Sequence record: OZ240615.1
Length of the DNA stretch: 64,000 bases
Strand: one strand, 5' to 3'
Shown here: one piece after another, positions 1-64,000 of the stretch
How positions within the stretch are numbered: the stretch's first letter is position 1
How the letters are laid out: the number at the start of each line of letters is the position of its first letter
Translations under genes and position numbers: made by a program
The notes under the pieces: model-generated
What the model saw: only the letters and a program-made list of their open reading frames with translations
Told to the model about the DNA's origin: nothing
The model's database searches: none

Positions 1-426
1 CCCAGTAAAAGCAGGGCAGGTTGGCCTGACTCGTAACTGGGTCACAGTGGGGACAGTACTGAGGTTCAGGACTTCGTCATAGATGTCTTCTGCGGCTAAC
101 TGGAAACCGAAGTTCAAGTTAATCTCCGCTAGAAGATCTGATTTTTTAAACTTGTTACTGGCGGAAACGTACACTTGGACATCACTGAAAATCTGGGCAA
201 GGTTCGGACGGTTCCAGGTTAATGTCACTTCCCCTTCACGTCCCATCCCGGGAATAGCCATCAATTTACCGACAGTATTACGGGCAGTATCGCCGTTCGT
301 ATTTTCGGTAAAATTGGTTAAGCGTACTTGGTCTTGTGTAAAGTCACTGTCCGGGTTCGCCTCTTTGATCAGGTCGAAAACCAGCTCATCCGTCGGCTTA
401 TTGTAATACCCATTCGCTGCAGCCAT
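1..426 (-). CDS. Virion structural protein, N-terminal 142 aa (runs off left edge); phiKZ-like tail/baseplate-associated paralog family
   Basis: Not in the ORF track; read manually. ATG at 426 with GGAG RBS, open to base 1: MAAANGYYNKPTDELVFDLIKEANPDSDFTQDQV...EVTLTWNRPNLAQIF. Lies in the structural cluster. Confidence 0.7.
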   Translation of the reverse strand, partial: MAAANGYYNKPTDELVFDLIKEANPDSDFTQDQVRLTNFTENTNGDTARNTVGKLMAIPGMGREGEVTLTWNRPNLAQIFSDVQVYVSASNKFKKSDLLAEINLNFGFQLAAEDIYDEVLNLSTVPTVTQLRVRPTCPAFTG

Positions 427-459
427 TATAGACTCCGTTAAAATAAAATTCGATTATGT

Positions 460-490
460 CATAACAAAAAAGGCGGTCTCCCGCCTTTTT
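460..490 (-). terminator. Hairpin GGCGG/CCGCC with flanking A/T tracts, followed on the minus strand by TATG
   Basis: Inverted repeat 466-490 between two minus-strand genes; TATG at 463-460. Confidence 0.7.
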
Positions 491-505
491 CATTTATTGT
501 ACGTA

Positions 506-2950
506 TTACTCGAAAGTGAGAAGCGTATCAGTGGGGAAGTACTCATTTAACCGTAAAGGTTCGGCGAACCCCAACAGGGTATCTGGCATGACTTGCCAGA
601 GCTGTACTCTCGGAATGTCTTTAACCCACAGACCGTCTAAGACAGTATTGGACAGCGACAATGCAGGATCAGATTGGACCTTGTTGACCCACAGACCATT
701 AAGGTTCCGAACGAGGACTTCCGTCTGGAGTAAGTCATCCACTTGCGGCGGGTAGACCCAGAGACCCGGTAGCGCTAACGTCCTGATTATGTCTTCTATC
801 GGCCGGTATGTAACATGGTATAGCCACAATCCGTTAAGCGCTGTATTACTGACATCCAGCTCAATATCTTTGGTCAAGGAGCCTTTGAAACGAACTTCAG
901 CAATCGGGATACGATGAATCGTTTTGATCGCAGTGTCGCAAAGGAACCCAATTCCCCAATCCAGTTTGTAGTAGTAATTGGCGTAGATCTGTTTCAGGTC
1001 AAGGTTAATCGCTCTGAACGGAGGAACGTCCGTCGAGGACTTCGCCCTTTGTTTCTGGTTGATCACTTCCACTCGTGACGGAAGTTGAACTTTACCATAA
1101 CCTTTACTCTCAACATTACCATACCGGACCGCTAGATTATCCAAAACAATACCGGGGGCAGCAATCGTTTTATGAACGTACTGGACGCCATAAGACGAAA
1201 GCTGAGTCATGATCCCGATCATCGCTGTGTGGATATCTGATATACTGATCGTTGAGCGCAAGTCAGACCCGGTTGCTACGGTAAAAATACTCAGCGCAAA
1301 CTCGGACCATTCTGTCGGGGTGGTCATGCTCAACTTCCAGTTCTTCTCTTTAAACCACTCTGTGTAAGTGGTAGGCGTGTCAATCAGTACGCACAATTCA
1401 TCGCAATAAAACTTACGACACAGAACTTCCCACTCCCCGCGTTGATAGAAATCTTCCATCGAAGTATACATCATACGGTGTGCAGAGATGTTCCCTTGAA
1501 TAGCCACTGCGGTCGAATAAAAGGCTTCGGTAGAGATAATACTGTTGACCAAGGTGGTTTCCGTCATGGCGACCTGAATCCCTAACTCAGTCACATATTT
1601 TTTCTGCGTGGCGCGACGTAACTCCGAAAATGTTGGAGTCGGGATTCGTTGCGCAAAGAAAGCCGTGAGGTTGGGGATATCTGTCAACGTCACTTCAAAT
1701 TGTTGCATGACGCTATACACCCAAAGAATCAACGCCTCTTTAACTGACATTGACATCGCTTCCTGACTAACAGGATCAGTCAGAATGATGTTCGCCGTGT
1801 ACTTCCCGTGTGAAGCTAAATAGATCCACTCGGTCAGTAATGTGTCGGTCAACTTCCGTGGCATCGCATCTGACTGGTCAACCATCACCGATTCAAGTAC
1901 TTTTGTCGGCAGGATGTTAGTGATTGCATTCTTCACCATGTCAGGAACGACGGTCTGTTGTGTTTCCAGATAATCAGCGTTATCTTTTGCCGAGTTCACT
2001 TCGTTAGCTAACGCGTCTTCAATGGTGATGTACTGGATACCACTAACAGATTCTGCCAGGGTGTTCTGTGGGACTTTGGCAATAGTACCGGCGGAATAAA
2101 TGTTCTCGCTTACTGAGGTTACGTCTTGCTGAATTTCGTAAGCCGTCAACGGAATTCTGCGGTCAGTAAGGATATTGGCAATCAGGTCGACAAATGTGTC
2201 GGTTTTACCAGCGTGAGCCTCAATGTACTCTATGTTACGGTAGAGGTAAAGACTCTGTTTAAGGCTGGCATAGTCTTTAAACTGATTCAGTCTTTCGTGC
2301 GAACCCAAATAACACCATAAATGATAACTGTGAACTTGAGGAGTACGCACATACCGGTTGCGGATATTGATGATCTCGCCGGGTAGGTGTGTGAATAATA
2401 ACCCAAAGAAAGTGGCCGGGTACTGAACCTGTACTCTGGCTGGTAAAGGCATATACCAGCGTTGGACAAAGTTATTGATCCATACCTGGAGATCGCTGAT
2501 TAAATAGACCTCTTGACTTTCGACTTCGTCTGAATCGTAATACAAGATTTCCCAGTCATCCGCTGCCAGAATCTTATCCATAGATACAGGGTTCAATATC
2601 CCGCGAATCAATGTTTCTTGATTCGGGTAGCGCGATAACAAGTTCTGGTAATAGCTACTACCAAAACTGTACGCCTTTCGAGTGGCGCGGTGTAACAACA
2701 GGTTATCATATGTGAAGTCGATCGTCTCCAGTGTATCTAATGATACGACGGTCATAGGGGTATCGCTGGCGTGGTATAACCCCGCCAGATTCATATAGTA
2801 CGCCCATGTCGACGGAGAGTCTGGATCTACAGTATAACCTATTTGGCTCAGGTAATTATTACGCATCGCTGCCGCAGCAGGAAACTTTAAGGTCAATGTT
2901 TGTGCTAAATTAATGACGCTGTCTAAATACAATTTCTGCGTGGTATCCAC
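506..2950 (-). CDS. Conserved virion structural protein (phiKZ gp128-like, putative baseplate component)
   Basis: 814-aa ORF, GTG start with GAGGAG RBS; divergent from the portal gene as in phiKZ-like synteny. Confidence 0.7.
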   Translation of the reverse strand: MDTTQKLYLDSVINLAQTLTLKFPAAAAMRNNYLSQIGYTVDPDSPSTWAYYMNLAGLYHASDTPMTVVSLDTLETIDFTYDNLLLHRATRKAYSFGSSYYQNLLSRYPNQETLIRGILNPVSMDKILAADDWEILYYDSDEVESQEVYLISDLQVWINNFVQRWYMPLPARVQVQYPATFFGLLFTHLPGEIINIRNRYVRTPQVHSYHLWCYLGSHERLNQFKDYASLKQSLYLYRNIEYIEAHAGKTDTFVDLIANILTDRRIPLTAYEIQQDVTSVSENIYSAGTIAKVPQNTLAESVSGIQYITIEDALANEVNSAKDNADYLETQQTVVPDMVKNAITNILPTKVLESVMVDQSDAMPRKLTDTLLTEWIYLASHGKYTANIILTDPVSQEAMSMSVKEALILWVYSVMQQFEVTLTDIPNLTAFFAQRIPTPTFSELRRATQKKYVTELGIQVAMTETTLVNSIISTEAFYSTAVAIQGNISAHRMMYTSMEDFYQRGEWEVLCRKFYCDELCVLIDTPTTYTEWFKEKNWKLSMTTPTEWSEFALSIFTVATGSDLRSTISISDIHTAMIGIMTQLSSYGVQYVHKTIAAPGIVLDNLAVRYGNVESKGYGKVQLPSRVEVINQKQRAKSSTDVPPFRAINLDLKQIYANYYYKLDWGIGFLCDTAIKTIHRIPIAEVRFKGSLTKDIELDVSNTALNGLWLYHVTYRPIEDIIRTLALPGLWVYPPQVDDLLQTEVLVRNLNGLWVNKVQSDPALSLSNTVLDGLWVKDIPRVQLWQVMPDTLLGFAEPLRLNEYFPTDTLLTFE

Positions 2951-3014
2951 CGAGCAGTCTCCTCAACAGAACAATCGATTCCCCTTTTCAGAGTGAGAGA
3001 AGGATTCTGAATTT

Positions 3015-5804
3015 ATGAACAATTACGAAAAGAAAACGTTGAGTCCTAACGGACTGAAAGTCTCTAGTCGACCGCAGACGTGGCTTCAACGTACACCTTC
3101 CGCCACCGCTATTATGTCAAAGCTGGTACCGGATGCTGTTCATCGGACAAACACACCCGGTAACGGAGTAGATGTTCCCGATCCGACTATATTTGACCGG
3201 CTCGTGAGTCGGCGCGCCAGAAAAAACTTGGATGCAGAAACCATCATTTCTTTAGCGCCTGATATCAAGCTAATTAAACAAATGATCGTTTCAACGACAC
3301 TTTCTCCTGTTGACATGACCCAAGGGGAGTTGGGGTTTAAAACCGAAGCATCAGAAATCCCACCTAGCGTCCTCAATCAAGTTACAGAAGTGATACGGGA
3401 TCACTTTGAGTCTTACTACCCTTTGCGCGATAAACTCCCTGAGATCATCGGTGAGGCGTTATTTGAGACGGGTGCGTGGGTAGGCGTCATCATCCCGGAA
3501 GCGGTCATCGACGACATCGTTAACTTGCGAGAAGTCGGTAGTTATCTCGCCACCGAAAGCTTTAACGAAAAGCTGAAAACGCATTTTGTTGACGGAACAT
3601 TACGATCAGTTGGTATCCTCGGTGACCCGGGTATCACTGATCAAGAAATAAGAGACGCCAAGAATTCCAAAAAACCGCTGCGCACTACGGCTTCGAGTCC
3701 GTCTTTAGAAAGTATGTTCGCTATGCCACAAACCCGCGATGATTTGGTAAAAATAAATGACAGCGCCACGATCACCGATAACTTAGGTATCATGGGGTTA
3801 GGTCATATTCGTAACCAGATCAATGAAGAACGGTTGAAAAACAAATACCGCTATGGGCGCTCTGGGGCGGGGCTAGAATCTTACGGGGCCAGAAAAGGTC
3901 ATAACAACGTCTCGACGGTAGCGCGGTCACTTTACCATACCCGCAGTGGTCAGACGGCTATCTCGCCGGTGAAAGTCATCCCATCGGCAGCCGAAGCAAG
4001 TCGAAGTAGCATTGGTCATCCGCTTGTGGTGAAATGCCCGTCGGAATCCGTCATCCCATGTTACCCGAAAGGGGACGAACGTAATCATATCGGTTATGTT
4101 ATCGTACTGGACGAGTTAGGTAACCCGTTAAATCTGACTGATGAATTGAACCGCGCTGCCACGAGTGGGCAGATCGGGATCATGGGCGCACAACAGCAGT
4201 TGGACATGACGTCCAGTTTGATTCAACAGACCCGTATCGCTCAGAACGGTATCTGCATGGATACTGACCAGTTAGCCGCTGAGCAACGTATTCGCGTCTA
4301 TAATCAGGTACTGGAAGAGAACATTCTGAACCGCATTAAGAACGGGTTGATTGGACGTAACGTTAAGATGGCATGGAACGAAGACATTATGCGCATCATG
4401 ATGTTCCGTCAGTTTGCCAACCAGAGAACAAATCTGGTCTTTGTGCCTGCGGAACAAGTTGCCTACTTTGCCTACGACTACGACAGTAACGGGATGGGTA
4501 AGTCATTACTGGATGACATCAAACAGGTTTCGGCTTTGCGGGCGATGACGACGTTCGCCAACTTTATGGCAGGTGTGAAGAACGCCGTAGGTCGAACCAA
4601 GGTCACCATGAATATTGACCCTCGTATGCCCGACCCAGAAAAAGCGTACGCTATCTTAGTGGATGAATACCAGCGTATGCAATCCACGGTAACCCCGACT
4701 GATGTCAGCTCTTCGGCAGAAATGTTTCGTGTACTGCGGATGATGGGGACAACGATCGAAGTGCAAGGTAACCCTCGAATTCCGAACACAACGGTCGAAA
4801 TCAACGAATACCAATCGCAAAAACAAATCATCGATGAGTCGTTTACTGATGACCTACGTCGGCAGCAGTATATGGGTCTCTTTGTTACCCCAGCGATGGT
4901 GGATATGACGGACGAAGCGGATTTTGCTATTACGCGTTGGACGTCGAATCAACTCTACGCTAAACGTATCATGATGATTCAGGACGATACCTGTAAACAC
5001 GGGAAAAAATTCGTTCGGTCTTACGTTAATTCTGACGGTATCTTAATTGGTCGTATTCAGAAAATCTTCGAGGAGAATAATGATAAACTCCCAGAAGAAT
5101 TCCAGCTGGATAAAGAAGCAACGATCCCGGAGGAATTAAAATACCTTGACGCTATCGATGCGTATTTCGATGCGTTCTACCTTGAACTGCCACGACCGGA
5201 AAACAACCGGATCGAGAAACAGAAAGAAGAATTCGATAAAGTCAAAGACATGATCGACGACATTGTCGACTGCTACATCTCTTCTGAACTTCTGGGAGCA
5301 TTTGCGCCGGAAGACCAAGGTAAAATCGAAATGCTCAGGGCGCATATGACTGCATACCTGAAACGCGATTGGTTACAAAGTCAAGGTTTCGACATGGGCT
5401 TCATTAAGATGCTCACACCGGTAACCGAAGAAGACCCGTCTCTCGACATGATCAAAGTCTTCTCAACGGACATCACCAATTTACTCCATAACTTTGGTGA
5501 CTTTAGTTCAGCGTTGGTAGCTACACGAAAAGCGTTACTGGAACGAATGGAAGTAGAGAACCCTAAACAACATGAAATCCTAACGGCAAACAACGATGCC
5601 GGTGGCGGTGATTGGGGTGGTGGGGGAAGTGACAGTAATGACTGGAACGAAGGCGGCGACGCTTTCGGCGGGGGTGACGACTTCGGTTCATTCGAAGACA
5701 CCGAGAGCGACCCTTTCTCTACTGAAGGTCTAGAGGAGAATTCTGAAGAGAATGTCGAGGAAGAAAATCCTTTCTCGACACCGGAAGAAGAACCTCCTAT
5801 GTAA
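3015..5804 (+). CDS. Portal protein (phiKZ gp129-like)
   Basis: 929 aa; size, position near MCP and nvRNAP genes, acidic Gly-rich C-terminal tail, several S/A/G-x-E protease motifs (ATES, SLES, GLES). Confidence 0.75.
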   Translation: MNNYEKKTLSPNGLKVSSRPQTWLQRTPSATAIMSKLVPDAVHRTNTPGNGVDVPDPTIFDRLVSRRARKNLDAETIISLAPDIKLIKQMIVSTTLSPVDMTQGELGFKTEASEIPPSVLNQVTEVIRDHFESYYPLRDKLPEIIGEALFETGAWVGVIIPEAVIDDIVNLREVGSYLATESFNEKLKTHFVDGTLRSVGILGDPGITDQEIRDAKNSKKPLRTTASSPSLESMFAMPQTRDDLVKINDSATITDNLGIMGLGHIRNQINEERLKNKYRYGRSGAGLESYGARKGHNNVSTVARSLYHTRSGQTAISPVKVIPSAAEASRSSIGHPLVVKCPSESVIPCYPKGDERNHIGYVIVLDELGNPLNLTDELNRAATSGQIGIMGAQQQLDMTSSLIQQTRIAQNGICMDTDQLAAEQRIRVYNQVLEENILNRIKNGLIGRNVKMAWNEDIMRIMMFRQFANQRTNLVFVPAEQVAYFAYDYDSNGMGKSLLDDIKQVSALRAMTTFANFMAGVKNAVGRTKVTMNIDPRMPDPEKAYAILVDEYQRMQSTVTPTDVSSSAEMFRVLRMMGTTIEVQGNPRIPNTTVEINEYQSQKQIIDESFTDDLRRQQYMGLFVTPAMVDMTDEADFAITRWTSNQLYAKRIMMIQDDTCKHGKKFVRSYVNSDGILIGRIQKIFEENNDKLPEEFQLDKEATIPEELKYLDAIDAYFDAFYLELPRPENNRIEKQKEEFDKVKDMIDDIVDCYISSELLGAFAPEDQGKIEMLRAHMTAYLKRDWLQSQGFDMGFIKMLTPVTEEDPSLDMIKVFSTDITNLLHNFGDFSSALVATRKALLERMEVENPKQHEILTANNDAGGGDWGGGGSDSNDWNEGGDAFGGGDDFGSFEDTESDPFSTEGLEENSEENVEEENPFSTPEEEPPM

Positions 5805-5815
5805 AACAAAAAAAA

Positions 5816-5868
5816 AAGGATCTTTCGATCCTTTCTCCCCTACAGAGAGCTTTGGCTCTCTGTAGGGG
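5816..5868. terminator. Two adjacent hairpins between convergent genes (bidirectional terminator)
   Basis: AAAGGATC/GATCCTTT and TCCCCTACAGAGAGC/GCTCTCTGTAGGGGA. Confidence 0.75.
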
Positions 5869-5877
5869 ATTTATTAT

Positions 5878-8082
5878 TTAGTCGTGGGTACGTAAGACGA
5901 GAACAAAGCTGTCAGACTTCTGATCCTGGTAATCTTTCCGAACTTCAAACCAGCTGTTATCTGCAAACCAGATATAGTTAAAGCACGCGATGTCGCTGTT
6001 AGCATTGAAGGTCAACGCCTTTAATGCGCTATGAAGTTTAGGAGAGGAGAAAGAGGAAACTAACAGCGGTTCGTTAGGTTTCTCTTCGCCGGTGATCGAC
6101 AGTTTCAGGTCATTCACTAACACGGGTGCAATAACCATGTTAATGCGTTTAACGACATAGATCGTTCTGGCGTCAGTGCTTTCGCTTACACCTGCACCAA
6201 CAATCCCGGAACCGACTTTGAACATCTGGAAATTACTGATGTGGAATGCAAATGCTGCGGCAAGTTTCGCCGCGAACTCCGCCCCACGTTTTTCCGTGAC
6301 ATCGTCATACAGGGTTGCCAGATCTTCAAACGCTTCGATACGTAAACGGCATCCCATTTCCAAACGGAAGATGCTGTTAACCAAATCAACGATATGACGT
6401 TTCGCTGCGACGACTAGTGCTGCCGGAACACGCTCGATAACCCGACTGAAGTTGTCGTGAATATCTTGCAGATATTTCAGCTCTACGCCGTCTTTGAAAT
6501 TGAGGCCGGTCATGTCAAGATGACGCAGAACATAGTTTGCTTCTTCTGCAGTCGCACAAGTCATGATTGGTTCATACAGCTCTGCGCCCGTTTGGAACGT
6601 ATTGAAGTTGGTGTGGAGATGTCCGCTTTGATCGTTAGTTGCTTCCTCGCAACGTGACATTTCTTGCAGACGGATATGACCCATCCCGAAACCTTTTACG
6701 ATCTCATCTGAACGCAGGATTTGATCAAAGGTGATTGACCCGGCGTCAGGGGCATCTGGGATAACTTTTTGCAGTTCTTCTGGTTGCCCCTCGTTCTCTT
6801 CGCGAATACTTTTAACAACGGCTTCGTACTCTTCGCGGTTCTCGTCGCGGAGTTTACGGTTTGCCGTGACGTTGAAACGCGGGGCGCCAAGCGCGTCGCG
6901 TATTTCACTGTTTTTCGGGTGGAAGCGGTAATTCGCTTCTTTTGCCCCGACAATGTTTAACTGGTGAATTTTACGATCCACTTCTGCTACCTCTTCTGGG
7001 TTAAGGGGCTCGTAACGGACGAAACGATAGCCGTCTTTCGTGATGTCCCATACCGGGCGAACGGAATCAGCTTCCCACACGATTGTATCATTACGAAGTT
7101 GTTCGTTCGGATGCAGCGGAATAGAAAGTACAACTTCGAGGTCCGTCAGATCAATACGGCCAGACTTTACGTCTTCCGCAGTAATCGGGCCGGTGGCCAG
7201 GAGATTACCTTTACTGGAACGTTTTTCGACGACAGGGGCTTTGGTTGAGGTCGTCTGGCGCGAACGAATATTCTCCGGTTCAACGCGCTCGTACGCCGGA
7301 CGGTTAGCTCTCCGCGGATCAGGGGTGCTAAAAGCCTCACCCATCTTTTCCTCGAAGGCGTCGTCAATCTGCTGGCGATTTTCTTGCGCCTGCTGTTCCA
7401 TCGCTTCCCGACGCTGCGCTGCTGCAACATATGCGTTTTGACCACGGCGATTTTTGCGGCTGGCGTTGATATCCGGTGCCTGCGTGTGACGGTCTGAACC
7501 ATACCCATTAGCACGTGGGCGAGTCGGGATCGGGGACTCATAACGCCCGCGGCGTTCTTCATTGTACCCCCGACGATCATCATAACGCCCTCGCGTATCG
7601 CGATCTTCGTAACGCCCACGTTGTTCCGGTCCGCGGCCAAATCCGCCACGACCGCGATCATCTCTGCTGTAGCCACGACGATCATCATCGTAACGACGAC
7701 GATCAAGTTCTTCCGCGCGACGTTCTAATGCGCGACGAAGTTGGTTGGCGTTATCGGCCAGATAAAGAATTTCGTCTTCGGTGCGGCGGTCAGGAATCTC
7801 CGCACGACGGTCTTCTTTGATCAAAGCACCGGCAAAATACGCGGCCAGTTCGATGGCGCCTTCCCAGAGGTCACGTGGTTCTTTTCTTGCTTCGATCAAC
7901 ATGTCCATTGAGTCGAAGACAAAATTGATCAAATTTTCTCGGGTCGTACGACTTTCCCGACAAACATCATCGAGATAACCAAAAATCATGTCGTTACGCC
8001 CAAGTTCACTGATACGCTCGTCTAAGAAGCGGGCCAGATTACGTTCCGTGAACTCCATATCATCTCTGCGACGATTGAACAT
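5878..8082 (-). CDS. Conserved hypothetical protein (phiKZ gp124-like) with R/D/G/Y-rich low-complexity region
   Basis: 734-aa ORF directly downstream of the nvRNAP subunit gene; GGAG RBS. Confidence 0.7.
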   Translation of the reverse strand: MFNRRRDDMEFTERNLARFLDERISELGRNDMIFGYLDDVCRESRTTRENLINFVFDSMDMLIEARKEPRDLWEGAIELAAYFAGALIKEDRRAEIPDRRTEDEILYLADNANQLRRALERRAEELDRRRYDDDRRGYSRDDRGRGGFGRGPEQRGRYEDRDTRGRYDDRRGYNEERRGRYESPIPTRPRANGYGSDRHTQAPDINASRKNRRGQNAYVAAAQRREAMEQQAQENRQQIDDAFEEKMGEAFSTPDPRRANRPAYERVEPENIRSRQTTSTKAPVVEKRSSKGNLLATGPITAEDVKSGRIDLTDLEVVLSIPLHPNEQLRNDTIVWEADSVRPVWDITKDGYRFVRYEPLNPEEVAEVDRKIHQLNIVGAKEANYRFHPKNSEIRDALGAPRFNVTANRKLRDENREEYEAVVKSIREENEGQPEELQKVIPDAPDAGSITFDQILRSDEIVKGFGMGHIRLQEMSRCEEATNDQSGHLHTNFNTFQTGAELYEPIMTCATAEEANYVLRHLDMTGLNFKDGVELKYLQDIHDNFSRVIERVPAALVVAAKRHIVDLVNSIFRLEMGCRLRIEAFEDLATLYDDVTEKRGAEFAAKLAAAFAFHISNFQMFKVGSGIVGAGVSESTDARTIYVVKRINMVIAPVLVNDLKLSITGEEKPNEPLLVSSFSSPKLHSALKALTFNANSDIACFNYIWFADNSWFEVRKDYQDQKSDSFVLVLRTHD

Positions 8083-8112
8083 GTGATTTTACTCCTGTGA
8101 GATTATGAAAAA

Positions 8113-9723
8113 TTAATTACTGATTTCGTCTTGTACTTGGTCAAGGAGCTCAATGTTTTTCGGGTTGCGGATAAACTTCCCGGATTCGTCGGTGTGGGCG
8201 TAAACGTTTAGCCGTCCACGACCGTCGGGAATACCTTTGGCGAAATTACACACTGAGCCACACTCCATGATACTGGCGTGGAGGTGATATGCTGCTTCAT
8301 TAGGTTTGAAGCTTTTTGTCTTCCCTTTACCAATAACTGCGTTGACTTGACGAATGGCGATGCATGTATGTTTGAAGATCATGTTGTCGCCGGGGTATTG
8401 TACCGAGTTCAATTCGCCGTGACCTCGCTGAATGCCTAAGAAAGCATTCGTTGTCAGGAAACTTGAAAGTTTCCAAGTCAGACGTTTAAGCCGGAGGGTT
8501 TTCTGTTCTTTTTCCAGTTGCCATGTAAAGTTGAAAATACTCTCTGTAATGCCCGATAAAGCATAGCGCTTCACTAAGAGATACTTACCCCACATGTTAC
8601 CGGAGTTATCGTCTTTAAGACGATCCTGGATCGTTTCCAGGATATGGATAAACAACTCGTACAAGTCGTTTGCCATAATCCCTTCCTGACGAAGGTTTTT
8701 CTTTGTTTCCCCGTCGACGTAACTGTCGAGCGACTTGAGATGAAGATCCACTTTGTTTAGCAGTTTCCCTTCGTTCTCATTTCCTTGGTGTAAAATGAAC
8801 CCCATGATAATACGCCATGTATCAGGCATGTCGATATATTGCAAACTGAAACGGTTAGGGTAACGGTCAACCACGTAGAAGAAATGCGTGGCCAGCAGTT
8901 TAACCCCAATGTTCTCTGTTGCTTCACGAGGAATGATCAACGCAAGGTTAGTCGGTTTCCAGTCGGAGATCGCTCGGCGGCGCTCTGGCGGCGGAAGACC
9001 TTGTGTAGTGTAAACCACATAGTCTTCTATTGGGTATTGCTCACGGAGGTTTGCGTGGTTCTCCTCTATCGCGACGTCAATCCCATAGAACCGTTTGAAC
9101 GTCTCGGTCACTCCATATTTACAGAAGAGATAATGACCAAGGGTAGAATGGAACTGTTTACTTTTCCCTTCATTCCCTGTTTTTCCCTGATAGATGTTAC
9201 CGTAAACAACGAAGGATGGGATAGACTCCCCGTCCTGTAGTAACGTATAGATACTCCGTTTTAACGTGAACTTAGCACGGAATAGGATCGTGAAAAGATC
9301 GTTTCCGGCAACCGAGAACACCAGGTCGGCAAGAATAGGATGAATCGTTGCGCGACTACCGCCGAGCCAGATAGTTCCTGCTTCTCGAACAAACGGGATG
9401 TTGATATTGCGCTGGAGAATGTGCGTGCCCTGAAAACGTAACTTCATCTCGGACATCACCGCATCGGTTTGTGCTATGTCGACTTCCCCTCTTCGTTCGG
9501 CTTTCTCATTTCCCTTGATAATCGCCTGTGCCTCTTCGTAAGGCGTTAACCGGCGCATTCCTAAATACTCTACGTCGGGCGGGTAATCTTGCGCTGCACA
9601 TTGCGCAATACGGTCGACATACGCCTCTGCGTCTTCCATGTCCTTTACAGCAAACCCGCCGGCGATATCCGGGTTAAACTTCGGTAAAGGATCTACGATA
9701 TCATCGAACAGTACGTTATCCAC
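8113..9723 (-). CDS. Non-virion RNA polymerase beta subunit, N-terminal part (phiKZ gp123-like)
   Basis: 536 aa; N-terminus LPKFNPDIAGG, size and position two genes from MCP match the phiKZ nvRNAP beta-N subunit. Confidence 0.8.
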   Translation of the reverse strand: MDNVLFDDIVDPLPKFNPDIAGGFAVKDMEDAEAYVDRIAQCAAQDYPPDVEYLGMRRLTPYEEAQAIIKGNEKAERRGEVDIAQTDAVMSEMKLRFQGTHILQRNINIPFVREAGTIWLGGSRATIHPILADLVFSVAGNDLFTILFRAKFTLKRSIYTLLQDGESIPSFVVYGNIYQGKTGNEGKSKQFHSTLGHYLFCKYGVTETFKRFYGIDVAIEENHANLREQYPIEDYVVYTTQGLPPPERRRAISDWKPTNLALIIPREATENIGVKLLATHFFYVVDRYPNRFSLQYIDMPDTWRIIMGFILHQGNENEGKLLNKVDLHLKSLDSYVDGETKKNLRQEGIMANDLYELFIHILETIQDRLKDDNSGNMWGKYLLVKRYALSGITESIFNFTWQLEKEQKTLRLKRLTWKLSSFLTTNAFLGIQRGHGELNSVQYPGDNMIFKHTCIAIRQVNAVIGKGKTKSFKPNEAAYHLHASIMECGSVCNFAKGIPDGRGRLNVYAHTDESGKFIRNPKNIELLDQVQDEISN

Positions 9724-9744
9724 ACATATTCCCCTTATGCTCGT

Positions 9745-10740
9745 TTATAAAACAACCGCTGCGCCCCACGCCGCTTTTTTCGCCAAAAAGGACAATAACC
9801 ATTTTCCTGCTCTCAGCATTGTTGGGAGAATCGACTTAATAAACTCTCCGCCTGCTTTAATCCATGCAGAGGCGAGTTTCGCTTTCTTCTCTTTATCTTC
9901 TTCCTTTTCAGGTTTCGCTTGTTTCAGCGCCATCTGAATCTCTTCGAGTTCCTTTAACACAGATTCTCTAGAGGTGTGGAATTTGATTCCCAGTGGATTA
10001 TTACCGGAAAGCGCATCTTCGAAACTGAAGAAACTCTTTGAGGCCAATAACCGATTCCCTCCCTTTATTCTACCATAACTTTGCGCGGTAACACCGTCAG
10101 GTTCAATTGACGCTCGTGAGACATTTACTTTCATCACTTGTCCGCCTAAGGCGTAATAGAGTCCTTCTACATAACGCTCTTTATCGACGGCATTCACCAC
10201 AATACCTGACACCTTACTGATTTTGCAACCGGTATCGTCTTCGACAATATCGTGAATACTATCTTCACGATCAAGAAACGACGCTCGTGTGATCTTCATC
10301 CCTAAACCCGGGATGTTAACCTCCGAACCCAAATCGTTAAAGTCGTTTTCATCGATCACGAAAACCATTCGATAACGATAATGGTTTCGCGAACGACGCT
10401 TCTCTTCTTCGAAATGTACCATGCAATGACCTTTCACGGCGTCATAAAGGCCAAAGCTCGCTTCAGCATAATTATTCTGAGGGTCGTCAATATTGACCGT
10501 GTCTGTGCAATAAATGACCGTCAGATGAATAATTAAACAATCGCGTAACTTCGCTGCGCCGTGGGAAAATAACTCATTGTCAGTCCCATCTGATTTTTGC
10601 ACCGCCAAACCAAACCGATAATTGTTGGTCATCTCCACGGTAACGCAAAGATCACAATTACCGGTTCGATAATCGTTTGCAGAAATCAGTGTCTCTAGGG
10701 GCATCTGTTCTTTTCTTGGATTCTCACGCTTATAAACCAT
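9745..10740 (-). CDS. Conserved hypothetical protein (phiKZ gp122-like)
   Basis: 331-aa ORF with AGG RBS between MCP and the nvRNAP subunit gene. Confidence 0.7.
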   Translation of the reverse strand: MVYKRENPRKEQMPLETLISANDYRTGNCDLCVTVEMTNNYRFGLAVQKSDGTDNELFSHGAAKLRDCLIIHLTVIYCTDTVNIDDPQNNYAEASFGLYDAVKGHCMVHFEEEKRRSRNHYRYRMVFVIDENDFNDLGSEVNIPGLGMKITRASFLDREDSIHDIVEDDTGCKISKVSGIVVNAVDKERYVEGLYYALGGQVMKVNVSRASIEPDGVTAQSYGRIKGGNRLLASKSFFSFEDALSGNNPLGIKFHTSRESVLKELEEIQMALKQAKPEKEEDKEKKAKLASAWIKAGGEFIKSILPTMLRAGKWLLSFLAKKAAWGAAVVL

Positions 10741-10851
10741 CCTACACCTTATTTGTTAATTGGGAACGGAATACTTCTTACCGCACGTTTGACCTTTCTC
10801 AAGGGTCAACTTGGATCTTTCTCAAGGATCCATTAATACTCTCTCAATAAG

Positions 10852-10859
10852 GTAATATA
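10852..10859 (-). promoter_or_regulatory. Putative early (virion RNAP) promoter motif TATATTAC
   Basis: Exact match to the phiKZ early consensus TATATTAC, about 110 nt upstream of the operon containing the nvRNAP subunit, which is an expected early gene. Confidence 0.55.
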
Positions 10860-10886
10860 GGTTTCAAGAAAATTCGATATGGCAAA

Positions 10887-10921
10887 CATAGACCCAGTCC
10901 CTCGCAATGCGAGGGACTGGG
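10887..10921 (-). terminator. Terminator hairpin of the major capsid gene
   Basis: 13-bp inverted repeat CCCAGTCCCTCGC/GCGAGGGACTGGG at 10893-10921, followed by TATG on the minus strand. Confidence 0.8.
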
Positions 10922-10954
10922 CTAAGGCTTATTTAACTAAGCAATGACGCTAAC

Positions 10955-13240
10955 TTAAGACGCCGGGGTAACCTGGGTCTCGTTAACATCCAGCGCGGTG
11001 CGCTGCGCGATCGCTTCTTCCAGGTTGATCACGTTGATGACCAGCATGATCGGCAGGAAGTTGAAGTAACGGTAACGCGGGGTCAGGCGGATTTCACGGC
11101 CGATACGTTGGTTACGGATCATGTTGAAATCAACCAGGTACTCAGGGATGAAGCCCAGAACACCGTGCTGCAGCGGATGCGGCTCAGACTCGTTCGGCAG
11201 GATGAAGGTCATGACGATTTTGTCTTTCATACGCAGATCGGAGATACGCGCGATGGTGTAATCGTAACCGATACCCACGGTGCGGTCATCGCCATTGATC
11301 TGGATGTACTGCGGCAGACGCATGTCAGTACCGATCGCTACGTGCGGCTTCGGAGAACGGCCAGAGAAGGCAGCTTCCAGAGCAGCGGTGTAACCGGTCA
11401 GCTGATCAGCGGTGTAAACCATTTCGTTGATTTTGGAAACGATCAGGCCCTGGATATCGGTCTGCTTAGCAGCCGAGGTCAGGTTGTTCAGATCGTTCAG
11501 CACGTCAATGGTCGCTTCGTTGTAGTACGGACGAACGTAGTACTGGCCAACGCCTTCCAGACCGAGGTTAGATTCGATCGGATGCGGTACACCAACGCCC
11601 AGGTAGGACTTCAGGGTGTCGGCGCGGTTCAGCAGGGTGGTCACGGCGTTGTTACGCATCTGAATGCGGTACGCAGTGGTCAGTGCTTCCAGGCGCGGAT
11701 AGGTTTTGTCGTCTTCAACCATGGCCGGTTTAACGATGACCAGCGGCGGCAGAGTCGGGATCATGAAGCCCTGTTTCTGTACGTCGGAGTCGATCAGCAG
11801 GCCCATTTCCAGCTGGTTGATGTTGGTCAGACGCGCTTCCAGGCTATAACCTACGCCGGTTACGGTCAGGCCGCTCAGTGCCGCAGAAACGCGAGAATCG
11901 GTCAGGGCGATTTCTTTGCCTTCTTTATCGAAGACACGCGCCAGACGCAGGGCACGCAGAGAGGTGTCGCCGTTACCGTTTTCGACGTTCATTTCGCCGT
12001 CAACTTTCACGTCCAGCTCGATGCGGTAGCCCAGATCAAACAGATCTTTCAGCAGTGCAGATTCCGCGCCAGCCACGGTGGTGCTTTCTTCGCCCAGGCC
12101 CAGGGAGGTGTGGAACTTCAGCTGCATCAGACGGAAGTTGTATTCACGGGTCGCCGTGTACGCAGCGTACTGGTCGCGGTTTACGTCCAGTGCGAACAGT
12201 TCAGTGGTACCGCCTTTGGTGACCGAGATCAGAAGCTGTTTCAGCGCAATACGGCTGTCCAGGGAGTCGGTAAAGGTCATGGAACCTTTTTTCAGACGGG
12301 ACGGAGTTTGCGCCAGCATCAGCAGGTTGAAGCCTTCGCCGTTTTCGCTGAATTTCAGGAAGTTGGTGTCGAAGGTATCTTTACCTTGTTTCACGGTCTG
12401 CGCAGGCAGGACGGACGGATCGATGAACTGTTCGTCGTTTTCGCCGGACTGGATAACCGGGATCAGCTCGGTGCTGTTGGTTTCCAGAGTGGTGTAATCC
12501 AGCAGACCTTGCAGGATGTTACGTTTGGAGATCTCTTGTTTCTCGCCGCTCAGACCTTCGCCGGTCCAGCCTTCCCATACCAGGTTACGACGGATAGAGA
12601 GCTGGAAGCCAGCCTGGTCCGGGGTAACGATATAGGTGCGATAGAACAGTTCAGCGAACTCGTGCTGTTTTGCCACGATCATGTTGATCGCGTAGGAATG
12701 TTCGCGCCATTTTTCGGTTTCTTTCTCATCGAAAGATTCCAGAGACGGCAGGGATTTTGCCGGCAGAGTCGCGATGGAACCGTTAGCGCCTGCGGAAACG
12801 AATTCGTTCACGCGAACGTCGCTTTCGAAAGACGGAACGGCGTAGCCGTCACGGTAATACGCACGCGGGCTGTTGTGGGACATCGCCAGAATAGCAGCAG
12901 CTTCCACTGCAACTTCTTTCTGGTGTTGGCGCAGATCATCACCGCCGTCAACGAAACCTTCGCCTTCGCCATCAACCGCGTCGGTAGCTTCGGTGATCGC
13001 AGAGATCTGCTCAACCGCGTCGTTCAGGGAATCCTTCACTGCTTCCAGGGTGTTTTCAATGTCGTCAGCCTGAACGCCCAGCGCGTCGTAGCTTTCCAGA
13101 GCTACGGACATGACACCGGCAGCCTGACCCTGTGGCAGCATTGTGTGGTTCTTTTCAACGGACTGGCGAACGCTGTCGACCAGTGATTTAATTGCGCCAG
13201 CAGCGCCGGCGTTAAGAAGACCTTTTTTAGGACGTGCCAT
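10955..13240 (-). CDS. Major capsid protein (phiKZ gp120-like)
   Basis: 761 aa; strongly optimised codon usage; N-terminal propeptide with ALE/SFE/SLE cleavage motifs; C-terminal TPRYRYFNFLPIM segment; position next to the DnaB-like gene. Confidence 0.9.
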   Translation of the reverse strand: MARPKKGLLNAGAAGAIKSLVDSVRQSVEKNHTMLPQGQAAGVMSVALESYDALGVQADDIENTLEAVKDSLNDAVEQISAITEATDAVDGEGEGFVDGGDDLRQHQKEVAVEAAAILAMSHNSPRAYYRDGYAVPSFESDVRVNEFVSAGANGSIATLPAKSLPSLESFDEKETEKWREHSYAINMIVAKQHEFAELFYRTYIVTPDQAGFQLSIRRNLVWEGWTGEGLSGEKQEISKRNILQGLLDYTTLETNSTELIPVIQSGENDEQFIDPSVLPAQTVKQGKDTFDTNFLKFSENGEGFNLLMLAQTPSRLKKGSMTFTDSLDSRIALKQLLISVTKGGTTELFALDVNRDQYAAYTATREYNFRLMQLKFHTSLGLGEESTTVAGAESALLKDLFDLGYRIELDVKVDGEMNVENGNGDTSLRALRLARVFDKEGKEIALTDSRVSAALSGLTVTGVGYSLEARLTNINQLEMGLLIDSDVQKQGFMIPTLPPLVIVKPAMVEDDKTYPRLEALTTAYRIQMRNNAVTTLLNRADTLKSYLGVGVPHPIESNLGLEGVGQYYVRPYYNEATIDVLNDLNNLTSAAKQTDIQGLIVSKINEMVYTADQLTGYTAALEAAFSGRSPKPHVAIGTDMRLPQYIQINGDDRTVGIGYDYTIARISDLRMKDKIVMTFILPNESEPHPLQHGVLGFIPEYLVDFNMIRNQRIGREIRLTPRYRYFNFLPIMLVINVINLEEAIAQRTALDVNETQVTPAS

Positions 13241-13353
13241 TTTATTACGTTCCTTTAATAACGTTATTTTAGAAACTCTCTCGACAGCGCTGTCAAGAAA
13301 TTGTCATATGATTCTACAGGTTAAGGCTGAGTTTGTTTCATATTATACTACTA

Positions 13354-13914
13354 CTAGCCCGATACTGCTACACGGAGGTAACGTTTAAAAAACTCGTACT
13401 GTTTAAACTCGGCGTACTCGAGCTTATCCCCAACCGACTCCAGTAGCGCATTGTAAAACGCGCGCTCATCCTGGAACACCGGGACACGGCTCCCTATAAG
13501 AAGTAATGTATCCGAATCGAGGAGTAAAGGAAGGTAGTATTCCTTCGCCATTAATCCGACGGGGGTGAACGATAATGCTGATTCGCTTTTTTCGGCGAGA
13601 GCGTCCGTCACATTAACGGAAATGCGCACTTTCTCAACTTTCTTACCACGATCGGAGAGGAACAGCGTATTCCCGTCTGTGGTCGCAATGGAAGGAATGT
13701 CTTCAAAAGCACGGTCGGTAAACCCGTTAATATAATTTTGCGTTAAAGCATAAATAATCACTTGCTCCTCTGATAGTATAGAACCTTTAGATTCTAACAA
13801 CGTAGAAAAGCAAAGAAGATCTTTATAGCTTAGGTCCGGGGATGCGCTAACTAACTCATCCAACCAACTCGGAACCAACGCGACACGAAGACGTTTTATT
13901 GCTGTGATCTTCAT
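13354..13914 (-). CDS. Conserved hypothetical/virion protein (phiKZ gp119-like)
   Basis: 186-aa ORF between the helicase and MCP genes. Confidence 0.65.
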   Translation of the reverse strand: MKITAIKRLRVALVPSWLDELVSASPDLSYKDLLCFSTLLESKGSILSEEQVIIYALTQNYINGFTDRAFEDIPSIATTDGNTLFLSDRGKKVEKVRISVNVTDALAEKSESALSFTPVGLMAKEYYLPLLLDSDTLLLIGSRVPVFQDERAFYNALLESVGDKLEYAEFKQYEFFKRYLRVAVSG

Positions 13915-13971
13915 AACGGCCCCTGTGGGTAATAAAAGAATTTTAACATAAAATTTGAGTGAGATGGAACC

Positions 13972-15531
13972 ATGAATTACAAAATGACGATTGTCAATGC
14001 CTTAGCGCTGTTGTATTGGGAAAATCAAATTCCGTCGGGCAGTGACAGTAAGGCGCTCGTCAAGAACATTTTACAATATGCCACACCAGCAAAGAATTCT
14101 ACCGACAGCGAAAAAGTAAAAGAAATCTACGAAGGAATTCAAGTTCTCATTCTCAAGATGACTTCACGGGTGGAGCTCTGCAAGAACCGTGAATTGATTG
14201 TTCAAAACGTCAGGATGATCGCGAGCGATGAACCCTATGTTGTTGACATCGTGGAAGGGGCGCTCGACTTACATCTTGATGAAGCCGCCATTAAAAATCA
14301 TTGTCGCCTCCTTATACAGGAGTTAAACGACGTCATACGTAAGGCGGAATTTCGCAAACGGTTCCAAGAATTCAGTAAAGACGTTCTCTACAGTGAGGGA
14401 GAATTTCAACTCAACGAAGTCGCGCGCAGTATCATCACCCAATTTGAAGGTTATGCACACGATAAGAGCGATCGGCCAGAACACACCCCTGGCGTCATGG
14501 ACTTTGTTGACTTTAATGACACGGAATCACTGAAAGCCATCTTTACCCGAGCACGAGATCAAATCTCTCCGGATGAGATTATTAAATTTGGGTTACAGGG
14601 ATTAAACCGCATGTTCGGCGAGCAGCTAGGTGGACGTCGCGGGGAAATGGTGTTAATCGGCGGTCTCCAGCACCACTTTAAATCGGGTCTCACTATGAAG
14701 ATGACGTCGGGGGCGGCGTTATACAATATCCCAAAACTAAAAGACCCGACAAAGAAACCAGCAATCGTCTTAATCTCCTCTGAGAACGATTTGCCAATAA
14801 ACATGCAAACCATGTACAAACAATGCGTGGAGCCGACATTAGGGAGACAGATCAAGAAAAGTGAGATCGACCCGACAATAGCTGCACAATTCATGAAAGA
14901 GAAGTTTGCAGAAAACGGGTGGCATTTCTTGATGTTCCGTATTAACCCTGACGAGTTCACTTTCTCTTCATTGCAATCGTTGACATTAGGTTTGGAAGCG
15001 GACGGTTATGAAATTGTAGTAATGACGTTTGATTACCTCGCCATGATGTCAGCAAAAGGCTTTGACAATAATGGCATTACGGGGCGCGAAAAACAGGCCA
15101 TGTTTAAACGAACCCGTAACTTTATGGTGATGCGCCATGTGCTATTCATCACCCCCCATCAGCTTTCTACCGAAGCGCTGGCGATTGAGCGCGACCGTCC
15201 GGGTCAGTTCTTGAACGAAATCCTTAACCGGGCTTATTACAACGAATGTAAAACAATTGCTCAAGAAGTGGATGTCGAAATCAATATTCAAAAACAGATT
15301 GTCGACGGGATTGCTTACCTGAACCTCGGTCGTGGTAAACACCGTGGTGTAGACAACACGCCATTACAAGATCAACGTTGCACATATCAGTTCACCGATA
15401 TTGGGATCGTTGATGATATTAATGGCCCTGACATGAGCATGAAAAAGCCTGGCGCTAACACCGCAAGTTCCGGCGGTGGGGCTGCGTGGCATCAGACTAC
15501 CGATCAACTTAATGACTTTATCTTAAACTAA
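13972..15531 (+). CDS. DnaB-like replicative helicase (phiKZ gp118-like)
   Basis: 519 aa; divergent Walker A GGLQHHFKS, IVVMTFDYL Walker B, FITPHQLS motif, RGKHRG arginine finger. Confidence 0.85.
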   Translation: MNYKMTIVNALALLYWENQIPSGSDSKALVKNILQYATPAKNSTDSEKVKEIYEGIQVLILKMTSRVELCKNRELIVQNVRMIASDEPYVVDIVEGALDLHLDEAAIKNHCRLLIQELNDVIRKAEFRKRFQEFSKDVLYSEGEFQLNEVARSIITQFEGYAHDKSDRPEHTPGVMDFVDFNDTESLKAIFTRARDQISPDEIIKFGLQGLNRMFGEQLGGRRGEMVLIGGLQHHFKSGLTMKMTSGAALYNIPKLKDPTKKPAIVLISSENDLPINMQTMYKQCVEPTLGRQIKKSEIDPTIAAQFMKEKFAENGWHFLMFRINPDEFTFSSLQSLTLGLEADGYEIVVMTFDYLAMMSAKGFDNNGITGREKQAMFKRTRNFMVMRHVLFITPHQLSTEALAIERDRPGQFLNEILNRAYYNECKTIAQEVDVEINIQKQIVDGIAYLNLGRGKHRGVDNTPLQDQRCTYQFTDIGIVDDINGPDMSMKKPGANTASSGGGAAWHQTTDQLNDFILN

Positions 15532-15565
15532 ATTAAACCCTTTCACTCAAATCGGCATAGTGCCG

Positions 15566-15596
15566 CTCCCCTGGATAGCAAAAGCTATCCAGGGGA
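15566..15596. terminator. Bidirectional terminator hairpin
   Basis: CTCCCCTGGATAGC/GCTATCCAGGGGAG between convergent genes. Confidence 0.8.
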
Positions 15597-15614
15597 GGCT
15601 TTTTAAGCGCGCCG

Positions 15615-15989
15615 TCATTTTACAGGTTTTAATGGGTTCATCTCAAGTAAGTCGGGATGGTCAGGAAAAGTAGATTTAAGTTTTCGGTATAAACAGGTCT
15701 GGTAACGAGCGGGATTCTCATCCACCATTGACAAAAGCTCGTCGCCGCTTTTAAAGGCACCTTCATCGGAGGTCAGGAAACCAACATAGAGGAGATGCGC
15801 GTAAATCCCTGCGGTCTTATCGCTGTGCTTGTGGTTTGCACGGAGGGTGTCTAACATATCCTTCGCGGACAAGATAGTAAAGTGGTTTAGTTTATCTATC
15901 AGATACTCAATATGGTCGAGCTGTTGTGCTGTGGTCATGCGCTTCATACGTTCGCTGTTCAACGAAGTAACGTCACCCATATTCTTCAC
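15615..15989 (-). CDS. Hypothetical protein
   Basis: 124-aa ORF; GTGA overlap with the upstream gene. Confidence 0.65.
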   Translation of the reverse strand: MKNMGDVTSLNSERMKRMTTAQQLDHIEYLIDKLNHFTILSAKDMLDTLRANHKHSDKTAGIYAHLLYVGFLTSDEGAFKSGDELLSMVDENPARYQTCLYRKLKSTFPDHPDLLEMNPLKPVK

Positions 15990-16165
15990 CCCTCTGTTAA
16001 CTCGAGATATTTCTGAGCGATTTCGTCATCACCCATGGCAGACAACTGATTCTGAGTATAACCAAACCGATACTGTAGAATTGATTCCTGGTACGCTCGT
16101 GCCGACAATTCGGTCTCACCACCGGCATCGATATGGTAACTGACTTTATCGTTTTGTTGTTTCAT
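15986..16165 (-). CDS. Small hypothetical protein (MKQQNDK...)
   Basis: Start moved to the ATG at 16165, which has an AAGGA RBS; 59 aa. Confidence 0.55.
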   Translation of the reverse strand: MKQQNDKVSYHIDAGGETELSARAYQESILQYRFGYTQNQLSAMGDDEIAQKYLELTEG

Positions 16166-16247
16166 AGAAGGTGTCCTTGTGCAAAGAAAATAAAAATACA
16201 CTGACGGAGTTTCCTCCGTCAGTGAACCAAATGGTTTAAAAATCTCA

Positions 16248-17075
16248 TCAGAAGTCTAGACGTAGTACATAGGACATGACTGGGTTACAGTAGACCGAAG
16301 CATCCGTGAGAACCGACAACCGCCGCGACCAGTATTGACTGGTCAATAACGTTTTATTCGTCATGGCTTTTGCCATCACCCCATAAAGGGAATAAGCTAC
16401 GCCGCGCGCTTGCGATTGCATCTCAAATGCTGTACGTTCTTTACCAAAGCTATAACCCTGCCCTGGGAAGTAGAGACTGAAGCTCTCTTCACCGTAAGGG
16501 AATTGATTGACATCCAAAGATGACCATCTAGCTATTCCCGCTAACCACGTCTGGAGTTCATAATAATCCTTACCTCGTAAAAAGAAATCCGGAGATTCGT
16601 TATTCACAAGTGCGGCGCGTTGAGCGTAGGTCAAAACTGGTGTATTAAAAAGAATTTTCGCGCAGATGTCTTCAGGGTGAATTTTGTCGATCCAAACCAG
16701 CTCGGTATTCCATGCATATAGCCATGAGAATAATTTTTGAATATGGGTTTCAATCAGACTAGTACTTTGCTCCGTATCGAACGTGATCGTCTCGAGGAAA
16801 TTCATCACCTCAGCCGTGGCTTCTTTGGCCATAGGGTAACGATCTAGTAGCGGTTCGTAAACCCCGTTCTCAGGAAACTTAACCATGATGTAGCCATCGA
16901 CTAATGAGATCGCATAGTTGATGGTGTTGTGCCCCCACGGATCGCTGTAGAACGGATTGAGTACTTCATCGACGGTGAGGATTTGACGTTGGTTATACGT
17001 CTTTGTTCTGGTGAGGGAGTTGTTAATCCACTGTTTGACTTTCGGTATCCAATTCTGATTCTCCGGATAAAGCAT
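16248..17075 (-). CDS. Hypothetical protein
   Basis: 275-aa ORF with GGAG RBS. Confidence 0.7.
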   Translation of the reverse strand: MLYPENQNWIPKVKQWINNSLTRTKTYNQRQILTVDEVLNPFYSDPWGHNTINYAISLVDGYIMVKFPENGVYEPLLDRYPMAKEATAEVMNFLETITFDTEQSTSLIETHIQKLFSWLYAWNTELVWIDKIHPEDICAKILFNTPVLTYAQRAALVNNESPDFFLRGKDYYELQTWLAGIARWSSLDVNQFPYGEESFSLYFPGQGYSFGKERTAFEMQSQARGVAYSLYGVMAKAMTNKTLLTSQYWSRRLSVLTDASVYCNPVMSYVLRLDF

Positions 17076-17655
17076 ACATTCTCCAGTCGAGTTGTAGAGG
17101 TGGAAAAATCACGAGGTGCGTGAAGCGAGAAAGATGATCGTAATCAAAAAACCCGCCTTGGCTTTGATAAAACGCAATAGCTCGTTTATCCGCACGTAAG
17201 ACAAGTAGTTTAACTGCCTCTTTACAGCGAGCCCCTCGAATAGATTGTATCAATTTACCACCGAGCCCTTGTCCTCGGTATTTTTTACCGATAATAAAAG
17301 CATCAATCAAAGGGTGTTGGTCGATCATGGATAGAACATAACCTAATATACGACCCTTTGATCTTAAGAGCCAAAGCTCAACATCACGTTGATGAACATC
17401 CATTACTTCAAGTGCCGACTCAGTAAACGACTGAATATAAAGCGATTGATGATTCAACTTATTCAAGTGCTGTTGGAGTTCCGCCGTAAGTTCATTCAGT
17501 TGCGCTAGTTCATCAGTCGATAACTGAAAAGGTTGGTCAGGACTTAGCTTTCGGTGTTCTACAAAAAACTCACTCAGGGTTTCGCCAGGAAGAAGGTGAG
17601 TAAAGCTGCTGATACTTGTAATTTTTGCATGAGACCTGGGGTTTCGGTGTTCCAC
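17023..17655 (-). CDS. GNAT-family acetyltransferase (start uncertain)
   Basis: Acetyl-CoA motif A IIGKKYRGQGLGGKLI and motif B AIAFYQSQG; overlaps both neighbours. Confidence 0.75.
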   Translation of the reverse strand: MEHRNPRSHAKITSISSFTHLLPGETLSEFFVEHRKLSPDQPFQLSTDELAQLNELTAELQQHLNKLNHQSLYIQSFTESALEVMDVHQRDVELWLLRSKGRILGYVLSMIDQHPLIDAFIIGKKYRGQGLGGKLIQSIRGARCKEAVKLLVLRADKRAIAFYQSQGGFFDYDHLSRFTHLVIFPPLQLDWRMYALSGESELDTESQTVD

Positions 17656-18917
17656 TGTTCTTCTGCCCGTATGAGTGTACCTTCGAGGATCGTTGTTACT
17701 GACCCATTATCGTAATAAACACGAACCGGCATTCCTGGTGTTAGCAGGCGAATGTCGGATCGCTCCCATTTTGCTACCATGATCATCCCGTCGCGGGATG
17801 CGATTCGTGATTGTTCTCTGGCGATGTTATCGGTGATCGGGTTATCTCCCACTGGTGCAAAGGTTAGCCCGTCGGCTCTTTGATGGCGAATAATATCTGC
17901 ACTAACTCCTTCGCGGTTATAGACCGCCTTGTTATCCCCGTCTACCACAACAGGCGTTTCGAAGAAATTACTGGCGCGCTGGAAATGTACCCCATTACCA
18001 CCTGAGATATCCCCTGCCACGGAGATATCCTGAGTCTTCGTTCCGCCGGTCGCGATCACCTTCAGGGTTTGTCCTTCCCACTTGTACGTGCAATCTGCTG
18101 TTGGGAGTTTTAACGAATCAGCAACAAAGACGGAGAGTCGTCGTTCCGTCTTTGTGAATCGTTGGGTATTGTACAAGGGATAAATATACCATCGTTGATT
18201 TTGGATAAAGGATCCAATATCTTGATTATAGATCCCGCCTTCGCGTCCTTGTAAGTAACAAGGGAGCTCTGTCATCTTAACCTGATGATCAATGATGATT
18301 TGATCCCTTACTGCTGCTTCCCCGGTAATATCCGGGGTAACGATATCGAGCCCTAATAGCGCCGGGAGACCTGCCTGCGTATCTTCGTCTGTCTTGGCAA
18401 CAATGTAGGTTTTCATCGCTTCGAATGCGCTAGTGAATCGAAAGATCCCTTGGGCTGATTTCGCCGACATGCTTAATGCGATCGGGTCAACCAACTGCAC
18501 ATGGAAGATCCTCAGGTCATCAGAACCATCTGTATAAGGTACCGACTGTAGTCCGGAATCGGTTCTGAGTGAGGCGATGGAGTTATCAGAGAAAAATGCC
18601 CGGTAGGTCGTTTGTATCGTCAGTCCGTTACTGAATTTCACTTCTGAAACTGTGTCAATCTGCTCCTGAAACAGAGTCAGGTAAAGATTATCTCTTGCCT
18701 TAAATAAGGTAAGGTAATCTTTGGTGATCATAGCGACTTCGATAGTGATATTCGAACAGAAGCTCTCTGTATACGCTGACGTAATACGTTTCCCTAAAAC
18801 TGCTTGGACAGGGTATTGCACCCCTTTCAGTGTAAAGATCGCCCTGAACTGATATCGCGGGTTCACTCCGCTACCCGCGATAGTCATGATTTGCTGACGT
18901 AAAAGTTTTGTGTTCAT
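17574..18917 (-). CDS. Virion structural protein (phiKZ gp101-like, putative baseplate hub)
   Basis: 447 aa; position in the gp98-gp101-like block; C-terminal LTPGMPVRVYY motif reminiscent of hub proteins. Confidence 0.6.
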   Translation of the reverse strand: MNTKLLRQQIMTIAGSGVNPRYQFRAIFTLKGVQYPVQAVLGKRITSAYTESFCSNITIEVAMITKDYLTLFKARDNLYLTLFQEQIDTVSEVKFSNGLTIQTTYRAFFSDNSIASLRTDSGLQSVPYTDGSDDLRIFHVQLVDPIALSMSAKSAQGIFRFTSAFEAMKTYIVAKTDEDTQAGLPALLGLDIVTPDITGEAAVRDQIIIDHQVKMTELPCYLQGREGGIYNQDIGSFIQNQRWYIYPLYNTQRFTKTERRLSVFVADSLKLPTADCTYKWEGQTLKVIATGGTKTQDISVAGDISGGNGVHFQRASNFFETPVVVDGDNKAVYNREGVSADIIRHQRADGLTFAPVGDNPITDNIAREQSRIASRDGMIMVAKWERSDIRLLTPGMPVRVYYDNGSVTTILEGTLIRAEEQWNTETPGLMQKLQVSAALLTFFLAKP

Positions 18918-19540
18918 TAGCGGTACCGTTTTCTTTTCTTCAGTACGGAGTAATCAATACGTTCTTCGATAGGGATATAATCAGCTGCCGACTTTTTAGC
19001 AAAGACTGATTTCTGACCAAACGGGTCGGTACCAATAACGGGACCGGAATCTTTGATGATCTTCGCCAAACCGGTGACCTCTTCGTCTTTTCCGTGTTGG
19101 CGAACTTTGTTGTAGAGCTGACGGGCGAATTCGTCCATCTTCCGCAGATCTTCAAGGCGCCGTTGGGTGATTTCGGGGTCTTCTCGTCGGAGACCATGAA
19201 CCTGAGACTGATGCCATCGGGTACAGTCGGAGAGATGTTCCTGAATAATTTTGTTGATTTTTTCAGCGTCCTTCATCCCGTAAACTAACTCCATTTCCAC
19301 GCCGTCGTGCCAGAGCTCAACCATTTCGGCGATTGTGCGCCAAACAACAGTTGGGCGTTTGGCGGCTTGAGCGTCGATGTCCGCATACCCGGTGGTAAAA
19401 ATCCCCCGCTGCGCGATGTCATTCTCATCTAACGAATCCATCACTGACATTCTGACACTGAAGTGTTTATCGAAGATAAGCTCACCAGCCGTTTTCGGTT
19501 TGTGTTCAACCGTTTCAATTTTGACAGACATTGTCATCAC
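18917..19540 (-). CDS. Conserved hypothetical protein (phiKZ gp100-like)
   Basis: 207-aa ORF translationally coupled to both neighbours. Confidence 0.65.
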   Translation of the reverse strand: MMTMSVKIETVEHKPKTAGELIFDKHFSVRMSVMDSLDENDIAQRGIFTTGYADIDAQAAKRPTVVWRTIAEMVELWHDGVEMELVYGMKDAEKINKIIQEHLSDCTRWHQSQVHGLRREDPEITQRRLEDLRKMDEFARQLYNKVRQHGKDEEVTGLAKIIKDSGPVIGTDPFGQKSVFAKKSAADYIPIEERIDYSVLKKRKRYR

Positions 19541-20910
19541 GAAAGTCCTCTTAACGCTGCAGGGATTAACGCGTACAGAATGGGAAGGTAATAAAACTGA
19601 TTAAGATCATCCCAATTCCGAGAGTCGTTAAAAAGCGCCATCAAATCTTGAGCTGAAACTTGCCCGTGATTTAATGTTTCCCAAACTAAGGTCTCAAGAA
19701 CAGAGAGACTTTCCGTTCTACGACCGTAGAACATTTCAGAGAAGATATAATAGTCATCGATGGTAACATCTTTGATCCCTTTGTTCCAACCTTGAGAATA
19801 CGGGATCAGTACGTCTTCCGGGAAATATTGATCCAAGGTATATCTGACCCGTGGCCGCGTTCGATAGCCCTGTATAAGTGAAATGGCTTTTGGTTTGGTT
19901 TCCCACCCGTTACGGTATCGATCGCTGTTATTCGGGAAACAAACGTATGGGACACCCATGTACTGCGGTCCGCGGTAAAAAGGATCGGTCAAAAATAAAC
20001 TGGACTGGACTATCGGGATTTTCGTTTCCACGATGTCCATCAACAGGTCTTCCTGATCGAGTAGAGCATCAAGCACTGTTTTTATTTCACGAATTGTTCC
20101 ATCCATGACGTTTAAGAATGCCATTCCATGGAAAGGACCGATATTTTCCTGCGACCAAAGCGCTGAGACAAAAGTGGTCAGGAAAGGGTCGTAAATAATA
20201 TTTCGTTTCTGACCTGGGATGGTCAGGGTAGAGTACTCTTTATCGTAAAACTTGTTGAGGTAGAACAAGGGAATACGTTCACGCCAGTCCATTAGGGTTC
20301 GGTAATCGCCGTGCGCAGAATCTGAAATCACCGGATTAATACCGGAGTCCAAGAAACTCGGAATAAAGAAATATTCCTCGACCGTTTTGTCTTTGAGTTT
20401 CTTGGCGTAATCCGCGTCAAGGAAATCTCGCATTACGTACTCGATCCGGTACGTTGTCTGCATGTAAATCGAGCGTTGTTCCGGTGGCTGCGAGATCTGG
20501 AAAATACCCACTCGACCATCAAGTAAGGTCGCGGTAAAAAGATCGCCTATATTTGGGCGAACTCCGGGATACATGTTCGCGCCCCCACGAACCGTAAACT
20601 CCTGCGTCTCTGGTCGGAATTCGGGACTGACTTGAATAGCTTCCGTTACTTTTAATTCGAGACCATTGATCTTTTTATATTGTTGGTTTATTTCCAGCCG
20701 GGAAACTTGCAGGCCCGCAGGGGCGTTATCGCCATTCAGAATCTGACTATACCAGGTAACTTTCCACGGTTTACCTTCGATGGTCGTTAAGATCGTACTT
20801 AACGGCGTGTATTGGGTATCGATAGCGACATCACGATACGGCGTTTTGTTGGCTTTAAACTGAGGAAGAGGTTGGCTCGGTGCATCATCTTCTTCGTTGA
20901 ATAACGACAT
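19537..20910 (-). CDS. Virion structural protein (phiKZ gp99-like, possible neck/head-closure)
   Basis: 457 aa, GGAG RBS, synteny. Confidence 0.65.
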   Translation of the reverse strand: MSLFNEEDDAPSQPLPQFKANKTPYRDVAIDTQYTPLSTILTTIEGKPWKVTWYSQILNGDNAPAGLQVSRLEINQQYKKINGLELKVTEAIQVSPEFRPETQEFTVRGGANMYPGVRPNIGDLFTATLLDGRVGIFQISQPPEQRSIYMQTTYRIEYVMRDFLDADYAKKLKDKTVEEYFFIPSFLDSGINPVISDSAHGDYRTLMDWRERIPLFYLNKFYDKEYSTLTIPGQKRNIIYDPFLTTFVSALWSQENIGPFHGMAFLNVMDGTIREIKTVLDALLDQEDLLMDIVETKIPIVQSSLFLTDPFYRGPQYMGVPYVCFPNNSDRYRNGWETKPKAISLIQGYRTRPRVRYTLDQYFPEDVLIPYSQGWNKGIKDVTIDDYYIFSEMFYGRRTESLSVLETLVWETLNHGQVSAQDLMALFNDSRNWDDLNQFYYLPILYALIPAALRGLS

Positions 20911-20922
20911 GTCTAATTCTCC

Positions 20923-22464
20923 TTAACGGAATACAAAGAGCGTATTCAATTGAGTTGGGAGGAGGATGTATCTGTATTTGGGTGAATAGTAACGTCTGGC
21001 GGTGACTTCAAGATTTCGAGCAGCGTCAACGTAATCGAGTTTGCTGATTTTTCTACCGGGTTTCGCAGTAGGGTATTGATGTTTTTCGCCATATTTAGGA
21101 TCGAGTCCGTCTAATACCATTTTAAAATAATCTGGACGGCTTCTGAGCAGTTCTGCGGCGAAAGGCTGTAATACCATTAGCTGCGTAAATAAACTCACTC
21201 TGACGTGATACAGGCATCGTACGTCGAGATCCGCATCCGACCATATCGTAAGGTCTTCGTCTACTCGAATAGTACGTGGATCAAGAGGTCGATTATTCTC
21301 ATAGACTGCGATATGAACCCAGCTTCCTGATCTTCGTGGTAAGTAGTCTCGGGTTTCTTTCATGTACTCAATAAGGAGCGGATCAAACGCCATTTTAGGG
21401 AGATTGGTCAGTGTGAGTACTTTACGGGGGTTAGTCGTGTCTACTTGAATGAGGAACTGGGTAAGGTTCGCTGTATCTGCCGCAACCTGTGTTGGCATCC
21501 AATCATCGAAAGAAGGAACAATATTCCCTCGGTTCAAATTCTTGTAGAAATATTGATCCTGAAATAATTTACGATAACGAGTAGAGCTAATACTTCCTCG
21601 ACCAGTCAAAGGATCAGCGTCGTACCAGGAGGTTTGACTGCGGTGCGTCTTAGGGACGATCTGGTTATGAATAACCAATGGGTGACTCACCATAAACGCA
21701 ATCGGGCGGTCAAATCCAAAACGATAACTGAACTCGATTTCATAAGCAGTACCGTCGTCGAGTTTTTCTTCGATGGGCGGAGTATCAAATTCAAAGTTGC
21801 CAAGAATATCTAATTGGGTTTCTCTGAATACGAACTGCGGTTTCTCGCCCCCTTGGGTAACAAGAACCGACCCGTCAGCCATTAGTCCTTTATTAAACCA
21901 ATCAGCGAAAGTATCGCCGTACCCAGCCACCTTTTCACGCATTTTGTAAAACAAGTCGAAAAAGTCAAAAAGGGTATATGGCAGTACGTAATTAAAATCG
22001 GCATAAAACGACTGATCGATAAACTGGTTACGCATAATCTTGCGCATTCTGCTCTGCCAGTTTTTGGCTTCGTTTTTATCCTTTGTCCGGTAGGTGAACG
22101 TTAACCTTGCTTTCACTGGTTCACGAATCGTAGAGAGGTACGTGTTGATTGTCGGGTCAGCCCAAACGATATTATTGTCTGGGTAGTAAAAGGCAGTGGT
22201 CAAAATGTTCTCGGGCTCAGGCTCTTCTGAATAACCTACTTTCACTTTCCCGTAGAACCCAAACTTAGCGGTACTGGTGGGGTCAAATTCCTGTTGGTTT
22301 AAGGTCGTTCGCCAGGTAGGAATACCGTGTTCATCGCCGGCGTATTCAATAAAGGTATCGTCTGGCATCCCGGTTACGCCGATGATCGAGCGAATCACTG
22401 CCATGGTAATTGGACGGGTAATCATGACGTCAACGTCAGGTAATTCATAAGTAAAACGTGGCAT
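20923..22464 (-). CDS. Virion structural protein (phiKZ gp98-like, possible neck)
   Basis: 513 aa, AGAGGG RBS, synteny. Confidence 0.65.
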   Translation of the reverse strand: MPRFTYELPDVDVMITRPITMAVIRSIIGVTGMPDDTFIEYAGDEHGIPTWRTTLNQQEFDPTSTAKFGFYGKVKVGYSEEPEPENILTTAFYYPDNNIVWADPTINTYLSTIREPVKARLTFTYRTKDKNEAKNWQSRMRKIMRNQFIDQSFYADFNYVLPYTLFDFFDLFYKMREKVAGYGDTFADWFNKGLMADGSVLVTQGGEKPQFVFRETQLDILGNFEFDTPPIEEKLDDGTAYEIEFSYRFGFDRPIAFMVSHPLVIHNQIVPKTHRSQTSWYDADPLTGRGSISSTRYRKLFQDQYFYKNLNRGNIVPSFDDWMPTQVAADTANLTQFLIQVDTTNPRKVLTLTNLPKMAFDPLLIEYMKETRDYLPRRSGSWVHIAVYENNRPLDPRTIRVDEDLTIWSDADLDVRCLYHVRVSLFTQLMVLQPFAAELLRSRPDYFKMVLDGLDPKYGEKHQYPTAKPGRKISKLDYVDAARNLEVTARRYYSPKYRYILLPTQLNTLFVFR

Positions 22465-22492
22465 TATTGATCCCTCTGGGGCCCGAAAAAGT

Positions 22493-22525
22493 CATAGGAA
22501 TGCAGGGCCAGAAGCCCTGCATTCC
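22493..22525 (-). terminator. Hairpin plus adjacent TATG
   Basis: GGAATGCAGGGC/GCCCTGCATTCC at 22497-22525; TATG at 22496-22493. Confidence 0.75.
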
Positions 22526-22532
22526 CGGTGTT

Positions 22533-23456
22533 TTAGAGGTAAATACGACCTGCGACTTCCTTGCCTGGGACATAATCTTCACGACCAATCGTCAGGTCAT
22601 CCTGCGCGTTATGGTCACGGATCGCAGAGCGAATAATGTCTTCGAACTTCGAGGCTTGAGCTAACGAGACCCCCATAACCCGGCGACCATTATCAGCCAC
22701 ACTTATCACACCGTTTTCATCGAGGTACCCTTTGAGCGTATTAACGAACGCTGTCGTTGCCAAACGGTGAGCGTAAGGTGATTCCACAACCACTTCCAAG
22801 ATACTACCGCCGATTCGGCAAACAAGAATCCCAAGCTGTTGAATTTTGGGTTTGTTACTTGCAGCAGGGGTTACTTTTTCTGGTAGCGGTTGACGAGGTT
22901 TAACCTCTACCGGGAGCTCTGGAGTTGGTTGGTCTTCAGCCAGGGTAAAAACGGGTTCCTCTACTGGAGGGGTTGCAGTAACTTGTTTCGGTTCTGCTAC
23001 AGCGGACTCCGGGAAGTCCTCGCGCACCGAACGCAGAAATTGTTCGAACATTTCAAACATTACCTGACTTCCGGCGATATAATGAAGAACAAAGTCTACC
23101 GAGTTACGATCAACACACTGACAACTGAATGCTTGAGTGCCGTGTACACTGAAATTGTAATTATAAACCCCGTTATCCACAACAGTATCGCCGGCGAACT
23201 GATTGTTTTGAATTTTGAAAATACGGGGGTCGGGGGTTTTAATTGTATTGAACAATTTCTCGTAAAGTGTCGGGCCGGGGACTTTAAACTCGATCGCAAT
23301 CCCGGACGGTGTTACATTGAATAAATTATCACCGGCTTTGTCGATATTGATCAAATTACGAATAGGTTGTACACTGACGAGGAAGTCATCGATTGTACCC
23401 TCGTAAGAAAAAGATTGTTCGAATGGGGCAGCGATGTAATGAATAATGATGGCCAT
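22533..23456 (-). CDS. Hypothetical protein (MAIIIHY...)
   Basis: Start moved to the ATG at 23456 (AAGGA RBS), because the longer ORF crosses a terminator; 307 aa. Confidence 0.7.
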   Translation of the reverse strand: MAIIIHYIAAPFEQSFSYEGTIDDFLVSVQPIRNLINIDKAGDNLFNVTPSGIAIEFKVPGPTLYEKLFNTIKTPDPRIFKIQNNQFAGDTVVDNGVYNYNFSVHGTQAFSCQCVDRNSVDFVLHYIAGSQVMFEMFEQFLRSVREDFPESAVAEPKQVTATPPVEEPVFTLAEDQPTPELPVEVKPRQPLPEKVTPAASNKPKIQQLGILVCRIGGSILEVVVESPYAHRLATTAFVNTLKGYLDENGVISVADNGRRVMGVSLAQASKFEDIIRSAIRDHNAQDDLTIGREDYVPGKEVAGRIYL

Positions 23457-23512
23457 GTTTGATCCTTGGTTTATGGATGATTTCAAAGAAACCCACAAGA
23501 GAATCAAAAATA

Positions 23513-23538
23513 ACAGAGGGGCCCGAAGGCCCCTCTGT
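23513..23538 (-). terminator. Intrinsic terminator
   Basis: ACAGAGGGGCC/GGCCCCTCTGT with a T-rich tail on the minus strand. Confidence 0.8.
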
Positions 23539-24768
23539 CTATGCCTCAACTAATGACTCTTTACTGAGAGTTTGCAACGTACGAGAAACTTCCAGCAAAA
23601 GTCCGGAAACTTCGATCGCCGGACTCCTCGCCCACTTACTGTAGGCGGCAGGGTAATCAATCAGTGCACTAATATTTCCCTGACTTGTTTCTGGGCTATT
23701 AGCAAGGTCCGATTGTGCCTGACGAACGAAATGTCTGCACTGCTTTTCCAATGCAGAGAAAGGCTGGTCTTCTAAAAATGAAAGCAAGCGATTACCGGTA
23801 TCAATAATGCTGTCCTGAATCTCAATGATTTCATTTGGACGAAGGACAGAGAACTTCACCTCAGTAACCGTCGCTAAACGGTCATCTGGAATAAGCGAAA
23901 GTTTCACCCGTTGAAGATCACGCGCTTTTTCTCGTGCCGACGAACTCACGCCTACCTCACCTTCCTTCAGAAGACTGACACCGCCAAGCAAAGGATAAGG
24001 TTCCTTGTAGGTGGAGGCGGTCTTTTTCCATAAGTCAAGTGCTCGCGTATTCTGCGCATCGAGTAAAGTCAGGATGTCCTTATCAGTGCCTTGTGTTAAA
24101 TGCTCTACTGCGGCACCCCCTTCCTTTGCAACATCGACGCACCATCCATTCAGAATGCCTAACCCTTCCTGCTGGAATTGACCGTAAAACATCTTTAACG
24201 TATTGAAATCCGTTGCATGTTTACCGTTGTAGCAAAGGTGCTGAATAAACCGACCTGATTTCAATGTCAGTTTACGTTGGGCTTTGGTCGTGCCGATTTT
24301 TTCTTCGGCCAGACGACGTATCGTGCGAGAGACATTCAAGAGTCCTCTCACTCTGATTTTGAAATACGTCCAGTAGTCATTAATCTTTTCCCAGAGCTTC
24401 TCCAAAAGCCCAGCAGCCCCTTTAAGTAATTCACCAAGTAATTCCTTCAGGGACTCTAGTGCCGGAGTAGCCGTGATCATCGATTCGCTTGATGGCATTA
24501 CGGTTGAGTATTGAGCTCCTGTGCCTTCCGCCAGAGATTCCGTAAATGACAGGATAATTTCCAATTCTTCCGCGGTGATCTCTTCGGGGAGAATATGAAG
24601 TTTCCCTTCCTGTTCTTTTTCGTCGATGAACGATTGGCCCATTTTTTCACGGTCTCTCAGTTCGTCATATTCGTTGTCAATTTCCTGAATATCACGACGG
24701 GCGTTGACCATGTCCCTTGTTGCGTCAATCTCTTCTTCCAAAGAAGGGGTAACGTTTTCAATAGCCAT
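23539..24768 (-). CDS. Inner-head (ejected) protein, phiKZ gp93-97-like paralog family
   Basis: 409 aa; acidic propeptide ending PALE/SLKELL, followed by the amphipathic helix typical of the family. Confidence 0.75.
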   Translation of the reverse strand: MAIENVTPSLEEEIDATRDMVNARRDIQEIDNEYDELRDREKMGQSFIDEKEQEGKLHILPEEITAEELEIILSFTESLAEGTGAQYSTVMPSSESMITATPALESLKELLGELLKGAAGLLEKLWEKINDYWTYFKIRVRGLLNVSRTIRRLAEEKIGTTKAQRKLTLKSGRFIQHLCYNGKHATDFNTLKMFYGQFQQEGLGILNGWCVDVAKEGGAAVEHLTQGTDKDILTLLDAQNTRALDLWKKTASTYKEPYPLLGGVSLLKEGEVGVSSSAREKARDLQRVKLSLIPDDRLATVTEVKFSVLRPNEIIEIQDSIIDTGNRLLSFLEDQPFSALEKQCRHFVRQAQSDLANSPETSQGNISALIDYPAAYSKWARSPAIEVSGLLLEVSRTLQTLSKESLVEA

Positions 24769-24869
24769 ATTAGGTCCTTAGGCTGGCGCACCTAAGAGTA
24801 ATCCCGGAGAAACTACTTCTCGAGGACCCTTGTCGATAGATGCGGGAATATAACGAAGCGATGTGCGTA

Positions 24870-26324
24870 TTAATTAGGCTGATTAGGCTTGTTTGAATCA
24901 TTTTCAGTTTCTTCTTGTTTGTCGCCGGCTAAGCAGGCTTTACCATATTTTAACGCAGAACGGCTCGTTGTACCGAAGAAGCTAACAAGACTACTTGTCA
25001 CACCCGACGGCATACTGGCAACGGAAGAAACAATAGAACGCAGAGCAGATGCAATAGAACCACCAGATTCCACGTTCTCGTTAATGTTCATATTCGCGAT
25101 GTTCTGACCCGCTTGGTCGACTGCTCTGTCGATTTGACTTTTCAGATTACCCGAACCTTTCAGTTTCAGCATTGCATTAGCAACACTAATCGCACCATCG
25201 GCGATACGTGCAACGTCTGTTGGCGAACACCGTGGAACTTCTTTGTCTTCCACCTGATGATTACGCGAGTTCCAAAGTTTATTTTCCGTCGAAGTATCGA
25301 CAACTAAAATCTTGGAGAACTTATAGGCTTTAGACAAGGCCACTAAGCCCTGTACAGGGTTCTCTGACGGGTTAACGGTCACAACGACGGCTACGAGTCT
25401 GCCGTTACCTAAAAACGGCTCAGAAGCTTCTACAGACGCATTAATAGAATCGTCGCCTTTTAAGAGGATTTCCGTGACGTCCTCAGTCAATCTTTGATTC
25501 AATTCCCCCGCTATTGCGTCGGCCGGATGGGCAACTCCTTCTGATAGCGCTTGTAAGAGGCTATTGAAAGACCCCTCGCCACCTGGCTGATACTGTGCGA
25601 TAGCGCTAGCAACTCTCTCAGCGTTCTCATAAGTGTTCTCAATCGTCTTATTGAGCACCATATCTGCAATACGACCCAGACGATTCATTTCGTTAGCAAC
25701 GTTGGGCCAGCCATTATCGATCAACAATTTCCCTTTGTCAGAAAACTCGATATTACCGGACCCCGGTTGGGCGTTGGTGATTTCTTCTTTCAGCCGTTCG
25801 GCGAGTTCTTTTAATTGCTCAGCCCCATTGAATGCGTTGTCAAGCCAATGAGAAAAACGGGAGCGTGCGTCTTTTAAGAACGCCACAAATTTCTGCCACC
25901 ACTCACGGAGAACTTCTTTGATTCCTTCGAGTGCGACTTTGGACTCTTCCAATGAAATATGACTTTGAGATTCATTGGAGACCCGAGCGCGCACAATATC
26001 TATTCCGTCATTGAAACTGTAGATATTTAAAATCGCAGCGGCTTCAACAGAAAGACCTTTACCGGAATGAATCTCAGGAGCAATCGCGTCGTAAACTGCT
26101 TGGTATTTATTGGTTTGGTCTGTCAAACTATAGAGACCGGCAATATCCGCATCAACAGGATCCATCGCGGTATCAATTTCATCGCGGGGATCAATTTCTG
26201 AATCCTCGAAACCCAACGGTCGTTCATCAAAAGACTCTGGGGAGACGGTTACTTTCGGTTGAAGACTCTCAATGGCTACTGTGGGTTCGGGGCTACGTGC
26301 CAGTACCTTTTTAATCTTGCTCAT
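24870..26324 (-). CDS. Inner-head protein paralog
   Basis: 484 aa; AIE, SVE, SNE, SLE and ALE motifs; GLSVEAAAILNIY...VALE/GIKEVLREWW. Confidence 0.8.
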   Translation of the reverse strand: MSKIKKVLARSPEPTVAIESLQPKVTVSPESFDERPLGFEDSEIDPRDEIDTAMDPVDADIAGLYSLTDQTNKYQAVYDAIAPEIHSGKGLSVEAAAILNIYSFNDGIDIVRARVSNESQSHISLEESKVALEGIKEVLREWWQKFVAFLKDARSRFSHWLDNAFNGAEQLKELAERLKEEITNAQPGSGNIEFSDKGKLLIDNGWPNVANEMNRLGRIADMVLNKTIENTYENAERVASAIAQYQPGGEGSFNSLLQALSEGVAHPADAIAGELNQRLTEDVTEILLKGDDSINASVEASEPFLGNGRLVAVVVTVNPSENPVQGLVALSKAYKFSKILVVDTSTENKLWNSRNHQVEDKEVPRCSPTDVARIADGAISVANAMLKLKGSGNLKSQIDRAVDQAGQNIANMNINENVESGGSIASALRSIVSSVASMPSGVTSSLVSFFGTTSRSALKYGKACLAGDKQEETENDSNKPNQPN

Positions 26325-26362
26325 TTCGTTTCCTTTCTACTTAGAGGAACGGAGGAAAAAGT

Positions 26363-26399
26363 CATACAAACCTACCGCCCGTAGGGGGCGGTAGGTTTG
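26363..26399 (-). terminator. Hairpin plus adjacent TATG
   Basis: CAAACCTACCGCCC/GGGCGGTAGGTTTG; TATG at 26366-26363. Confidence 0.75.
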
Positions 26400-26415
26400 G
26401 AAGTATGATTAAAAA

Positions 26416-28860
26416 TTACGCCGCTTTAGCTTTGGCTGAGGCTTCAGCGTATTCAATGGCGCCTTTAACTACGCGCATAGCAAGAGTAGTGGAGGTTCCA
26501 ATGACTTCGATTGCAAAACGATTGGAAGCAATCAGCATTTTACGTACAGCTTCCAATTCCTGGCGATGGCCTGTATTCGAATTATCGCTTAAATTTCCAA
26601 TACGGATCATTTCGTCAAAAGAACTAGTGATCTTAGCGCTGTAACTGTCATCGAAGAATTTCGTATTGATTTCGCTTAAGATCGCTGCTGCTTCCATTGC
26701 GACACTGTGAATTTGTTGCCCGTTTAAAGAAGGTCCTTTAGTCACGGCCTCAAAGTCAAGTTTGTTCACTTTGAAAGTAGGCTGATGCCAAGCGCCTTCC
26801 CCGCCAGTGGCCCCGAATAAAAACTCTAATTGAACATCGCCAATGAGCTCAGGGGAAAGATAGCTAGGGAACCCTCCATTATTCTGGGCTTTGAAGTACC
26901 CTTCGCTAACGATACCTTTGAATGTTTGTTCCGCTTTCTCGTAAACGGCTGAAACATCCACTGATTTCTCTCCGTCTTTTACAAGAACGTCGAGTATATC
27001 AGTTTTCACCATTCCGATAACAGCGTTACTGGCGTCTGCCGCAGCATGGCGGAACTTAGCTATTTTTTTGTACTGGTTGGTGAAATCGCCTAATTCACGC
27101 GTCCAGTTAGAGGGGATTTTACCTTCTACTTGAATAGCTGGGAAAAAACCACCGGTAATTTCAACGCCGCCAGCGATGCCCATATCGACATCTTTAAGTG
27201 CAGCGGCGCGACGTTCCAGAATACCAACCTGATTAAAACGTTCGTGTAAAAACTCACGAATTTTAGCAATGCCTTTTTTAACCAGCTCCACCGCTTGACC
27301 AATCCAGTTTTTCATGTCTTCGCCGATAGATTCGAGCGCGAGACGAGTCTGGGTACGTGCGGTGAAATTATAGCTTTCCAGCGCGACGTCGGAGTTCAGC
27401 GGGTTACCATCACGTTTAGTGAAGATATTCAGAATCTGCATCGCTTCAACCGAAACGCCGCCGTTGTCCAGAGAATTCTGAAGAACTTCTGCAACCTGCG
27501 GATAGGTATCCAGTGCTTCTTCCAGAATAGATTCTTCGTCTTCGGTACCCGCCTGGAAATCCTCGATGATCAGATCGTCTGCCACAACGTCACCGTCGTC
27601 GGTTTCTGGGCTGAGATCTACCGGCGCATCCGCAACTGCTTCAACAACACCTTCGGTAGGTGCTTCACCAGCTGTTTCTTCAGGGGCGGCCACTGAAAGA
27701 TCTTCGGTTACTTCCGGAACAACGTCAACTGCCGCTTCTTCCGGTAAAGATTCCACTACCGGCTCAACAGCAGCATCGGCAGCCACCTCGCCTTCGCCCG
27801 GTTCTGCGCCAGTAACAACAGCAGCGGCTTCTTCCGGGGTGACTTCGGACGGGGCGTCAACGACTTGCTCTTCGACAACTTCCGCGTTCTCGGTAGAAAC
27901 AACTTCGCCGGTGTTCTGGTTGCTGCCGGTACCTTCATCGACAACTTCGGACTCTGACGGTAGTTCCGCTTCGCCTTTCCCTTCGGCAGCCGGTTTTTCT
28001 TGGGAAACTTCGATATCGGAATTACCCGCTTCGTCAGCAACCGGTTTCGTTTGCTCCGGTTTCACTTCTTCGCCTTTGCCGGAATCGACTTCTACCTGCT
28101 CAGAGGGGAGATGTTGCTCGCCCTGGCCGGTACCGCCTTCGTTTGGCGGATTAGTACCCGCGGATTCACACGCACAGTTTTCGACAGCCGGATCAACCGG
28201 GTCGGTTTCCGGTGTTTCTTCGCCCAGATTTTCAGCAACCACTTCATCGACATCGGAGATGGTTTCATCGTTGGTCGGCTCAGTGCCTTCTGGCGTAATA
28301 TCGGAGACTTCCACCGGAGCTTCTTCAATCTCGGTGAGTTCTTCAGTTGCTTCTGGAGTGACATCGTCTTCCGACGGCGCAACAGCTTCGATTTCTTCCG
28401 CTTCTGCAATGACTTCTTCCGGAGTCGTGTCGGCGCCTTCTGCGTTGTCAACCTCAGCAACCACTTCTGCGGCTTCTACCGGGTTACCTTCGGCAATCGC
28501 TTCGACTTGGTCGACAGTCGCTTCACCAGAGTCGGTCACCGGGACAATCTGCGGAGGTTCAACGGGTTCGATACCATCAACCGGAACTTCGTCTGCGGGA
28601 GTTTCTTCCACAACAGTTTCTTCTACCGGGACAACGTCCGCTGCGACTTCCCCTGCATCGACAGGGAGTTCTTCAGCCGGAGTTTCTTCCGGGTCAGTAG
28701 TTCCTTCTTCTACCACAGTGAGATCATCCTCAACTACAGGGACCTCTTCTGTCGGCTGTGCATCGATAACAGATTGATCGACGACTTCTTCCGTGTTCTC
28801 GCTTTCAAGCGCAGGGCGATTCTGGCGCCCGAGGACACGTTGAGTGTAAGATAATTTCAT
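26416..28860 (-). CDS. Inner-head protein paralog with about 440-aa acidic low-complexity propeptide
   Basis: 814 aa; GVSVEAMQILNIF...VALESY...LALE/SIGEDMKNW. Confidence 0.8.
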   Translation of the reverse strand: MKLSYTQRVLGRQNRPALESENTEEVVDQSVIDAQPTEEVPVVEDDLTVVEEGTTDPEETPAEELPVDAGEVAADVVPVEETVVEETPADEVPVDGIEPVEPPQIVPVTDSGEATVDQVEAIAEGNPVEAAEVVAEVDNAEGADTTPEEVIAEAEEIEAVAPSEDDVTPEATEELTEIEEAPVEVSDITPEGTEPTNDETISDVDEVVAENLGEETPETDPVDPAVENCACESAGTNPPNEGGTGQGEQHLPSEQVEVDSGKGEEVKPEQTKPVADEAGNSDIEVSQEKPAAEGKGEAELPSESEVVDEGTGSNQNTGEVVSTENAEVVEEQVVDAPSEVTPEEAAAVVTGAEPGEGEVAADAAVEPVVESLPEEAAVDVVPEVTEDLSVAAPEETAGEAPTEGVVEAVADAPVDLSPETDDGDVVADDLIIEDFQAGTEDEESILEEALDTYPQVAEVLQNSLDNGGVSVEAMQILNIFTKRDGNPLNSDVALESYNFTARTQTRLALESIGEDMKNWIGQAVELVKKGIAKIREFLHERFNQVGILERRAAALKDVDMGIAGGVEITGGFFPAIQVEGKIPSNWTRELGDFTNQYKKIAKFRHAAADASNAVIGMVKTDILDVLVKDGEKSVDVSAVYEKAEQTFKGIVSEGYFKAQNNGGFPSYLSPELIGDVQLEFLFGATGGEGAWHQPTFKVNKLDFEAVTKGPSLNGQQIHSVAMEAAAILSEINTKFFDDSYSAKITSSFDEMIRIGNLSDNSNTGHRQELEAVRKMLIASNRFAIEVIGTSTTLAMRVVKGAIEYAEASAKAKAA

Positions 28861-28885
28861 TTACTAATTCTCCTGGAGAGAGGGA

Positions 28886-29413
28886 TTATCGGCTACTGCC
28901 GGCAACGAGTGTGAGTTCGCCGAAGATGACATTGACTGTCGCCAAGAGGTCTTCAAAGCCGTTATCGTGCTTCAACCAATGATACATATAATCTTTTCCG
29001 TCAACGTTCAGCATCATTTTTAGTTTGGGCGCCGAACGACCGGAACGATATTTTGGCGTAGTCGCGAGTTCTCTTTCTGTTTGTAGACAATAGGCCCGGG
29101 GCACGATACCCATTCTGCGTCTTCCGGTATTAATGAAAGAAAGCGTATCTTCGAGAAACGCCCGCATGTGGGGAGTCAGCTTCGGATTGTCTTCCTGCGC
29201 CTGTAGCCATTCCGGGAAAAAACGGAACAGGTCCATCGCGCGGTTAATTAGTTTTCGACGGAACTCCCATGTGTTGGCCTCGCCTTTGGGGTCTGTGGTT
29301 GCGATTTGCCAATAGCGAGTGATCAGGTCATCGGCAACTGCTTCTGCTTTACTCCCCTCGTACAGAGGGGATCTGAAGCCGACGGGGGTGTACTGATAAG
29401 ACTGAATGTTCAT
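28886..29413 (-). CDS. Conserved hypothetical/virion protein
   Basis: 175-aa ORF in the head-protein operon. Confidence 0.65.
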   Translation of the reverse strand: MNIQSYQYTPVGFRSPLYEGSKAEAVADDLITRYWQIATTDPKGEANTWEFRRKLINRAMDLFRFFPEWLQAQEDNPKLTPHMRAFLEDTLSFINTGRRRMGIVPRAYCLQTERELATTPKYRSGRSAPKLKMMLNVDGKDYMYHWLKHDNGFEDLLATVNVIFGELTLVAGSSR

Positions 29414-29418
29414 CGGCG

Positions 29419-30324
29419 TTATACCCCGTAATCTCGTTCCATTTTGGAAATTTTGTAATTGAGGTCACGTAAACGTTGTTCCGTTACCGCGATGACTTTA
29501 TCCTGCGCCGCGTCGGCCTGTCCTTGTTTCGCGGCCAATAACTGCGCCATGCGGAGTTCGAGTGAACGACGTTCTTCTTTCGCGCGTTTGAAACTTTCCG
29601 CCTGATACTCTACGTAACGGGAACCGAAGAACCAAACGATATCAGAAACAACCGGAACAAACCCCATACGCAGAGGATCGACTTTCTGTTTTCCGACCAT
29701 CGCATTCACGTCGTCTTCTTTACCTGGATCGTAAACAATATCTGGTACGGATTCCAGAGTATTAAGAACCTGGCGCATTGGCTGAGCGAAGACTTTTGCG
29801 CAGCGGCAGAAGTTAATGAGGTGATCCTCTAACCATTTAACTTCGCCTTTGGTAAACGGCTCAACGGTAGCGCCGTACTCTTTACCCAGTTCCGGAATCT
29901 CTTTCCCGTAGGTGTAAAGGAGGACACGACGAGAATAGAGGGAAAAGAAGTTAATCAGACTGACGACTCGCATCAACGAAATTTTGTTGTACGTCAGTCC
30001 ATTCTTAACAATTGTCTCTGACTTGAAGGACTCTTCCAACGCGTTTTCCAGACCCGGCATTCCTTCCGCCAGATTAGAAATCACCATCGCTAATGAATTC
30101 ACAAAATTCGAACGCGCGCCAGTTTCCCGAAGATACAGGGCGTTAATCCGTTTTACTGCGGGCGATTTAAACGGGTTGTTGCCAATGAACAGCTTGGCTT
30201 CCGCTGCCGACTTAAACGGAGGAAGTGTTTCTTCAATGAGGCTTTTTCGGGCCAGCTCATATTCCTCAATGATTCGAGAACGCTCGAAATTGGGGACCAG
30301 GGAACTAAAGAATTGCTTTAACAT
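29419..30324 (-). CDS. Abundant head/inner-body protein (phiKZ gp90-like)
   Basis: 301 aa with C-terminal coiled coil; synteny. Confidence 0.65.
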   Translation of the reverse strand: MLKQFFSSLVPNFERSRIIEEYELARKSLIEETLPPFKSAAEAKLFIGNNPFKSPAVKRINALYLRETGARSNFVNSLAMVISNLAEGMPGLENALEESFKSETIVKNGLTYNKISLMRVVSLINFFSLYSRRVLLYTYGKEIPELGKEYGATVEPFTKGEVKWLEDHLINFCRCAKVFAQPMRQVLNTLESVPDIVYDPGKEDDVNAMVGKQKVDPLRMGFVPVVSDIVWFFGSRYVEYQAESFKRAKEERRSLELRMAQLLAAKQGQADAAQDKVIAVTEQRLRDLNYKISKMERDYGV

Positions 30325-30341
30325 GTTAATCCTCTCTCGTA

Positions 30342-31583
30342 TTAGAAAGTTGGCGCTTTCATGGATTTGTACATTTCAAAGATTTTCATCACATCGGGAC
30401 CGCTGTTTTTGGCTGCGTTTTTCATTGCATTCAGAGACAGCTCGGTAGAACCTTCGATACCGCGATGGAAAATCTCGACCTGTTCGTAGTTACGGTCAAC
30501 GACAACCAGTAACATAATCCCGGAATTCTGTTCCAGGACTTTGCGGCCAGCTAACGTAGAGAGTTTTATGTTCAGTTCACGTTCGAGGATGACCCGTTGT
30601 TCTTCGGTGATAACAACAATATTGGACGCGGAGGCAACCGAAGGTCGGCCGGAGATTAACCCTGCCAGTGTATTTTTGCGCTTCTGCTGAATCTGTTTCA
30701 GATACAGGCCGGTATCATCTTTAATGATATTTTTCCGGTGTTCGTCTAACAGGTCACGTACGCCAATCAGGTCAGCAAAGAACGTCAGTTTCTCTGCCTT
30801 AAATTCATACCAGCGCTCTTTAAGGTTACGGTTCTGTGCGCCGGCGGTTAAAAACAGGGTCATGCTGCGGGTAGGGACAGGAACGGTTTGCAGGCGGACA
30901 TTGACAGGGACCTTGATCTGATTCTCGTCCACGGCGATAGTCACTTCCAACATTTTCCCGACAGCCAGGTTACTGTTGTCGCGTAGCGCCTGCAACGTAT
31001 CTTTAGATACCAGTTCAGCAGAAACCGGTTTCCCGCCATTACGAGGTTTGTCACTCGCGGCGTCGGCGCCAACATTTGACATTGGATTGGGGTTATGACC
31101 AACACGCATCGCTTCTGTACTATGAGACGACCAGTTGATACTACCAACCTGATTACACTTAGCCAGTGTAGCCATACTCTCTAAGGACGGTAAGCCAAAT
31201 TTGACACCGTCTTCTTTCGCTACGGCGGAGATGACAGCGTCGGCTAAACTGTTTAACGGGTCACGTTTTGGATTAAAACGTTCTAAACGTTTCGTAACCG
31301 AGATACCTTTGATTTCAGCAGCCAGTGAAACAGCTTGCATGTAATAGCCGGAGAAGATATTCAGCACCGTTTGCATGATATCTTCCATATACGGTTCACG
31401 CCACAAATTCTGCTCGACTAATGTCAGCGGCTCGATACGAGTGGGCTGCGTATAATCAATGAGCGAATCTGCGGTAAAATCGCCTGCTCTGTTTTTTCTT
31501 GCCTCGTTGATCGCATTCGAACCTACCGCAGTCATTACTGCTGTCATGGTTGGGATGACGATACTTTCTACTGACAGTTTCAT
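30342..31583 (-). CDS. Abundant head/inner-body protein (phiKZ gp89-like)
   Basis: 413 aa; SVE/SLE/STE cleavage motifs; synteny. Confidence 0.7.
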   Translation of the reverse strand: MKLSVESIVIPTMTAVMTAVGSNAINEARKNRAGDFTADSLIDYTQPTRIEPLTLVEQNLWREPYMEDIMQTVLNIFSGYYMQAVSLAAEIKGISVTKRLERFNPKRDPLNSLADAVISAVAKEDGVKFGLPSLESMATLAKCNQVGSINWSSHSTEAMRVGHNPNPMSNVGADAASDKPRNGGKPVSAELVSKDTLQALRDNSNLAVGKMLEVTIAVDENQIKVPVNVRLQTVPVPTRSMTLFLTAGAQNRNLKERWYEFKAEKLTFFADLIGVRDLLDEHRKNIIKDDTGLYLKQIQQKRKNTLAGLISGRPSVASASNIVVITEEQRVILERELNIKLSTLAGRKVLEQNSGIMLLVVVDRNYEQVEIFHRGIEGSTELSLNAMKNAAKNSGPDVMKIFEMYKSMKAPTF

Positions 31584-31610
31584 CTAGTTTCCTCTGAGTT
31601 AAATAAAGGA

Positions 31611-32795
31611 GTGGAGGTAATGGCTTCATATAACCAAATCATCCAAGACAACCTTGACCTCGTTTTTCGAGCGGGCGGGCTTGGTTCTCGCCGAGCAGCA
31701 GCCTATGAAATGCTTTTCGGTTTAAATTATCGAGCGCGGGGTCAGGTGGTTCCGGCACAGCGAGACCAGGTCGGTCTCACATTTTTTACCCGTCCAGACC
31801 TGAACTTACACAGGGACAACGTTACACAAGATAGGACGCTGACCGATTTGATTTCAACGGATGAGATCACTTATCCACGTGCTTTACGCGCTATTTTAGA
31901 CCCAGTAGGCTCGGCAAATCCCGATTTTGATTACAGTTGTAAACTTGTTAATCCACGCAACCCTTTTATCTGCGTTCTAACGAATACGCTAAAGAGTCTT
32001 TCTGGTTTTCCCGATAACGCTATTGGGAAATATACCAGTAATGAAGGAATTGCAGGTGAGCAGTGGGGGATGGCCGATGGTTATTACAACATTCGCGGGA
32101 ATTACCAACTTACTGCCTCTTTTGCGAACGTCGACGGTTCACCCGTTTTGAGGCTATTTGATGTTTGGGAACGGTATATGGAAAATATCCGGACCAAAAA
32201 GATGCGCCCGTGGAGCCGTAATCTTTATCGTAATCGGATGGACTATACTACGCGTATCTACCGACTTATCCTTGACCCCGGAAGGCGTTTTGTTCAACAA
32301 ATCGGAGCAACTGGTTATGCGTTCCCGATCACTAACCCGCGTGGTGGGGTCATGAACTTTGATGCCGACGACAACTACGATCGTAGCACAGATTTAATCT
32401 CAGTGCAGTTCGACGCCTACGGTGCGATCTATGACGATCCGTTATTGATTCGTCAATTCAATAAAGTCGTGGCCATGTTTAACCCTGATCTCCGTATTGT
32501 CAACGAGAGTTCGTTAAATAAAAATAACATTGCGGTCAAGAGCAACAACTATTATCGCGTCACGCCAGATCAAAGGGAATATTTAAATTATTATTGTTAT
32601 CCTTTGATTCACCCTTATACCCGGGAGCTTTGCTGGTTTATCGAAAAACCAATTTACGACATCATCATGGCGAATAACTTCGCTGTGCCGAATTACGATT
32701 ACCAAAATCTTCCCGACGACACTGACGATACCTATACTGGTTATCAATCCAACATTTGGGATACTCTCGATTCGATTAAAGCGGGGAACACTTAA
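31611..32795 (+). CDS. Virion structural protein (phiKZ gp88-like; tube-like/baseplate)
   Basis: 394 aa; GLTFFTRPDLNL motif; coupled to the large baseplate-like gene. Confidence 0.65.
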   Translation: MEVMASYNQIIQDNLDLVFRAGGLGSRRAAAYEMLFGLNYRARGQVVPAQRDQVGLTFFTRPDLNLHRDNVTQDRTLTDLISTDEITYPRALRAILDPVGSANPDFDYSCKLVNPRNPFICVLTNTLKSLSGFPDNAIGKYTSNEGIAGEQWGMADGYYNIRGNYQLTASFANVDGSPVLRLFDVWERYMENIRTKKMRPWSRNLYRNRMDYTTRIYRLILDPGRRFVQQIGATGYAFPITNPRGGVMNFDADDNYDRSTDLISVQFDAYGAIYDDPLLIRQFNKVVAMFNPDLRIVNESSLNKNNIAVKSNNYYRVTPDQREYLNYYCYPLIHPYTRELCWFIEKPIYDIIMANNFAVPNYDYQNLPDDTDDTYTGYQSNIWDTLDSIKAGNT

Positions 32796-35701
32796 TGGCC
32801 GAGTATGATCTTAGTGCAGCGTTAGCGCGTGCACCTATCAATCCGGAATCTTTTCAACGTGTAGGGATCGAATTCCTTACCAGTAAATTAGACGGCGATA
32901 CGCTAGTCGACGTAAATGCCCCGGCAATTCATCTCCTGGAAGCAAGTTCTTCTATGGCCGTTTATCATATCCAAGAAAACTTTGCGTTGGACCGCAGGCA
33001 TTATCGACTGTTGGCACAAAGCTATGCCGATCTTTACGGGCATATGTCAGATGCCGATTACTTGGGACGCTTTAGCAGCCCAGGTAAAGTAACCATGCGT
33101 TATACTGTCGGCTATGACGATGTTATTGCTTCCATGGTGGAAGTTCCGGACACTAACGTAAAACGTGTTGTTATCCCTCGCTATACCGAGGTTCGTCCGG
33201 GCGGAGACTACCCGCTTACGTTACTTTACCCTATTGAAATTCGTCAGTTGCCCCATGACGGGTTACAAGTGGTGTTCAACACGGATGAAACTACACCTAT
33301 TCAAACGCTGACCGATAACGTTCTTAACTGGACTTTCTTAAAAGACCCGTCCGGGAACCAAGCTACTTATCTTCAGATCGACATCCCGATGTTTCAGCTG
33401 GCTAGAAACAGCACTATTGAACAGATCTCTGATGGTAACTCCCGTTTTGCTGTCCCTTTTACCGATAGCTACTATTACACTCGTGTATTTCAGGGGACAG
33501 AAGGTAACTGGACTGAACTTAACACCACGCACTCATTACAGGTTTACGACGCCTCAACCCCAACTGCGATTCTACAGGTCGGGGACGGAGTCTTGAACGT
33601 CACGATCCCGCCGATCTATTACACGGCAGGACTCGTCTCTGGTAACCTCCGTATTGATGTCTATACGACGCAAGGAGACATCTACGAAGATTTAACTAAC
33701 TTTGCCGCAGAGAAATACAGCATCACTTGGGGGACCGATTCGGATGACCCAGACCTTGATGATTACTCATCGAGTGTTCCGAATTTACCTTACGCTTGGA
33801 CATCAGCCGGCGCAATTACCGGGGGAACAGACGGTTTAACTTTCGAAGAACTTCGTGAACGAAACATTTACAATGTTTCAAGCAACGAAAATAATACCCC
33901 GATCACTCCGGCGCAAATTGCGGCGCGTTTAAACTTGTTAGGGTTCGACATTGTGAAGTCGCGGGACGATATTGTTGATCGTCTTTATCTCGCTACAACC
34001 ACTATGCCAACACCGCCCGAATCTCTACTTAACGCAGGAATTGCGGCGGCGATGACCACATTCCAGACAAGCATCGATAAGCTGGTATTGGTTAAAGGGG
34101 TTTACGACAACGGTGATCGAGTAACGTTATCACCGGATGTTTTATTCACTTTGACTAACGGAGTGTTGTCTTTGGTGGATAACAATCTTCGGCCGGAAAA
34201 CCTTTATAAAACCCCGGAAACCTTTGTGAACGGCGTGAACCAAACCAACTACGCGTTCACGCCGTTCCACTATGTTCTGGACACGTCGTCAAACACATTT
34301 GCTTTACGTCCCTATTACTTACAAAATCCAGAGCAGACTCGTCGTCGGTTTATTCGTGACAACGCCACGTTACTGATTGATATCAGTACCTCTGGCTTCG
34401 ACATCTCCCGGACAACAACAGGGTACCGCCTAACGATAGCCTGTACGGCGGGTCAAAGTTATTTAGGTATTGACCCGAGTAATCGTTTTGCGCAGTTGGC
34501 ATTTATTCCAGCGGGAGAAACTGCCTACGCGTACCTTAACGGGACGTATATGGGCACTACCGGAACCAGTGTCGTTTGGTCATTTGATTTTGTTACCAAT
34601 TTTGACCTCGATAGCGACGATAACTTGATAGTCACTAATTTCAGTATCTTCGAGGAAGAGCCACGAAAATTGGCACTGCCTTTAGAAACGGAATTTATGC
34701 TACTACACATTGTCAACGGTGAAGTGGATGATGGTTATCAGTACTCGGCAATCGATGGTCTTTTAGGTGATTTCTTATTACCGGATGATGCAAAAGGAAT
34801 TACACAAGAGTTTGTGACACTTAAACTGGGTACAGCGCTGGACCGTCTGTGGCACGGAGCGAGAAACGTTGCGGGGTCCTATGTTTACCAAACTTACGCC
34901 AGTGACGTTCTGGATTATTACACAACGGATATCCCCGAGTACGACAGTAACGGCGTTCCCGTGTTTGTTATCGAAGACGGCGTTCCGGTAATCAGTTACG
35001 CGCACAAAGCGGGAGACCAGAAGTTGGATGCGTCAGGTAACCCTATCGTCCTGCACAAAGCAGGAGATGCGGTTCTGGATAGCGGTGGTAATCCGATTCC
35101 CATTTCTGCTCGCCCGGTATTGCGTCTGATCGATTTACTTATCGTCGACGGGAATTACGCGTTTGTTACGCAGGACACGGATAAAAGTGATTTATCGTGG
35201 ACAGCAAACAATCTCGCTAATACCCAACTAGATAAACTTGAAGAATTGGGTGGGGCGGTTCTTGAAAAGACAAACATCTACCTCTACCCGAAAAGAGGGT
35301 TCGGGCCGATCTCTGTCATTGTTGATGATGGTGTTGAGAAAGTCATCGATTCGTCATTAACCTTCAGCGTTAAGTTCTATCTAACGGGCACGGCTTATCG
35401 CGATACCGACTACCGAGCCGCGTTACAAACCTTGACAGCTAAAATTCTTAATGACGGCATACGTACCGATACGGTCTCGGTCTCGACATTGGTCACGTTG
35501 TTACAACCTCAGTTGGATGAAAATGTGGTCGGTTTCGATATCAACATGTACGCGCAAGGTACAGAGATGACCACCTTCACTTTGTCGGACGCTTCCATTC
35601 AACCGACGATTGAACGTGTCATCGAGTACACCGAAGACGGTAAGTACGCTGTGAAAGAGAACATTGAATTCTTGTTTAAAAACCATAGCGTCACCAATTA
35701 A
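32795..35701 (+). CDS. Virion structural protein (phiKZ gp87-like, putative baseplate wedge)
   Basis: 968 aa; ITGGTDGLTFEELRER segment resembles baseplate-J/gp6 wedge proteins; synteny. Confidence 0.65.
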   Translation: MAEYDLSAALARAPINPESFQRVGIEFLTSKLDGDTLVDVNAPAIHLLEASSSMAVYHIQENFALDRRHYRLLAQSYADLYGHMSDADYLGRFSSPGKVTMRYTVGYDDVIASMVEVPDTNVKRVVIPRYTEVRPGGDYPLTLLYPIEIRQLPHDGLQVVFNTDETTPIQTLTDNVLNWTFLKDPSGNQATYLQIDIPMFQLARNSTIEQISDGNSRFAVPFTDSYYYTRVFQGTEGNWTELNTTHSLQVYDASTPTAILQVGDGVLNVTIPPIYYTAGLVSGNLRIDVYTTQGDIYEDLTNFAAEKYSITWGTDSDDPDLDDYSSSVPNLPYAWTSAGAITGGTDGLTFEELRERNIYNVSSNENNTPITPAQIAARLNLLGFDIVKSRDDIVDRLYLATTTMPTPPESLLNAGIAAAMTTFQTSIDKLVLVKGVYDNGDRVTLSPDVLFTLTNGVLSLVDNNLRPENLYKTPETFVNGVNQTNYAFTPFHYVLDTSSNTFALRPYYLQNPEQTRRRFIRDNATLLIDISTSGFDISRTTTGYRLTIACTAGQSYLGIDPSNRFAQLAFIPAGETAYAYLNGTYMGTTGTSVVWSFDFVTNFDLDSDDNLIVTNFSIFEEEPRKLALPLETEFMLLHIVNGEVDDGYQYSAIDGLLGDFLLPDDAKGITQEFVTLKLGTALDRLWHGARNVAGSYVYQTYASDVLDYYTTDIPEYDSNGVPVFVIEDGVPVISYAHKAGDQKLDASGNPIVLHKAGDAVLDSGGNPIPISARPVLRLIDLLIVDGNYAFVTQDTDKSDLSWTANNLANTQLDKLEELGGAVLEKTNIYLYPKRGFGPISVIVDDGVEKVIDSSLTFSVKFYLTGTAYRDTDYRAALQTLTAKILNDGIRTDTVSVSTLVTLLQPQLDENVVGFDINMYAQGTEMTTFTLSDASIQPTIERVIEYTEDGKYAVKENIEFLFKNHSVTN

Positions 35702-35710
35702 CATAAGCAC

Positions 35711-35744
35711 AATAGACAGAGGAGCTTTCGCTCCTCTGTCTATT
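35711..35744. terminator. Bidirectional terminator hairpin
   Basis: AATAGACAGAGGAGC/GCTCCTCTGTCTATT between convergent genes. Confidence 0.8.
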
Positions 35745-36992
35745 TTATTCTTCAGGTTGGGCGTAAACCAGAAACATGTACAGTCGTTTCAGCCAACGAC
35801 GATTTTCATCGTAAAAATCACAAGCGACATCTGTGATAAATTGCATCGACTGTAATGCCGCAAACAGATTATCGCTGACCTCTCGAACTTTATAAACCGC
35901 GCTACGGTCTCGTTCGAAGTATTTAGCTTGTTCCAGTAATTTATCCATCGCCTCTAAAGAAGCATGAATCCGACGACTTACCGTAATGATTCTTTCGCTG
36001 GCAGATTCCGGATAAATAAAGGGCGAAGTGTCTTCTTTGAGGTTTTCAAAAGCCTGTTTACAGACATCTGTGAGCGGTTTAACATCATAAGGTAATGATT
36101 TACCGCTGTGTTCTTCTTGCTCGGTGGCCAGTGTTGTCATTGCTTGGCGAAGTCGGTCGTTCAGCGAGTCGCCGTTACCGTTTAACAACCGTAACAATTT
36201 CTCTAATTGTTCGGATTTAAATGGTTTGACGGTAGCGACGTCGATTTCGTGACTTTCATCCCACTTCCCGGTAACCACAGCCTTAATAAGTGACTCAAGG
36301 CGCGTAACCGTTTTTTCCATGTAATCTACAATGGGTTCGGGATGTTTTACGAGACTGCCCAGTATAGCGTTGGTCTCTTTAGAAGTAATTGCGCGATCTG
36401 CGTATACCGTATAATTCTCCTCGATCGCAGCCGCCATCGGGGAAAGTTTAGGATCGTGCAATATTTCTTCTTTTGTGCGCATCTTAGAGTTGAAACCCAT
36501 CTCCTCGATTTTCTTCAAGAACTCATCGGTTTCTGCGCGCTTCTGCTTATCAAGGGTCTTGGTAAAGAAATCAACGAAAGATTTCATTTTCTCTTTAACC
36601 CACTTAATGGCAGTTTTGATCGCATTGATCACTACCTGGGCTATTTGTTTACCAATTTCCTCGCAAGCCACTTTCTGCTGGGTTTTTGAACGTTTCAGCG
36701 TGTAGGAGTTTACCGGGTAATGGTCTGACAACGGCGCAATATTGAGCGCCTCAACCGCAGCCATACTTGAGCGATCAACACCTTCTTTCTCTACGTTTTC
36801 TAACGTTTCATTCAGGGCGTCGAGTTGCGCATCGTCACCCACTCGTTTCACCATGTAAAAAGACCATTGGTTATTGAGTTCCATGACGATGTCACGAAGG
36901 TTCTTCCCGTCTTCGCCTATAAACGTAAAGACCCCTGGAACAGGTTTAACAATCTTTGTGTTCTTCTCCGTTTCCATCTTCATTGGTCTCAT
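35745..36992 (-). CDS. Inner-head protein paralog (phiKZ gp86-like)
   Basis: 415 aa; GVDRSSMAAVEAL...KVACE/EIGKQI...IKWVKEK repeats the family pattern. Confidence 0.7.
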   Translation of the reverse strand: MRPMKMETEKNTKIVKPVPGVFTFIGEDGKNLRDIVMELNNQWSFYMVKRVGDDAQLDALNETLENVEKEGVDRSSMAAVEALNIAPLSDHYPVNSYTLKRSKTQQKVACEEIGKQIAQVVINAIKTAIKWVKEKMKSFVDFFTKTLDKQKRAETDEFLKKIEEMGFNSKMRTKEEILHDPKLSPMAAAIEENYTVYADRAITSKETNAILGSLVKHPEPIVDYMEKTVTRLESLIKAVVTGKWDESHEIDVATVKPFKSEQLEKLLRLLNGNGDSLNDRLRQAMTTLATEQEEHSGKSLPYDVKPLTDVCKQAFENLKEDTSPFIYPESASERIITVSRRIHASLEAMDKLLEQAKYFERDRSAVYKVREVSDNLFAALQSMQFITDVACDFYDENRRWLKRLYMFLVYAQPEE

Positions 36993-37986
36993 TTAAGATA
37001 GGTTTCAATTTGGTCAGAATAATGGTTTTTAGCGCAGCGTCCGTTTCATGATCTAACTGAACTTTCAGGTATTTACGCTGGACACTCAACGCGCTTTCCT
37101 GAATCGACAAATGCGTATCCAGTAAAAACATCAGTAGTCGGATCTGTTCGACAACGCGGCTCCACGCATTCAAAAGTGGCGCTTGTGCACTATTTAGCAG
37201 TGCTTTAATAAAATTGTCGGTGACGATGTTGTAACGCAGAGAAAGGAATTGGTCTTTTACCTGCTCCACTCCTTCAGCGATGATCTCTGGGATAAATTCA
37301 TACAACGTCTGAATAGGGTCGGAGATCAAGTAGCTATTAGGCCAGCAAATGTCGTTACCGGATGTTGGGATATACGTTTCGTCATTCGGCGGGAGTAACG
37401 AACTAGCCCCATCACGACCCCGAAGTTGATGGCAATGGAGATCAAAATGCTTGTGGTAATTCTGATCTCTGACCTTTTCCAGATTATAAAACGTTTCCGC
37501 TAACAGCTCCGGATCTTTATCCAACAGCGGATGAATGACACCCGCAGCAAAATAGCGGGTGTTTTGAATCAACTCGGGAAGATCCATGTAGATCGTTTTA
37601 ATGGCAGAGAAATATTCCTCAACCAAAATCCCTTTTCGATAAAACTGATCGGTAAACCCGGTGCGCTTTGCATTAAGGGCTTGTATTGCCACCTTTAACG
37701 CAGGGTCGGTATTAGCATCGGTGTGTTGACGAATTGTTCGCATGTAAATCAAACAATCGTTGATCAGCGAATTTGTTTCCGACAAGCGTTGAATTTCCTT
37801 TTTGGCGCTAAAGAAAAGCGCCAATCCTTCATCGACAAAATGTATCTTCGGTAAAAAGATATCAAGTACAGAAACAGACTCTTCCATTTCTGTTTTTGCG
37901 GATGTCTCGTTGACCATCTCCGCGATTCGACAACGAAGATCAGGAGAGAAATGCGGATTATGGTCTTCCAGCGAGGTGATGGTCAT
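36946..37986 (-). CDS. Hypothetical, probably virion protein
   Basis: 346 aa, AAGGA RBS, N-terminal TSLE motif. Confidence 0.65.
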   Translation of the reverse strand: MTITSLEDHNPHFSPDLRCRIAEMVNETSAKTEMEESVSVLDIFLPKIHFVDEGLALFFSAKKEIQRLSETNSLINDCLIYMRTIRQHTDANTDPALKVAIQALNAKRTGFTDQFYRKGILVEEYFSAIKTIYMDLPELIQNTRYFAAGVIHPLLDKDPELLAETFYNLEKVRDQNYHKHFDLHCHQLRGRDGASSLLPPNDETYIPTSGNDICWPNSYLISDPIQTLYEFIPEIIAEGVEQVKDQFLSLRYNIVTDNFIKALLNSAQAPLLNAWSRVVEQIRLLMFLLDTHLSIQESALSVQRKYLKVQLDHETDAALKTIILTKLKPILNETNEDGNGEEHKDC

Positions 37987-37996
37987 ACAGTATTCC

Positions 37997-38455
37997 TTAT
38001 TTCACCGCCGCGTCAGGACGCGTCATATCGAGAATAACCGGAGTGAGTTTATCTTGCAGTAAAAATGCGGCATTAGCGATGGCCGCATAATCCATCCCGT
38101 CGCCCGCGAACTGCGCCAGGAAAACAGCAGCTGGGGTATTGCCGGTCAATACCGCTTCGACTTCTGCTTGGGAATGAACATGACAGGCGCGATAACGACC
38201 CAGCCAGACTTCCTGTACGCCGGACTGGACAAGGGAAATATCCAGTAAAAAACGCTCGTTGAATTCAGAAACGAACTGAGTGATTTTCCAGCGGTATTGT
38301 TCAGTAAACCATTCGGCCGGATTTTCCACTGCGCTGTTCGGGAGCGGAAGGGAGTAGCCCAGTCCGACTGCGAGCGCTAACGACAAACGGACTTTGTCGA
38401 CACCAACTACTTTAGTCAGCGGCTCGACAATACTTTGAACAAATTGGCGATTCAT
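37997..38455 (-). CDS. Conserved hypothetical protein
   Basis: 152-aa ORF with RBS. Confidence 0.65.
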   Translation of the reverse strand: MNRQFVQSIVEPLTKVVGVDKVRLSLALAVGLGYSLPLPNSAVENPAEWFTEQYRWKITQFVSEFNERFLLDISLVQSGVQEVWLGRYRACHVHSQAEVEAVLTGNTPAAVFLAQFAGDGMDYAAIANAAFLLQDKLTPVILDMTRPDAAVK

Positions 38456-38468
38456 TTTTATTTTTTCC

Positions 38469-39776
38469 TTACTTCAGAGTTTGTAAAAGGTTTGCGGCCG
38501 CAAACAGATTATTATTTGCTACTGACTGCAGATCTTGAAGGAGAACTCGCTTCGCTTTTTGGTCACGAGATTTGGAAGAGAAGAATAACCAAACCTTCTC
38601 GTAATACAGTTCTTTATCGTCAGTGGCTTTAATAAGCGCAGTGATAGTTTCCAGATTATGCGAAAGTACTAATCTTTGTTCAGCAGGGATATTTTTGGTT
38701 TTCATCTGCTGAAGTATTTCTTGACGTAACCGCTCTAACCGCTCACCCGGTTTATCGTAAACAATTTTGAACGGATTGAAGAGTAATACCAGTAATTCCA
38801 GAATAATAAAAATACTGAGTACAGGATTAATCATTGCGGCAAGAACAAAGACCACCCAACGGATGATGGTACCTGACCAAATTTGGAACTTAGTCGAATA
38901 AGAAGTGTCGCCAGACGACCGCATTATTTTATCTAATGCGGTCGCCAAAGGAACCGTCATACCCATACGAGAAGAGAATTGGTCGGAAAGACTTTCCCAT
39001 GAGCGCATATCGTAAATACTGGCGCCAAATTCTGACTTAGTTTGTTCGTAGATATCAGAGAAAATGGAGATTGCAATAGTATCATTATCTGAAGCTTCAG
39101 CAATCATATCTTGGTTACTGATAGTTACGCCAGTAGCCGACTCAACGCCCTTGAAAATTTTCACTTTCTCTTCGGTATTTTTTGCTTTATCTAACCGTTT
39201 TACCGTATCGAATAAAGTGAAACAAGTGCTGAAAGTATAAGACAGAGTTTCTAAATAGGAAAAAATATGACCAACCTCATGCAGCAATGCCGCTACGATC
39301 TCTTCATTGGTAAAATCATCTGCTTTGGCCATACCATAGGTAATCCCTACTGTACAGGGAACTTTTTGGAAAAACCCACCTACGGTAGCATTGGCGCGGT
39401 TAACTGAACCAACCGCAGATTCAATATCGTTTTCCAAAACTTTACGGCCATCACCAGCTTTCTGTAGCCAGCTGCCATATGTTCTTACCATGACACTATT
39501 TTTAACAATGTCGGGCGGGATGGCAAACGCGTTAACAAAATCTTGGGGGAAGACCTTAAAAACAAGCTCGTTCAATTTGAACCGATCGCGGAGTATTTTC
39601 TGTATTACGTTTGAGAATGCATCAATTTCTTTTTGATCTGGTACTCTCACATCTTTAAATCGCACACGAAAATCTTCAAAGGCAATTATTAATTTTTTAC
39701 ATACCGGATCGTAGCCTTGAAAATCAATCGATTCAAAAGCTGGGATTGAAAGTCGGGAGAACTTTTCATCGAACAT
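38469..39776 (-). CDS. Virion protein with HExxH zinc-metallopeptidase motif (phiKZ gp84-like)
   Basis: ALLHEVGH motif; N-terminal PAFE/S cleavage motif; start moved to the ATG at 39776 (AGGAG RBS). Confidence 0.7.
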   Translation of the reverse strand: MFDEKFSRLSIPAFESIDFQGYDPVCKKLIIAFEDFRVRFKDVRVPDQKEIDAFSNVIQKILRDRFKLNELVFKVFPQDFVNAFAIPPDIVKNSVMVRTYGSWLQKAGDGRKVLENDIESAVGSVNRANATVGGFFQKVPCTVGITYGMAKADDFTNEEIVAALLHEVGHIFSYLETLSYTFSTCFTLFDTVKRLDKAKNTEEKVKIFKGVESATGVTISNQDMIAEASDNDTIAISIFSDIYEQTKSEFGASIYDMRSWESLSDQFSSRMGMTVPLATALDKIMRSSGDTSYSTKFQIWSGTIIRWVVFVLAAMINPVLSIFIILELLVLLFNPFKIVYDKPGERLERLRQEILQQMKTKNIPAEQRLVLSHNLETITALIKATDDKELYYEKVWLFFSSKSRDQKAKRVLLQDLQSVANNNLFAAANLLQTLK

Positions 39777-39873
39777 CACATCTCTCCTCGGAAATGTTTT
39801 CACCAATAAAGGAAGGGGTTACACAAGAAAGTACTCCTCTCTAAAAAGAGGAGGGTTTCTATTCCTGTAGACC

Positions 39874-41643
39874 GTGAAAGTTTTAACTCAGGATGCCAGC
39901 CCAAAGATGAAAAAATTCAATCGTGAAGACATTGAGGGATTTGAATTTAAAACCTCTTTTTTTGTCCCTTCCAATGTTACTCCTGGGAGTGACCTTTTAG
40001 TTATTAAAGAAATTATCCATTTAAAGAACGGTGAGCAACACCCTAACCTCCGGTTCATCAAAGATTTTAAACGCCCTTATTACGTCACTCGTGAAAGCCA
40101 ACGAAAATACAAAGAGAAACGTGTTTGGGAAAGTATAGAGAATTTGCGCCGGTACGACTGCACGCAGTCGGGTATGGCAATGGATATCCAACGGAAGCTG
40201 AAAACGGGCCGTGGCGGAATTAAAACTCTTAATCGAAACCCATATTTATTTGGTACGGATATTTCCAGCTCTGTATTGGTAAAGCACCAATACATGACAA
40301 AGTTCCCTCACCTGAAAAGCCTTTACCGTGTTGCCCACCTTGATATCGAATTTGATGTTGTTGACGGCACTGACAGTATTAACATGATTTCTGTCTCTTG
40401 TGGCGGAATGGTTTATCAAGCTATCACTAAAGCCTACATCGGTACGGCCATTGATTTTGTACAGAAAGTCCGTGACTGTTACGAAAGGGAAGTTGTCCCT
40501 ATTTTGCGGGAAGTGGACAGTAAGATTAAACAATTTAGTGATAAAGGGATAAATCATCATTTTGATCTGGACATCTACGAAGCCCATGACGAAGAAGATG
40601 CCGTTCGCTGGATCTTTGATAAACTCCATAATGTCATTAAACCTGATATGTTGTCTATTTGGAACTTACCTTACGATACCAAAAAGATGATGCAGGCGTT
40701 GGCGCGAAGAGGCGTGCCTTACGAAACAGTATTCAATGATCCGTCAATTCCTGATGACTTTAAATACTTTGACTTGACGGAAGGTCAGGCAAAGGTTCCT
40801 GATGCCAACGGCGTCTTTGAATCGAAAGACCCGTGTGATCGCTGGCATAAAGTCGTGAGTCCTGGGAACTTCTTCTGGGTTGACCAGATGTCGGTACGTA
40901 GGGCGGTAAGGAAACACCTTAACAAAGAACCGTCGTATTCTTTAGGTGATATTCTCTACAAAGAACTGGGCTTCGGTAAGTTAAAAGGCGACAAAGGGAT
41001 TCGTTCCACCGGGATCGACTGGCACAAACACATGCAACGCGATGAAAAAGTTTTCTATTGCGTTTACAACATGTTCGATAACATAGGTGCTCAGCTTCTC
41101 GATGAAAAAACAGAAGACCTTCGTTCTACATTCCCTGCTCAGTGCGGTTACAGCGAATTGCAGTCCTACGGTTCTCAGGGTCGTAAACTTGCCGATGACT
41201 TCTATTTTGACTTGTTAGAAAAAGGTTACGTTTTAACCGGAACGTCGGACAAGATGGAGAAGGAGCTTGACAAACACCTCGTCCCTCTGGATGGTTGGAT
41301 TTCGACATTGGCAGCGCATCTTATTCATGAGGAAATGGGGAACAAAGTTCTTAAAGAACATCCCGGTACTTTCACGAAGATCGTTAAGTGGGTTCTTGAT
41401 ATCGACGTTAAATCCTCCTATCCGTCTACCGGGGTATGGATGAACTTGTCGCAGGAAACGACAAAACGAGCAATGTGTAAAATTATTGGGGTAAACTTTG
41501 AGGAACAAAGAAGGGCCGGTTTAAATATTTGTGCGGGGAGGGTCAACTCGGTAGAGATTGTTACCAAGTTATGTAATGCACCTACTCAGTTGCAGATGCT
41601 TCAACGCTTTTGTAAGGCAAAAGGAATTACATTAGAAGACTAA
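39874..41643 (+). CDS. Split family-B DNA polymerase subunit: 3'-5' exonuclease plus polymerase motif A (phiKZ gp82-like)
   Basis: Exo I HLDIEFD, Exo II WNLPYD, Exo III YNMFD, motif A LDIDVKSSYPS; motifs B and C absent. Confidence 0.85.
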   Translation: MKVLTQDASPKMKKFNREDIEGFEFKTSFFVPSNVTPGSDLLVIKEIIHLKNGEQHPNLRFIKDFKRPYYVTRESQRKYKEKRVWESIENLRRYDCTQSGMAMDIQRKLKTGRGGIKTLNRNPYLFGTDISSSVLVKHQYMTKFPHLKSLYRVAHLDIEFDVVDGTDSINMISVSCGGMVYQAITKAYIGTAIDFVQKVRDCYEREVVPILREVDSKIKQFSDKGINHHFDLDIYEAHDEEDAVRWIFDKLHNVIKPDMLSIWNLPYDTKKMMQALARRGVPYETVFNDPSIPDDFKYFDLTEGQAKVPDANGVFESKDPCDRWHKVVSPGNFFWVDQMSVRRAVRKHLNKEPSYSLGDILYKELGFGKLKGDKGIRSTGIDWHKHMQRDEKVFYCVYNMFDNIGAQLLDEKTEDLRSTFPAQCGYSELQSYGSQGRKLADDFYFDLLEKGYVLTGTSDKMEKELDKHLVPLDGWISTLAAHLIHEEMGNKVLKEHPGTFTKIVKWVLDIDVKSSYPSTGVWMNLSQETTKRAMCKIIGVNFEEQRRAGLNICAGRVNSVEIVTKLCNAPTQLQMLQRFCKAKGITLED

Positions 41644-41648
41644 CCAAA

Positions 41649-41685
41649 CATAAATCACTGGACCCGAAAAGGTCCAGTGATTATG
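41649..41685. terminator. Bidirectional terminator hairpin
   Basis: CACTGGACC/GGTCCAGTG between convergent genes; TATG on both flanks. Confidence 0.8.
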
Positions 41686-41689
41686 CATG

Positions 41690-43057
41690 TTATTTCAAGG
41701 CGCGCTTCCAGTTCCATCTTGTTGTTTTAAGTGCGGCGCCGTGCATTTTGGCCATTGAAATGCTCATAAGGATGTTACCAACTTCGGTGGCCAGCGCACC
41801 CAAAGCATTACGGCTCCCTTCAAAACGTTTGCCCATACATTTTACACAAAAGTTACCGTTTTCCGTGTGACAAAATTGTGGGGACCTGAAGATAAACGTT
41901 CTACCGTGTACAGTAGCTGCTACTTCCGGTGTCATGAGGGAGAGTTCATTTTTGTCATTGAAATAATAAGCCCAATGGAAATTCGACTCATTATCTTTCG
42001 TGACCATGTGCTTAATCCCTAATTTCGACCCGCAATCATCTTCTGTAATTTTGGTATTAAGGAAGAAACGACCGATGAACTTAGCTGCTTCACCTCCCAG
42101 TGCTGTTACTGCACCGCGGTTAAAAGAACCGTCGATGAGTGAGTTAGCCATTTCCGGTAATTTGGTGATGTCCCATTGCTCGGACAGTGGGTTTTGAATC
42201 ACCGTAATTTTGTTACGGTTCTCGAAGTCGTATTCTACGGCATGAGAGATATAGGCTTTGGCACGTACAACATCGAAATCCTTAGAGCCTGGGCGAAGGA
42301 AGCCTTTTTCCGGATCTTGGGATTGGAACTCGATATCGTACTTGATAAGTTCGGCCATAATTTTGGCGACGATAGCAGGATTATCTAGCTGATCTTTATA
42401 CTGTTCGTAAAGCGCCTTTCTTCTTTCTGCCATATCGGGGGCGGTTACAATCGTGTAAGGCGTTGCCGCTGGAGCGGCCAGTTGGCACCAACCTGTAATA
42501 GAGTAAGCCGCTGGGTAATAGCGTTTTTCTAGTTCATCGGTGTAGATTGCTTTAGGGTCGCGATCATTAGGGTCGTCAGGAGGAGACTGTAGCAATGCTG
42601 CTATTTTATCCTCTATCTTCCCCAGTTTAATTTGACCCGTGACGAAACTAATTTTATCGCCAAAGGAGTGACAGAGCACGGTTTGGTTAACGAGGACATT
42701 ACCCACCAAGGTGGTGATTTTTTCTTTTACATTAATCAGATCACCGGGCTGAAGTTCAATTTCATCTTTGAAGTGAAAAGGTGCTTTATTAGGTTCGGCG
42801 CCTTGTAATACGTCCCAATCTTTTCTGACCGGGTCAAAGAAAACGACCCTGTCGTCGTCAATAAAGAGTTGATAGGGGTATTCTTCAAAGTCTTGGCGTT
42901 TTGGTTCATCTTTAAAATAGAGAGGGTATTTCCCGCCGGGTCGACGTTCTTCATCTTTGGCGGGATATTGAACGATCCCGAACGCATCAATAACCCAACC
43001 CTTGTAGAGATAGCTGCCGTAGTTTAAAGCAGCTAATAAATAGTCGCGCTTAATCAT
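41690..43057 (-). CDS. Virion RNA polymerase beta-prime subunit, middle part (phiKZ gp80-like)
   Basis: 455 aa; ITEDDCG, RSPQFC...FCVKCMG zinc site and SMAKMHG motifs of beta-prime. Confidence 0.88.
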   Translation of the reverse strand: MIKRDYLLAALNYGSYLYKGWVIDAFGIVQYPAKDEERRPGGKYPLYFKDEPKRQDFEEYPYQLFIDDDRVVFFDPVRKDWDVLQGAEPNKAPFHFKDEIELQPGDLINVKEKITTLVGNVLVNQTVLCHSFGDKISFVTGQIKLGKIEDKIAALLQSPPDDPNDRDPKAIYTDELEKRYYPAAYSITGWCQLAAPAATPYTIVTAPDMAERRKALYEQYKDQLDNPAIVAKIMAELIKYDIEFQSQDPEKGFLRPGSKDFDVVRAKAYISHAVEYDFENRNKITVIQNPLSEQWDITKLPEMANSLIDGSFNRGAVTALGGEAAKFIGRFFLNTKITEDDCGSKLGIKHMVTKDNESNFHWAYYFNDKNELSLMTPEVAATVHGRTFIFRSPQFCHTENGNFCVKCMGKRFEGSRNALGALATEVGNILMSISMAKMHGAALKTTRWNWKRALK

Positions 43058-43889
43058 TCGTTATCTCCGGTAAAGGGAGTTTAGTGACAAGTCTGGAAAT
43101 GGCCACTAATGTTTTCGGGTCGACAAAATAATGCGGTAGTTCGTTACCGATTGTTTCTTTAATTTTGTCCGTCGGTATCCCAGCGGCGATACCTGAGAAG
43201 AGAGCCAGTTTCGCAATGACTTCCGTTGTCTGTTTTTCTTCGGATAAATAATAATCAAGATAATTACTGATTGGTTCACCGACAGAACCGCCGTCCTTAA
43301 AGTATCGGATAGCCCGTTCGATCCCGTAGAAGTTCAATGCGTTCTTTGTTCGGTTCACTAGCGGGACGTTAACGTCCTCACCTTCAGGGAACCGATATTC
43401 CATTTCGCTTAAATAATCTCTTAAACGATAGATCAGCGAAGGGGAAACTTCAGCAGTGATTTCCAATACGGCGTGAGGATCAATAGTATTATCTACGACG
43501 TGAAGTACTTCTGCGAGTTTCTCTTTAGGATTCTCTGCGACTTCTAACGCATATTTTATCGACTGAAGGTCTTCGTGGGAATCTACGTGATAAAGCGCCT
43601 GGCAAATCTTTGCCAGTAGTTCCATTTTGTCGTAAATGGGTAAGTCGTCGGTTAGGTATAAACCAAATTCTTCTATCCCTTCAGCGAGAAGATCGATCAC
43701 TGTTTGATTAAACTGAGCAATATTATCTTCTGTGCTGAACTCCTCAAGATAAGTGGTGAACTGATTAAACTGCTGTTCGAAGATGCCGGGGTCTAATCGG
43801 TAAAGAAAAGGGAGAACAACTTTATATGTTGAAACCTTTGCCTCAGGGACTACCCGGGTAAGGTAATTCAAAAGATTATCAATTAACAT
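43050..43889 (-). CDS. Conserved hypothetical/virion protein (phiKZ gp79-like)
   Basis: 279-aa ORF coupled to the vRNAP subunit gene. Confidence 0.65.
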   Translation of the reverse strand: MLIDNLLNYLTRVVPEAKVSTYKVVLPFLYRLDPGIFEQQFNQFTTYLEEFSTEDNIAQFNQTVIDLLAEGIEEFGLYLTDDLPIYDKMELLAKICQALYHVDSHEDLQSIKYALEVAENPKEKLAEVLHVVDNTIDPHAVLEITAEVSPSLIYRLRDYLSEMEYRFPEGEDVNVPLVNRTKNALNFYGIERAIRYFKDGGSVGEPISNYLDYYLSEEKQTTEVIAKLALFSGIAAGIPTDKIKETIGNELPHYFVDPKTLVAISRLVTKLPLPEITND

Positions 43890-43963
43890 TATTTTACCCT
43901 ATGTAAATTTTAATTCACATGAAGCGTAATTAGAATGAATATCTATCACTCTCAGAGGACGTA

Positions 43964-44398
43964 GTGGCCATGGCCAAATCGCGTAAAAAGAAGCCAGTTA
44001 AAAAACCTTCGTACACGAAACTGCACGGTTACGCTTATGTGAATGATATCGTAAAGCGTTCTCCTAAACTTCTCGCTCAAGCAGCGGATGTCGTGGTCAG
44101 GTTTGATCTGCTTAAACAAGATCAGCTCTCTATGGGAGAAATCTTGAAAGGAAAAGAACAAATCAAAATCATTCTGGAAAAAGCACCCAATATACGCCAT
44201 CTGCTAGATACCTTAAAAGAAGGCTTCGAGAAGCTGATTGCGTCTCCGGGTAAAAAGGATGAAGAACATTTTGCAGCACTCGTTGGATTGGGTGCGGAGT
44301 TCGTCGCGGCGATGACAGAGGACGTGATTGCGCCTATGGCCGAGATCGCTGAGATCGTTGAAAAAAGAACCGCAAATAAGGAACCAGTAAATGTCTGA
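43964..44398 (+). CDS. Hypothetical protein with basic N-terminus
   Basis: 144 aa, GAGG RBS; TCTATCAC motif upstream. Confidence 0.7.
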   Translation: MAMAKSRKKKPVKKPSYTKLHGYAYVNDIVKRSPKLLAQAADVVVRFDLLKQDQLSMGEILKGKEQIKIILEKAPNIRHLLDTLKEGFEKLIASPGKKDEEHFAALVGLGAEFVAAMTEDVIAPMAEIAEIVEKRTANKEPVNV

Positions 44399-46106
44399 TG
44401 CAGATAACATTCAGGGGACTGATGAAACCCCTTCTATTCCCACTTCTGGGGTGGGTCAACCTGTCAATAAACAAGTGATCACGGACGATGTTTTTGAAGA
44501 AGCTCAAATCGTCGCTCCTGAACCAGAAGAAGAAAAAGAAGAACCTGTAGAGACTGACCCGTCTGATGAAACGGATCAGGAAAACAAAGAAGAGGAGGAA
44601 CACCTACTTTTCGATGTTGAACCGAATAAATTGACCATCGACCCTACTCGCCCTATCTACGTCCGCATCGACCCGGAAGAAAAAGGGATCGCTGCTTTAT
44701 CCGTTCTTCCGACGACGAGAGAAGATGCTGAGACCTTTGTAAACAGTCTCAGTACGGTGGGAGAAGAAGATCTCGAATGGGTACTGACAACAAGAAATGC
44801 CACTGATAACGCATATTTGGGTAATGGTCTGCTCAAGGCCGCGATTCGTAAAGGTGCTAAGTGGAAAGGTCAGCTTGAAAACCCTGTAACGCCTACGCCG
44901 CTTTGCGATTATCGCAGCGCGTACAAGATCTTTGACCAACCCGCGACCAGAATCAGCGGCGCGGACGCCATTGACATGTTTACGGCGGGGACGAACCTCG
45001 GCCGACCAGTCACGGTTCCGCTTTGGCATTCCGGTTTCTGGGTAAAACTGAGAGCTCCTTCGGCGGCGTTCCTGGCTGACATCGATCGAGCACTGGCATT
45101 CTCTCGCGAAGAGCTGGGCCTAGAGGTCTTCGGTGCCATCGGTGCTAACGACCGACTGATCTTTGATGAGATCTTGGTTGATGCTGCACTGAAACTGGTA
45201 TCTGAAACCAACATAGCTATCGCGAAGTCGCCGATGGAATTAAAAGAAGTCATTGACTACTTTGACATTGACTCTTTAATCTGGGGTATGGCGCAGGCTG
45301 CGTTCCCGGACGGTTGTGAGATCGCAATCCCATGTCCAAGTTGTCGCGGTGTAACGCACGTCAAGGCTAACCTTTTACGAATGCGTTTTGTTGACGAGTC
45401 CCGTTTAACTCAAGTGCAAATTCGTCAAATGGCAAAAGGCATTGCCCATAAAACGACTGTCGAAGAGTTGAAGAAATACAAAGAAGAATTTGAAATTCTC
45501 AACACGCAGAAATGGGAATGGAACAAGCGGACGTTTACGTTCCGTTCACCGACGATCGAAGAATATTTGACCTCCGGTCGTGAGTATATCACTTCAGTTT
45601 CCCGGGCGTTGACAGAAACTCTGCGCGATGACGTCACTGATGACTATCGCCGTGGTCAAAGTATGAAATCAATACTGACTACGGAAGAGACGGCACGGTT
45701 CCTTCATTTTATCCGGGAGATTAAAATCCCGAACACCAATGAGAAAGGGAGTGCGGATAACTACGGGATTGTTAATGACCCTCATGCTATCCTCGATATC
45801 ATGCGCTATATCTCTGGCGACTATGAAGCTAGCGATGGTTTAATTGTCGCGATCAATGACTTCATTAACGATGCGATCAATACAATCATTGGTTTCCCTA
45901 ATGTCAACTGTCCAGCGTGTGGGAAATTCTATCTCTCTAAAACTGGGGAAGAAACGATCATCGTCCCGTTTAATCCGGCCACGGGTTTTTTTATCCTTGC
46001 GCAACACAAGATCAGGGAAGCAGGGTCGGAGCCTCTGACGAATCTCTTGACGTTAGGTCTGACCGGTTTGCTATCCAAGGTATCGGCCAGCGAGGCTCAG
46101 GGTTAA
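44391..46106 (+). CDS. Conserved protein with two CxxC motifs (phiKZ gp77-like; possible baseplate-hub/tail assembly factor)
   Basis: 571 aa; acidic N-terminus; CPSC and CPAC motifs. Confidence 0.65.
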   Translation: MSDADNIQGTDETPSIPTSGVGQPVNKQVITDDVFEEAQIVAPEPEEEKEEPVETDPSDETDQENKEEEEHLLFDVEPNKLTIDPTRPIYVRIDPEEKGIAALSVLPTTREDAETFVNSLSTVGEEDLEWVLTTRNATDNAYLGNGLLKAAIRKGAKWKGQLENPVTPTPLCDYRSAYKIFDQPATRISGADAIDMFTAGTNLGRPVTVPLWHSGFWVKLRAPSAAFLADIDRALAFSREELGLEVFGAIGANDRLIFDEILVDAALKLVSETNIAIAKSPMELKEVIDYFDIDSLIWGMAQAAFPDGCEIAIPCPSCRGVTHVKANLLRMRFVDESRLTQVQIRQMAKGIAHKTTVEELKKYKEEFEILNTQKWEWNKRTFTFRSPTIEEYLTSGREYITSVSRALTETLRDDVTDDYRRGQSMKSILTTEETARFLHFIREIKIPNTNEKGSADNYGIVNDPHAILDIMRYISGDYEASDGLIVAINDFINDAINTIIGFPNVNCPACGKFYLSKTGEETIIVPFNPATGFFILAQHKIREAGSEPLTNLLTLGLTGLLSKVSASEAQG

Positions 46107-46123
46107 TTGAGAAGGCGGGCGGT

Positions 46124-46486
46124 ATGGGTAACCTTGCCGCCAAAGTGGCGTTGCGCAGGGCGTACGACCTCGATAATCAAATTTACACCGAACACGTCGA
46201 TGCGAAAGAACCCTTCTCCCTTATCGCCATGCATTCAGCAGAAGCGGCGGCAAACAAAGGGAAATGGGATGATTTGTTAGAGAAGTATCACACTCACCAG
46301 ATTAAGGCGTATTTCAATTACACGTTTACTGAATGGGTGAACCAACCTAACGACCTCGTTGAGAAACAGATTAATATTTCGATACGATGGAGAGAGCGTG
46401 AAGTCGGTGTGAAAGACGAAGAAACAAAAGAGTTAGAAGCCCAGTTAGCAAAGAACGGGGTTCCAATTCCTCAATCTAATGTTTAA
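46124..46486 (+). CDS. Conserved hypothetical protein
   Basis: 120 aa, AAGG RBS. Confidence 0.65.
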   Translation: MGNLAAKVALRRAYDLDNQIYTEHVDAKEPFSLIAMHSAEAAANKGKWDDLLEKYHTHQIKAYFNYTFTEWVNQPNDLVEKQINISIRWREREVGVKDEETKELEAQLAKNGVPIPQSNV

Positions 46487-46499
46487 AAGGAAAATGGCT

Positions 46500-47138
46500 A
46501 TGGCCAATAAGTTTGATAACATTCAAAAACAGTCTCAGGCGCTCTCTGATGCAGCGGATGCAATTACAGAAGCAAATACCAGTGGATCTAATGACAACAC
46601 CCCTGTGAGCACTACAGTGGCTTCTGATAGCGCAGTAGGAGGTAGTGCGAGTGTAAGTACAGTTTCTACTGCCAGTCAAAAAAGCGCCGTGGACGCGTAC
46701 GCTGGGCAGTCTGATACGGTCAAACTGATTGTCGCTCATTTAGAAACTTACGTTTTGAACATGGCGCCAGAAAAAGTTCAGACCGATACGTCTCTGAAAG
46801 AAAACCAAACTATTCTGTATCGGACGCTGGAGCAACTCGTAAACCTGTCCGACGTCAATGACTTCGCCATCTGCATGAAACGGTTGTTTGCGTTGGTGCG
46901 TAAATACGAAGACGCTGCATTTGCACCAAATATGCGTTTCCGTCGTTTAAGTCTTTTGGCGAAAGGCGATAAGCAACTGGATAAATACATCAACTTTGTT
47001 GACATGATTTGCGCCTTTGCAGTTCCGGCGGTACGTAAGTCAATTATCCAGCGTTACAATCTGGTTCGTGCGGCTGAATTCGCCAAACCGGAATATCGTG
47101 AACGACTGATCGAATTTGTTCGCGCTATCAGCGGTTAA
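46500..47138 (+). CDS. Conserved hypothetical protein with Ser/Thr/Ala-rich N-terminus
   Basis: Start placed at MANKF (AAGG RBS 9 nt upstream). Confidence 0.7.
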   Translation: MANKFDNIQKQSQALSDAADAITEANTSGSNDNTPVSTTVASDSAVGGSASVSTVSTASQKSAVDAYAGQSDTVKLIVAHLETYVLNMAPEKVQTDTSLKENQTILYRTLEQLVNLSDVNDFAICMKRLFALVRKYEDAAFAPNMRFRRLSLLAKGDKQLDKYINFVDMICAFAVPAVRKSIIQRYNLVRAAEFAKPEYRERLIEFVRAISG

Positions 47139-47142
47139 TTGT

Positions 47143-47182
47143 CATAAGTACTCTCTCTTCCCGCGTTTGCGGGAAGAGAGAG
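47143..47182. terminator. Bidirectional terminator hairpin
   Basis: CTCTCTCTTCCCGC/GCGGGAAGAGAGAG at 47151-47182. Confidence 0.8.
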
Positions 47183-47194
47183 CTTTATAATTGT

Positions 47195-48172
47195 TTAAGC
47201 GTGTTTAAACCCCGCCCATTTAGCGGCGATGAGTTCAATGACCTTTGATCGAATATCGGCGGGAAGGTTGACGGGTAAGAAAAACTCGACTACCTTCTCC
47301 AAATCAGCAAACGCGCTGTCTTCACTTTCTTTAAAATGTTCCGAGAAGATGGACGCTAAAGTATTAATGTTCTTTTCATCGTACATTTGCGGGTAATTAA
47401 ATCCCCTGAAAAGACCCTTTAATTTTTCTAAGTCTTCGACGTTATCCAGATCAATAACCATTTTTCTTCGGTCAGACCGAACTTCTTGGATTTTGTTTAC
47501 TCCGATAGCGGTAGGAGTAAAATGAGGATCTGGAACTTCATCAGGGCTAAGTGGTGTTACGCTAAACTGCCTGGTTTGATATTTGGACAGATCAACCGTG
47601 GGGAGGGGGTCGAAATGAGCAGCGATTCGATCTGCTATACTATCGGTTTTCTCTGGCGTCACTTCGAGTTCATCGGTGGGATAGCCATTAAAAATGAGAT
47701 CAAACCCTATAATGTTAACCGCACCGGACGGAAGGAAATATTTTTCTATATCGCTATCCAAAGCAGGGTAAACGTAGTCGCCGTTGATGGTCAGTCGAGG
47801 GTAAAAATTGTATGCTCCGTCACGGAGACCGTCGGCGTATTGAATCAGATGATCGTAAGGAGTTTGTGGGTTAAGTAATGTGATCTTAACCGAATAAATT
47901 GTGCCTGAGATATCGCCTTGTAATTGTCCTGTGTTCAGTGTGAAGATTGCATCGGACAAATTAGGGAAGTAATCCGATTTATTACTTCTACTTTTTGCAT
48001 CATCGCGTGATACAACAGAAACATATGCCAGCGATGGCGGGACAGATGTTCTTATACCTCGTATGGCTTGCGCCAATTTATCGATGGCGATCCCTGTAGC
48101 TTTAGAGATTTCCTGCAATGAAAAATAAACGATGATCGAACTATTATTTACTATTTTTACTTGGTGGTTCAT
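47195..48172 (-). CDS. Hypothetical protein
   Basis: 325-aa ORF with AAGG RBS. Confidence 0.65.
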   Translation of the reverse strand: MNHQVKIVNNSSIIVYFSLQEISKATGIAIDKLAQAIRGIRTSVPPSLAYVSVVSRDDAKSRSNKSDYFPNLSDAIFTLNTGQLQGDISGTIYSVKITLLNPQTPYDHLIQYADGLRDGAYNFYPRLTINGDYVYPALDSDIEKYFLPSGAVNIIGFDLIFNGYPTDELEVTPEKTDSIADRIAAHFDPLPTVDLSKYQTRQFSVTPLSPDEVPDPHFTPTAIGVNKIQEVRSDRRKMVIDLDNVEDLEKLKGLFRGFNYPQMYDEKNINTLASIFSEHFKESEDSAFADLEKVVEFFLPVNLPADIRSKVIELIAAKWAGFKHA

Positions 48173-48231
48173 CTTGACCGTACCTTTTGTTTGTTAGAGT
48201 CTCCTAGCGGACTCATAATAGTTATGGGTAC

Positions 48232-50238
48232 GTGGATTTTGTTATGAGCACTAATTACGATAGGGGAATCACTGTGTTTAATTTTGCAAAAGCAGCTTTC
48301 GGAATGGTAGAGGTTGAAGAAGCAAACGGAAAAATCAAAATCACTGCTATCCGTTCTAAAGACGCGTTAAATGAAATTTATAATACTTGGCGAACATCTC
48401 GCATTGAACAAAGTATGTTCACTAAGATTACGCCCTACAGTATCGAGTTCTATAGTTTCTTTGCAGTAGAATTCGTTTACATACTGGATAAAATTATCGC
48501 CAAATCTGGCAGAAGCATGATTGCAAAGAAAACATTGAAACAAGTTAAAGAGGGTATTTTAACAAACACTTGGATGCGTTCTACTCAGATGGATCACGAT
48601 CCTATTTTAGATCGTAGTAAACTGAGCCTGTTCACCAAAAGCCCACTCCGTCATCAAATGGAATTCATCGACCTCTACGACGACGTCGTTCCTAAATGGC
48701 AGCTAAATGGATATTGCTTAGCAATGGGGACTGGCTCAGGAAAAACTCTCTCGTCGCTAATGATTGCAGAAATGCTCAACGTTGACATTATTGTCATGAT
48801 ATCATTAAAGGCGTCTATTTATCGTGTCTGGGAAGATGCGATGCAAAACGATTACAAGAAGACACCCGAATATTGGATTCAGGCGCGTGATGGGTCATTA
48901 CCCTCTGGAACATTACCAAAGTATTTAATCTACCACATGGAAGCCATTGGTAAATTACTGGAAGATTCCGGGCGATTCACTGGTAAGAAAGTTGCGTTAA
49001 TCCTCGACGAATCCCACAAACTAAATGAACTAACTTCTCAACGTACGCAAGATATTTTACAATTCTGCAAACGTGTTCAGCCTGTTACAACGCTATGGGC
49101 TTCTGCTACGCCTATCAAAGCATATGGCTCTGAAGCCATCCCGATGCTGGCGACATTTGATAAAATGATGACGTTAGAGGCTATGGAAGCCTTTAAGAAA
49201 CTGTACGGGAAGTCAAGTAAGAAATGTTTCGACATCATTCGTCATCGTATGGGTAATGTAACATTTAAAGTGGAGGTTGTTAAATCCAACCCAATCATCG
49301 AGAATGTTCCGGTCAAACTGAAAGACCCAGAGAAGTTTTTATTGTCTACGTTGAAAATGGACATGAAAGATTATATTCTGGAACGCATTGCGTATTGGAA
49401 AAAACTCGAACCGCAAGTTAAGTTGGGTTATTATTCTGGCGTAGACAAATATGCTCGTACTGTTAAGACTAAAGAACAAGAAGCTCAATTAAAACAATAC
49501 CGACGTTTTGTTGAGCAAATCTCTAAAACCACCGATTACCAAATGGTGAAAGAAGAGATGATGTTCTGTAATAAGTTCGAAAAGAATTTAATCGAGCCCT
49601 TACTGCGCGGAGAAGATTTAAAGAATTTCCGTAGTTACAAGTCGGTGATCAAATATTTACCGTTAAAAGTCCGTGGTGAGTGTTTAGGTAACGTCGTAGG
49701 GAAGCGAAGGGAAGAAGTTACGCTTGCTTTAATACCAGCGTGTGATCTGCCTAAATACATTAAGGCGGCGGAGAAGAAAACTATTGTTTTTACCAGCTAC
49801 GTGAAAGCGGTGGAAATAACAGAAGACTATCTGGTGTCGAAAGGGTTCAAACCGGTAACTGTTTACGGAGAGGGTGAAGATTTAACTAAACAAGTGAAAC
49901 GGTTCTTTGATGACAATAATATTAACCCATTAATTGCAACGTATCAAAGTTTATCTACTTCCGTTCCGTTGATTGCCGCAAACGTTATTTTAGCTATTAA
50001 TGCACCGTTCCGTGATTACATCATGGAACAAGCTATCGGTCGTATTGACCGTATTAACCAAAGCGCACAGACTTATGTCTTTAAATTCTATTTGGAGACA
50101 TCGGAACCTAATATCAGTAGCCGCACACTTGATATCTTAACCTGGTCGGAAGAACAAGTGAATCAGATACTCGGTGTGAAAGAGGAAGCGGTCGCGTTGG
50201 AAGCTTGGTCGCTTGAAGCTATCCCGCAGTACACGTAA
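48232..50238 (+). CDS. Superfamily-2 (SNF2/UvsW-like) helicase
   Basis: GTGSGKT, LILDESH, SATP and QAIGRIDR motifs; 668 aa. Confidence 0.9.
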   Translation: MDFVMSTNYDRGITVFNFAKAAFGMVEVEEANGKIKITAIRSKDALNEIYNTWRTSRIEQSMFTKITPYSIEFYSFFAVEFVYILDKIIAKSGRSMIAKKTLKQVKEGILTNTWMRSTQMDHDPILDRSKLSLFTKSPLRHQMEFIDLYDDVVPKWQLNGYCLAMGTGSGKTLSSLMIAEMLNVDIIVMISLKASIYRVWEDAMQNDYKKTPEYWIQARDGSLPSGTLPKYLIYHMEAIGKLLEDSGRFTGKKVALILDESHKLNELTSQRTQDILQFCKRVQPVTTLWASATPIKAYGSEAIPMLATFDKMMTLEAMEAFKKLYGKSSKKCFDIIRHRMGNVTFKVEVVKSNPIIENVPVKLKDPEKFLLSTLKMDMKDYILERIAYWKKLEPQVKLGYYSGVDKYARTVKTKEQEAQLKQYRRFVEQISKTTDYQMVKEEMMFCNKFEKNLIEPLLRGEDLKNFRSYKSVIKYLPLKVRGECLGNVVGKRREEVTLALIPACDLPKYIKAAEKKTIVFTSYVKAVEITEDYLVSKGFKPVTVYGEGEDLTKQVKRFFDDNNINPLIATYQSLSTSVPLIAANVILAINAPFRDYIMEQAIGRIDRINQSAQTYVFKFYLETSEPNISSRTLDILTWSEEQVNQILGVKEEAVALEAWSLEAIPQYT

Positions 50239-50260
50239 CAAAAAAAAAGAATAGAGTAGA

Positions 50261-50292
50261 CAGTTTCCCTACTGCCTAATGGCAGTAGGGAA
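50261..50292. terminator. Bidirectional terminator hairpin
   Basis: GTTTCCCTACTGCC/GGCAGTAGGGAAAC. Confidence 0.8.
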
Positions 50293-50299
50293 ACTTATA

Positions 50300-50689
50300 T
50301 TAGTTTGCGTCGGTTAAATCGAGGAATTCAATCCCCATGAAAACGCAGAGAGAAGGATCGGTAGTTGATGAGTTGGCGTACATGACCCGTATACGCGTGT
50401 CAATGAACCGTGAGACGGCCGCAGTGAACTCGATAGGGTGAATGTATTGCTCTGGGCGAACAGGGTTCTTAAACGCTTTAGGGAACGTTGGAGGAAGGGA
50501 ATTAATCAGATCATAGTCCCATTCCCCCATGGCCGCGTACGTCTTGAGCATGATCTCTGCTTTTTGTTTGGCTTCTGCGACGCAGGGCTTCGCGTATTTC
50601 ACATCAGGGGAATTATATCCCTCGGCAGCCATAGAGGAGAATGCTACGGCGGAGAGAATAAATGCGATCAGTAATTTTTTCATTTTCAT
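50300..50689 (-). CDS. Secreted/periplasmic hypothetical protein
   Basis: Sec signal MKKLLIAFILSAVAFSSMA; two Cys; AAGGA RBS. Confidence 0.7.
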   Translation of the reverse strand: MKMKKLLIAFILSAVAFSSMAAEGYNSPDVKYAKPCVAEAKQKAEIMLKTYAAMGEWDYDLINSLPPTFPKAFKNPVRPEQYIHPIEFTAAVSRFIDTRIRVMYANSSTTDPSLCVFMGIEFLDLTDAN

Positions 50690-50713
50690 TTCCTTGTTAT
50701 CGGTTACGGTTAA

Positions 50714-51250
50714 TTAAGCGGTGTAATAAATAGTGGTGATACCGAGGTCTTGGTAGAGCGATGCTGCCTTAAGGGCTTCGTAATAAGTTAAGGTGTCAAA
50801 TTTTGCACCGAGATCATGTGCAAAACAAGTTACTGAACTGTATTTCTGCGGATAGAACTCTTTGTAGAACAAACGCTGTTGTTCTGGAATATCGTAGTGA
50901 TTTGCGGCGAAACTGCAAATATACGGTTCATTAAACAAGTGACGAATAAGGGTCACTGATATGCTATTAATTTGGTGGGAAGGTACTGCTGTAATAACGG
51001 GAGCGATAAAATAAAGCTCGCCGTGATAGATAGAATAGCTAAACCCTTTGACTCCGATTATTCTAAGATACAAAAGAAAGTCTTCCCACGGCGTCTTTTC
51101 CCCGGGAGTTGGGGTGTTGGTAGGCTGAAACTTGAAATCGAACATGTCTGTGTAATAAAAATTACACTTGGTCACGCTAGAAAATAAAAATCTTTTCGCG
51201 GCGAGTTCGACGTGCTTATTAACCTGGGCTTCTGTCAGCGTAGTATTCAT
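50714..51250 (-). CDS. Hypothetical protein
   Basis: 178 aa, GAGG RBS. Confidence 0.7.
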   Translation of the reverse strand: MNTTLTEAQVNKHVELAAKRFLFSSVTKCNFYYTDMFDFKFQPTNTPTPGEKTPWEDFLLYLRIIGVKGFSYSIYHGELYFIAPVITAVPSHQINSISVTLIRHLFNEPYICSFAANHYDIPEQQRLFYKEFYPQKYSSVTCFAHDLGAKFDTLTYYEALKAASLYQDLGITTIYYTA

Positions 51251-51282
51251 TTTGTTTCCTCATTCTATTAGGTTACATTAGA

Positions 51283-51290
51283 GTGATATA
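51283..51290 (-). promoter_or_regulatory. Putative early promoter motif TATATCAC
   Basis: One mismatch to TATATTAC; the same 8-mer recurs at 63748-63741. Confidence 0.45.
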
Positions 51291-51331
51291 TGCATAAAAC
51301 TGAATGGAGACCTAGGTCTCCATTCAGTGCA

Positions 51332-51833
51332 CTATAAGAAAGTTTTCACTACTGACCATCGTTCTTCTTCATTCAATTCATCGAGGTCCGGACTCGTTGT
51401 CCCTCTACGGAAGGTTTGGCTAAATTTCTCACCTGCTTTATCGGCATCCCCTAAACAAACAAATTCATAGGGGAGTAATAACAGCTGCTGTTTAAGGTGA
51501 GGGGAAAGATCGGAGCCCAATGCGCTCCAACTGTTTAAACCGAGAGCGTGAAGACTGGCTGATTTAAAGACAGACTCCGTTAAAAATACAGGACCGGGTT
51601 GAAGTACTAATTTCTAAGCCGAAAACACCAACGTTACCAAGGAGTCTCGTAAAGTATCGCGCTTCTTTTGGATTCTTTGTTTTTTTAGGTGCCCCTGGCG
51701 TGTAAACTTGATACCCTCTCAGTTTATGGTCGAAACCAAATAACGGGACGGTTAAGGTATCTTCAGTTAACCAGTTAGTCGGGTAACGGTTTACGTCGTA
51801 ATGACGCGTAAGTAAATGTTCGGTCATGTTCAT
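51332..51833 (-). pseudogene. TOPRIM-domain (primase-like) gene interrupted by a +1 frameshift (or sequencing error)
   Basis: ORF 51833-51564 stops, but the adjacent frame continues ...QPGPVFLTESVFK...VCLGDADKAG (TOPRIM E and DxD motifs) to 51332. Removing one base gives a 166-aa protein. Confidence 0.7.
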
Positions 51834-52047
51834 TGTTTAGGCTCTCTATTTGATAATCAAACCGAATGTCATTTATTCTTGGAGTTGTTCTGACCGTGAA
51901 AGAGTGGCAAAAGCAATCGTCACTAACTATCGGTTTAAAAAGTAAGTTGGGATTTTCAAATTTCAATGGGTTAGTAATGGCAGCAGATAATACAGAATTA
52001 ATCTGCATACCCACGAAAATACTGATTGCGTTCTTAACGAACATCAT
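51775..52047 (-). CDS. Small hypothetical protein
   Basis: 90 aa, strong AGGAGG RBS. Confidence 0.55.
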   Translation of the reverse strand: MMFVKNAISIFVGMQINSVLSAAITNPLKFENPNLLFKPIVSDDCFCHSFTVRTTPRINDIRFDYQIESLNNEHDRTFTYASLRRKPLPD

Positions 52048-52222
52048 TCCTCCTTTGGTTTAATTCTGTTCTGGTCGGTTTTTCAGCATCAATAGGCTCC
52101 AACCAAAAATGATTACATTCCCTACATTCCCAAGTTATTTCATTGTCTTCCTCATCGTAGACCTGAGAGCAATTCATAGCTTGACAAATAGGGCAATCTA
52201 CCTCCGTCCATTGTATTGTCAT
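52034..52222 (-). CDS. Small zinc-ribbon protein
   Basis: CPIC and CREC motifs; ATGA overlap with the upstream GNAT gene. Confidence 0.7.
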   Translation of the reverse strand: MTIQWTEVDCPICQAMNCSQVYDEEDNEITWECRECNHFWLEPIDAEKPTRTELNQRRNDVR

Positions 52223-52695
52223 GGTTTTACACACATGTATTTGGTCTGCTCCAGGAAACCCTGAGACTCATAGAATTTCTGAGCAGAAGTATTGTAAAGG
52301 TGTACCGATAAACTAACCTGATCGATAGCTAGGTGTTTTGCGAACATCCTAACCTGATTCACTAATGCTTTACCGTAACCGTTACGACGATAAAGACGTT
52401 TAACGTAAAGATAACTAATCGACATCCAGTTAACACTACCGTTAGCGATAGGCTGCGTATATTCAACAAACCCGACTACTTCTTCTTTATTTACCGCTAA
52501 GAGGATATTAGTCTGGTCCGTCCAACGATCGATCAGTCTTTCCGTTTTCTTCTCGTTGGTGAGAATATCTAGGTTACTCCGGGATTTCCAGAACGTGGCC
52601 TCTTTTTTATCCATGTCATGGAACATCTCTAAAAGTTCTTTTTCGTACTTGGCGGTTTCTGGGTCTTCTGGACCGAGTAATAAAACAAATTCCAT
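52219..52695 (-). CDS. GNAT-family acetyltransferase
   Basis: LYVKRLYRRNGYGKALV and AQKFYESQGF motifs; start MEFVLL with AGGAG RBS. Confidence 0.85.
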   Translation of the reverse strand: MEFVLLLGPEDPETAKYEKELLEMFHDMDKKEATFWKSRSNLDILTNEKKTERLIDRWTDQTNILLAVNKEEVVGFVEYTQPIANGSVNWMSISYLYVKRLYRRNGYGKALVNQVRMFAKHLAIDQVSLSVHLYNTSAQKFYESQGFLEQTKYMCVKP

Positions 52696-52877
52696 TGATT
52701 CTCTCCTAGTTGATGGCATAAAGGGAAGAGCTTACGCCCCTCCCTCAGCCCGAGTAATTGAATGTCTCACGACAAGCAACGTCGTATTGTTGCCACGCTG
52801 ATTTCTCAGACGAAGCTACCGCGCTGGCATCGCAGTTCGGTTAACAGGTGGTGCTGTTCATAGAAAAGAAACCACCG

Positions 52878-53741
52878 TTATTTTTTAATTGAATCATTTA
52901 TTAGACGAAAAAAATCGACAACGGCCTGCTGGACGCAGCGAATTGGGGTCAGGTAAACTAACTCAGCGGTCAGTCCATTACCTTCTACATCTACTGCGAC
53001 GCCAATAGAACAAATCTCTTCGTTATTGATATCTACTTTGTCGCTTTGCCAGATTCCCGCATCGCTATCAATTCCTGGCTCGTCAAAAAATTTCAAATTA
53101 TCCCAGTCTTCAACAAAAACAGAGCTGGTCTTCAGGATCTCCAGTGCTACAGGAACGCATTTGGCAATTTCTTCCGGTGATAATATCACTCCTAATGCGT
53201 TACTATTAAACGTATTAGACCTTTCAATTTTTCCGTTTTGCGCTACTTTAATCGTACACCCTCCGAACAACGGTTTAGAATAATGTAAACCAGCAGCGGG
53301 GTTTTTCACTTTTCCGTAGATGTCAATAATGGCTTTATTGGGGTCAGGAATCTTACCCTCGGAATATGCCTTTTCTATTTTGTCTCGCGTTGCATGAATA
53401 GATTCGGCGTACTGTTTCAGTCTTTTCGCGCCTTCCACCGCGAAATGTTTGGTCTCATTGTAGGTACGTTCTAACGCAGCTTCGAAGTCTGTGGGTACCT
53501 TATTATCTAACGTCAAATGAGACCAAAGTTTGTTATTTTTGTCAATTACCAGATGATTTTTGTTCCAGGAAGGATTACCGAAAGTTTGACTAAGCTTATC
53601 GCTATTTTTTAGCAGAAAGAATAGCGCCTTTTCGGTTTCATCGGGGATATCCATCCTCTCTACTTTCGCGCCAAAAAATTTGTTCACTAACCCTTCATTA
53701 CTGGGTCTACTCCGGCTAAGTACCTTTGATCTCAATGTCAT
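52878..53741 (-). CDS. Probable head/virion protein (inner-head paralog outside the main cluster)
   Basis: MTLRSKVLSRSRPSNE/G N-terminus shares the K/R-VL-x-R plus S-x-E pattern with the inner-head genes. Confidence 0.6.
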   Translation of the reverse strand: MTLRSKVLSRSRPSNEGLVNKFFGAKVERMDIPDETEKALFFLLKNSDKLSQTFGNPSWNKNHLVIDKNNKLWSHLTLDNKVPTDFEAALERTYNETKHFAVEGAKRLKQYAESIHATRDKIEKAYSEGKIPDPNKAIIDIYGKVKNPAAGLHYSKPLFGGCTIKVAQNGKIERSNTFNSNALGVILSPEEIAKCVPVALEILKTSSVFVEDWDNLKFFDEPGIDSDAGIWQSDKVDINNEEICSIGVAVDVEGNGLTAELVYLTPIRCVQQAVVDFFRLINDSIKK

Positions 53742-53743
53742 AA

Positions 53744-53896
53744 TCAACTACCCAGTTTGTCAACGACTTTGTCTTTCACTTCGTTAAACTTGTCAGCGAC
53801 TTTATCCAGGGTAGGATCCATTTTCGCTTTGTGTTTACGGTAAACAAAGATTGCGATGACCGCAACAACCAGAACACCTGCAATAGTACCAATCAT
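53744..53896 (-). CDS. 50-aa single-pass membrane protein
   Basis: Read manually: MIGTIAGVLVVAVIAIFVYRKHKAKMDPTLDKVADKFNEVKDKVVDKLGS; AAAGG RBS. Confidence 0.7.
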   Translation of the reverse strand: MIGTIAGVLVVAVIAIFVYRKHKAKMDPTLDKVADKFNEVKDKVVDKLGS

Positions 53897-53946
53897 GGTA
53901 TTTTACCTTTAAAAAAATAAGATTAACTGATTCATAAAAATAACAG

Positions 53947-53975
53947 CATAAAGAGAGGACCTTCCGGTCCTCTCT
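53947..53975 (-). terminator. Hairpin ending the tRNA/ncRNA transcript, followed by TATG
   Basis: AGAGAGGACC/GGTCCTCTCT at 53952-53975. Confidence 0.75.
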
Positions 53976-54114
53976 CGTACTGACTTATCGTCAAAAGGAT
54001 CTCAGTGTTTAGCTCATAAATGACTTATCGCACATCATCCTTTTCATGTTAAGGTCGCCACCGAAACATGTTTATTCTCGGCTATACGAGTTAGCTTAAT
54101 TTCCAGATTTTTAA

Positions 54115-54340
54115 TACTCGATCCCTTCTACGTTGGAGAAATGGATCGAATAGGGTGACGCCCCCGGACATTTTTGCCGGCTCCTTGCACCTCTTTCGCC
54201 GGAATCCCCGGCTGAGGTCTATGGTCTATGGCCGCCTATTTTCGCTCTAAGGCGTAGGCCGCCGAAAATGACAGGCGTCATAATTAGTACCCCTCGGCCG
54301 ATTCCGCGGCGCGTTTAACCGGCGGGTCGCCGAAGTCTTT
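54115..54340 (-). ncRNA. Candidate GC-rich structured RNA of unknown class
   Basis: No ORF; nested helices TGACGCC/GGCGTCA, ACCTC/GAGGT, GCCGG/CCGGC, GCCTA/TAGGC, TCGATCC/GGATCGA. Confidence 0.5.
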
Positions 54341-54495
54341 GTCTCCCAGAGTTACCAATAAGTTATTGCTCATTGGACAAATCATTCGGGTTACGATCCC
54401 GAACTCCCTTAGCTAACAAGCCTCTACTACTGAGCAGGAATCTAACCTGCACTCTCTGTAAACAATATCACTTGACTAGAGTAGTATTGTAAAGG

Positions 54496-54603
54496 TGGTT
54501 GATAGGTACCGAATCGAACGGCTATCTCGGGCTCCCATGTTAAGGCGCCCCTCGCATGGGAGGGGGCCTAATGCCCGCGCTTTACCTTTAAGCTAGCCTA
54601 TCA
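54496..54603 (-). ncRNA. tRNA-like RNA with 40-nt pseudoknot-capable anticodon loop
   Basis: Acceptor TGATAGG/CCTATCA plus A-CCA, D arm, stem CGGGC/GCCCG, T loop TTCGATT; 108 nt. Confidence 0.8.
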
Positions 54604-54612
54604 TTGAAAATG

Positions 54613-54687
54613 CGACTCCTCCAGGACTTGAACCTGGGACCTACGGTTTAACAGACCGCCGCTACTAACCAACTGAGCTAAGGAGTC
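54613..54687 (-). tRNA. trnN: tRNA-Asn(GTT), CCA not encoded
   Basis: Cloverleaf; GCGGT-CT GTT AA-ACCGT; discriminator G. Confidence 0.9.
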
Positions 54688-54693
54688 ATTATT

Positions 54694-54795
54694 TGGTTGT
54701 TCCCGACCGGGTATGATCCGGTAACCTCCTGCTAAGCAGTGGGCGGCACAGTGGCCGCCGATGCAGGCGCTCTACCTAGTTGAGCTACGAGAACA
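54694..54795 (-). ncRNA. tRNA-like RNA with 30-nt hairpin-containing anticodon loop and 8-bp acceptor stem
   Basis: TGTTCTCG/CGGGAACA plus A-CCA, D arm GCTC/GAGC, stem CCTGC/GCAGG, T arm ACCGG-ATCATAC-CCGGT; 102 nt. Confidence 0.8.
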
Positions 54796-54802
54796 TTGTA
54801 TC

Positions 54803-54878
54803 TGGAGCAAGCAGCGAGGTTCGAACTCGCGACCTATGACTTGGAAGGACATCGCTCTACCAACTGAGCTATGCTTGC
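54803..54878 (-). tRNA. trnG: tRNA-Gly(TCC)
   Basis: Cloverleaf, U73, CCA; one T.T mismatch in the anticodon stem. Confidence 0.9.
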
Positions 54879-54887
54879 TTTATTGAG

Positions 54888-54959
54888 CAGAAGCACCTAG
54901 ATTCGAACTAGGGGTACGGAGATCAAAGCCCCGGGCCTTAACCGCTTGGCTATGCTTCT
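54888..54959 (-). tRNA. trnQ: tRNA-Gln(TTG), CCA not encoded
   Basis: Cloverleaf; CGGGG-CT TTG AT-CTCCG; G73. Confidence 0.88.
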
Positions 54960-54966
54960 ATGCGTT

Positions 54967-55050
54967 TGGTGGGGAAGGGTAGATTCGAACTACCGAAGCC
55001 GAAGCAGCAGATTTACAGTCTGACCCATTTGACCACTCTGGAACTTCCCC
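54967..55050 (-). tRNA. trnY: tRNA-Tyr(GTA)
   Basis: Cloverleaf with long variable arm, CT GTA AA loop, A-CCA. Confidence 0.92.
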
Positions 55051-55233
55051 TGAATTTGGGGCCCGATTATTTCAGCGCTGCATTCTTTACTCTCGGGCCA
55101 AGGAGCACTATTAGTTTCTTCTCAGGGCGTATTGTTTTCCCTCTGAGACTTGCGCAATGTTTGAACATGTTGATTGTTGTCTTAACATTCCGGAGAGAAA
55201 GTTACAATCTTTGTTCACAAGATATTGATTTAC

Positions 55234-55593
55234 TTAATTTTTGATCTGCGCATCAGGATTCCCATTAACCGACAGCCAAATATCGGCAACTAAAAGAATC
55301 TGTCCGCCATACTGATTGACCTGCTGCCACCCATTCTTTTTAGCGGCAACTGTAATCATTGATAAAAATTGATTTTTCCAATGACTTTGATAAATCTGGG
55401 AATGATGAATTATTCGGCGGTTTTCAAACTTCTCGATAGTCTCAAATTCTTTCGTCGCGCTGATCATAGCAAAAACATCTTTAGACTTGATCAAATAAGC
55501 AGGGTCATTAATAGACCGATCGGAAGCTAAAGGAAGACGAGAAGAAATATGGTCAACGTCTTCTTGATTGTGTGCAAACGTTACGTCGTTCAT
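55234..55593 (-). CDS. Hypothetical protein within the tRNA cluster
   Basis: 119 aa, AAAGG RBS. Confidence 0.65.
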   Translation of the reverse strand: MNDVTFAHNQEDVDHISSRLPLASDRSINDPAYLIKSKDVFAMISATKEFETIEKFENRRIIHHSQIYQSHWKNQFLSMITVAAKKNGWQQVNQYGGQILLVADIWLSVNGNPDAQIKN

Positions 55594-55675
55594 TTTTACT
55601 TTTACCTTTTACAAGTTAGCGGTCTAAACCAAAATAGGAAGACCAACAAAAACTGTGGGATGAATAATAATGAAG

Positions 55676-55749
<74 letters not shown>

Positions 55750-55754
55750 GTAGA

Positions 55755-55839
55755 TGGTGCCCAGGGCGGGGCTCGAACCCGCACGCGATAAAGCGAGGGA
55801 TTTTAAATCCCTTGTGTCTGCCGATTTCACCACCTGGGC
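55755..55839 (-). tRNA. trnL: tRNA-Leu(TAA)
   Basis: Cloverleaf with long variable arm; AGGGA-TT TAA AA-TCCCT; A-CCA. Confidence 0.93.
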
Positions 55840-55844
55840 AAATA

Positions 55845-55884
55845 TGGTGGGTCCAGCAGGTTTTGAACCTGCGACCTATAGCTT
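55845..55884 (-). pseudogene. Orphan tRNA 3' half (starts at the anticodon loop)
   Basis: AA-GCTAT-AGGTC-GCAGG TTCAAAA CCTGC-TGGACCC-A-CCA; no matching 5' half found nearby. Confidence 0.75.
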
Positions 55885-56337
55885 AGGTTTTATGTTTCCT
55901 TTTTGGCAACCTTTACGGTATTCTTCTAAATTAAAAACACCATTTACTGAGTATTTTACAATAGTAGCAAAAGGCAGTCCGGTAAAAAGAGATGCATCCC
56001 GAATACTATCATAAACCCACCCATCGATGGTCCATGTCATTCTTAATTTATCTGACCCATCACGGTGTGCATCTTTACTATCGTAATAATTATTGAGGTG
56101 AGTCCCTTTTTCGACGTGGTCGGGATTACAACACCTACGATTGTTGCATTTATGTCTAACGAGCATATCTTCTGGAATTTCCCCTTTAGACATTGCATAG
56201 GCTAGTCTATGGACATTCCATTTTACTTTATTAATATTTATCTGCCCGTAACCTTGACTTGTAGATTTTGTCCAGTTCCAACAACCCGTTTCTTTATCGA
56301 TATCAATTTTGTCTTTTACAATATCGTAAAAGTTCAT
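55876..56337 (-). CDS. Free-standing HNH homing endonuclease
   Basis: CWNW...HRLAY...VRHKCNNRRCCNPDHVEKGTHLNN (HNH) plus C-terminal NUMOD1-like DNA-binding segment (YDSIRDASLFTGL). Confidence 0.88.
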   Translation of the reverse strand: MNFYDIVKDKIDIDKETGCWNWTKSTSQGYGQININKVKWNVHRLAYAMSKGEIPEDMLVRHKCNNRRCCNPDHVEKGTHLNNYYDSKDAHRDGSDKLRMTWTIDGWVYDSIRDASLFTGLPFATIVKYSVNGVFNLEEYRKGCQKGNIKPKL

Positions 56338-56359
56338 AAAGTGATTCTCTTAATGATAA

Positions 56360-56435
56360 TGGTGGCCCTGGCGGGATTCAAACCCGCGACCAAGCGATTA
56401 TGAGTCGCCTGCGCTAATCACTGCGCCACAGGGCC
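56360..56435 (-). tRNA. trnI: tRNA-Ile2(CAT, lysidine type)
   Basis: Cloverleaf closely resembling enterobacterial ileX (GGCCC...GGCGA-CT CAT AA-TCGCT...GGGCC-A-CCA). Confidence 0.85.
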
Positions 56436-56487
56436 AAAAAACGATCTTTTATTAAGAGCACATAAATGTACCCTTTGTAAAATACCG

Positions 56488-56652
56488 TCAGCTAGATTGT
56501 TTCTTTTTCTTTCTGAAAGCTAACTGCACATAAATAGCAATTGCACCAGCAAGAATAATAAGCAGGACAATGTCAATCAACACACCTGCCATTCGAAACA
56601 ATACTAAAAAGATGACGGCCAGTATTATTAACCAGCCGATCTTTTTCAGCAT
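56488..56652 (-). CDS. 54-aa two-TM membrane protein
   Basis: Read manually: MLKKIGWLIILAVIFLVLFRMAGVLIDIVLLIILAGAIAIYVQLAFRKKKKQSS; starts 3 nt after the TAXI stop. Confidence 0.7.
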   Translation of the reverse strand: MLKKIGWLIILAVIFLVLFRMAGVLIDIVLLIILAGAIAIYVQLAFRKKKKQSS

Positions 56653-56655
56653 AAC

Positions 56656-57513
56656 TTATTTCCCTGACGCTGTACCCTGAATACGCGCAGAGTTCTTCAG
56701 AAGAATTGTAGAGGCGTCTTCCAGTAACTGATCGCTATCGCCGGAGGTGTTTGCTACCACCAGGGTTTTAGTGCAAGGTACTTTTACTGTCGAGTTAAAG
56801 ATAATACCCGAGTCAGTAGTTGCCTTTTCGATCGTGTATACCGCTTTACCGTTTGGCAGTTTTGCATCGGCGTTCCAGGAATTGAAATCAATGATTTCCA
56901 GTCCGGAGTCTTTTTGCATAACAGCATCAAGGAACTTATTGTTTCGATCAGGCGCTGAGACCCAGAGGAATGCATCGTACTCGCCGGTATTCACTTTAGC
57001 CAAGGACCGGATACCGCCCTTAGCGTAGGTTTCAACTTTCGCGTAGTTCTTTTCCAGAGTTTGGAGATACTGCCATGAGGCATAAGATCCGGAGGTGGGT
57101 TCGCCAACCGCTATCTTGGTCCCTTCCTTCAGGTCACCTTTGCTTGTGACCTTACCGTCTTTCTTGACGGCAACGAAAACGCACTCGGAAGCCAGTTCGC
57201 CGATGATGTCAACGTTCTGTGCTTCATTAGCATGGCGTGAACGCCAGAACTGATACGCGTCAGCTTGAGTAAAACCGATAGTTGCTTCACCGGCGGCGAC
57301 ACGATCCAGATTATCGAGTGATCCTTTAGAAGGGAGCACAGTGGTCTGATAGCCGTATTCGCCGAGAGCGCTGGCTAAGTTAACACCGTATGTGGCGTTA
57401 TACGTCAGACCTTGTTGACCGGTCGTGATAACAACTTTGTCAGGTGCCGCAGAGGCACCAACGGAAAGGCAAAGCAACGCTACCGAAAACACGGCAAAAG
57501 CAAGTTTCTTCAT
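56656..57513 (-). CDS. TAXI-family TRAP solute-binding (periplasmic) protein
   Basis: Signal peptide; ITTGQQGLTY, SKGSLDNLDRV...IGFTQAD and IAVGEPTSGS motifs typical of TAXI receptors. Confidence 0.8.
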   Translation of the reverse strand: MKKLAFAVFSVALLCLSVGASAAPDKVVITTGQQGLTYNATYGVNLASALGEYGYQTTVLPSKGSLDNLDRVAAGEATIGFTQADAYQFWRSRHANEAQNVDIIGELASECVFVAVKKDGKVTSKGDLKEGTKIAVGEPTSGSYASWQYLQTLEKNYAKVETYAKGGIRSLAKVNTGEYDAFLWVSAPDRNNKFLDAVMQKDSGLEIIDFNSWNADAKLPNGKAVYTIEKATTDSGIIFNSTVKVPCTKTLVVANTSGDSDQLLEDASTILLKNSARIQGTASGK

Positions 57514-57539
57514 TTGTCAATTTCCTTGAAGGGTGTCAA

Positions 57540-58020
57540 TGCGGTTTACCCGCTAAGAGATTTGAGCGGATGACGAGTTGGCCCAACATTTGTATCAACC
57601 TGCGTCTACTAAAAAGGGCTTGCCTTTGTTTCGTGCTACCTGTAAGGGTTTAAGGTTAAGTTTGTTGCAAGTCATCCGCTCAAAAGGGTGATGCTTTCTG
57701 TAAGTTTCAGCTCATTCCATTCTTTGGTTTCCGGGCCACAGTAGGATTAAAGGTGAAAGGTCTGCTGGAACAGATTTTCTTACAGAAAGACATCGATAAT
57801 AAAAAAACAGGCTTCGAGAAAAAGAGAGTTAGCTATGGGAGTTTAACTACATCGAAGCCTGGTTGGAAAATGTGTCGTTGTCTCCCCGATGAGGGGAGAA
57901 CCGTAAAGCAAATGTTCTTATCTTTCCAGCCAGCCCGCTATCGAGATAATCCGAATATGAACAATCGCTTTTTGACGTTATTTCGTAACGACGAGAGTTT
58001 ACTACCGTGAAAGGAACCTT
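57540..58020. ncRNA. Candidate about 480-nt multi-domain structured RNA or long 5' leader of the TAXI gene
   Basis: Perfect long-range inverted repeats of 14, 10, 10 and 7 bp in tandem; no convincing ORF. Confidence 0.55.
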
Positions 58021-58024
58021 TGGT

Positions 58025-58195
58025 TCATAACTCTGATGACTGAGTAAATTTTAACCAAAGTGGTAAAGGTACTTTCTGGAATTCCGTTCCTTGGCACTCA
58101 TTGCAGACTAACGGCTCTTCTTTGATTTTCCAGCGCTCAAGTTGTTTCTTCGTGGCTGGGGTTAAACAATTTACGCATTGCATTTCCACTGCCAT
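58025..58195 (-). CDS. Small zinc-ribbon protein
   Basis: CVNC and CNEC motifs; start MAVEMQ with GAAGG RBS. Confidence 0.65.
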   Translation of the reverse strand: MAVEMQCVNCLTPATKKQLERWKIKEEPLVCNECQGTEFQKVPLPLWLKFTQSSEL

Positions 58196-58206
58196 AAATT
58201 TGCCTT

Positions 58207-59094
58207 CTAGATAAAAGACCAATCTTCCCATTCGGGACGTTTAGAGTAACAACGAGCATAAACTTCCTTTGGTTGAATATTCTCTCCCTGAGAACACTTA
58301 AAAGCATTAGCATATTCGTTCTTACCAGCTTTTACTCGGCGACGGTAATTTGGGTTGTTTTTACTTTGTGAATTATTCGCCTGGCGAGATTCATTGTATT
58401 TATCCTTCCAATGACTTTTAACTTTCCGGTCCGGGCCATAGTCATCAGAACGTTCTTCAATCACAACAGGAAACCCTTGTCGCGTCTCTTTCCACCAGAC
58501 AGAGAATCCCTTCGAGACATCCCAATTTTGATTTGGGTAATGACAAGACAGAAAACGGGACGCTAATCTTTTAATGGGTGTAAGATCAAAAGCAGTTTGT
58601 AACACCTTGCTGGAATGTATTCCCATCCGTAAAAATTCTTCCGTTTGTACTACAGCATGTCTCGGCATACGAGACACTTCGCTGTAATAAACATTAGAGT
58701 CTTTAGGATGGAAAATGACGACGCCTTCAATCGTTTTGTCCTTTACATCCGGAATTTTAATTAAACCAATATCATTCCAGTTAGGGAAATGTTTACCTTG
58801 ACGATTGGCGAAGTGGAGCCATAATTCATTTTCTTTCCACTCCGCTTTTTGTAAATTAAAGCCTAAGGTTACTTTCGTCAGCTGCTCTTTAAATGTATCA
58901 AGAAAAGCCTGATAAAGTTCAAAGAACTCCGTGGTCAGTTTCACTTCGTTACGCGAAACAAACTGTTGTGCGGACCATTCAAGTAAGCAACGACCAAGAA
59001 TTTCCCAGTCTTTATTTTCATCAGAGAAAGCAGATATCATTTTACGGAGCCTCTGGCTCAACGTCAAAATGATAATCGTAGTTGAGTCAGTCAT
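58207..59094 (-). CDS. Hypothetical protein
   Basis: 295 aa, GAGG RBS. Confidence 0.7.
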   Translation of the reverse strand: MTDSTTIIILTLSQRLRKMISAFSDENKDWEILGRCLLEWSAQQFVSRNEVKLTTEFFELYQAFLDTFKEQLTKVTLGFNLQKAEWKENELWLHFANRQGKHFPNWNDIGLIKIPDVKDKTIEGVVIFHPKDSNVYYSEVSRMPRHAVVQTEEFLRMGIHSSKVLQTAFDLTPIKRLASRFLSCHYPNQNWDVSKGFSVWWKETRQGFPVVIEERSDDYGPDRKVKSHWKDKYNESRQANNSQSKNNPNYRRRVKAGKNEYANAFKCSQGENIQPKEVYARCYSKRPEWEDWSFI

Positions 59095-59145
59095 ATTGCC
59101 CTCGTTTTACAGTCTTCTACACTAAAAGACTGTACCGTAAAAAAG

Positions 59146-59179
59146 CATAATAGAGAGAAGGGTTTAAACCCTTCTCTCT
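59146..59179 (-). terminator. Terminator after the permuted tRNA-like RNAs
   Basis: AGAGAGAAGGGTT/AACCCTTCTCTCT at 59152-59179; TATG at 59149-59146. Confidence 0.75.
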
Positions 59180-59231
59180 CGAGTTTGTTTGTCAAAAAGC
59201 GGTCTCTTTGAGAAAGAAACTTTTAGGGAAG

Positions 59232-59460
59232 AAGGGCGACGGATAAGGATATAACCATCCTCACCGCCACCCATAGCCATTCAGCTATAAACAGAATCCA
59301 GCGCGACCTATTTCACAATAAGATTGGGTTTAGGTTTATAATCTAGTGCTCTACCAGCTGAGCTATCTGCCTCCAAGAAACACTCTGTGAATGTGTCCAG
59401 GTAGGCAGAGCGGAATTCGAATCCGCGACCTCTAGAATTCTTTCCGTAAAAGAAAGAAAG
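59232..59460 (-). ncRNA. Circularly permuted tRNA-like RNA 2 (Y-RNA/YrlA-like topology)
   Basis: 3' half 59436-59402 precedes 5' half 59372-59342; acceptor AGGCAGA/TCTGCCT, anticodon-type stem CTAGA/TCTAG, perfect D and T arms; 29-nt linker. Confidence 0.8.
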
Positions 59461-59461
59461 T

Positions 59462-59691
59462 TCAGTCCGCTATTTTACTGTCTACTCTTTATCTTTAAGC
59501 GTGTGAGGCGATAAGATAAAGTTAACACTAACCATCCGAGTAGCATTATGGGTGCATTGATGACTGCGTCTACCAATTCCGCCATTCTCCCATAGTTTGG
59601 TGGGAGAAGAAAGATTCGAACTTCCAGTGAGGTCATCACACCTGCTATACGGACTAACAATAAAGATAAAGTTGGCCTCAATCTTTATTAT
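59462..59691 (-). ncRNA. Circularly permuted tRNA-like RNA 1 (Leu-type D arm; Y-RNA/YrlA-like topology)
   Basis: 3' half 59636-59598 (ends A-CCA) precedes 5' half 59591-59560; acceptor GGGAGAA/TTCTCCC; stem GTCATCA/TGATGAC; 6-nt linker. Confidence 0.85.
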
Positions 59692-59727
59692 CAATGGGCA
59701 CTCGTGAGAATACCCATTACTAACACA

Positions 59728-60495
59728 TTAAGCAGTGAAGTTTTTCAGGATCACGTTGGCCAGTACTTCGCCGATGGAACCCTGAACGACTTCGGTGCAG
59801 TTTGCGCGCATACGGGCATTAGTGACTTCAACGATCAGTTCGTCGATATCACGCAGCGCGTTGGCTTTCTGCATCGGTGTACACGCGCCAGAATAACTTT
59901 TACGCGTGAAGCTGCCGATCACCACGGTCGTTTCTGACTCTTTTACTTGCGCCGGATGACGCTCGGTAGCCGGGGCCAGAATGATCGGGGTGAAGACTTT
60001 TTCGGTTTTCGTTGTGACTTCATCGGTCACAGTACGGAAGCCGTAAGTACTGTTAGCGTCGCGTTCCCACTGTTTGGAGGAATCCAGCGTAGGAGCAGAC
60101 GCGATCAGTTTGCGCAGTTCGGCCAGACGTTTCTCCAGACCGAGGAGTTCATCTACCGGCACCGCTGGAACGAGGACTTCGCCTTTGAACATGATATCTG
60201 CTTTCGCTACCTGATTGGTCAGGGCTTTTTGCAGGCGCAGGTCTTCCGCGGTGGCGAAGTAATAGAACAGGTACTGCAGCGTTTCGGCGACGGTAGTGAT
60301 CACCGGCTTGCTGGTACTTTCGCTTTTTTCGATCGCTGCGTTGGCGTCGCTATCTTCGTGCAGTTTCAGCGTTTTATCAAATCCGCTGAAGTATTCAGCC
60401 GATTTATTGAATTTTTTACTGGCGTCTTCGATCAGCACTTGCACTTGTTTAGTGCGAGTAGGTTCTGCTGCCAATACTTCGTGTAACTTAGCCAT
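59728..60495 (-). CDS. Conserved-type helical/coiled-coil protein of unknown function (MAKLHEVLAAE...)
   Basis: 255 aa, AAGGA RBS, capsid-like optimised codon usage; ends 36 nt before the permuted RNA 1 leader. Confidence 0.85.
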   Translation of the reverse strand: MAKLHEVLAAEPTRTKQVQVLIEDASKKFNKSAEYFSGFDKTLKLHEDSDANAAIEKSESTSKPVITTVAETLQYLFYYFATAEDLRLQKALTNQVAKADIMFKGEVLVPAVPVDELLGLEKRLAELRKLIASAPTLDSSKQWERDANSTYGFRTVTDEVTTKTEKVFTPIILAPATERHPAQVKESETTVVIGSFTRKSYSGACTPMQKANALRDIDELIVEVTNARMRANCTEVVQGSIGEVLANVILKNFTA

Positions 60496-60600
60496 TTAAT
60501 TTCCTTACGATAAGAGTGAGAATAACGTCTGTTCATAGACTAGTTATCACCGTAAAAAAATAAAAAAAAAGAAAGGGGATAATACCCCTTTCTACGTTAC

Positions 60601-61182
60601 TTAATTGAGTGCTAAGCGGAAAACAATTCCGCTGTAGTAACCGCCTAAATCAAGTCTGGATGCCAGAATGGTACGAAACCCGAATGCCTTGGCGATATTA
60701 CGGAACCCAGAGACATTGACAGCCGGCTCGTAACGATCGCCTTCGTTGTCATCGGGAAGTTCGGGTTCGGTTTTGCGTAGAATAATTTCCTGAAGATCAG
60801 GAATCATCTTGAACGCATAATTCACGAGATCTTCACGTACCCAGGCGAGGTAATTGTCATAGTCAAAGTTATCGAGCATCGGGACAAGGAACAGTCGGGT
60901 ACGATGGTAGTTGTTGACAGTTTCGACCAGTTCGTACGATTTTACTTTTCGTACCCCTGCGCAGTACAGATTATCCAGAGTATCCTGAAGCTCTGGATTA
61001 AACGGATGGTCTAACCCTGTCAGGTCATGGACGGTGGTGAATTCTGTTAATTCTGTCTCCGCTGCGCCCGGCGGGCAGTTGTCTGTCACGGAGATCACGA
61101 TCCGTTTTGTATTTGAATCAGATACACTCCCCGACAAATTAAAGGCCGAAACAAATTTACCTAACGAAATCAATTGTTCCAT
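60601..61182 (-). CDS. Hypothetical protein
   Basis: 193 aa, AGGAG RBS. Confidence 0.7.
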   Translation of the reverse strand: MEQLISLGKFVSAFNLSGSVSDSNTKRIVISVTDNCPPGAAETELTEFTTVHDLTGLDHPFNPELQDTLDNLYCAGVRKVKSYELVETVNNYHRTRLFLVPMLDNFDYDNYLAWVREDLVNYAFKMIPDLQEIILRKTEPELPDDNEGDRYEPAVNVSGFRNIAKAFGFRTILASRLDLGGYYSGIVFRLALN

Positions 61183-61209
61183 TTTATTTCTCCTAAAAAT
61201 AAATAAACG

Positions 61210-61236
61210 AGGGTAGGGCGATTCGCCCTACCCTCT
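61210..61236 (-). terminator. Terminator hairpin
   Basis: GAGGGTAGGGCG/CGCCCTACCCTC with a T-rich tail on the minus strand. Confidence 0.75.
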
Positions 61237-61239
61237 CTG

Positions 61240-61662
61240 TTATTCTGCCATTAAAACGCTTTTGCAAGAGAAGAGATACTCTTGTTGATCGAAATGGTCC
61301 CAGTCAACTTCAACGTAGAGTTTAATGGCGTTGGTACGACCACCGATTTTACCCTTCATCCCGATGTGGACCCGCACGGTACCCAAACCACATTTACAGA
61401 GCCGGTCAAGTGTCTTTGCAACGTCAAGGGGTCGGGAATTTTGACCGAAAGCATCCGCAAAGTCTTTACTGTTAAACCGATCGCCCTGCGAGTGAATATA
61501 GTTAGCCATTCGAATACTGATATTGTTACTTTCAGCTAAAAGCGCGGCTTCTTCCGGGGTCTCTACAAATTTCACTTCCGGGAGATAGCCTGTACCTTCC
61601 GATAACCCTTTTGCCTTCAGGATTACGTTTTGAATTTTGATTTTCTGATCTTCGGTAATCAT
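61240..61662 (-). CDS. Hypothetical protein
   Basis: 140 aa, TAAGG RBS; frame is also open 42 codons upstream. Confidence 0.65.
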   Translation of the reverse strand: MITEDQKIKIQNVILKAKGLSEGTGYLPEVKFVETPEEAALLAESNNISIRMANYIHSQGDRFNSKDFADAFGQNSRPLDVAKTLDRLCKCGLGTVRVHIGMKGKIGGRTNAIKLYVEVDWDHFDQQEYLFSCKSVLMAE

Positions 61663-61787
61663 CGTTTTTGCCTTACTTTTCTTCCGGGGAAATTATTTCC
61701 GTGAGTTTATCAAAAGCGTCTTCATTCAAGTAGCGCGTTTGCACATAAGAGAAGTCGGTGCTTTCAACAAAGATAGAGAATGCGAAG

Positions 61788-62078
61788 TTAGCGAGGAGTT
61801 ACACCAAATTTCGCGCTGAACAACTTCTGGAACCCTGCTTTAACAGATGGATTAAAGCCGCTTTCGGCCCGATGGCGATATTCAAACATAACGCCGTCTA
61901 CTACCACGATAAGACGTTGGTACGGCGTTGAAGATGTCTCCGTGTTAAACGTGATAGTTGAAATTTTACTGAGTTCGAAGACATGGAAATTATCGTCTGC
62001 TTCAATGGAAATAGATTTTACGCCATTGGTAAGCTCTTTCATTTCCACTTTGAAAAGATGACTTAAGTACGTAATCAA
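61788..62078 (-). CDS. Small hypothetical protein
   Basis: 96 aa, TTG start with GAGG RBS. Confidence 0.6.
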   Translation of the reverse strand: MITYLSHLFKVEMKELTNGVKSISIEADDNFHVFELSKISTITFNTETSSTPYQRLIVVVDGVMFEYRHRAESGFNPSVKAGFQKLFSAKFGVTPR

Positions 62079-62089
62079 GATAGCCTCTC

Positions 62090-63259
62090 TTAAAGAAAAC
62101 TGGTTTTGGTCAATTTTGCCATTTCAACGGTATTTTCCCAGTTGAGTGCTTCCGCCAAAGTAACGTCCTTACGACCGTTAAAATCTACAGGTGGGTAATT
62201 TACAGCAGCGCGTGCACGGTTGGCTTCTTCTGGGGACAGTGATCTGAATGGCAACGCTTTAAATAATCGTCCGGGACGAATAATCGCATCGTCTACGCCT
62301 TTAAGGTTTAGAATATTAGTCGAGATAATAAATTTGACGTTACCAGAAGTAATCCCTTCTACTGCGTTCAATAACCCAGACATCAGGCTATTACCACTTT
62401 CACGTCGTTCAAGCATAACTTGTTGGTCTTCGGTAATAAACCACGAACCATCATCGAGATCATGAAGGTAGGGAATAAGACCGGGAGAAGTCAGAACATC
62501 GGTCGTGTCTGCGACGACGATGTTGTCTTGCTTTTGTTGGTTTTTCCAACGTATCATTTCTCGAATGAACTGGCTCTTACCCAAACCAGGCGCACCATAT
62601 AACACCAATACATTGTTATTGGATTTATCAAACGCCTCCGCTAATTCCGCCGGGGAAGTTGAGAAATAAGGCCAAAAGCCGATATAATCACTTATCGTTC
62701 TTTTTGACTCTAGGCGTTTATTACGGCCTATCACCGCTTTATTAACATTTAACGAAAGACGCCCTACGGTTTCCGGGAGAGGGGCAGTAAAGAAAGCAGA
62801 GACAATGTCGACAAACCCCTGGCATATCTCCTCAGGGCCATAACAGTTTACAAAGTTTTCTGAAATACCCGATCCGAAATAAAGCATTCCGATAATTTTA
62901 CCACGATTATTCGCAAGGAGAAAACTCCCTGGTATAATTTCGGTGTGCGTGAAAACATTAAACTCCTTCAAGTAATCTTTTAACGGACCGCCAATAAGAC
63001 TATCTACTGCGCAATTTAATTCGCGTTGATTACCAACCAGCCAAAACCCTTTTCGCGAGAATGCCATCGGGCGGTTATTGACGCCTAAGAAAAGACGTAT
63101 TGCCTTTTTAACAGCTTCATTGGAGTTACGTACATCAGCAGAAATACGACAAAATATATCGAAGAATTCCATCATCTCTTCTTTGAGTTTACCGCTATCT
63201 GCATGAGAGTTAGAGGAAAGACTTTTGGTGAAGATGTCGTTTTTACTTTCATTGGCCAT
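62090..63259 (-). CDS. AAA+ ATPase
   Basis: Walker A GAPGLGKS, variant Walker B WFITED, LLNAVEG, IISTN sensor-1, DDAIIRPGR SRH. Confidence 0.88.
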   Translation of the reverse strand: MANESKNDIFTKSLSSNSHADSGKLKEEMMEFFDIFCRISADVRNSNEAVKKAIRLFLGVNNRPMAFSRKGFWLVGNQRELNCAVDSLIGGPLKDYLKEFNVFTHTEIIPGSFLLANNRGKIIGMLYFGSGISENFVNCYGPEEICQGFVDIVSAFFTAPLPETVGRLSLNVNKAVIGRNKRLESKRTISDYIGFWPYFSTSPAELAEAFDKSNNNVLVLYGAPGLGKSQFIREMIRWKNQQKQDNIVVADTTDVLTSPGLIPYLHDLDDGSWFITEDQQVMLERRESGNSLMSGLLNAVEGITSGNVKFIISTNILNLKGVDDAIIRPGRLFKALPFRSLSPEEANRARAAVNYPPVDFNGRKDVTLAEALNWENTVEMAKLTKTSFL

Positions 63260-63366
63260 TTAAAGAACTCCTTAGTGTATTAGATTAATTTATTGACAGG
63301 TACAACCACCGGAGAAAATGCTCTGGTAGCATTTCTCACAAATGACATCTTCTATTTTCAGAATGA

Positions 63367-63708
63367 TCATTTCTTCCCTCGCGTCGAAGGTTTCTTACCG
63401 CCGATGACCGTGACCGTAATCTCTTTACCGGAAAGATAGTTATCGACGTTCGCCATCTCTTTAACCAGATCTTTATCGGAACCTGCAGATACCCGTGCCG
63501 TTTCTTTGTCGTAAGCAATCACGGCATCGACATCATCCACGGGACATTCAAGGACAAATGCAATCTCTTCATTAGAGAGTCCCCTACTACGTAATACGGT
63601 CGGGGAAACGGGCGCGCTGAATGCAGGGAAAAGTGATTCGCGTTCCAGAGAACGCGCTAGGTTATATGCTTGCCGATCGAGTGAATTAAAATACGTCTTT
63701 CGTGCCAT
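63367..63708 (-). CDS. Hypothetical protein with HTH-like segment
   Basis: RSRGLSNEEIAFVLECPVDDV resembles a terminal HTH; start MARKT with AAGGAG RBS. Confidence 0.65.
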   Translation of the reverse strand: MARKTYFNSLDRQAYNLARSLERESLFPAFSAPVSPTVLRSRGLSNEEIAFVLECPVDDVDAVIAYDKETARVSAGSDKDLVKEMANVDNYLSGKEITVTVIGGKKPSTRGKK

Positions 63709-63740
63709 TTCATTAAGTCTCCTTAAGTTCATTCACTGTT

Positions 63741-63748
63741 GTGATATA
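63741..63748 (-). promoter_or_regulatory. Putative early promoter motif TATATCAC
   Basis: Same 8-mer as 51290-51283, directly after a hairpin and upstream of a gene. Confidence 0.45.
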
Positions 63749-63792
63749 GACGTGAAATAAAAACGAGAGGAGTACTCCTCTCGTTTTTTCAA

Positions 63793-64000
63793 TTAGCGGC
63801 TGATGAAACCGCCTTGTTTGATTTCGCTCTGCAGCGCTTGATACGCCTCCCAGTTTAGCGCTTCTGCTAGGCTGAGTTTGGGCACGCTACCGAAATCAAT
63901 CGGGGGATGACCGACTGCGGCACGCGCGGCATTCGCTTGGTCAGGCGTTAACGATTTAAACGGAATGACGCGTAACGTGCGACCAGGGCGGTACAATGCG
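63793..64000 (-). CDS. C-terminus of a second AAA+ ATPase paralog (runs off right edge)
   Basis: ALYRPGR...PFKSLTPDQANAARAAVGHPPIDF...LAEALNWE aligns with the C-terminus of 62090-63259. Confidence 0.85.
   Translation of the reverse strand, partial: ALYRPGRTLRVIPFKSLTPDQANAARAAVGHPPIDFGSVPKLSLAEALNWEAYQALQSEIKQGGFISR

Follow-up and report, generated by a model that had tools for sequence, protein, structure and literature searches.

The last gene of a tRNA cluster in the Klebsiella phage vB_KpM_Centimanus, referred to here as E1, has a genuine tRNA shape. Its transcript is capable of forming a cloverleaf with an encoded CCA end, and the decoding end of the molecule is replaced by a stable hairpin. 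A second gene of the cluster, E2, is built according to the same plan. The reading that we favor, to which we give about even chances, is that E1 is a genuine tRNA-shaped gene that has been retained in these phages and does not decode as transcribed, its product being a stable tRNA mimic and not an adaptor. The original prediction had described the element as a tRNA body with a structured insert replacing the anticodon loop, and this remains its best description.

Genomic context

The DNA analysed (the window) is a stretch of 64,000 nucleotides that is 100% identical to the genome of Klebsiella phage vB_KpM_Centimanus (OZ240615.1, 299,730 bp). Window positions, used throughout (Table 1), are equal to the record positions minus 62,000. 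vB_KpM_Centimanus is a phiKZ-like jumbo phage, and phiKZ internal head proteins were identified in the window using Pfam. Among 20 window ORFs, Pfam also identified an HNH endonuclease, an NMT1-like protein, a DUF7873 protein, ATPases and structural proteins. No Ro60/TROVE domain, no ligase and no nuclease beyond the HNH endonuclease were found among these 20 ORFs.

E1 is the final gene in a nine-gene tRNA cluster located on the minus strand, for which the order of transcription is tRNA-Met(CAU), the HNH endonuclease gene, tRNA-Leu(UAA), tRNA-Arg(UCU), a 119-aa ORF, tRNA-Tyr, tRNA-Gln, tRNA-Gly, E2, tRNA-Asn and E1. It shares the strand and the 6-8-nt spacers of the neighbouring tRNA genes. 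The cluster is mosaic and contains homing-endonuclease genes. Its transcript is likely to end at an intrinsic terminator, a GC-rich hairpin followed by a U-rich tract, lying downstream of E1 at a distance of about 520 nt; the record of the related phage FBKp24 also has an annotated terminator in this region downstream of E1. The intervening 520 nt contain, according to local folds, T-arm-like hairpins that resemble decayed tRNA pieces.

Table 1. Positions of E1, its structural parts and the surrounding features in the window
Feature	Position	Strand	Evidence and remarks
E1, 108-nt tRNA-like gene	54496..54603	minus	sequence; ARAGORN with introns allowed; cloverleaf MFE; 13 phage records
E1 acceptor, 5' strand UGAUAGG	54597..54603	minus	pairs with CCUAUCA at 54500-54506; 7/7 pairs invariant in alignment
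E1 D arm GCUU-AAAGGUA-AAGC	54579..54593	minus	fold and sequence; G18G19 present
E1 anticodon stem, 5' strand CGGGC	54573..54577	minus	pairs with GCCCG at 54528-54532
E1 insert-bearing loop, 40 nt, AUUAGGCCCCCUCCCAUGCGAGGGGCGCCUUAACAUGGGA	54533..54572	minus	sequence
E1 nested hairpin within the loop	54543..54569	minus	MFE and centroid structures
E1 single-stranded 3' tail of the loop, 10 nt, UAACAUGGGA	54533..54542	minus	fold; contains CAUGG at 54535-54539
E1 anticodon stem, 3' strand GCCCG	54528..54532	minus	fold and alignment
E1 T arm GCCG-UUCGAUU-CGGU, 4 pairs	54508..54522	minus	ARAGORN, fold, alignment
E1 acceptor, 3' strand CCUAUCA, discriminator A, encoded CCA	54496..54506	minus	sequence
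E2, second tRNA-like gene, 102 nt	54694..54795	minus	sequence, fold, ARAGORN with introns allowed, alignment
Surrounding tRNA cluster	54612..56435	minus	ARAGORN, Rfam, record annotation
Likely intrinsic terminator of the cluster transcript	53936..53976	minus	GC-rich hairpin then U-rich tract (local folds)

Architecture and detection of E1

The span originally proposed for E1 proved exact, the gene being encoded on the minus strand, and the CGGGC/GCCCG helix together with the 40-nt loop that it was said to enclose are found identically in the sequence. From 5' to 3', the E1 RNA reads UGAUAGG-C-UA-GCUU-AAAGGUA-AAGC-G-CGGGC-(40 nt)-GCCCG-AGAUA-GCCG-UUCGAUU-CGGU-A-CCUAUCA-A-CCA. The acceptor, D and T arms had been described as intact. 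The three arms and the CCA are indeed present, but the T stem has only four pairs, one of them G·U, plus an A·A mismatch, and the register of the acceptor is odd. The geometry allows two parses, 7/5 if the 8-9 connector is given one additional nucleotide and 8/4 if a C·A mismatch is accepted. The register of the encoded CCA corresponds to an acceptor of eight layers (U-1:A, then A, then CCA), the first U becoming position -1 when the acceptor is numbered from the G. The canonical tRNAs of the cluster that encode their CCA are unlike E1 in this respect, as N73-CCA comes straight after their 7-bp stem. Both in E1 and in E2, the CCA is located one nucleotide further out than in these canonical neighbours.

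All the elbow nucleotides can be read from the sequence: with U8, A14, A15:U48, G18G19, T54-Psi55-C56 and A58 in place, the tRNA elbow can form in E1. The minimum free energy (MFE) structure computed by RNAfold is the cloverleaf (-41 kcal/mol, z = -2.08). When introns are allowed, ARAGORN calls E1 as a tRNA-Pro(UGG) with a 33-nt intron, and the same setting produced no call when applied to 20 dinucleotide-shuffled versions of the 64-kb window (1.28 Mb). The absence of calls in the shuffled sequences and the cloverleaf MFE indicate that the tRNA shape of E1 is real and not due to chance.

The expectation that standard finders would miss or mislabel E1 was borne out. It is not called by ARAGORN under default settings, and the Rfam tRNA model RF00005 gave no match at 54496-54603, neither at the gathering score nor at E ≤ 10; the seven neighbouring tRNAs score 53-70 bits against this model. 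E1 is not annotated in OZ240615.1, and its homologue in vB_kp_MJ359, like that of E2, is annotated as 'tRNA-OTHER'. A canonical elongator tRNA has a 7-nt anticodon loop with U33 and a purine at position 37, and the E1 loop is 40 nt long. No tmRNA was reported by the tmRNA search of ARAGORN, and E1 does not have the G3:U70 pair. A tmRNA-like mini-ORF of five codons in the insert (AUG CGA GGG GCG CCU UAA) was considered and rejected: its AUG is changed to AUA in 7 of 11 loci, making this the commoner variant.

Folding of the insert

In the predicted structures, the loop of E1 is occupied by a nested hairpin composed of AGGC/GCCU (4 bp), a bulged C, CCCCUC/GAGGGG (6 bp) and the 6-nt loop CCAUGC. 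This fold is predicted to sequester the would-be anticodon bases A35-G37. The original prediction had proposed instead that the insert is an H-type pseudoknot, displayed on the tRNA scaffold as a functional cargo, in which the hairpin loop pairs with the downstream CAUGG. We consider this highly improbable. The CCAUG/CAUGG complementarity does exist, its five nucleotides being present in Centimanus and in FBKp24, and the third loop (8 nt) suffices if stem 1 is limited to 6 bp. The energies are nevertheless unfavorable to it. The nested fold including AGGC/GCCU was computed at -40.8 kcal/mol versus -32.0 kcal/mol for stem 1 alone, so that the pseudoknot would cost a helix worth 8.8 kcal/mol and gain a duplex of -4.5 kcal/mol before any pseudoknot penalty. 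When the long nested stem is in place, the 3-nt linker is too short to reach the hairpin loop, and a 5-bp stem 2 leaves zero nucleotides between stem 1 and stem 2.

Natural variation also goes against the pseudoknot. The commoner E1 variant, found in 7 of the 11 fetched loci, carries a C to U and a G to A change in the hairpin loop facing an unchanged partner strand, which reduces the duplex to -0.9 kcal/mol, and the pseudoknot stem is the sole E1 helix with a broken pair in the alignment. Homologues had been put forward as the arbiter of this structure; in them, the insert is conserved overall and the loop changes are uncompensated, and by this standard the pseudoknot fails. In E2, the pseudoknot is impossible: the tail directly repeats the loop (CACUG...CACUG) and offers no complement. 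The nested hairpin is thus predicted to dominate the E1 fold, and a pseudoknot that would be either favored or conserved is not supported. The hypothesis of a repeated mobile hairpin was also discarded, as no further copies of the insert were found in the window with up to 3 mismatches.

The sister element E2

E2, absent from the original prediction, is located 90 nt upstream of E1, between tRNA-Gly and tRNA-Asn. It presents an 8-bp acceptor starting with U and followed by A and CCA, and normal D and T arms, with 5 bp in the T stem. Its body is similar to T4 tRNA-Pro. The anticodon stem CCUGC/GCAGG closes a loop of 30 nt, AUCGGCGGCCACUGUGCCGCCCACUGCUUA, within which lies the hairpin GGCGGC/GCCGCC. 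The plan of the insert is common to the two genes and consists of a 3-nt 5' linker (AUU in E1, AUC in E2), a GC-rich hairpin and a single-stranded tail of 9-10 nt. Both hairpins have a 6-bp top stem and a 6-nt loop and pair the would-be anticodon bases. Position 33 is a C in E2 of the phages FBKp24 and KpLz_1_41, and position 37 is a pyrimidine under every possible single excision.

Distribution and sequence variation

E1 and E2 were found by blastn in 13 related phage records belonging to one clade, and no homologue was detected beyond these close relatives among the 50,697 phage records searched. The carriers include FBKp24, MJ359, LPKP23, KpLz-2_45 and six records named 'Serratia phage Kp...', and all of them are phages on Klebsiella. 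Both elements are also present in a metagenome contig of IMG/VR (L009), in which collection a search for an exact 22-mer returned three contigs of the same clade. Viral and metagenome contigs were also searched by synteny with the 285-aa protein encoded nearby, and no new variant of E1 or E2 emerged. Neither element had a match in 5,426 E. coli genomes, and a host origin is therefore unsupported. Literature searches uncovered neither a description of E1 or E2 nor a transcriptome for phages of this group.

The E1 copies of the 13 phage records are identical at 105-108 of the 108 positions (100% or 97.2% identity), and 2 of the 40 loop positions vary among the 11 fetched loci. Identity falls sharply at both ends of E1. 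The non-coding 100-200 nt located downstream are themselves 91-95% identical, so sequence conservation alone is no proof of selection on E1. Covariation analysis is without power because only two sequence variants of E1 and three of E2 exist. The natural substitutions of E1 consist of the two changes in the hairpin loop and one C to U change in the anticodon stem that turns a G-C pair into G·U; those of E2 either lie in the linker or the loop or improve the pairing. None of them breaks a pair of the cloverleaf in either gene. In Centimanus, the E2 changes convert G·A to A-U at 49:65 and G·A to G-C at 7:66, and they exchange U54/A58 for A54/U58. The gene content of the cluster was compared among its eight distinct arrangements. 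E1, E2, tRNA-Met, tRNA-Leu and tRNA-Asn are present in 8/8, and losses concern tRNA-Tyr and tRNA-Gln (3/8), tRNA-Asp (2/8) and tRNA-Gly, tRNA-Ser and tRNA-Arg (1/8 each). At the sequence level, this pattern of retention and the pair-preserving substitutions point to a function for E1 and E2.

The same data bear on the proposal that an insertion in the anticodon loop has inactivated E1, a former tRNA gene now carried as a neutral relic in a young clade of closely related phages. We hold this to be possible though rather unlikely. It is in keeping with the close relatedness of all the carriers and of the non-coding DNA flanking E1, with a mosaic cluster that houses homing-endonuclease genes and is followed by tRNA-like debris, and with the imperfect T stem and connector of E1. 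A relic is however difficult to reconcile with the presence of E1 and E2 in all arrangements of a cluster from which six canonical tRNA genes have been variably lost, or with substitutions that never break cloverleaf pairs and in E2 even improve them. In addition, one unusual combination (eight acceptor layers, A and CCA, a 5' linker of 3 nt, a GC hairpin and a tail of 9-10 nt) is found in two independent genes, which would be unlikely for two random disruptions. An uninterrupted copy of E1 was not found either: the search for the same anticodon stem closing a 7-nt loop gave 16 hits, all of them chance matches in GC-rich coding DNA.

Expanded anticodon loops in other genomes

When IMG/VR was searched for sequences matching the E2 body but with a long gap at the anticodon, three unrelated viral examples were recovered, which shows that tRNA-like genes with an expanded anticodon loop recur, although rarely, in viruses of bacteria. 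In L041, the E2 anticodon stem carries a 27-nt loop containing a CCCCC-GCGA-GGGGG hairpin that is reminiscent of the E1 insert; in L039, the anticodon arm is capped by UUCG only. When the same pattern was searched in 185,579 genomes, the hits to true tRNAs were nearly all archaeal intron-bearing tRNAs and the bacterial hits were mostly chance matches in coding sequence. The SPN3US/PhiEaH2-like phages, which are more distant relatives, encode a gene resembling tRNA-Arg(ACG) in which an insert of 48 nt sits precisely at 37/38. The anticodon stem of a related 119-nt Arg-like element is degenerate in L011 as compared with L019, an observation that agrees with decay into a relic.

Could the insert be spliced?

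The location of the Arg-like insert is one argument for splicing. E1 could be a pre-tRNA whose short intron is spliced by proteins: after excision of about 33 nt by an endonuclease, the halves would be sealed by an RtcB-type ligase of the host or the phage, the product being a tRNA-Pro(UGG) with the loop AUUGGGA or a tRNA(UAG) with the loop AUUAGGA. The probability that we attach to this scenario is low. Its appeal comes first from the product, since removal of 33 nt leaves AUUGGGA, identical at 6 of 7 positions to the loop UUUGGGA of T4 tRNA-Pro. The original prediction had objected that excision would leave a non-canonical loop with A32; this A32 is real, but the single-excision loops of E1 are otherwise canonical. 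The phage has no tRNA-Pro, and CCA or CCU account for 48% of the Pro codons that it contains. In the predicted fold, the insert base-pairs with the would-be anticodon, an arrangement also known from archaeal and eukaryotic pre-tRNAs, and an RtcB is encoded by the relative FBKp24 (Pfam E = 4e-120). RtcB was however detected in only 5 of the 13 E1-carrying records, including FBKp24 and three KpSz/KpZh phages, and not in Centimanus.

The structural signals of splicing are missing as well. Inspection and predicted folds revealed no bulge-helix-bulge, defined as two 3-nt bulges at the splice sites with a 4-bp helix between them, at any register in E1, E2 or the L019 element; in all three, positions 32-35 lack complementarity to the four bases located just before the final two of the insert. 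Group I introns contain a group I core and are roughly 200 nt or longer. The claim that the insert is too short for such an intron holds: it measures 33-40 nt and no match to Intron_gpI or to a ribozyme family was obtained at E ≤ 10 in Rfam. On these grounds, both group I and bulge-helix-bulge introns were rejected. We know of no bacterial or phage endonuclease for tRNA introns of this kind. The remaining objections concern the product. E2 follows the same plan, yet no single excision provides it with a purine 37 and a canonical loop, and two phages have C33. The acceptor of eight layers with the CCA in register is unlike that of an elongator tRNA. Moreover, the C1:G72 pair used by the E. coli ProRS is absent from E1. 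A stronger version of the scenario, in which E1 and the Arg-like gene of SPN3US/PhiEaH2-like phages would provide the first example, in a bacterial virus, of non-group-I tRNA introns spliced by proteins, E1 giving tRNA-Pro(UGG), stands a slim chance.

Comparison with known systems

By position and shape, the closest natural precedent for E1 appears to be the species 1/2 RNAs of phage T4 (rnaC, rnaD). These are small stable RNAs encoded, as is E1, at the 3' end of a phage tRNA cluster and on the same strand, and the T4 cluster also contains a homing endonuclease gene. T4 rnaC possesses a tRNA-type T arm (CCGGG-UUCGAAU-CCCGG). The resemblance does not extend to the sequence, as no similarity was detected and T4-family phages are not among the blastn hits. 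The T4 rnaC and rnaD RNAs (139 and 119 nt) have no full cloverleaf, whereas all four arms and an encoded CCA are preserved in E1 and E2, whose main departures from a tRNA are the anticodon loop and the length of the acceptor. With introns allowed, ARAGORN proposed a partial and doubtful 95-nt 'tRNA-Leu' inside rnaC and made no call for rnaD.

The Y RNAs of the YrlA type (RF02553) are, as proposed for E1, non-decoding tRNA mimics in which the D and T arms form an elbow. YrlA is circularly permuted: the acceptor is closed, and a long terminal stem that holds the two ends takes the place of the anticodon arm. In E1, it is the acceptor that is open, ending in CCA, and the anticodon arm that is closed. 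With this opposite topology and no RF02553 match over E1 at E ≤ 10, the assignment of E1 to YrlA or Y RNAs was rejected. The window also holds two permuted tRNA-like modules of the YrlA type. Given these modules, tRNA mimicry is recurrent in vB_KpM_Centimanus, and a nearby 'suppressor tRNA' in genomes of the clade may be a misread Y-RNA-like module.

Archaeal and eukaryotic pre-tRNAs resemble E1 by a short anticodon-loop insert that pairs with the anticodon, and one parse of E1 places the insert at 37/38. They differ from it by the bulge-helix-bulge that E1 does not have; a splicing endonuclease is not known in the phage or its host, and RtcB is missing from most carriers. The closest artificial precedent is arguably the tRNA scaffold of Ponchon and Dardel, in which the anticodon loop is reportedly replaced by a structured RNA mounted on the anticodon stem. 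The tRNA body is said to be kept there for RNase P processing and stability in enterobacteria and to yield stable RNAs in E. coli. E1 has this same architecture, but the engineered system is silent on the role of a natural insert.

Phage tRNAs are able to counter anticodon nucleases, as exemplified by the T5 tRNAs facing PARIS or retron systems. Such anti-nuclease tRNAs share with E1 a location in phage tRNA clusters and an altered anticodon region, and in their case the alteration is linked to a tRNA-targeting defence. They are however working decoders with point changes in a 7-nt loop, whereas E1 has no anticodon loop and could act at most as a decoy, and not as a replacement tRNA. For the cyanobacterial tRNA arrays that have HNH and RtcB neighbours, a 'sponge' role of the array tRNAs was suggested (PMC8421152).

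A probable non-decoding tRNA mimic

Several observations speak for E1 being a tRNA mimic. Its tRNA shape is non-random and found in the right place, ARAGORN recovers both E1 and E2 and nothing in shuffled DNA, and the two genes are retained in 13/13 records and 8/8 arrangements. Decoding is opposed by the loops of 40 and 30 nt, the acceptor of eight layers with its CCA register, and the C33 and pyrimidine 37 of E2. Against a mimic, it must be considered that the conservation of E1 does not clearly exceed that of the neighbouring non-coding DNA and that the tRNA-like debris downstream of E1 is a sign that the cluster accumulates relics.

If E1 is a mimic, a course of events modelled on ordinary tRNAs can be proposed. 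E1 would be co-transcribed with the neighbouring tRNAs and excised by the tRNA-processing enzymes of the host, RNase P setting the 5' end and the encoded CCA the 3' end, and it would then accumulate as a stable L-shaped RNA. The tRNA body would supply processing, stability and recognition by tRNA-binding proteins, while the hairpin arm would block decoding and may serve as a binding surface. One can imagine that E1 occupies or diverts a factor of the host or the phage that binds the tRNA body or the CCA end; a tRNA-targeting defence nuclease and a modifying or repair enzyme would be candidates. By analogy with known systems, E1 is possibly a decoy. The cargo roles listed in the original prediction, namely a nuclease decoy, a synthetase or T-box ligand and a ribosome modulator, receive no direct support from the analysis.

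Significance

Phage tRNA clusters are now mainly read as counters to tRNA-cleaving host defences, in addition to codon supply. Stable tRNA-like RNAs belong to such clusters, and E1 and E2 are a variant of them. Non-decoding tRNA-shaped RNAs in phage clusters have remained unexplained since the species 1 and 2 RNAs of T4. E1 and E2 constitute a cleaner case, since the whole tRNA body is kept, the decoding end alone is replaced, and this is observed in two independent genes with retention throughout the clade. Genes of this type are missed by current annotation or left as 'tRNA-OTHER'. Splicing of E1 and E2, if it occurs, would reveal a new way in which tRNAs mature in bacteria. As decoys or protein-binding mimics, the two RNAs would provide a simple handle on the host-phage conflict around tRNA.

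A second tRNA-like gene and its surroundings in the tRNA cluster

E2, the sister of the tRNA-like gene E1 in the tRNA cluster of Centimanus, has an 8-bp acceptor stem and a 3' end made of A followed by CCA. Its body is similar to that of T4 tRNA-Pro. The T loop of the Centimanus copy reads AUCAUAC, in which the universal U54 and A58 are swapped to A54 and U58. Downstream of E1, the highly structured stretch holds a mini tRNA-like fold (about 54420-54486), composed of a 7-bp stem (UACUACU/AGUAGUA) and a T arm (GCAGG-UUAGAUU-CCUGC), as well as a second T-arm-like hairpin (UUCGGG-AUCGUAA-CCCGAA). These folds are either tRNA relics or additional small RNAs.

The tRNA content of the cluster varies among related phages. 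The Centimanus Met(CAU) gene is identical to the copy of most relatives at only 55 of 76 positions, and in KpLz-2_45 an HNH gene lies elsewhere within the cluster.

Location of the features (window positions, or positions local to each L locus)
Feature	Location	Strand	Description
E2	54694-54795	-	tRNA-like gene; 30-nt loop with hairpin in place of the anticodon loop
Structured non-coding stretch	53977-54495	-	~520 nt; between E1 and likely terminator
HNH homing-endonuclease gene	55876-56337	-	Pfam HNH_3; Met-Leu interval of tRNA cluster
Permuted tRNA-like module	59341-59434	-	overlaps 'tRNA-Stop(tta)' 59400-59483
Second permuted unit	about 59535-59665	-	Leu-like class II tRNA halves in swapped order
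tRNA-Arg(ACG)-like gene	L019:12359-12478, L032:8359-8478, L011:12358-12476		119-120 nt; SPN3US/PhiEaH2-like jumbo phages
tRNA-like gene	L041:5151-5244	-	E2 anticodon stem and CCCCC-GCGA-GGGGG hairpin
tRNA-like gene	L039:1689-1768		UUCG caps anticodon arm; without anticodon
tRNA-like gene	L040:2625-2706		Met-like; about 10 extra nt 3' of position 37
RtcB RNA ligase	L025:6956-8200		FBKp24 gp230; Pfam E = 4e-120

Expanded anticodon loops and RNA ligase in other viruses

The tRNA-Arg(ACG)-like gene of SPN3US/PhiEaH2-like phages carries a 48-nt insert exactly at 37/38 (loop UUACGA|...|U), and the anticodon stem of its L011 copy is degenerate. Expanded or replaced anticodon loops were also found in tRNA-like genes of three unrelated viral contigs (L039, L040 and L041). 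RtcB is encoded by FBKp24, KpSz_1, KpZh_1 and KpZh_LPS_45 and had no tblastn match in Centimanus or the remaining E1-carrying relatives. Its neighbor in FBKp24, gp229 (563 aa), had no Pfam match.

Permuted tRNA-like modules

Two units of the window present tRNA elements in permuted order. The second joins a Leu-like class II tRNA 3' half with ACCA, through 6 nt, to the matching 5' half (UUCUCCC/GGGAGAA), with a long, irregular closing stem resembling that of Y RNAs (z = -2.7); the unit was not detected by the Rfam YrlA (Y RNA-like) model. A scan of 20 ORFs of the window turned up no Ro60/TROVE gene. In the module at 59341-59434, the T arm is followed by a closed acceptor (UCUGCCU...AGGCAGA) and then by the D arm, with CUAGA/UCUAG as the closing stem and a fold z-score of -4.6. 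This module scored 37.9 bits against YrlA, below the 69-bit threshold, with a local E-value of 8e-7. A 'suppressor tRNA' is called here by ARAGORN and annotated in FBKp24; it may be a misread Y-RNA-like RNA.

Follow-up and report, generated by a model that had tools for sequence, protein, structure and literature searches.

The tRNA operon of Klebsiella phage vB_KpM_Centimanus (OZ240615.1, 299,730 bp) holds two genes that look like tRNAs and carry a hairpin inside an oversized anticodon loop. Are these genes tRNAs that await splicing, tRNAs in decay, or RNAs with a role other than decoding? We addressed this question for the element at 54694-54795 (E1) and its sister at 54496-54603 (E2), within a 64-kb stretch of the record (64,000 nucleotides), referred to here as the window.

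The relatives of this phage are phiKp24 (Maaswegvirus) and the Siatvirus-type Klebsiella jumbo phages. Since phiKp24 encodes nucleus-shell and tubulin proteins, the group is taken to be nucleus-forming. According to ARAGORN, the minus strand carries every tRNA gene of the window; E1 is therefore read from 54795 to 54694, and the features below lie on that strand.

Anatomy of the element

E1 (54694-54795) is a tRNA-shaped gene of 102 nt with a 30-nt anticodon loop, seen in the sequence and by ARAGORN in intron mode, and present in 12/12 related genomes. An earlier note on this DNA had described a tRNA-like gene whose anticodon loop is greatly expanded, and the features it listed are found where it placed them.

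The acceptor 5' strand UGUUCUCG begins with a 5' U (54788-54795) and pairs with CGGGAACA (54698-54705) over 8 bp, one of them U.G. Its eighth nucleotide, a G, is an extra residue ahead of U8, and the connector is then UA. The D arm, GCUC-AACUAGGUA-GAGC (54769-54785), contains A14, A15, G18, G19, and A21. G26 sits between this arm and the anticodon stem, whose 5' strand CCUGC (54763-54767) forms 5 bp with GCAGG at 54728-54732. The 30-nt "anticodon loop" (54733-54762) consists of AUC, a hairpin, and nine further nucleotides, CACUGCUUA. The inserted GC hairpin, GGCGGC-CACUGU-GCCGCC (54742-54759), has pairing probabilities of 0.6-0.86. The variable loop is AGGUU (5 nt), the T arm is ACCGG-AUCAUAC-CCGGU (54706-54722), and the gene ends with an unpaired A and an encoded CCA (54694-54697).

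The full set of class-I tRNA tertiary-core nucleotides is present, and the core can be read as U8:A14, A9:A23:U12, G10:C25:G45, C13:G22:G46, A15:U48, G18/G19-U55/C56, and G26:A44. Structural positions of E1 and E2 follow a manual numbering; MAFFT misaligns the two elements in their 3' halves. The top half of E1 –acceptor stem, T arm, D/T elbow nucleotides, and A-CCA– is intact. The extension of 3 nt, GC hairpin, and 9 nt cannot present an anticodon.

Detection and predicted folding

ARAGORN in intron mode called tRNA-like genes at c[54694,54795] and c[54496,54603], exactly the boundaries given in the earlier note, and drew the cloverleaf of E1. Across the whole 64-kb window, the two elements were the only additions to eight ordinary tRNAs, and 60 dinucleotide-preserving shuffles of the window gave no call. 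The tRNA-likeness of E1 exceeds chance. Neither element was reported by default ARAGORN or by the Rfam tRNA model, and RF00005 gave no match on 54694-54795 at the gathering threshold or at E <= 10.

The folding z-score of E1 is only -2.0. In the ViennaRNA ensemble, the CCUGC/GCAGG stem forms at about 12%, because GCAG prefers a competing CUGC at 54736-54739; pairing with this inner CUGC repeat reaches about 77%. The cloverleaf-plus-hairpin fold lies at -37.7 kcal/mol vs. -38.9 kcal/mol for the minimum free energy structure, a gap of 1.2.

In the public records, PQ182779 labels both E1 and E2 as "tRNA-OTHER" (102 and 108 nt), and both are blank in the Centimanus and phiKp24 records.

The sister element

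E2 (54496-54603) is a tRNA-shaped gene of 108 nt with a 40-nt loop, also called by ARAGORN in intron mode and present in 12/12 genomes. The architecture common to both elements, as the earlier note had proposed, is evident in the sequence and in the intron-mode calls. E2 has a 7-bp acceptor stem starting at U1-A72, one extra nucleotide ahead of U8, A73, and CCA. Its loop opens with AUU, continues with a GC hairpin (about 10 bp, 6-nt loop), and closes with 10 nt ending in A. The insert layout is shared: 3 nt, a GC hairpin with a 6-nt loop, and 9-10 nt ending in A. The hairpins themselves have no common sequence.

The tertiary core of E2 equals that of E1 except for the 13:22:46 triple, which is U:A:A in E2 and C:G:G in E1, a coherent change. 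On the 3' side of the T stem, E1 is one nucleotide longer than E2; in Centimanus, this nucleotide pairs with the extra 5' nucleotide and produces the "8th pair". The 8-bp acceptor stem put forward for E1 is present in Centimanus E1, and does not extend to the sister, with its 7 bp. Among relatives, E2 is 97-100% identical, and conservation ends exactly after ACCA.

Operon setting

Within the tRNA operon of the phage, E1 occupies a tRNA slot as a conserved gene. The non-coding block at 53933-55050 holds tRNA-Tyr, tRNA-Gln, tRNA-Gly, E1, tRNA-Asn, E2, a third mini tRNA-like element, an RNA of about 370 nt, and a terminator. Its GC content is 50-54% vs. approximately 38-42% in the flanks, and no ORF of at least 45 aa was found on the minus strand between 53896 and 55234. 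The operon spans from tRNA-Tyr to the terminator at ~53,935-53,975, which is annotated in phiKp24. E1 is separated by 7 nt from tRNA-Gly upstream and by 6 nt from tRNA-Asn downstream, spacers that are typical of tRNA genes.

The operon is built as a chain of stem-closed modules with short spacers between them; in many of these modules, an initial U pairs with A and the 3' end reads N-CCA. E1 and E2 have a gene-encoded CCA, unlike the Asn, Gln, and Arg tRNAs of this operon. The neighboring proteins (a GNAT acetyltransferase, an NMT1/TAXI-like protein, an HNH protein, and several unknowns) gave no clue to RNA handling and no evident partner for E1. A scan for promoter and terminator consensus sequences was uninformative.

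Several other observations concern the surroundings of the two elements. The stretch 54040-54495 (-), of about 456 nt and located 3' of E2, is conserved, non-coding, and structured (GC 50-54% vs. ~40% in the flanks; MFE -151 kcal/mol, z = -3.1), and matches no Rfam family. It extends towards the operon terminator, whose stem lies at 53953-53974, and is possibly a large structured phage RNA. The third, minimal tRNA-like element, at ~54420-54486 (-), has an acceptor-like stem UACUACU/AGUAGUA and a T arm GCAGG-UUAGAUU-CCUGC; it lacks a proper D arm and a proper anticodon arm. The operon of the relatives contains additional stem-closed non-coding modules that are absent from Centimanus (L002:2669-2921, L002:3030-3190, and L006:1965-2079). 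The operon acts like a cassette array of structured RNAs.

Beyond the non-coding block, an HNH endonuclease gene (55876-56337) is inserted between tRNA-Met and tRNA-Leu, an insert that MJ359 does not have. At its 3' end, the segment 55849-56018 (-) carries a T arm and the 3' half of an acceptor with an ACCA end, and looks like a tRNA fragment on a homing-endonuclease cassette. A tRNA with the anticodon UUA (ochre-suppressor type) is found at 59400-59483 (-), and also in phiKp24. Just outside the window and about 9 kb off, gp056 of phiKp24 (L352:2386-2757 (-)) carries the depositor note "putative tRNA nuclease WapA". Pfam, NCBIfam, and PDB lend this label no support; the 123-aa protein has a hydrophobic C-terminus and looks like a small membrane-anchored protein.

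Conservation among related phages

The comparison covered 12 related genomes: 11 sequenced phages of the clade (13 records) and one IMG/VR contig. E1 and E2 were retained in all 12, together with the Met, Leu, and Asn tRNAs; the Arg, Gly, and Ser tRNAs were retained in 11, Asp in 10, and Tyr and Gln in nine. None of the close relatives has an ordinary tRNA at the E1 site, and distant relatives have other insert-bearing versions. Between Centimanus and MJ359, identity is 93.1% for E1 and 97.2% for E2, compared with 77.6-100% for the true tRNAs, 74-83% for the two larger neighboring CDSs, and 93.9% for a 54-aa ORF. By these identities, E1 and E2 are conserved to the same degree as the true tRNAs.

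The lower end of the tRNA range is the CAU-anticodon tRNA, at 56360-56435 (-) in Centimanus and L002:1186-1261 in MJ359. It is annotated as Met in one record and as Ile2 in the other; given this difference and the identity of only 77.6%, it is possibly a different gene in the same slot.

The presence of E1 and E2 in 12/12 genomes, the variable loss of six true tRNAs, and conservation at the tRNA level all favor the earlier proposal of a deliberate RNA class and not of decay. E1 is probably a working RNA and not a dead tRNA, because every relative keeps it.

Variation is small, with 12 variable sites across 12 close genomes, and for this reason covariation support is thin. Five sites vary in the inserts of E1 and E2 taken together, and each of them is unpaired: three belong to hairpin loops, two to internal loops. 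Three of these substitutions lie in the E1 insert, where the hairpin loop varies between U and C. The hairpin stems of both elements are invariant among the relatives. "U33" of E1 is a C in two phages, and the sole change in the anticodon stem of E2 converts a G-C pair into G.U. The few changes in E1 and E2 respect the structure.

Centimanus E1 differs from its relatives at seven positions, five of them in the T arm and a sixth at the adjacent position 54705, in the 8th acceptor pair; six of the seven changes fall within 18 nt. Through them, the G.A appositions at 49:65 and at the extra pair become A-U and G-C. In the T loop, positions 54 and 58 are swapped (U..A to A..U) and position 60 is also changed. 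No donor copy of the Centimanus-specific T arm was found in the window. In the relatives, the T arm is GCCGG-UUCAAAU-CCGGA, and owing to this canonical UUCAAAU loop their E1 copies pass the Rfam tRNA threshold, with 38-39 bits vs. 29. With its non-canonical T loop (A54, U58), Centimanus E1 falls below that threshold, which might also be taken as a sign of early decay.

The atypical T loop AUCAUAC, to which the earlier note had drawn attention, is therefore present in Centimanus and is not a class feature; the same applies to the 8-bp acceptor, since the 8th pair is G.A and the T loop canonical in the relatives.

Ancestry and distant relatives

The D arm and anticodon stem of E1 resemble those of phage tRNA-Pro and tRNA-Arg genes. 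The D arm is 92% identical over 26 nt to that of an rV5-type tRNA-Pro, and its region is 91% identical over 32 nt to a phage tRNA-Arg. The tRNA-Arg(ACG) of roseophage DSS3_MAL1 shares with E1 the CCUGC/GCAGG stem and the AGGUU variable loop, and its anticodon loop is of the normal 7 nt. From this likeness, we infer that E1 is a class-I tRNA with an expanded anticodon loop.

Distant relatives were fetched through the neighboring NMT1/TAXI-like protein, at 66-75% identity, and are Erwinia and Salmonella jumbo phages of the phiEaH2/SPN3US type. Their tRNA clusters contain non-canonical tRNA-like modules between the tRNAs. phiEaH2 and Asesino carry a 119-nt tRNA-Arg-like gene with an irregular hairpin of about 70 nt in place of the anticodon arm, and the T stem of this phiEaH2-type gene is identical to that of Centimanus E1. 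Another tRNA-like gene, on contig L019, has as its "anticodon arm" a 7-bp stem capped by UUCG. Common to these elements is a tRNA top half, with varied dummies in place of the anticodon arm.

The 119-nt phiEaH2-type gene is annotated as "tRNA-Ile" in two records. A module of about 150 nt at L018:7771-7926 has a T arm CUCCG-UGGGAUU-CGGAG, an acceptor starting with U-A, and a C-CCA end; its 3' 50 nt are kept in 20 records of Erwinia, Salmonella, and Serratia jumbo phages, where they are mostly unannotated.

At the sequence level, an E1-specific pattern searched in IMG/VR returned the same clade only, with no relatives of E1 outside it. Scanning IMG/VR and metagenomes for the E1 anticodon stem gave no new E1 relatives either; it returned canonical YU-NNN-R loops, many of them probably by chance, and one gene on a GC-rich viral contig, L119 (minus strand, ~4280-4373 of the reverse complement). 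This tRNA-Arg-like gene has the CCUGC/GCAGG stem and a 27-nt loop with a CCCCC-GCGA-GGGGG hairpin. The contig is unrelated, and the gene is an independent analogue of E1.

One D-arm motif, scanned in IMG/VR, gave at least 119 stretches. Among the matches listed, most were callable only in intron mode, 36 unique ones had a perfect anticodon stem, and 22 of these 36 lacked a canonical loop start. The motif also matches bacterial assemblies and many archaeal genomes, the latter as expected for true introns.

Comparison with known RNAs

Large-phage tRNAs with such inserts were first noted in Lak megaphages, whose highly conserved tRNA introns have been called enigmatic and guessed to be common in large phages (Devoto et al., bioRxiv 10.1101/356790). 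The insert-bearing Lak tRNAs and E1 are alike in being oversized genes of a large-phage tRNA array, missed under bacterial settings, with a conserved insert in the anticodon loop. However, the Lak tRNAs become normal isotypes after excision (Phe, Gly, Thr, and Tyr), whereas no normal anticodon loop results from E1. E1 also differs by its extra acceptor-side pair and by a paralogue with an equally non-canonical layout. Being oversized, located in a phage tRNA array, detected only by intron-aware search, and conserved in its insert, E1 is a further variant of the insert-bearing tRNA-like genes of large phages, which are known but unexplained. Literature searches found no paper on these elements, and such RNAs are absent from a 2026 review of jumbo phages.

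Species 1 and 2 of phage T4 (rnaC and rnaD) share the setting, as stable RNAs other than tRNAs at the end of a phage tRNA cluster. To our knowledge, they have been without a known function for decades. A T arm is found in the 3' part of rnaC, a segment that intron-mode ARAGORN reports as tRNA-like. However, at 139 and 119 nt, rnaC and rnaD have another architecture and not a cloverleaf with an expanded anticodon loop. Among the T4-type phages in the phage collection, none matches E1 over more than ~30% of its length and none matches E2.

The earlier note had likened the 8+5 helix to that of bacterial tRNA-Sec. The pairs are indeed there, in Centimanus E1 only, which combines a 13-bp acceptor/T stack (8+5, all Watson-Crick or wobble) with an unpaired discriminator and CCA. 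The analogy did not survive the comparison, since G.A stands in place of both the 8th acceptor pair and the first T pair in the remaining 11 genomes. Moreover, the 6-bp D stem with a 4-nt loop, the long variable arm, and the UCA anticodon of tRNA-Sec are missing; in E1, a 9-nt loop caps a D stem of 4 bp, and no 7-nt loop with UCA is present. We rejected tRNA-Sec identity on these grounds and on the 7/5 helix of the sister. A canonical elongator tRNA was also rejected, given the 30-nt loop, the lack of a purine at position 37 by any excision, and the lack of an RF00005 match.

Archaeal and eukaryal tRNA introns share with E1 an insert in the anticodon loop and a would-be anticodon that is partly paired into the insert. 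E1 differs from them in having no bulge-helix-bulge (BHB) motif and no Y-U-NNN-R start, and in its bacterial host. On inspection, a BHB intron was discarded because the 37/38 junction falls inside the hairpin stem and no 4-bp helix lies between two 3-nt bulges. A group I intron, with a core of at least 200 nt (P3-P9), was discarded as well, with a loop of 30 nt, an insert of about 23 nt, and no Rfam intron match at E <= 10.

YrlA and the bacterial Y RNAs resemble E1 as non-decoding RNAs with a tRNA-like acceptor/T/D module, and YrlA is bound by Rsr/Ro. YrlA-type Y RNAs occur in some phages, near tRNAs, and Ro with a tRNA-like partner has been mentioned for jumbo phages. However, the ends of E1 form an acceptor stem with CCA, whereas those of YrlA form the Ro-binding stem. 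The YrlA family (RF02553) was rejected with 22.5 bits vs. a threshold of 69, in a partial match over part of E1 and tRNA-Gly. A tmRNA, with its tRNA-like domain and tag frame, was also rejected, as the tmRNA mode of ARAGORN gave no call in the window.

Discussion

Could E1 be a tRNA pseudogene that decays while hitch-hiking in the operon? It has no usable anticodon, standard tools miss it here, its T loop is non-canonical in Centimanus, and the cluster rearranges often. However, E1 persists in 12/12 genomes while real tRNAs are lost, its conservation is that of a tRNA, its substitutions respect the structure, a paralogue has the same design, and analogues occur in phages whose neighboring protein is only 66-75% identical; altogether, we give decay the least credence. 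A purely cis-acting role is also very unlikely: the tRNA-like fold would only direct RNase P and the 3' cuts, as processing "punctuation" that releases or stabilizes the neighboring RNAs of the operon. The stem-closed modules with U-A starts, N-CCA ends, and short spacers are compatible with it, but true tRNAs on both sides of E1 already give such signals, and the conserved insert and the D/T tertiary nucleotides would be left unexplained. If the insert were instead an intron, a phage or host activity would remove it to leave a decoding tRNA. ARAGORN proposes Ser(GCU) with a 23-nt insert for E1 and Pro(UGG) with a 33-nt insert for E2, the putative introns contain all the substitutions, and conserved "introns" have been reported in large-phage tRNAs (bioRxiv 10.1101/356790). 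For E1, we went through every split of a 7-nt loop into k nucleotides from the 5' side and 7-k from the 3' side, and each excision scheme leaves a pyrimidine at position 37. Furthermore, the long arm required by Ser and Leu tRNAs is missing from its class-I body, a true tRNA-Ser(GCU) is nearby in the relatives, and "U33" is a C in two phages. The insert has no bulge-helix-bulge, is too short for group I, and matches no Rfam intron, and no RNA ligase or endonuclease is annotated within the first 100 kb of phiKp24. Bacteria are not known to have a tRNA splicing endonuclease. The loop of E2 could yield AUUAGG|A (Leu UAG, with the canonical 37/38 site) or AUU|GGGA; since it formally allows Leu(UAG) and Pro(UGG) loops, splicing of E2 stays a minor rival, and splicing as an explanation for the elements is improbable.

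A natural "tRNA scaffold" is also doubtful, although it merits more weight than these. Here, the tRNA body would serve for processing and stability, and the hairpin with its flanking single strands would be the active part, displayed to bind a protein, to pair with another RNA, or to be processed into a small RNA. Ponchon and Dardel reportedly engineered tRNA scaffolds for recombinant RNA, and RNA grafted into the anticodon stem of such a scaffold accumulates stably in E. coli. The design is E1-like, with a foreign hairpin on the anticodon stem of an intact tRNA that uses tRNA processing and resists nucleases; the engineered scaffolds are artificial, whereas the design of E1 is natural and conserved. 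The insert layout common to E1 and E2 and the invariant hairpin stems speak for a scaffold. However, variation falls in the hairpin loops (3/5 insert substitutions), and the two hairpins, without common sequence, do not recur in the 64-kb window as a target or operator (up to three mismatches for the E1 hairpin). In distant relatives, the inserts are unrelated, one of them being a plain stem with a UUCG cap.

The reading that we favor, with a probability of roughly 0.45, is that E1 and its sister E2 are functional, non-decoding tRNA mimics derived from a class-I tRNA. E1 would be co-transcribed with the neighboring tRNAs and excised by host tRNA maturation enzymes, with RNase P acting at the 5' end and trimming to CCA at the 3' end. 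It would then accumulate as a stable 102-nt RNA with the insert retained. Its tRNA-like top half (acceptor, T arm, elbow, and CCA) would occupy a protein that recognizes the tRNA body or CCA, outside translation; host immune effectors directed at tRNAs and phage enzymes are candidates. In favor of such a mimic are the intron-mode calls beyond chance, the complete tertiary core, the retention and tRNA-level conservation, the changes that respect the structure, the lack of an excision scheme with a purine at 37, and the encoded CCA; distant relatives, too, put other dummy anticodon arms on an intact top half. Against it, the anticodon stem of E1 is thermodynamically ambiguous in the predicted ensemble, the T loop is non-canonical in Centimanus, variation among the close genomes is small, the searches gave no sequence-level relatives beyond the clade, the neighboring genes offer no evident partner protein, and a decoy has to compete with a very large cellular pool of tRNAs.

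E1, E2, and the other U-started, N-CCA-ended modules of these jumbo-phage operons may be RNA anti-defense decoys, a further step that we consider improbable. As decoys, the tRNA mimics would soak up or inhibit tRNA-attacking effectors of bacterial immunity, such as CCA-end-modifying enzymes or nucleases that dock on the tRNA body. The idea is attractive because phage tRNA clusters are now viewed as counter-measures to tRNA-targeting immunity.

These genes also matter for annotation, since they are blank in some records and appear as "tRNA-OTHER" or even "tRNA-Ile" in others. The insert-bearing elements are among the most stably kept members of their cluster, in a phage family that is cultivable, infects K. 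pneumoniae, and is under consideration for therapy. If the decoy idea were true, such RNAs would represent a new class of RNA-based counter-defense, and could explain the tRNA-like stable RNAs of phages like T4.

Follow-up and report, generated by a model that had tools for sequence, protein, structure and literature searches.

Nucleus-forming jumbo phages possess their own polymerases and export their mRNA from a protein shell, and regulation at the RNA level is nearly unexplored in these phages. In one of them, 201phi2-1, small RNAs arise by premature termination in 5' UTRs, which is their commonest source, and also from intergenic regions (PMC11512511). The large RNAs GOLLD (RF01998) and ROOL (RF03087) frequently occur at phage sites beside tRNA genes and combine many helices with strongly conserved loops, and leaders or riboswitches that mask a Shine-Dalgarno sequence are long conserved 5' leaders with their most conserved bases in internal loops. 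The tRNA cluster of phage T4 also encodes two stable RNAs that are not tRNAs, C and D (known as species 1 and 2), which have about 140 nt and are cut out of the tRNA precursor. The locus described here shares features with all of these systems, and in our reading it encodes a candidate phage small RNA followed by a candidate cis-regulatory leader, neither of which matches any Rfam family.

The window is a stretch of 64,000 nt from record OZ240615.1. Its positions 57400-58300 are 100% identical to the Klebsiella jumbo phage vB_KpM_Centimanus (OZ240615) and 99.4% identical to vB_KpM_FBKp24 of the genus Maaswegvirus, and ten other isolates, Siatvirus KpLz-2_45 and its kin, share about 68% identity over this range. 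The genome paper of FBKp24 reports tubulin and nucleus-shell genes, and the phage genome encodes an RNA polymerase beta-like domain; the phage is therefore phiKZ-like and nucleus-forming. The region of interest is a non-coding gap of 511 nt (57514-58024) that is flanked by two minus-strand genes. On one side, a gene for a 56-residue zinc-ribbon protein with a CxxC...CxxC pattern (58025-58195) was recognized from its translations and is annotated in all relatives. On the other side, the gene for a TAXI or NMT1_3-type solute-binding protein (56656-57513; Pfam NMT1_3, E = 1.5e-12) begins with the start codon 57511-57513 and encodes a signal-like sequence at the N terminus of the protein. Beyond the 3' end of the TAXI gene lies a tRNA gene cluster, and tRNA-like RNAs as well as a suppressor tRNA(UUA) are located upstream of the gap. 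The first-pass annotation had described the non-coding stretch as unusually long, and in a crude ORF-based gene call the gap is indeed the longest part of the window that contains neither a gene nor a tRNA. Its placement just upstream of the TAXI gene was also correct, with the RNA read on the minus strand, to which the flanking genes as well as the terminator and wobble pairs described below all point.

The gap had been called free of open reading frames, which does not hold literally, as an 85-codon frame is present on the plus strand (57753-58010) and has been annotated in GenBank as a "hypothetical protein" in Centimanus and FBKp24 (CENTIMANUS_00115, FBKp24_044). However, this frame is neither annotated nor open in Siatvirus, and in X11 and X10 it is thrown out of register by the loss of 2 nt at 57958, which shows that it is not a gene; moreover, its product has no Pfam match. 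Siatvirus in turn has a 58-codon minus-sense frame that runs through the TATG motif discussed below, but the corresponding frame of the window stops after 8 codons, and thus neither of the two frames is common to both lineages. Substitutions in the gap also lack a 3-base periodicity, unlike those in the neighboring small gene. That the gap codes for a protein, be it the plus-strand product or a small minus-strand peptide, is therefore extremely improbable in our judgment. The plus-strand annotation is spurious, the statement that the gap is non-coding stands for 57514-58024, and the entry in two GenBank records can be corrected.

All four inverted repeats noted at first pass are present, at the given coordinates or shifted by at most one base. 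A repeat search recovered the perfect 14-nt repeat at 57561-57574/57671-57684 and extended the second repeat from 10 to 11 perfect nucleotides (57694-57704/57779-57789). The third, I2, comprises 13 nt with one mismatch (57805-57817/57852-57864) around a perfect core at 57808-17/57852-61, and the fourth, TCTCCCC/GGGGAGA at 57881-87/57893-99, was read directly from the sequence. With a minimum arm length of 10 nt and loops limited to 150 nt, the gap contains three perfect inverted repeats, compared to a mean of 0.08 in 1000 dinucleotide shuffles of 57514-58024, none of which reached three. A proposed internal GTTGG/CCAAC hairpin could not be upheld, as its loop is too small for pairing as written; the bases concerned, which lie in invariant columns, more likely pair over a longer range inside the domain closed by the helix 57561-57574/57671-57684. 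Folding of the minus strand gave z-scores of -3.35 for the promoter-proximal part of the gap (module A, 58026-57798) and of -3.55 for the remainder (module B, 57797-57514), and the whole gap scored -3.5 on the minus strand versus -2.1 on the plus strand. Module A of Siatvirus reached merely -1.5. When folded separately, the sequences of the window and of Siatvirus adopted the same predicted architecture.

Repeats of this kind could also be relics of a decaying mobile element, such as an intron or a homing-endonuclease remnant, and HNH endonuclease genes do come and go in the tRNA cluster: the HNH gene at 55876-56337, between tRNA-Leu and tRNA-Met, is absent from this place in FBKp24, LPKP23, and MJ359. 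The element in the gap, however, is found at the same place in all 14 records, interrupts no gene, matches no group I or group II intron, and is under purifying selection with covariation, which renders this explanation very improbable.

To judge conservation, we used the fourfold-degenerate sites of neighboring genes as a neutral baseline, which are 54% identical between the window and Siatvirus in the TAXI gene and 34% identical in an upstream gene for a 295-residue protein; the TAXI protein itself is 95% identical between the two. Against this baseline, large parts of the gap hardly changed. A block of 33 nt (57622-57654) is identical in every record and lineage, a stretch of 64 columns contains only four differences, with one compensated pair accounting for two of them, and further invariant blocks are present in both halves of the gap. 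A third lineage was provided by X11, a relative from a public run with 93.5% identity. In X11, the 511 non-coding nucleotides carry 24 substitutions (4.7%) and one indel, whereas the 171-nt zinc-ribbon gene carries at least 16 substitutions (at least 9.4%), mostly spaced 3 bases apart (58064-58111). The gap thus evolves more slowly than its neighbor, and the spacing at third codon positions indicates that the mini-gene is real.

The changes that did occur largely preserve pairing. Between the window and Siatvirus, changes on both sides of a pair were found in the helices P5 (five), P6 (two), P6d (one), and P4 (one) and in the terminator (two), each of which counts as a single evolutionary event, as the sample effectively consists of two deep lineages plus one or two shallow ones. 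X11 has no changes in the P5 or P6 arms or anywhere in 57622-57748, and it lost pairing only in the terminal pairs at 57899 and 57817 and in one pair of a variable hairpin at 57774. The direction of reading is also recorded in these exchanges. In Siatvirus, G-U pairs form on the minus strand in P4, in P5 (two), in P6, and in the inner hairpin b of P6, and the X11 changes at 57903 and 57970 in helix P2 likewise give G-U on this strand. Read from the plus strand, the same pairs would become A-C mismatches, so the pairing is specific to the minus strand. In line with this polarity, a covariance model of the P6 domain matched the minus strand with 138.5 bits, compared to 24 bits for the plus strand. 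Sequence comparison thus establishes conservation of the gap far above neutral, with covariation of predicted helices, minus-strand polarity, and a conserved terminator. In agreement with the first-pass view, the region behaves as a structured RNA and as neither chance nor coding sequence, in view of repeats that surpass the shuffles, conservation, and covariation, and we consider it likely, on the basis of the sequence, that the gap holds functional structured RNAs on the minus strand.

Conservation at the DNA level, as in promoters, operator palindromes, or sites of replication or packaging, would be another way to account for the invariant blocks, which could bind proteins. The word AAACTTAAC (~57655-57663) resembles the phiKZ middle-promoter word AAanTTACc (PMC4666361), and a 19-nt same-sense copy of a part of module A is located at OZ240615 196727-196745, upstream of a signal-peptide gene. 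As a shared regulatory word, this 19-mer had to be discarded, as MJ359 does not retain it and there are just 6 occurrences of its core 9-mer in 300 kb. In addition, DNA signals explain neither the compensatory changes in helix arms that lie about 75-100 nt apart nor the strand-specific G-U pairs and the T-run that follows the terminator stem on one strand only. We therefore regard a purely DNA-level origin of the conservation as improbable.

In the preferred reading as structured RNA, module A extends over 229 nt on the minus strand, from about 58026, where it begins at a conserved TATG, to 57798, where it ends at an intrinsic terminator. Its core (57872-58026) consists of a hairpin H0 directly after the TATG (58022-26/58014-18), a conserved single-stranded stretch of about 20 nt (~57993-58013), and a six-pair helix P1 (57987-92/57874-79) that encloses the long P2-P3 arm (57902-57977) with an invariant, GC-rich apical loop and the hairpin P4 (57893-99/57881-87), which shows one compensatory and one wobble change. 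About 71% of the positions of the core are invariant, compared to 34-54% at neutral sites. The sequence of P2 differs between the window and Siatvirus with the complementarity kept. The duplex energies of -14.5 and -15.4 kcal/mol contrast with -4.4 +/- 2.0 kcal/mol for shuffled sequences, and the duplexes of the two lineages surpassed 2999 of 3000 and all 3000 shuffles, respectively. The changes that X11 carries in P2 (GC to GU at 57903, AU to GU at 57970, UU to UA at 57912, and CG to UG by the deletion at 57958) also kept or improved pairing. The columns of P1, P3, and H0 are invariant across lineages, and these helices are therefore to be taken as predictions from the folds. Allowing up to 3 mismatches, a search of the phage genome revealed no targets for antisense pairing of the single-stranded stretch or of the apical loop.

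The terminator region (57798-57871) marks the 3' end of module A. It is formed by a 10-bp GC-rich stem (57852-61/57808-17) that is followed by U7 at 57801-57807 on the minus strand only, and it had escaped a simple scan because its loop is longer than 8 nt. Siatvirus has a terminator at the same place with a differing stem sequence, including two compensatory pairs, and again with a U-run. A search by eye for an antiterminator pairing revealed none. The terminator at 57808-57861 with its U7 splits the gap into a unit of about 229 nt and a leader of about 284 nt.

This division bears on the proposal that the entire gap is one non-coding RNA of about 510 nt, a single GOLLD- or ROOL-like particle. 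The region is long and ornate, adjoins a tRNA cluster, has both halves conserved together in the same two genera, and carries a conserved palindromic UAGCUA in the terminator loop, all of which would suit a large RNA. Nevertheless, a canonical terminator with its U-tract lies in the middle of the region and has been maintained through compensatory exchanges, the folds did not consistently predict long-range pairing of one half with the other, and there is no Rfam match at E<=10 in either lineage. A single RNA of this type is thus hardly probable, and the first-pass idea of a large GOLLD-like RNA is not supported. The Rfam search that had been recommended at first pass recovered only tRNAs in the window at gathering score and no credible match in the gap at E<=10. 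With 4227 Rfam models, the gap of the window and that of Siatvirus gave chance-level matches only (E of at least 3.8), to eukaryotic snRNAs and snoRNAs and to one Bacteroides sRNA, and no match in either lineage to riboswitches, T-boxes, ribozymes, introns, 6S RNA, tmRNA, Y RNA, or RNase P. As no Rfam family matches, the RNA of the gap is neither GOLLD nor ROOL. It shares with them the location and the conserved loops, and differs from them in the missing covariance-model match, in the size of the units (about 229 and 284 nt), and in its very narrow distribution in phages of Gammaproteobacteria.

The region can also be compared with the small RNAs of 201phi2-1 and phiKZ, which ONT-cappable-seq traced to start sites with a terminator close behind (PMC11512511). 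These phages are of the same kind, with their own RNA polymerases and a phage nucleus, and their small RNAs resemble module A in having a promoter-like motif, an intrinsic terminator within 250 nt, a position upstream of a protein gene, and conservation among related giant phages. No sequence similarity to them was detected. Compared to a typical small RNA of these phages, module A is larger and more ornate, and a second structured leader follows it.

The promoter-like motif is the TATG at 58026-58029, a candidate promoter of the phiKZ type for the non-virion RNA polymerase. The late-promoter consensus of phiKZ is TATG with the last base as the start site (PMC4666361), which would place the start at the G at 58026. 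In the window, the stop codon of the zinc-ribbon gene overlaps the motif. TATG is kept in the window lineage, Siatvirus, and X11, with variation at the flanking positions 58030, 58036, and 58039, and the order of terminator, T-run, and TATGAAC or TATGC is also conserved between the genera upstream of the genes ending at 60495 and 59094. TATG is not enriched in upstream regions, where it was seen 21 times compared to 18.4 +/- 4.1 times in shuffles, and a k-mer search identified no repeated promoter words in the window. As statistical enrichment is missing, a promoter role of TATG at 58026-58029 is something that we infer.

Module B (57797 to 57514, minus strand) comprises 284 nt with two long-stem domains. 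The P5 domain (57690-57794) has a 15-bp stem (57779-57794/57690-57704) at the base of a three-way junction, from which a variable hairpin (~57761-57775) and a conserved arm (~57705-57758) branch off. When the register was shifted by 1 nt to account for a bulged U of the window, comparison of the inner 11 bp with Siatvirus revealed five pairs changed on both sides, two changed to G-U, and none broken. In shuffle tests, 0 of 3000 and 8 of 3000 duplexes were as good as those of the two lineages. Neither P5 arm is changed in X11, in which seven changes cluster in the variable hairpin and the junction.

The P6 domain (57561-57684) is built on a 14-bp stem (57671-84/57561-74) that continues as short helices around large invariant internal loops, including the 57622-57654 block. 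This domain is 82% identical between the window and Siatvirus, again to be compared with 34-54% at neutral sites. In the model of 36 pairs, 97% of the cells pair, as opposed to 28-56% when the partners are slid. Both partners differ in three pairs of the domain, in two further pairs a change of one partner created or removed a G-U pair, and the X11 changes (57602, 57619, and 57621) all fall into unpaired columns. Most inner helices of P6 are invariant, and their pairing is a prediction of the model.

The 3' tail of the leader (57514-57560) contains a hairpin P7 (57550-53/57541-44) and the Shine-Dalgarno sequence AAGGA (57523-57527) of the TAXI gene. P7 is kept in both lineages, and the X11 change at 57547 affects its loop only. 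Immediately 5' of P6 lies CCCUU (57685-57689), a candidate anti-Shine-Dalgarno sequence; its pairing with the TAXI AAGG(A/G) was predicted by the separate minimum-energy folds of the window and Siatvirus sequences as well as by the consensus fold. As both sides are invariant, this pairing shows no covariation. From these folds, we infer that the leader may mask the TAXI ribosome-binding site through CCCUU. The predicted pairing of the ribosome-binding site with an upstream pyrimidine stretch, the long conserved 5' leader, and the placement of the most conserved bases in internal loops are all reminiscent of Shine-Dalgarno-masking leaders. Unlike known translational riboswitches, module B matches no aptamer class, its anti-Shine-Dalgarno pairing is without covariation, and the TAXI genes of other phages have no such leader.

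The first-pass annotation had suggested a leader or riboswitch for the TAXI gene. By its position, this is plausible for the promoter-distal half, module B, only, and no known riboswitch class in Rfam matches. The TAXI genes in Erwinia, Salmonella, Pseudaeromonas, and uncultured phages are preceded by short spacers or by sequences of no relation to the element, and nhmmer found nothing related upstream of these homologues. Given its absence from the TAXI genes of Erwinia, Pseudaeromonas, and uncultured phages, the element is not a general "TAXI riboswitch". With the P6 covariance model (R1), searches of phiEaH2, Huxley, KLEP7, and Moabite were negative, and the phage's own genome yielded no paralogue. 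The element was seen in two phage genera alone, Maaswegvirus and Siatvirus, and our wider searches outlined the same narrow scope. Exact-motif scans of IMG/VR returned known phages, one extra Siatvirus-like contig (L010), and chance matches; the candidate contigs L020-L022 proved to be unrelated sequence, and L015-L019 have just a 16-mer in common with the element. Nothing was found in JGI metagenomes with a profile of the neighboring 295-residue protein or with a 20-mer, in GTDB genomes with two motifs, the second of which fits the window lineage alone, or in E. coli genomes with blastn.

Taken as a mechanism, these elements could work as follows. Transcription would start at the G at 58026 of the TATG and most transcripts would stop near 57798, and such a start and end would result in a small RNA of about 229 nt. 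Transcripts that read through the terminator would carry the 284-nt module B as a leader into the TAXI gene, and pairing of CCCUU with the Shine-Dalgarno sequence would hold off TAXI translation until a factor (a protein, an RNA, or a small molecule) binds the conserved P6 loops and remodels the leader. We see this combination of a small RNA made by termination and a read-through leader masking the ribosome-binding site as an evenly balanced proposition. More tentatively, and with clearly less confidence, module B might be a ligand- or protein-sensing RNA that controls the secreted TAXI protein, and module A might be a trans-acting small RNA that is made by the phage polymerase and binds a host or phage factor with its loops.

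If this is correct, it would be the first time that structured regulatory RNAs are defined in Klebsiella chimalliviruses. The locus would offer two compact RNA elements in phages that already serve in therapy cocktails against Klebsiella (Centimanus), namely a candidate small RNA with defined ends and a leader that may gate a secreted solute-binding protein, amid tRNAs and tRNA mimics.

A single transcription unit is the simplest model because the interval of about 9 nt between the terminator and P5 contains no TATG or recurring motif. The two modules could still be unrelated, with module A as a free-standing small RNA that has nothing to do with TAXI and with module B either being transcribed together with TAXI from its own promoter, of an unrecognized class, at or just after the terminator, or being a stable RNA that is cut from the tRNA-cluster transcript. 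The strong and conserved terminator with its 10 GC-rich pairs and U7 would fit such a separation, and phiKZ-like phages have middle and early promoter classes (PMC11512511, PMC4666361). The empty interval before P5 speaks against a second promoter, however, and module B runs up to the TAXI start codon without containing a terminator, so that we regard two separate units as rather unlikely. The neighborhood, with its tRNAs and tRNA-like RNAs that need processing, would be compatible with a stable RNA. A search of recorded runs found the region in no RNA-seq run, apart from contigs of wastewater libraries labeled "RNA-Seq cDNA" that may be DNA. In one short contig of run X10, the minus-strand match breaks off at 57687, where the P5 domain gives way to P6, and a stretch of A that is not templated comes next; as a hint from a single contig, this end would fit a tailed RNA 3' end at this position.

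The 501 bp at positions 196476-196976 of OZ240615 are 99.8% identical between Centimanus, a Maaswegvirus, and three phages with the Siatvirus-type version of the non-coding stretch upstream of the TAXI gene, namely KpSz_1, KpZh_1, and KpZh_LPS_45. In KpLz_1_41 and MJ359, two other phages of this Siatvirus-type group, the same 501 bp show 71% identity. This contrast in sequence identity points to a recent recombination at this position between the Maaswegvirus and Siatvirus-type groups.

A segment of module A, the candidate minus-strand RNA module of the non-coding stretch, recurs elsewhere in the genome. The sequence GUAGUAAACUCUCGUCGUU, which comprises the linker and the 5' arm of helix P1, has an exact 19-nt copy in the same sense at OZ240615 196727-196745 on the minus strand (locus L041, 1501-1519; E = 0.003 within the genome), about 35-55 nt 5' of a signal-peptide gene. 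The copy is not kept in MJ359. The loop (window 57826-57847, minus strand) of the terminator that ends module A contains a palindromic hexamer, UAGCUA, which both genera have conserved. Siatvirus exposes this hexamer in a loop of 9 nt; in the window its bases are paired in cis. That the hexamer could mediate loop-loop dimerisation is pure speculation.

A shared conserved grammar was also found in the intergenic regions 60496-60600 and 59095-59240, both on the minus strand, where a terminator hairpin preserved through compensatory change is followed first by a T-run and next by TATGAAC or TATGC, about 40-55 nt ahead of the start codon. These TATG-containing regions are likely phage-polymerase promoters.

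A suppressor-type tRNA with the anticodon UUA, which reads UAA (59400-59483, minus strand), is kept across Centimanus, FBKp24, and the Siatvirus LPKP23, and the FBKp24 genome paper had already noted it. The HNH endonuclease gene between tRNA-Leu and tRNA-Met (55876-56337, minus strand) is missing from this position in FBKp24, LPKP23, and MJ359, and KpLz-2_45 carries an HNH gene one tRNA further along; the gene looks like a mobile insertion in the tRNA cluster.

Maaswegvirus and Siatvirus share 95% identity in the TAXI solute-binding protein (56656-57513, minus strand), but only 66% in its neighbour. No partner membrane subunits were seen near the gene. Erwinia jumbo phages encode a 65-70% identical homologue, likewise within a tRNA gene cluster.

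Finally, the public sequencing runs X10 and X11 contain at least two more lineages of this phage group, which are absent from the 13 matching phage records and share about 93.5% and 95-99% identity with the window.

What the first reader, a model, noticed from the sequence alone, without database searches (positions are those of the whole stretch)
59146..60560. Candidate new system: helical protein plus two permuted tRNA-like RNAs in one transcription unit
The 255-aa gene (60495-59728) stops 36 nt before the RNA 1 leader, RNA 2 follows immediately, and a 13-bp hairpin at 59152-59179 closes the unit. The protein is predicted by eye to be largely helical/coiled-coil. Its codon usage (CTG, ACC, CGT, GAA) looks as optimised as the major capsid gene, suggesting high expression. 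From memory, proteins starting MAKLHE.LA.E recur in phages and bacteria near RNA-repair genes; this needs checking. Inference: a ribonucleoprotein in which this protein replaces Ro60 as the partner of Y-like RNAs, acting in RNA repair, as a decoy against anticodon nucleases, or by recruiting host RtcB/Rsr/PNPase.
Basis: inference. Interest (0 to 1): 0.88.

Follow-up and report, generated by a model that had tools for sequence, protein, structure and literature searches.

The report
Unknown protein with two tRNA mimics
A highly expressed phage gene of unknown function is followed by two RNAs that are circularly rearranged copies of the tRNA shape, and the same gene-plus-RNA package recurs in hundreds of phages and bacteria with no Ro60 gene found nearby in almost all loci checked, pointing to an undescribed protein-RNA system.

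Summary
The window is Klebsiella jumbo phage vB_KpM_Centimanus. Gene 60495-59728(-) is a Pfam DUF7873 protein. Two circularly permuted tRNA mimics follow it (about 59653-59535 and 59485-59287), and a terminator at 59179-59152 closes the unit.

Of 162 loci encoding homologs (80 bacterial genomes, 80 viral contigs, 2 GenBank phage records), 152 have such RNAs directly downstream on the same strand. They usually form an ordered pair: a tRNA-Leu-like type A, then type B. Features my scanner never demanded are also present: U8, A14 and a covarying 15:48 pair.

The reverse test holds too: 47 of about 50 genuine RNA hits in metagenomes have the gene about 175 nt upstream.

No other neighbouring gene is conserved. 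Ro60 lies nearby in 1 of 100 neighbour families sampled. The proposed Ro60-binding motif is not enriched. No Rfam family reaches threshold.

The protein models confidently but has no structural relative, no name and no literature.

Best reading: a new, Ro60-independent protein-RNA module related to YrlA Y RNAs. Direct binding and function are inferred, not shown. A decoy against anticodon nucleases is unlikely, because the RNAs have no anticodon loop.

The parts
60570..60593 (-). Intrinsic-terminator-like hairpin plus T run ending the upstream gene. It marks the 5' boundary of the unit.
   Evidence: 9 pairs, followed by TTTTTTTTTAT.
59728..60495 (-). DUF7873 gene, 255 aa. High codon optimisation. 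Predicted alpha/beta fold with no structural relative found.
   Evidence: ORF. (PF25283, E 5.5e-72, 243 bits against a cutoff of 27). (pLDDT 90.3). (no structural or sequence relative in PDB or BFVD). (Fop rank 2 of 49).
59656..59718 (-). Two hairpins between the stop codon and RNA 1 (59693-59718 and 59656-59692). The second contains AACTTTATCTT. Neither has a T run, so read-through from the gene is plausible.
   Evidence: 98% identical in a relative whose gene is only 89% identical.
59535..59653 (-). RNA 1, type A permuted tRNA mimic. T arm 59609-59625. Acceptor 3' strand plus ACCA 59598-59608. Acceptor 5' strand 59585-59591. tRNA-Leu-like D arm 59566-59582. A terminal helix of about 22 nt per strand replaces the anticodon loop.
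   Evidence: scanner. (fold). (covariance model, E 6e-7). (changes that restore or keep pairing in the terminal helix in a related phage).
59487..59521 (-). Hairpin between RNA 1 and RNA 2. It carries the second copy of AACTTTATCTT.
   Evidence: 100% identical in the relative.
59287..59485 (-). RNA 2, type B permuted tRNA mimic. The outer limits come from a minimum-free-energy fold and are uncertain. Core 59342-59436. T arm 59410-59426. Acceptor 3' strand plus ACC 59400-59409. Linker hairpin 59373-59399. Acceptor 5' strand 59366-59372. D arm 59348-59363. An extra hairpin lies at 59438-59458.
   Evidence: scanner. (Rfam YrlA 37.9 bits, below the cutoff of 69). (fold z-score -4.9). (covariance model, E 2e-10, best hit in the window).
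59202..59287 (-). Three further hairpins (59274-59287, 59234-59272, 59202-59220) between RNA 2 and the terminator. Role unknown.
   Evidence: The stem of 59234-59272 keeps its pairing despite many substitutions in the relative.
59152..59179 (-). Terminator-like hairpin that closes the unit.
   Evidence: 12 pairs, 4-nt loop, tail ATTATGCTTTTTT. Pairing is kept through substitutions in the relative.

Best explanation
The unit is the phage copy of a widespread, undescribed two-part module. One part is a DUF7873 protein. The other is a tandem pair of circularly permuted tRNA mimics transcribed downstream of it.

**Shown.**
- The gene and the RNAs are inherited together in phages and bacteria.
- Each RNA has all the elements that build the tRNA L-shape: T arm, D arm, a 7-bp acceptor stem, U8, A14 and the 15:48 pair.
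- The RNA ends sit where the anticodon loop would be and form a long helix. The acceptor stem is closed by a linker.
- Ro60 is not part of the module.

**Inferred.**
1. RNase P cuts at the 5' side of the acceptor 5' strand. The 3' side is then trimmed or extended to CCA. This opens the acceptor end and leaves a two-piece tRNA-like RNA, as shown experimentally for Mycobacterium smegmatis YrlA.
2. The abundant DUF7873 protein binds the non-tRNA part, meaning the terminal helices with their clade-specific conserved motifs. The resulting ribonucleoprotein would present the tRNA-like domains to tRNA-handling machinery.
3. In phages the module sits in tRNA gene islands. It would serve to keep or take over translation, through tRNA or RNA quality control, or by buffering against attack on tRNA acceptor ends.
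For: **Linkage, protein to RNA.**
- 211 scanner hits in 162 homolog loci against 6 in the reversed control.
- 209 of 211 lie on the gene's strand, and 184 lie within 400 nt downstream.
- 143 loci are found by the strict scan, 5 more by a relaxed scan, and 4 more by the covariance model.

**Linkage, RNA to protein.** 47 of about 50 genuine RNA hits in metagenomes have the gene about 175 nt upstream.

**Order and type.**
- A then B in 50 loci, B then A in 1.
- Type A has discriminator A in 66 of 72.
- C follows the discriminator in 78-98% of RNAs, and full CCA in 79% of viral type B.

**Features not demanded by the scanner.** U8 in 178 of 181, A14 in 178 of 181, and 15:48 is A-U or G-C in 175 of 181, covarying.

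**Structure.** RNAalifold on 20 bacterial loci recovers both tRNA-like domains and both terminal helices. 42 of 54 pairs show compensatory changes.

**Neighbours.** No other gene is conserved nearby.

**Selection.**
- RNA 1 is 95% and the RNA 2 core 98% identical between phages whose gene is 89% identical.
- The gene has 78 differing codons but only 13 amino-acid changes.

**Expression.** Codon optimisation is second only to the capsid gene.

**Flank motifs.** Clade-specific motifs flank the tRNA-like cores: UAUCGU in the phage clade, and AAGCUGA, CUCGCUCCAG and CUUAAACG in bacteria. They are enriched 20-100 fold.

Against: - No binding data exist.
- The family is near neutral (median pI 6.1), which is unlike most RNA-binding proteins.
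- The model gives no recognisable RNA-binding fold.
- A few genomes have the protein without RNAs within 10 kb (Herpetosiphon).
- A few loci have the RNAs without the gene directly upstream (L200, L274). The two parts can therefore be separated in the genome.
- FBKp24's depositors annotate a promoter between the gene and RNA 1, so co-transcription is not certain.
- RNase P cleavage and a CCA end are inferred by analogy only.
Confidence: 0.6

Rival explanations
1. The RNAs are ordinary YrlA-type Y RNAs that serve a Ro60 (Rsr) protein encoded elsewhere in the phage or host. DUF7873 would be an accessory or an unrelated neighbour.
For: - The Rfam YrlA model gives the best non-tRNA hits: 37.9 bits in the window and 34.5 bits in L092.
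- In viral contig L092 a true Ro60 (TROVE plus vWA_Ro60) lies 4 kb downstream on the same strand. That is within the distance used to define YrlA genes (PMC4201824).
Against: - Scores are half the Rfam gathering score of 69 bits.
- No TROVE domain is found in any of the 20 window ORFs of 400 aa or more.
- No TROVE domain is found within 10 kb in four bacterial lineages.
- Ro60 appears in 1 of 100 neighbour families sampled.
- The motif GNCGAAN0-1G, proposed as the Rsr-binding site, occurs in 13 of 197 RNAs against 12 of 197 controls.
- The rest of the 300-kb phage genome and the host genome were not searched.
Confidence: 0.1
2. The tRNA-like structures act in cis. They would be RNase P processing signals or stabilisers of the 3' end of the DUF7873 mRNA, like the mascRNA element of MALAT1. 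The protein's function would have nothing to do with tRNA mimicry.
For: - The RNAs are always downstream on the same strand, with no T-run terminator in between in the window.
- The 7-bp acceptor stems are good RNase P substrates.
- The protein is not basic.
Against: - Two distinct RNA types occur in a fixed order.
- Each has its own conserved terminal helix and sequence motifs.
- Encoded CCA is selected for.
- The tertiary-pair covariation is tRNA-grade.
- RNA-only loci exist.
- A single processing site would not need any of this.
Confidence: 0.12
3. The module is a conflict system: a toxin-antitoxin or abortive-infection pair, or a phage anti-defence decoy. The RNAs would soak up enzymes that attack tRNA.
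For: - Distribution is patchy across bacteria with large genomes and across phages.
- The phage protein appears highly expressed.
- The phage copies sit among tRNA genes, which are often read as a counter to tRNA-targeting defences (PMC7824862).
Against: - No PADLOC model matches.
- Bacterial copies sit at stable, syntenic sites among housekeeping genes, for example next to proS in Nocardia.
- The RNAs lack an anticodon loop, so they cannot be decoys for anticodon nucleases.
- The RNAs follow the gene and are not tandem repeats, unlike type III antitoxins.
- A decoy for enzymes that attack the acceptor or CCA end is not excluded.
Confidence: 0.1
4. The region encodes real tRNAs: either the suppressor tRNA(UUA) called by ARAGORN and annotated in GenBank, or permuted precursor tRNAs that are spliced into normal tRNAs.
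For: - ARAGORN calls tRNA-Stop(tta) at 59400-59483.
- FBKp24 and LPKP23 annotate it as tRNA-Sup or tRNA-TERM.
- Permuted tRNA genes exist in some algae and one archaeon (cited in bioRxiv 10.1101/312249).
Against: - The ARAGORN fold has two mismatches in the acceptor stem and a mismatched D stem.
- It is not found by the Rfam tRNA model even at E up to 1.
- Its would-be U33 is C in the closest relative.
- The permuted reading uses the same T arm with perfect acceptor and D stems, and it is the reading conserved in other loci.
- There is no anticodon-loop sequence at the junction and no bulge-helix-bulge splice motif.
Confidence: 0.03

Closest known systems
YrlA Y RNAs with Ro60/Rsr (Rfam RF02553; the Rsr-Y RNA-PNPase machine of Salmonella and Deinococcus)
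   Same: - The tRNA-like module is circularly permuted, with T arm, closed acceptor stem and D arm in the same order. The RNA ends form a long helix.
- There are often two RNAs in tandem.
- They are encoded next to their presumed protein partner on the same strand.
- They are found in both bacteria and phages.
   Different: - The linked protein is DUF7873 (about 250 aa, unrelated fold), not the 500-aa TROVE/vWA ring.
- Rfam scores are half the family cutoff.
- The proposed Rsr-binding motif is absent.
- Acceptor stems are exactly 7 bp with an encoded C, CC or CCA. Most YrlA stems are judged poor RNase P substrates (bioRxiv 10.1101/312249).
Mycobacterium smegmatis YrlA (PMC4201824)
   Same: It has a 7-bp acceptor stem. 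It is cleaved by RNase P and given a CCA end in vivo, producing a two-piece tRNA-like RNA. A second RNA (YrlB) comes from the same precursor.
   Different: It is bound by Rsr and encoded just upstream of rsr. Its terminal-helix sequence, read from the published primers, is unlike the DUF7873-linked RNAs. Whether a DUF7873 gene lies nearby in that genome could not be checked here.
tmRNA with SmpB, including two-piece (permuted) tmRNA
   Same: A tRNA mimic without an anticodon arm works with a small dedicated protein that is often encoded next to it. In permuted ssrA genes the T arm and CCA end come before the 5' acceptor strand.
   Different: There is no tag reading frame and there are no pseudoknots. 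A true D stem is present and G3:U70 is absent. ARAGORN finds no tmRNA here. Rfam beta_tmRNA scores 24.8 bits against a cutoff of 84.
Circularly permuted tRNA genes of the red alga Cyanidioschyzon merolae
   Same: The 3' half is encoded before the 5' half. The acceptor stem is at first closed and later opened by RNase P and RNase Z.
   Different: Those precursors are circularised and become normal tRNAs with anticodon loops. Here no anticodon loop can be formed, and bacteria lack the splicing endonuclease.

Membership tests
Pfam DUF7873 (PF25283) | Full-length match above the curated score | tested here: met
   242.8 bits against a cutoff of 27, residues 1-251 on profile positions 1-243 of 244.
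YrlA (Rfam RF02553) | Score at or above the Rfam gathering score (69 bits) | tested here: not met
   RNA 2 scores 37.9 bits and RNA 1 gives no hit. None of 11 related loci reaches the cutoff. L092 scores 34.5 bits.
YrlA (Rfam RF02553) | Permuted tRNA-like module in the order T arm, closed acceptor stem, D arm, with tRNA tertiary pairs | tested here: met
YrlA (Rfam RF02553) | Encoded within about 4 kb of a Ro60/TROVE gene on the same strand (criterion of PMC4201824) | tested here: not met
   No TROVE domain in the 20 window ORFs of 400 aa or more. None within 10 kb in four bacterial lineages. Found in 1 of 100 neighbour families sampled.
YrlA (Rfam RF02553) | GNCGAAN0-1G motif near the 5' end (proposed Rsr-binding site) | tested here: not met
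   13 of 197 RNAs against 12 of 197 control segments.
Ro60/Rsr protein | TROVE HEAT-repeat ring plus vWA domain | tested here: not met
   The protein matches only DUF7873. The model is a 255-aa alpha/beta protein.
tRNA (Rfam RF00005) | Cloverleaf in normal order with an anticodon arm | tested here: not met
   No RF00005 hit at 59280-59700 at E up to 1. The ARAGORN call has mismatched acceptor and D stems.
Two-piece tmRNA | Tag reading frame, pseudoknots, family score | tested here: not met
   ARAGORN in tmRNA mode finds none. beta_tmRNA scores 24.8 bits against 84.
Type III toxin-antitoxin | Tandem-repeat antitoxin RNA upstream of the toxin gene | tested here: not met
   The RNAs lie downstream and are two different RNAs, not repeats. 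No PADLOC match. Toxicity was not tested.
RNase P substrate with CCA end (as M. smegmatis YrlA) | Cleavage at the 5' side of a 7-bp acceptor stem and a CCA 3' end in vivo | not testable with these tools
   Only the sequence prerequisites are shown: 7 of 7 pairs, G1:C72 common, C, CC or CCA encoded.

The most novel reading that the evidence does not exclude
The module is a translation-linked machine of a new kind.
1. RNase P would open RNA A and the RNA would end in CCA.
2. Leucyl-tRNA synthetase would charge it. RNA A carries what I recall as the E. coli tRNA-Leu identity set, which needs no anticodon: A73, the A15:U48 pair and a Leu-type D loop.
3. DUF7873 would stand in for the missing anticodon arm, as SmpB does for tmRNA.
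4. The protein would deliver the charged mimic to the ribosome or to an aminoacyl-transferase.

This would be a second tmRNA-like system, or a dedicated amino-acid donor, shared by phages and by bacteria with large genomes.
Probability: 0.1. Interest if true: 0.95.

Novelty: new variant of a known kind. Interest (0 to 1): 0.8.

Why it matters
Bacterial Y RNAs are the only described family of circularly permuted tRNA mimics, and they are defined by their partner Ro60. In that work the tRNA-like domain has been suggested to be the docking site of an unknown factor.

This finding shows a second, larger lineage of even more tRNA-like mimics tied to a different protein of unknown fold.
- The protein family has at least 2,657 representatives at 50% identity.
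- It occurs in more than 560 bacterial species and in 75 sequenced phages, including Klebsiella, Ralstonia, Vibrio, Rhizobium and Gordonia phages.

This gives the field several things.
- A testable candidate for a Ro60-independent ribonucleoprotein.
- A clean set of covarying RNAs suitable for structural work.
- A function to look for in an abundant protein of jumbo phages.
- A correction to a recurrent GenBank mis-annotation, in which the locus is called a suppressor tRNA.

Tried and rejected
**Artefact explanations.**
- Tandem-tRNA junction artefact (the caveat raised in PMC4201824): rejected. No full tRNA flanks either RNA. The 7 of 7 acceptor complementarity lies within each unit. My covariance model does, however, score junctions in the real tRNA array at 54.5-56.4 kb, so model hits alone are not proof.
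- Remnant of an integration site in a tRNA gene: rejected. No integrase is present, and the features covary across hundreds of loci.

**Searches for a relative of the protein: nothing found.**
- Foldseek against PDB and BFVD gave no hit at E 0.001 or better. Weak resemblances to ring-forming proteins (FliF, TraT) had probabilities below 0.3.
- Sequence and profile searches of PDB gave 0 hits.
- PHROGs, NCBIfam and PADLOC gave no match.
- No domain fusions appear among the 150 best of 2,657 representatives.

**Searches for conserved neighbours.**
- All-against-all clustering of 2,508 ORFs found none.
- Homologs of the RNA ligase and CCA-adding enzyme of L163 are absent from all other loci.

**Sequence motifs in the window.**
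- AACTTTATCTT and TTTTTACGGT were tested as possible phage promoters. Each has exactly two exact copies in the window, both at this unit, so neither is a general promoter.
- My first guess at a motif shared by all clades (UAUYRYU) did not hold. Clade-specific motifs did.

**Other.**
- The metagenome pattern search returned many chance matches inside coding sequence. These had to be removed by eye.
- The first look-up of a Nonomuraea protein failed because the start codon was wrong.
Full report
**What the window is.** The region is 100% identical to Klebsiella phage vB_KpM_Centimanus and 99.5% identical to vB_KpM_FBKp24. Both are roughly 300-kb jumbo phages. The window also holds a phiKZ-type major capsid gene at 10955-13240. 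All GenBank records call the gene 'hypothetical protein'. Several annotate a tRNA-Sup, tRNA-TERM or tRNA-Stop inside RNA 2.

- ORF 59728-60495(-) encodes 255 aa.
- It matches Pfam DUF7873 end to end (E 5.5e-72).
- The 582 nt between the stop codon and the terminator fold far better than shuffled sequence (z-score -9.3).
- Terminator-like hairpins lie at 60570-60593 and 59152-59179 and bracket the unit.

**The two RNAs.** Both are circularly permuted tRNA mimics.
- RNA 1 reads: T arm GGAAG-UUCGAAU-CUUUC, acceptor 3' strand UUCUCCC, then ACCA, a short loop, acceptor 5' strand GGGAGAA, UG, and a D arm GCGGAAUUGGUAGACGC.
- From memory, that D arm matches E. coli tRNA-Leu for 18 nt.
- The RNA 1 ends form a helix of about 22 nt per strand where the anticodon loop would be.
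- RNA 2 has T arm GCGGA-UUCGAAU-UCCGC, acceptor UCUGCCU/AGGCAGA joined by ACC plus a 27-nt hairpin, and the canonical D arm GCUCAGCUGGUAGAGC.

**Rfam and ARAGORN.**
- Rfam gives only a sub-threshold YrlA hit on RNA 2 (37.9 bits against a cutoff of 69).
- Rfam gives no tRNA hit in the region.
- The ARAGORN 'tRNA-Stop(tta)' reuses RNA 2's T arm with a mismatched acceptor stem and D stem.
- Its U33 is C in the nearest relative.
- I regard that call as a mis-annotation.

**Is it more than chance?** I wrote a scanner with these requirements:
- a 5-bp T stem with a T-loop motif;
- 7 of 7 acceptor pairs across a 3-90 nt linker;
- a D arm containing GG;
- 4 of 5 pairs in the anticodon-stem equivalent.

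It finds exactly the two sites in the 64-kb window. It finds 6 sites in 1.85 Mb of reversed control sequence. A covariance model built from 29 non-Klebsiella type B RNAs ranks RNA 2 first in the window (E 2e-10) and also finds RNA 1 (E 6e-7). It scores junctions between neighbouring genes of the tRNA array as well, so I do not rely on it alone.

**The decisive test: do homologs carry the RNAs?** The protein family is large and uniform.
- It has 2,657 representatives at 50% identity, almost all 243-265 aa.
- No fusions appear among the best 150.
- I fetched 80 loci from bacterial genomes, out of at least 562 matching species. They are mainly Actinomycetes, filamentous cyanobacteria, myxobacteria and Chloroflexi.
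- I fetched 80 loci from viral contigs, out of 345.

The scanner results were as follows.
- There were 211 hits, 209 of them on the gene's strand.
- 184 hits lay within 400 nt downstream of the gene.
- 143 of 162 loci had at least one hit.
- A relaxed scan added 5 loci and the covariance model added 4, giving 152.
- Of the 10 loci left, 4 have too little downstream sequence.
- The others include Herpetosiphon, where no RNA lies within 10 kb.

The reverse test used a 17-base motif from the bacterial RNA A and returned 120 metagenome stretches. After chance matches in coding sequence were removed, 47 of about 50 genuine RNAs had a DUF7873 gene about 175 nt upstream. Three did not.

**Anatomy of the RNA pair.** The RNAs fall into two types.
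- Type A has a 3-bp D stem, an 11-nt Leu-like D loop, and discriminator A in 66 of 72.
- Type B has a 4-bp D stem and a 7-8 nt D loop. Its discriminator is U in 70 of 125, otherwise G, A or C.
- The order is A then B in 50 loci and B then A in 1.
- Linkers are 4-8 nt in bacteria and about 28 nt, with a hairpin, in phages.
- C follows the discriminator in 78-98% of RNAs, and full CCA in 79% of viral type B.
- Acceptor stems differ freely in sequence but always pair. No G3:U70 or other fixed identity pair exists.

Features my scanner never asked for are also present: U8 in 178 of 181, A14 in 178 of 181, and a 15:48 pair that is A-U or G-C in 175 of 181 and switches between the two. These are the contacts that hold a tRNA in its L-shape.

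RNAalifold on 20 bacterial loci, given no structure, recovered the T, acceptor and D arms of both RNAs and both terminal helices. 42 of 54 pairs had compensatory changes. The pair counts on my own trimmed alignment are circular with respect to pairing and only show how much the sequences vary.

The parts outside the tRNA-like cores carry clade-specific conserved motifs, enriched 20-100 fold.
- Bacteria have GGAGCGCAAGCUGA upstream of RNA A and CUCGCUCCAG..UCAGCAUU downstream of it.
- Bacteria also have CUUAAACG downstream of RNA B.
- The phage clade has UAUCGU.
- The twice-repeated AACTTTATCTT of the window looks like a variant of the phage motif.

**Relation to Ro60 and RNA repair.** YrlA RNAs are known as permuted tRNA mimics bound by Ro60/Rsr and encoded within 4 kb of it. 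They carry a proposed Rsr-binding motif, GNCGAAN0-1G (PMC4201824; bioRxiv 10.1101/312249). Here the picture is different.
- None of the 20 window ORFs of 400 aa or more has a TROVE domain.
- Four bacterial lineages with precomputed Pfam annotation show none within 10 kb. Their neighbours are housekeeping genes that differ between lineages but are syntenic within a genus.
- Clustering of 2,508 neighbouring ORFs finds no second conserved gene.
- The Rsr motif is at background frequency.
- No Rfam family reaches its cutoff in 11 loci.

Links to RNA repair exist but are rare.
- One viral contig has a true Ro60 4 kb downstream (L092).
- One has RtcB and a 3'-5' exoribonuclease (L097).
- One lineage has an RNA ligase and a CCA-adding enzyme upstream, not seen elsewhere.

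What is general in phages is the setting among tRNA genes. 55 of 80 viral loci have tRNA genes within 6 kb, and 219 of 225 of those are on the same strand. The window fits this, with 7 tRNAs at 54.6-56.4 kb.

**The protein.**
- The AlphaFold2 model is confident (pLDDT 90.3, pTM 0.62).
- It has four long helices, short strands, and a long beta-hairpin at residues 159-198.
- The turn of that hairpin carries the most conserved motif, ATxxHPAQ.
- Foldseek finds nothing at E 0.001 or better in PDB or BFVD.
- Sequence and profile searches of PDB find nothing.
- PHROGs, NCBIfam and PADLOC have no model.
- Sources name it 'hypothetical' or 'DUF7873 family protein'.
- 'DUF7873' occurs in no paper of the library. 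Searches on YrlA, Y RNA and permuted tRNA in phages found no description of this linkage.
- Codon optimisation is second only to the capsid gene, which suggests a stoichiometric rather than a catalytic role.
- The family is near neutral (median pI 6.1), which argues against simple charge-driven RNA binding.

**Selection.** I compared Centimanus with a relative whose gene is 88.7% identical.
- The gene has 78 differing codons but only 13 amino-acid changes.
- RNA 1 is 95% identical, the RNA 2 core 98%, and hairpins 1-3 are 98-100%.
- The 3' flank of RNA 2 is 82% identical, hairpins 4-6 are 79%, and the terminator is 68%.
- Substitutions in RNA 1's terminal helix, in the 59234-59272 hairpin and in the terminator keep the pairing.

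**Mechanism.**
- Shown: a conserved gene-RNA module, high-fidelity permuted tRNA mimics, and independence from Ro60 in gene neighbourhood and motif.
- Inferred by analogy with M. smegmatis YrlA, the one YrlA with a 7-bp stem: RNase P opens the acceptor stem and a CCA end is made. Selection for an encoded CCA supports a functional 3' end.
- Inferred: DUF7873 binds the conserved non-tRNA helices, and the particle engages tRNA-handling machinery.
- I put 0.6 on this overall picture, and about 0.85 on its first step, that this is a functional, Ro60-independent module.
- The anticodon-nuclease decoy idea fails because there is no anticodon loop. A role against enzymes that act on the acceptor end is not excluded.
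- The most novel reading that survives is an aminoacylated mimic. RNA A carries A73, A15:U48 and a Leu-type D loop, which I recall as the anticodon-independent identity set of E. coli tRNA-Leu.

**Verdict.** This is a real, strongly conserved and apparently undescribed module. Its RNAs are a new branch of the YrlA-like permuted tRNA mimics. Its protein is new. Function remains to be tested.

Noticed in passing
window 59400-59483 (-): ARAGORN's 'tRNA-Stop(tta)' is carried into GenBank as tRNA-Sup-TTA (FBKp24), tRNA-TERM (LPKP23) and tRNA-Stop (Centimanus). It reuses the T arm of RNA 2, with two acceptor mismatches and a mismatched D stem. It is probably a mis-annotation and not a suppressor tRNA.
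   Followed up: yes
window 59164-59280 (-): FBKp24 annotates a 38-aa gene (vBKpMFBKp24_047) here. The stretch is made of hairpins whose pairing is kept through substitutions and indels in a related phage, so it is probably not coding.
   Followed up: partly
window 54612-56435 (-): This is an array of 7 tRNA genes. Compared with FBKp24, Centimanus has an HNH endonuclease gene inserted between tRNA-Leu and tRNA-Met. The tRNA sets also differ: Gly here, against Ser and Asp in FBKp24.
   Followed up: no
window 56656-57513 (-): A phage gene encodes a secreted-looking periplasmic solute-binding protein (NMT1_3/TAXI family; PHROG 6856, E 9e-108). It has the third-highest codon optimisation among the smaller genes. 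This is an unusual cargo for a phage.
   Followed up: no
window 59134-59143 and 60549-60558 (-): TTTTTACGGT occurs exactly twice in the window, each time just after one of the two terminators that bracket the unit. Its meaning is unknown. It could be a local promoter element or a duplication.
   Followed up: partly
window 59513-59523 and 59663-59673 (-): AACTTTATCTT occurs exactly twice, in the hairpins on either side of RNA 1. Related UAUCGU motifs are about 20-fold enriched next to the RNAs in related phages.
   Followed up: partly
L092:10747-12369 (+): A viral contig carries both the DUF7873-RNA module and a true Ro60 (TROVE plus vWA_Ro60) 4 kb downstream on the same strand. Rfam found no other Y-like RNA in the 12.8-kb locus held for that contig. 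In this phage the DUF7873-linked RNAs might also serve Ro60.
   Followed up: partly
L097:7468-12311 (+): In a 238-kb viral contig the module is followed by an Rv2179c-like 3'-5' exoribonuclease gene and by RtcB.
   Followed up: partly
L167-L169 (Herpetosiphon) 10001-10735: The DUF7873 gene is conserved across the genus, but no permuted tRNA-like RNA lies within 10 kb. An ADP-ribosylglycohydrolase gene starts 93 nt downstream instead.
   Followed up: partly
L200:1433-1644 (-) and L274: These metagenome loci have clear RNA A (and, in L200, RNA B), but unrelated genes lie directly upstream: a dehydrogenase-like protein and an ABC-F ATPase. The RNAs occur here without an adjacent DUF7873 gene.
   Followed up: partly
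L012:2379-2764 and L129:8505-8895: A tmRNA gene lies within 3.5 kb of the module in a Planotetraspora genome and in one viral contig.
   Followed up: no
window 62090-63259 and 63793-63996 (-): Two related AAA-type ATPase genes (PHROG 14322) lie upstream of the unit. FBKp24 annotates a 'putative tRNA nuclease WapA' about 5.5 kb further upstream, outside the window.
   Followed up: no
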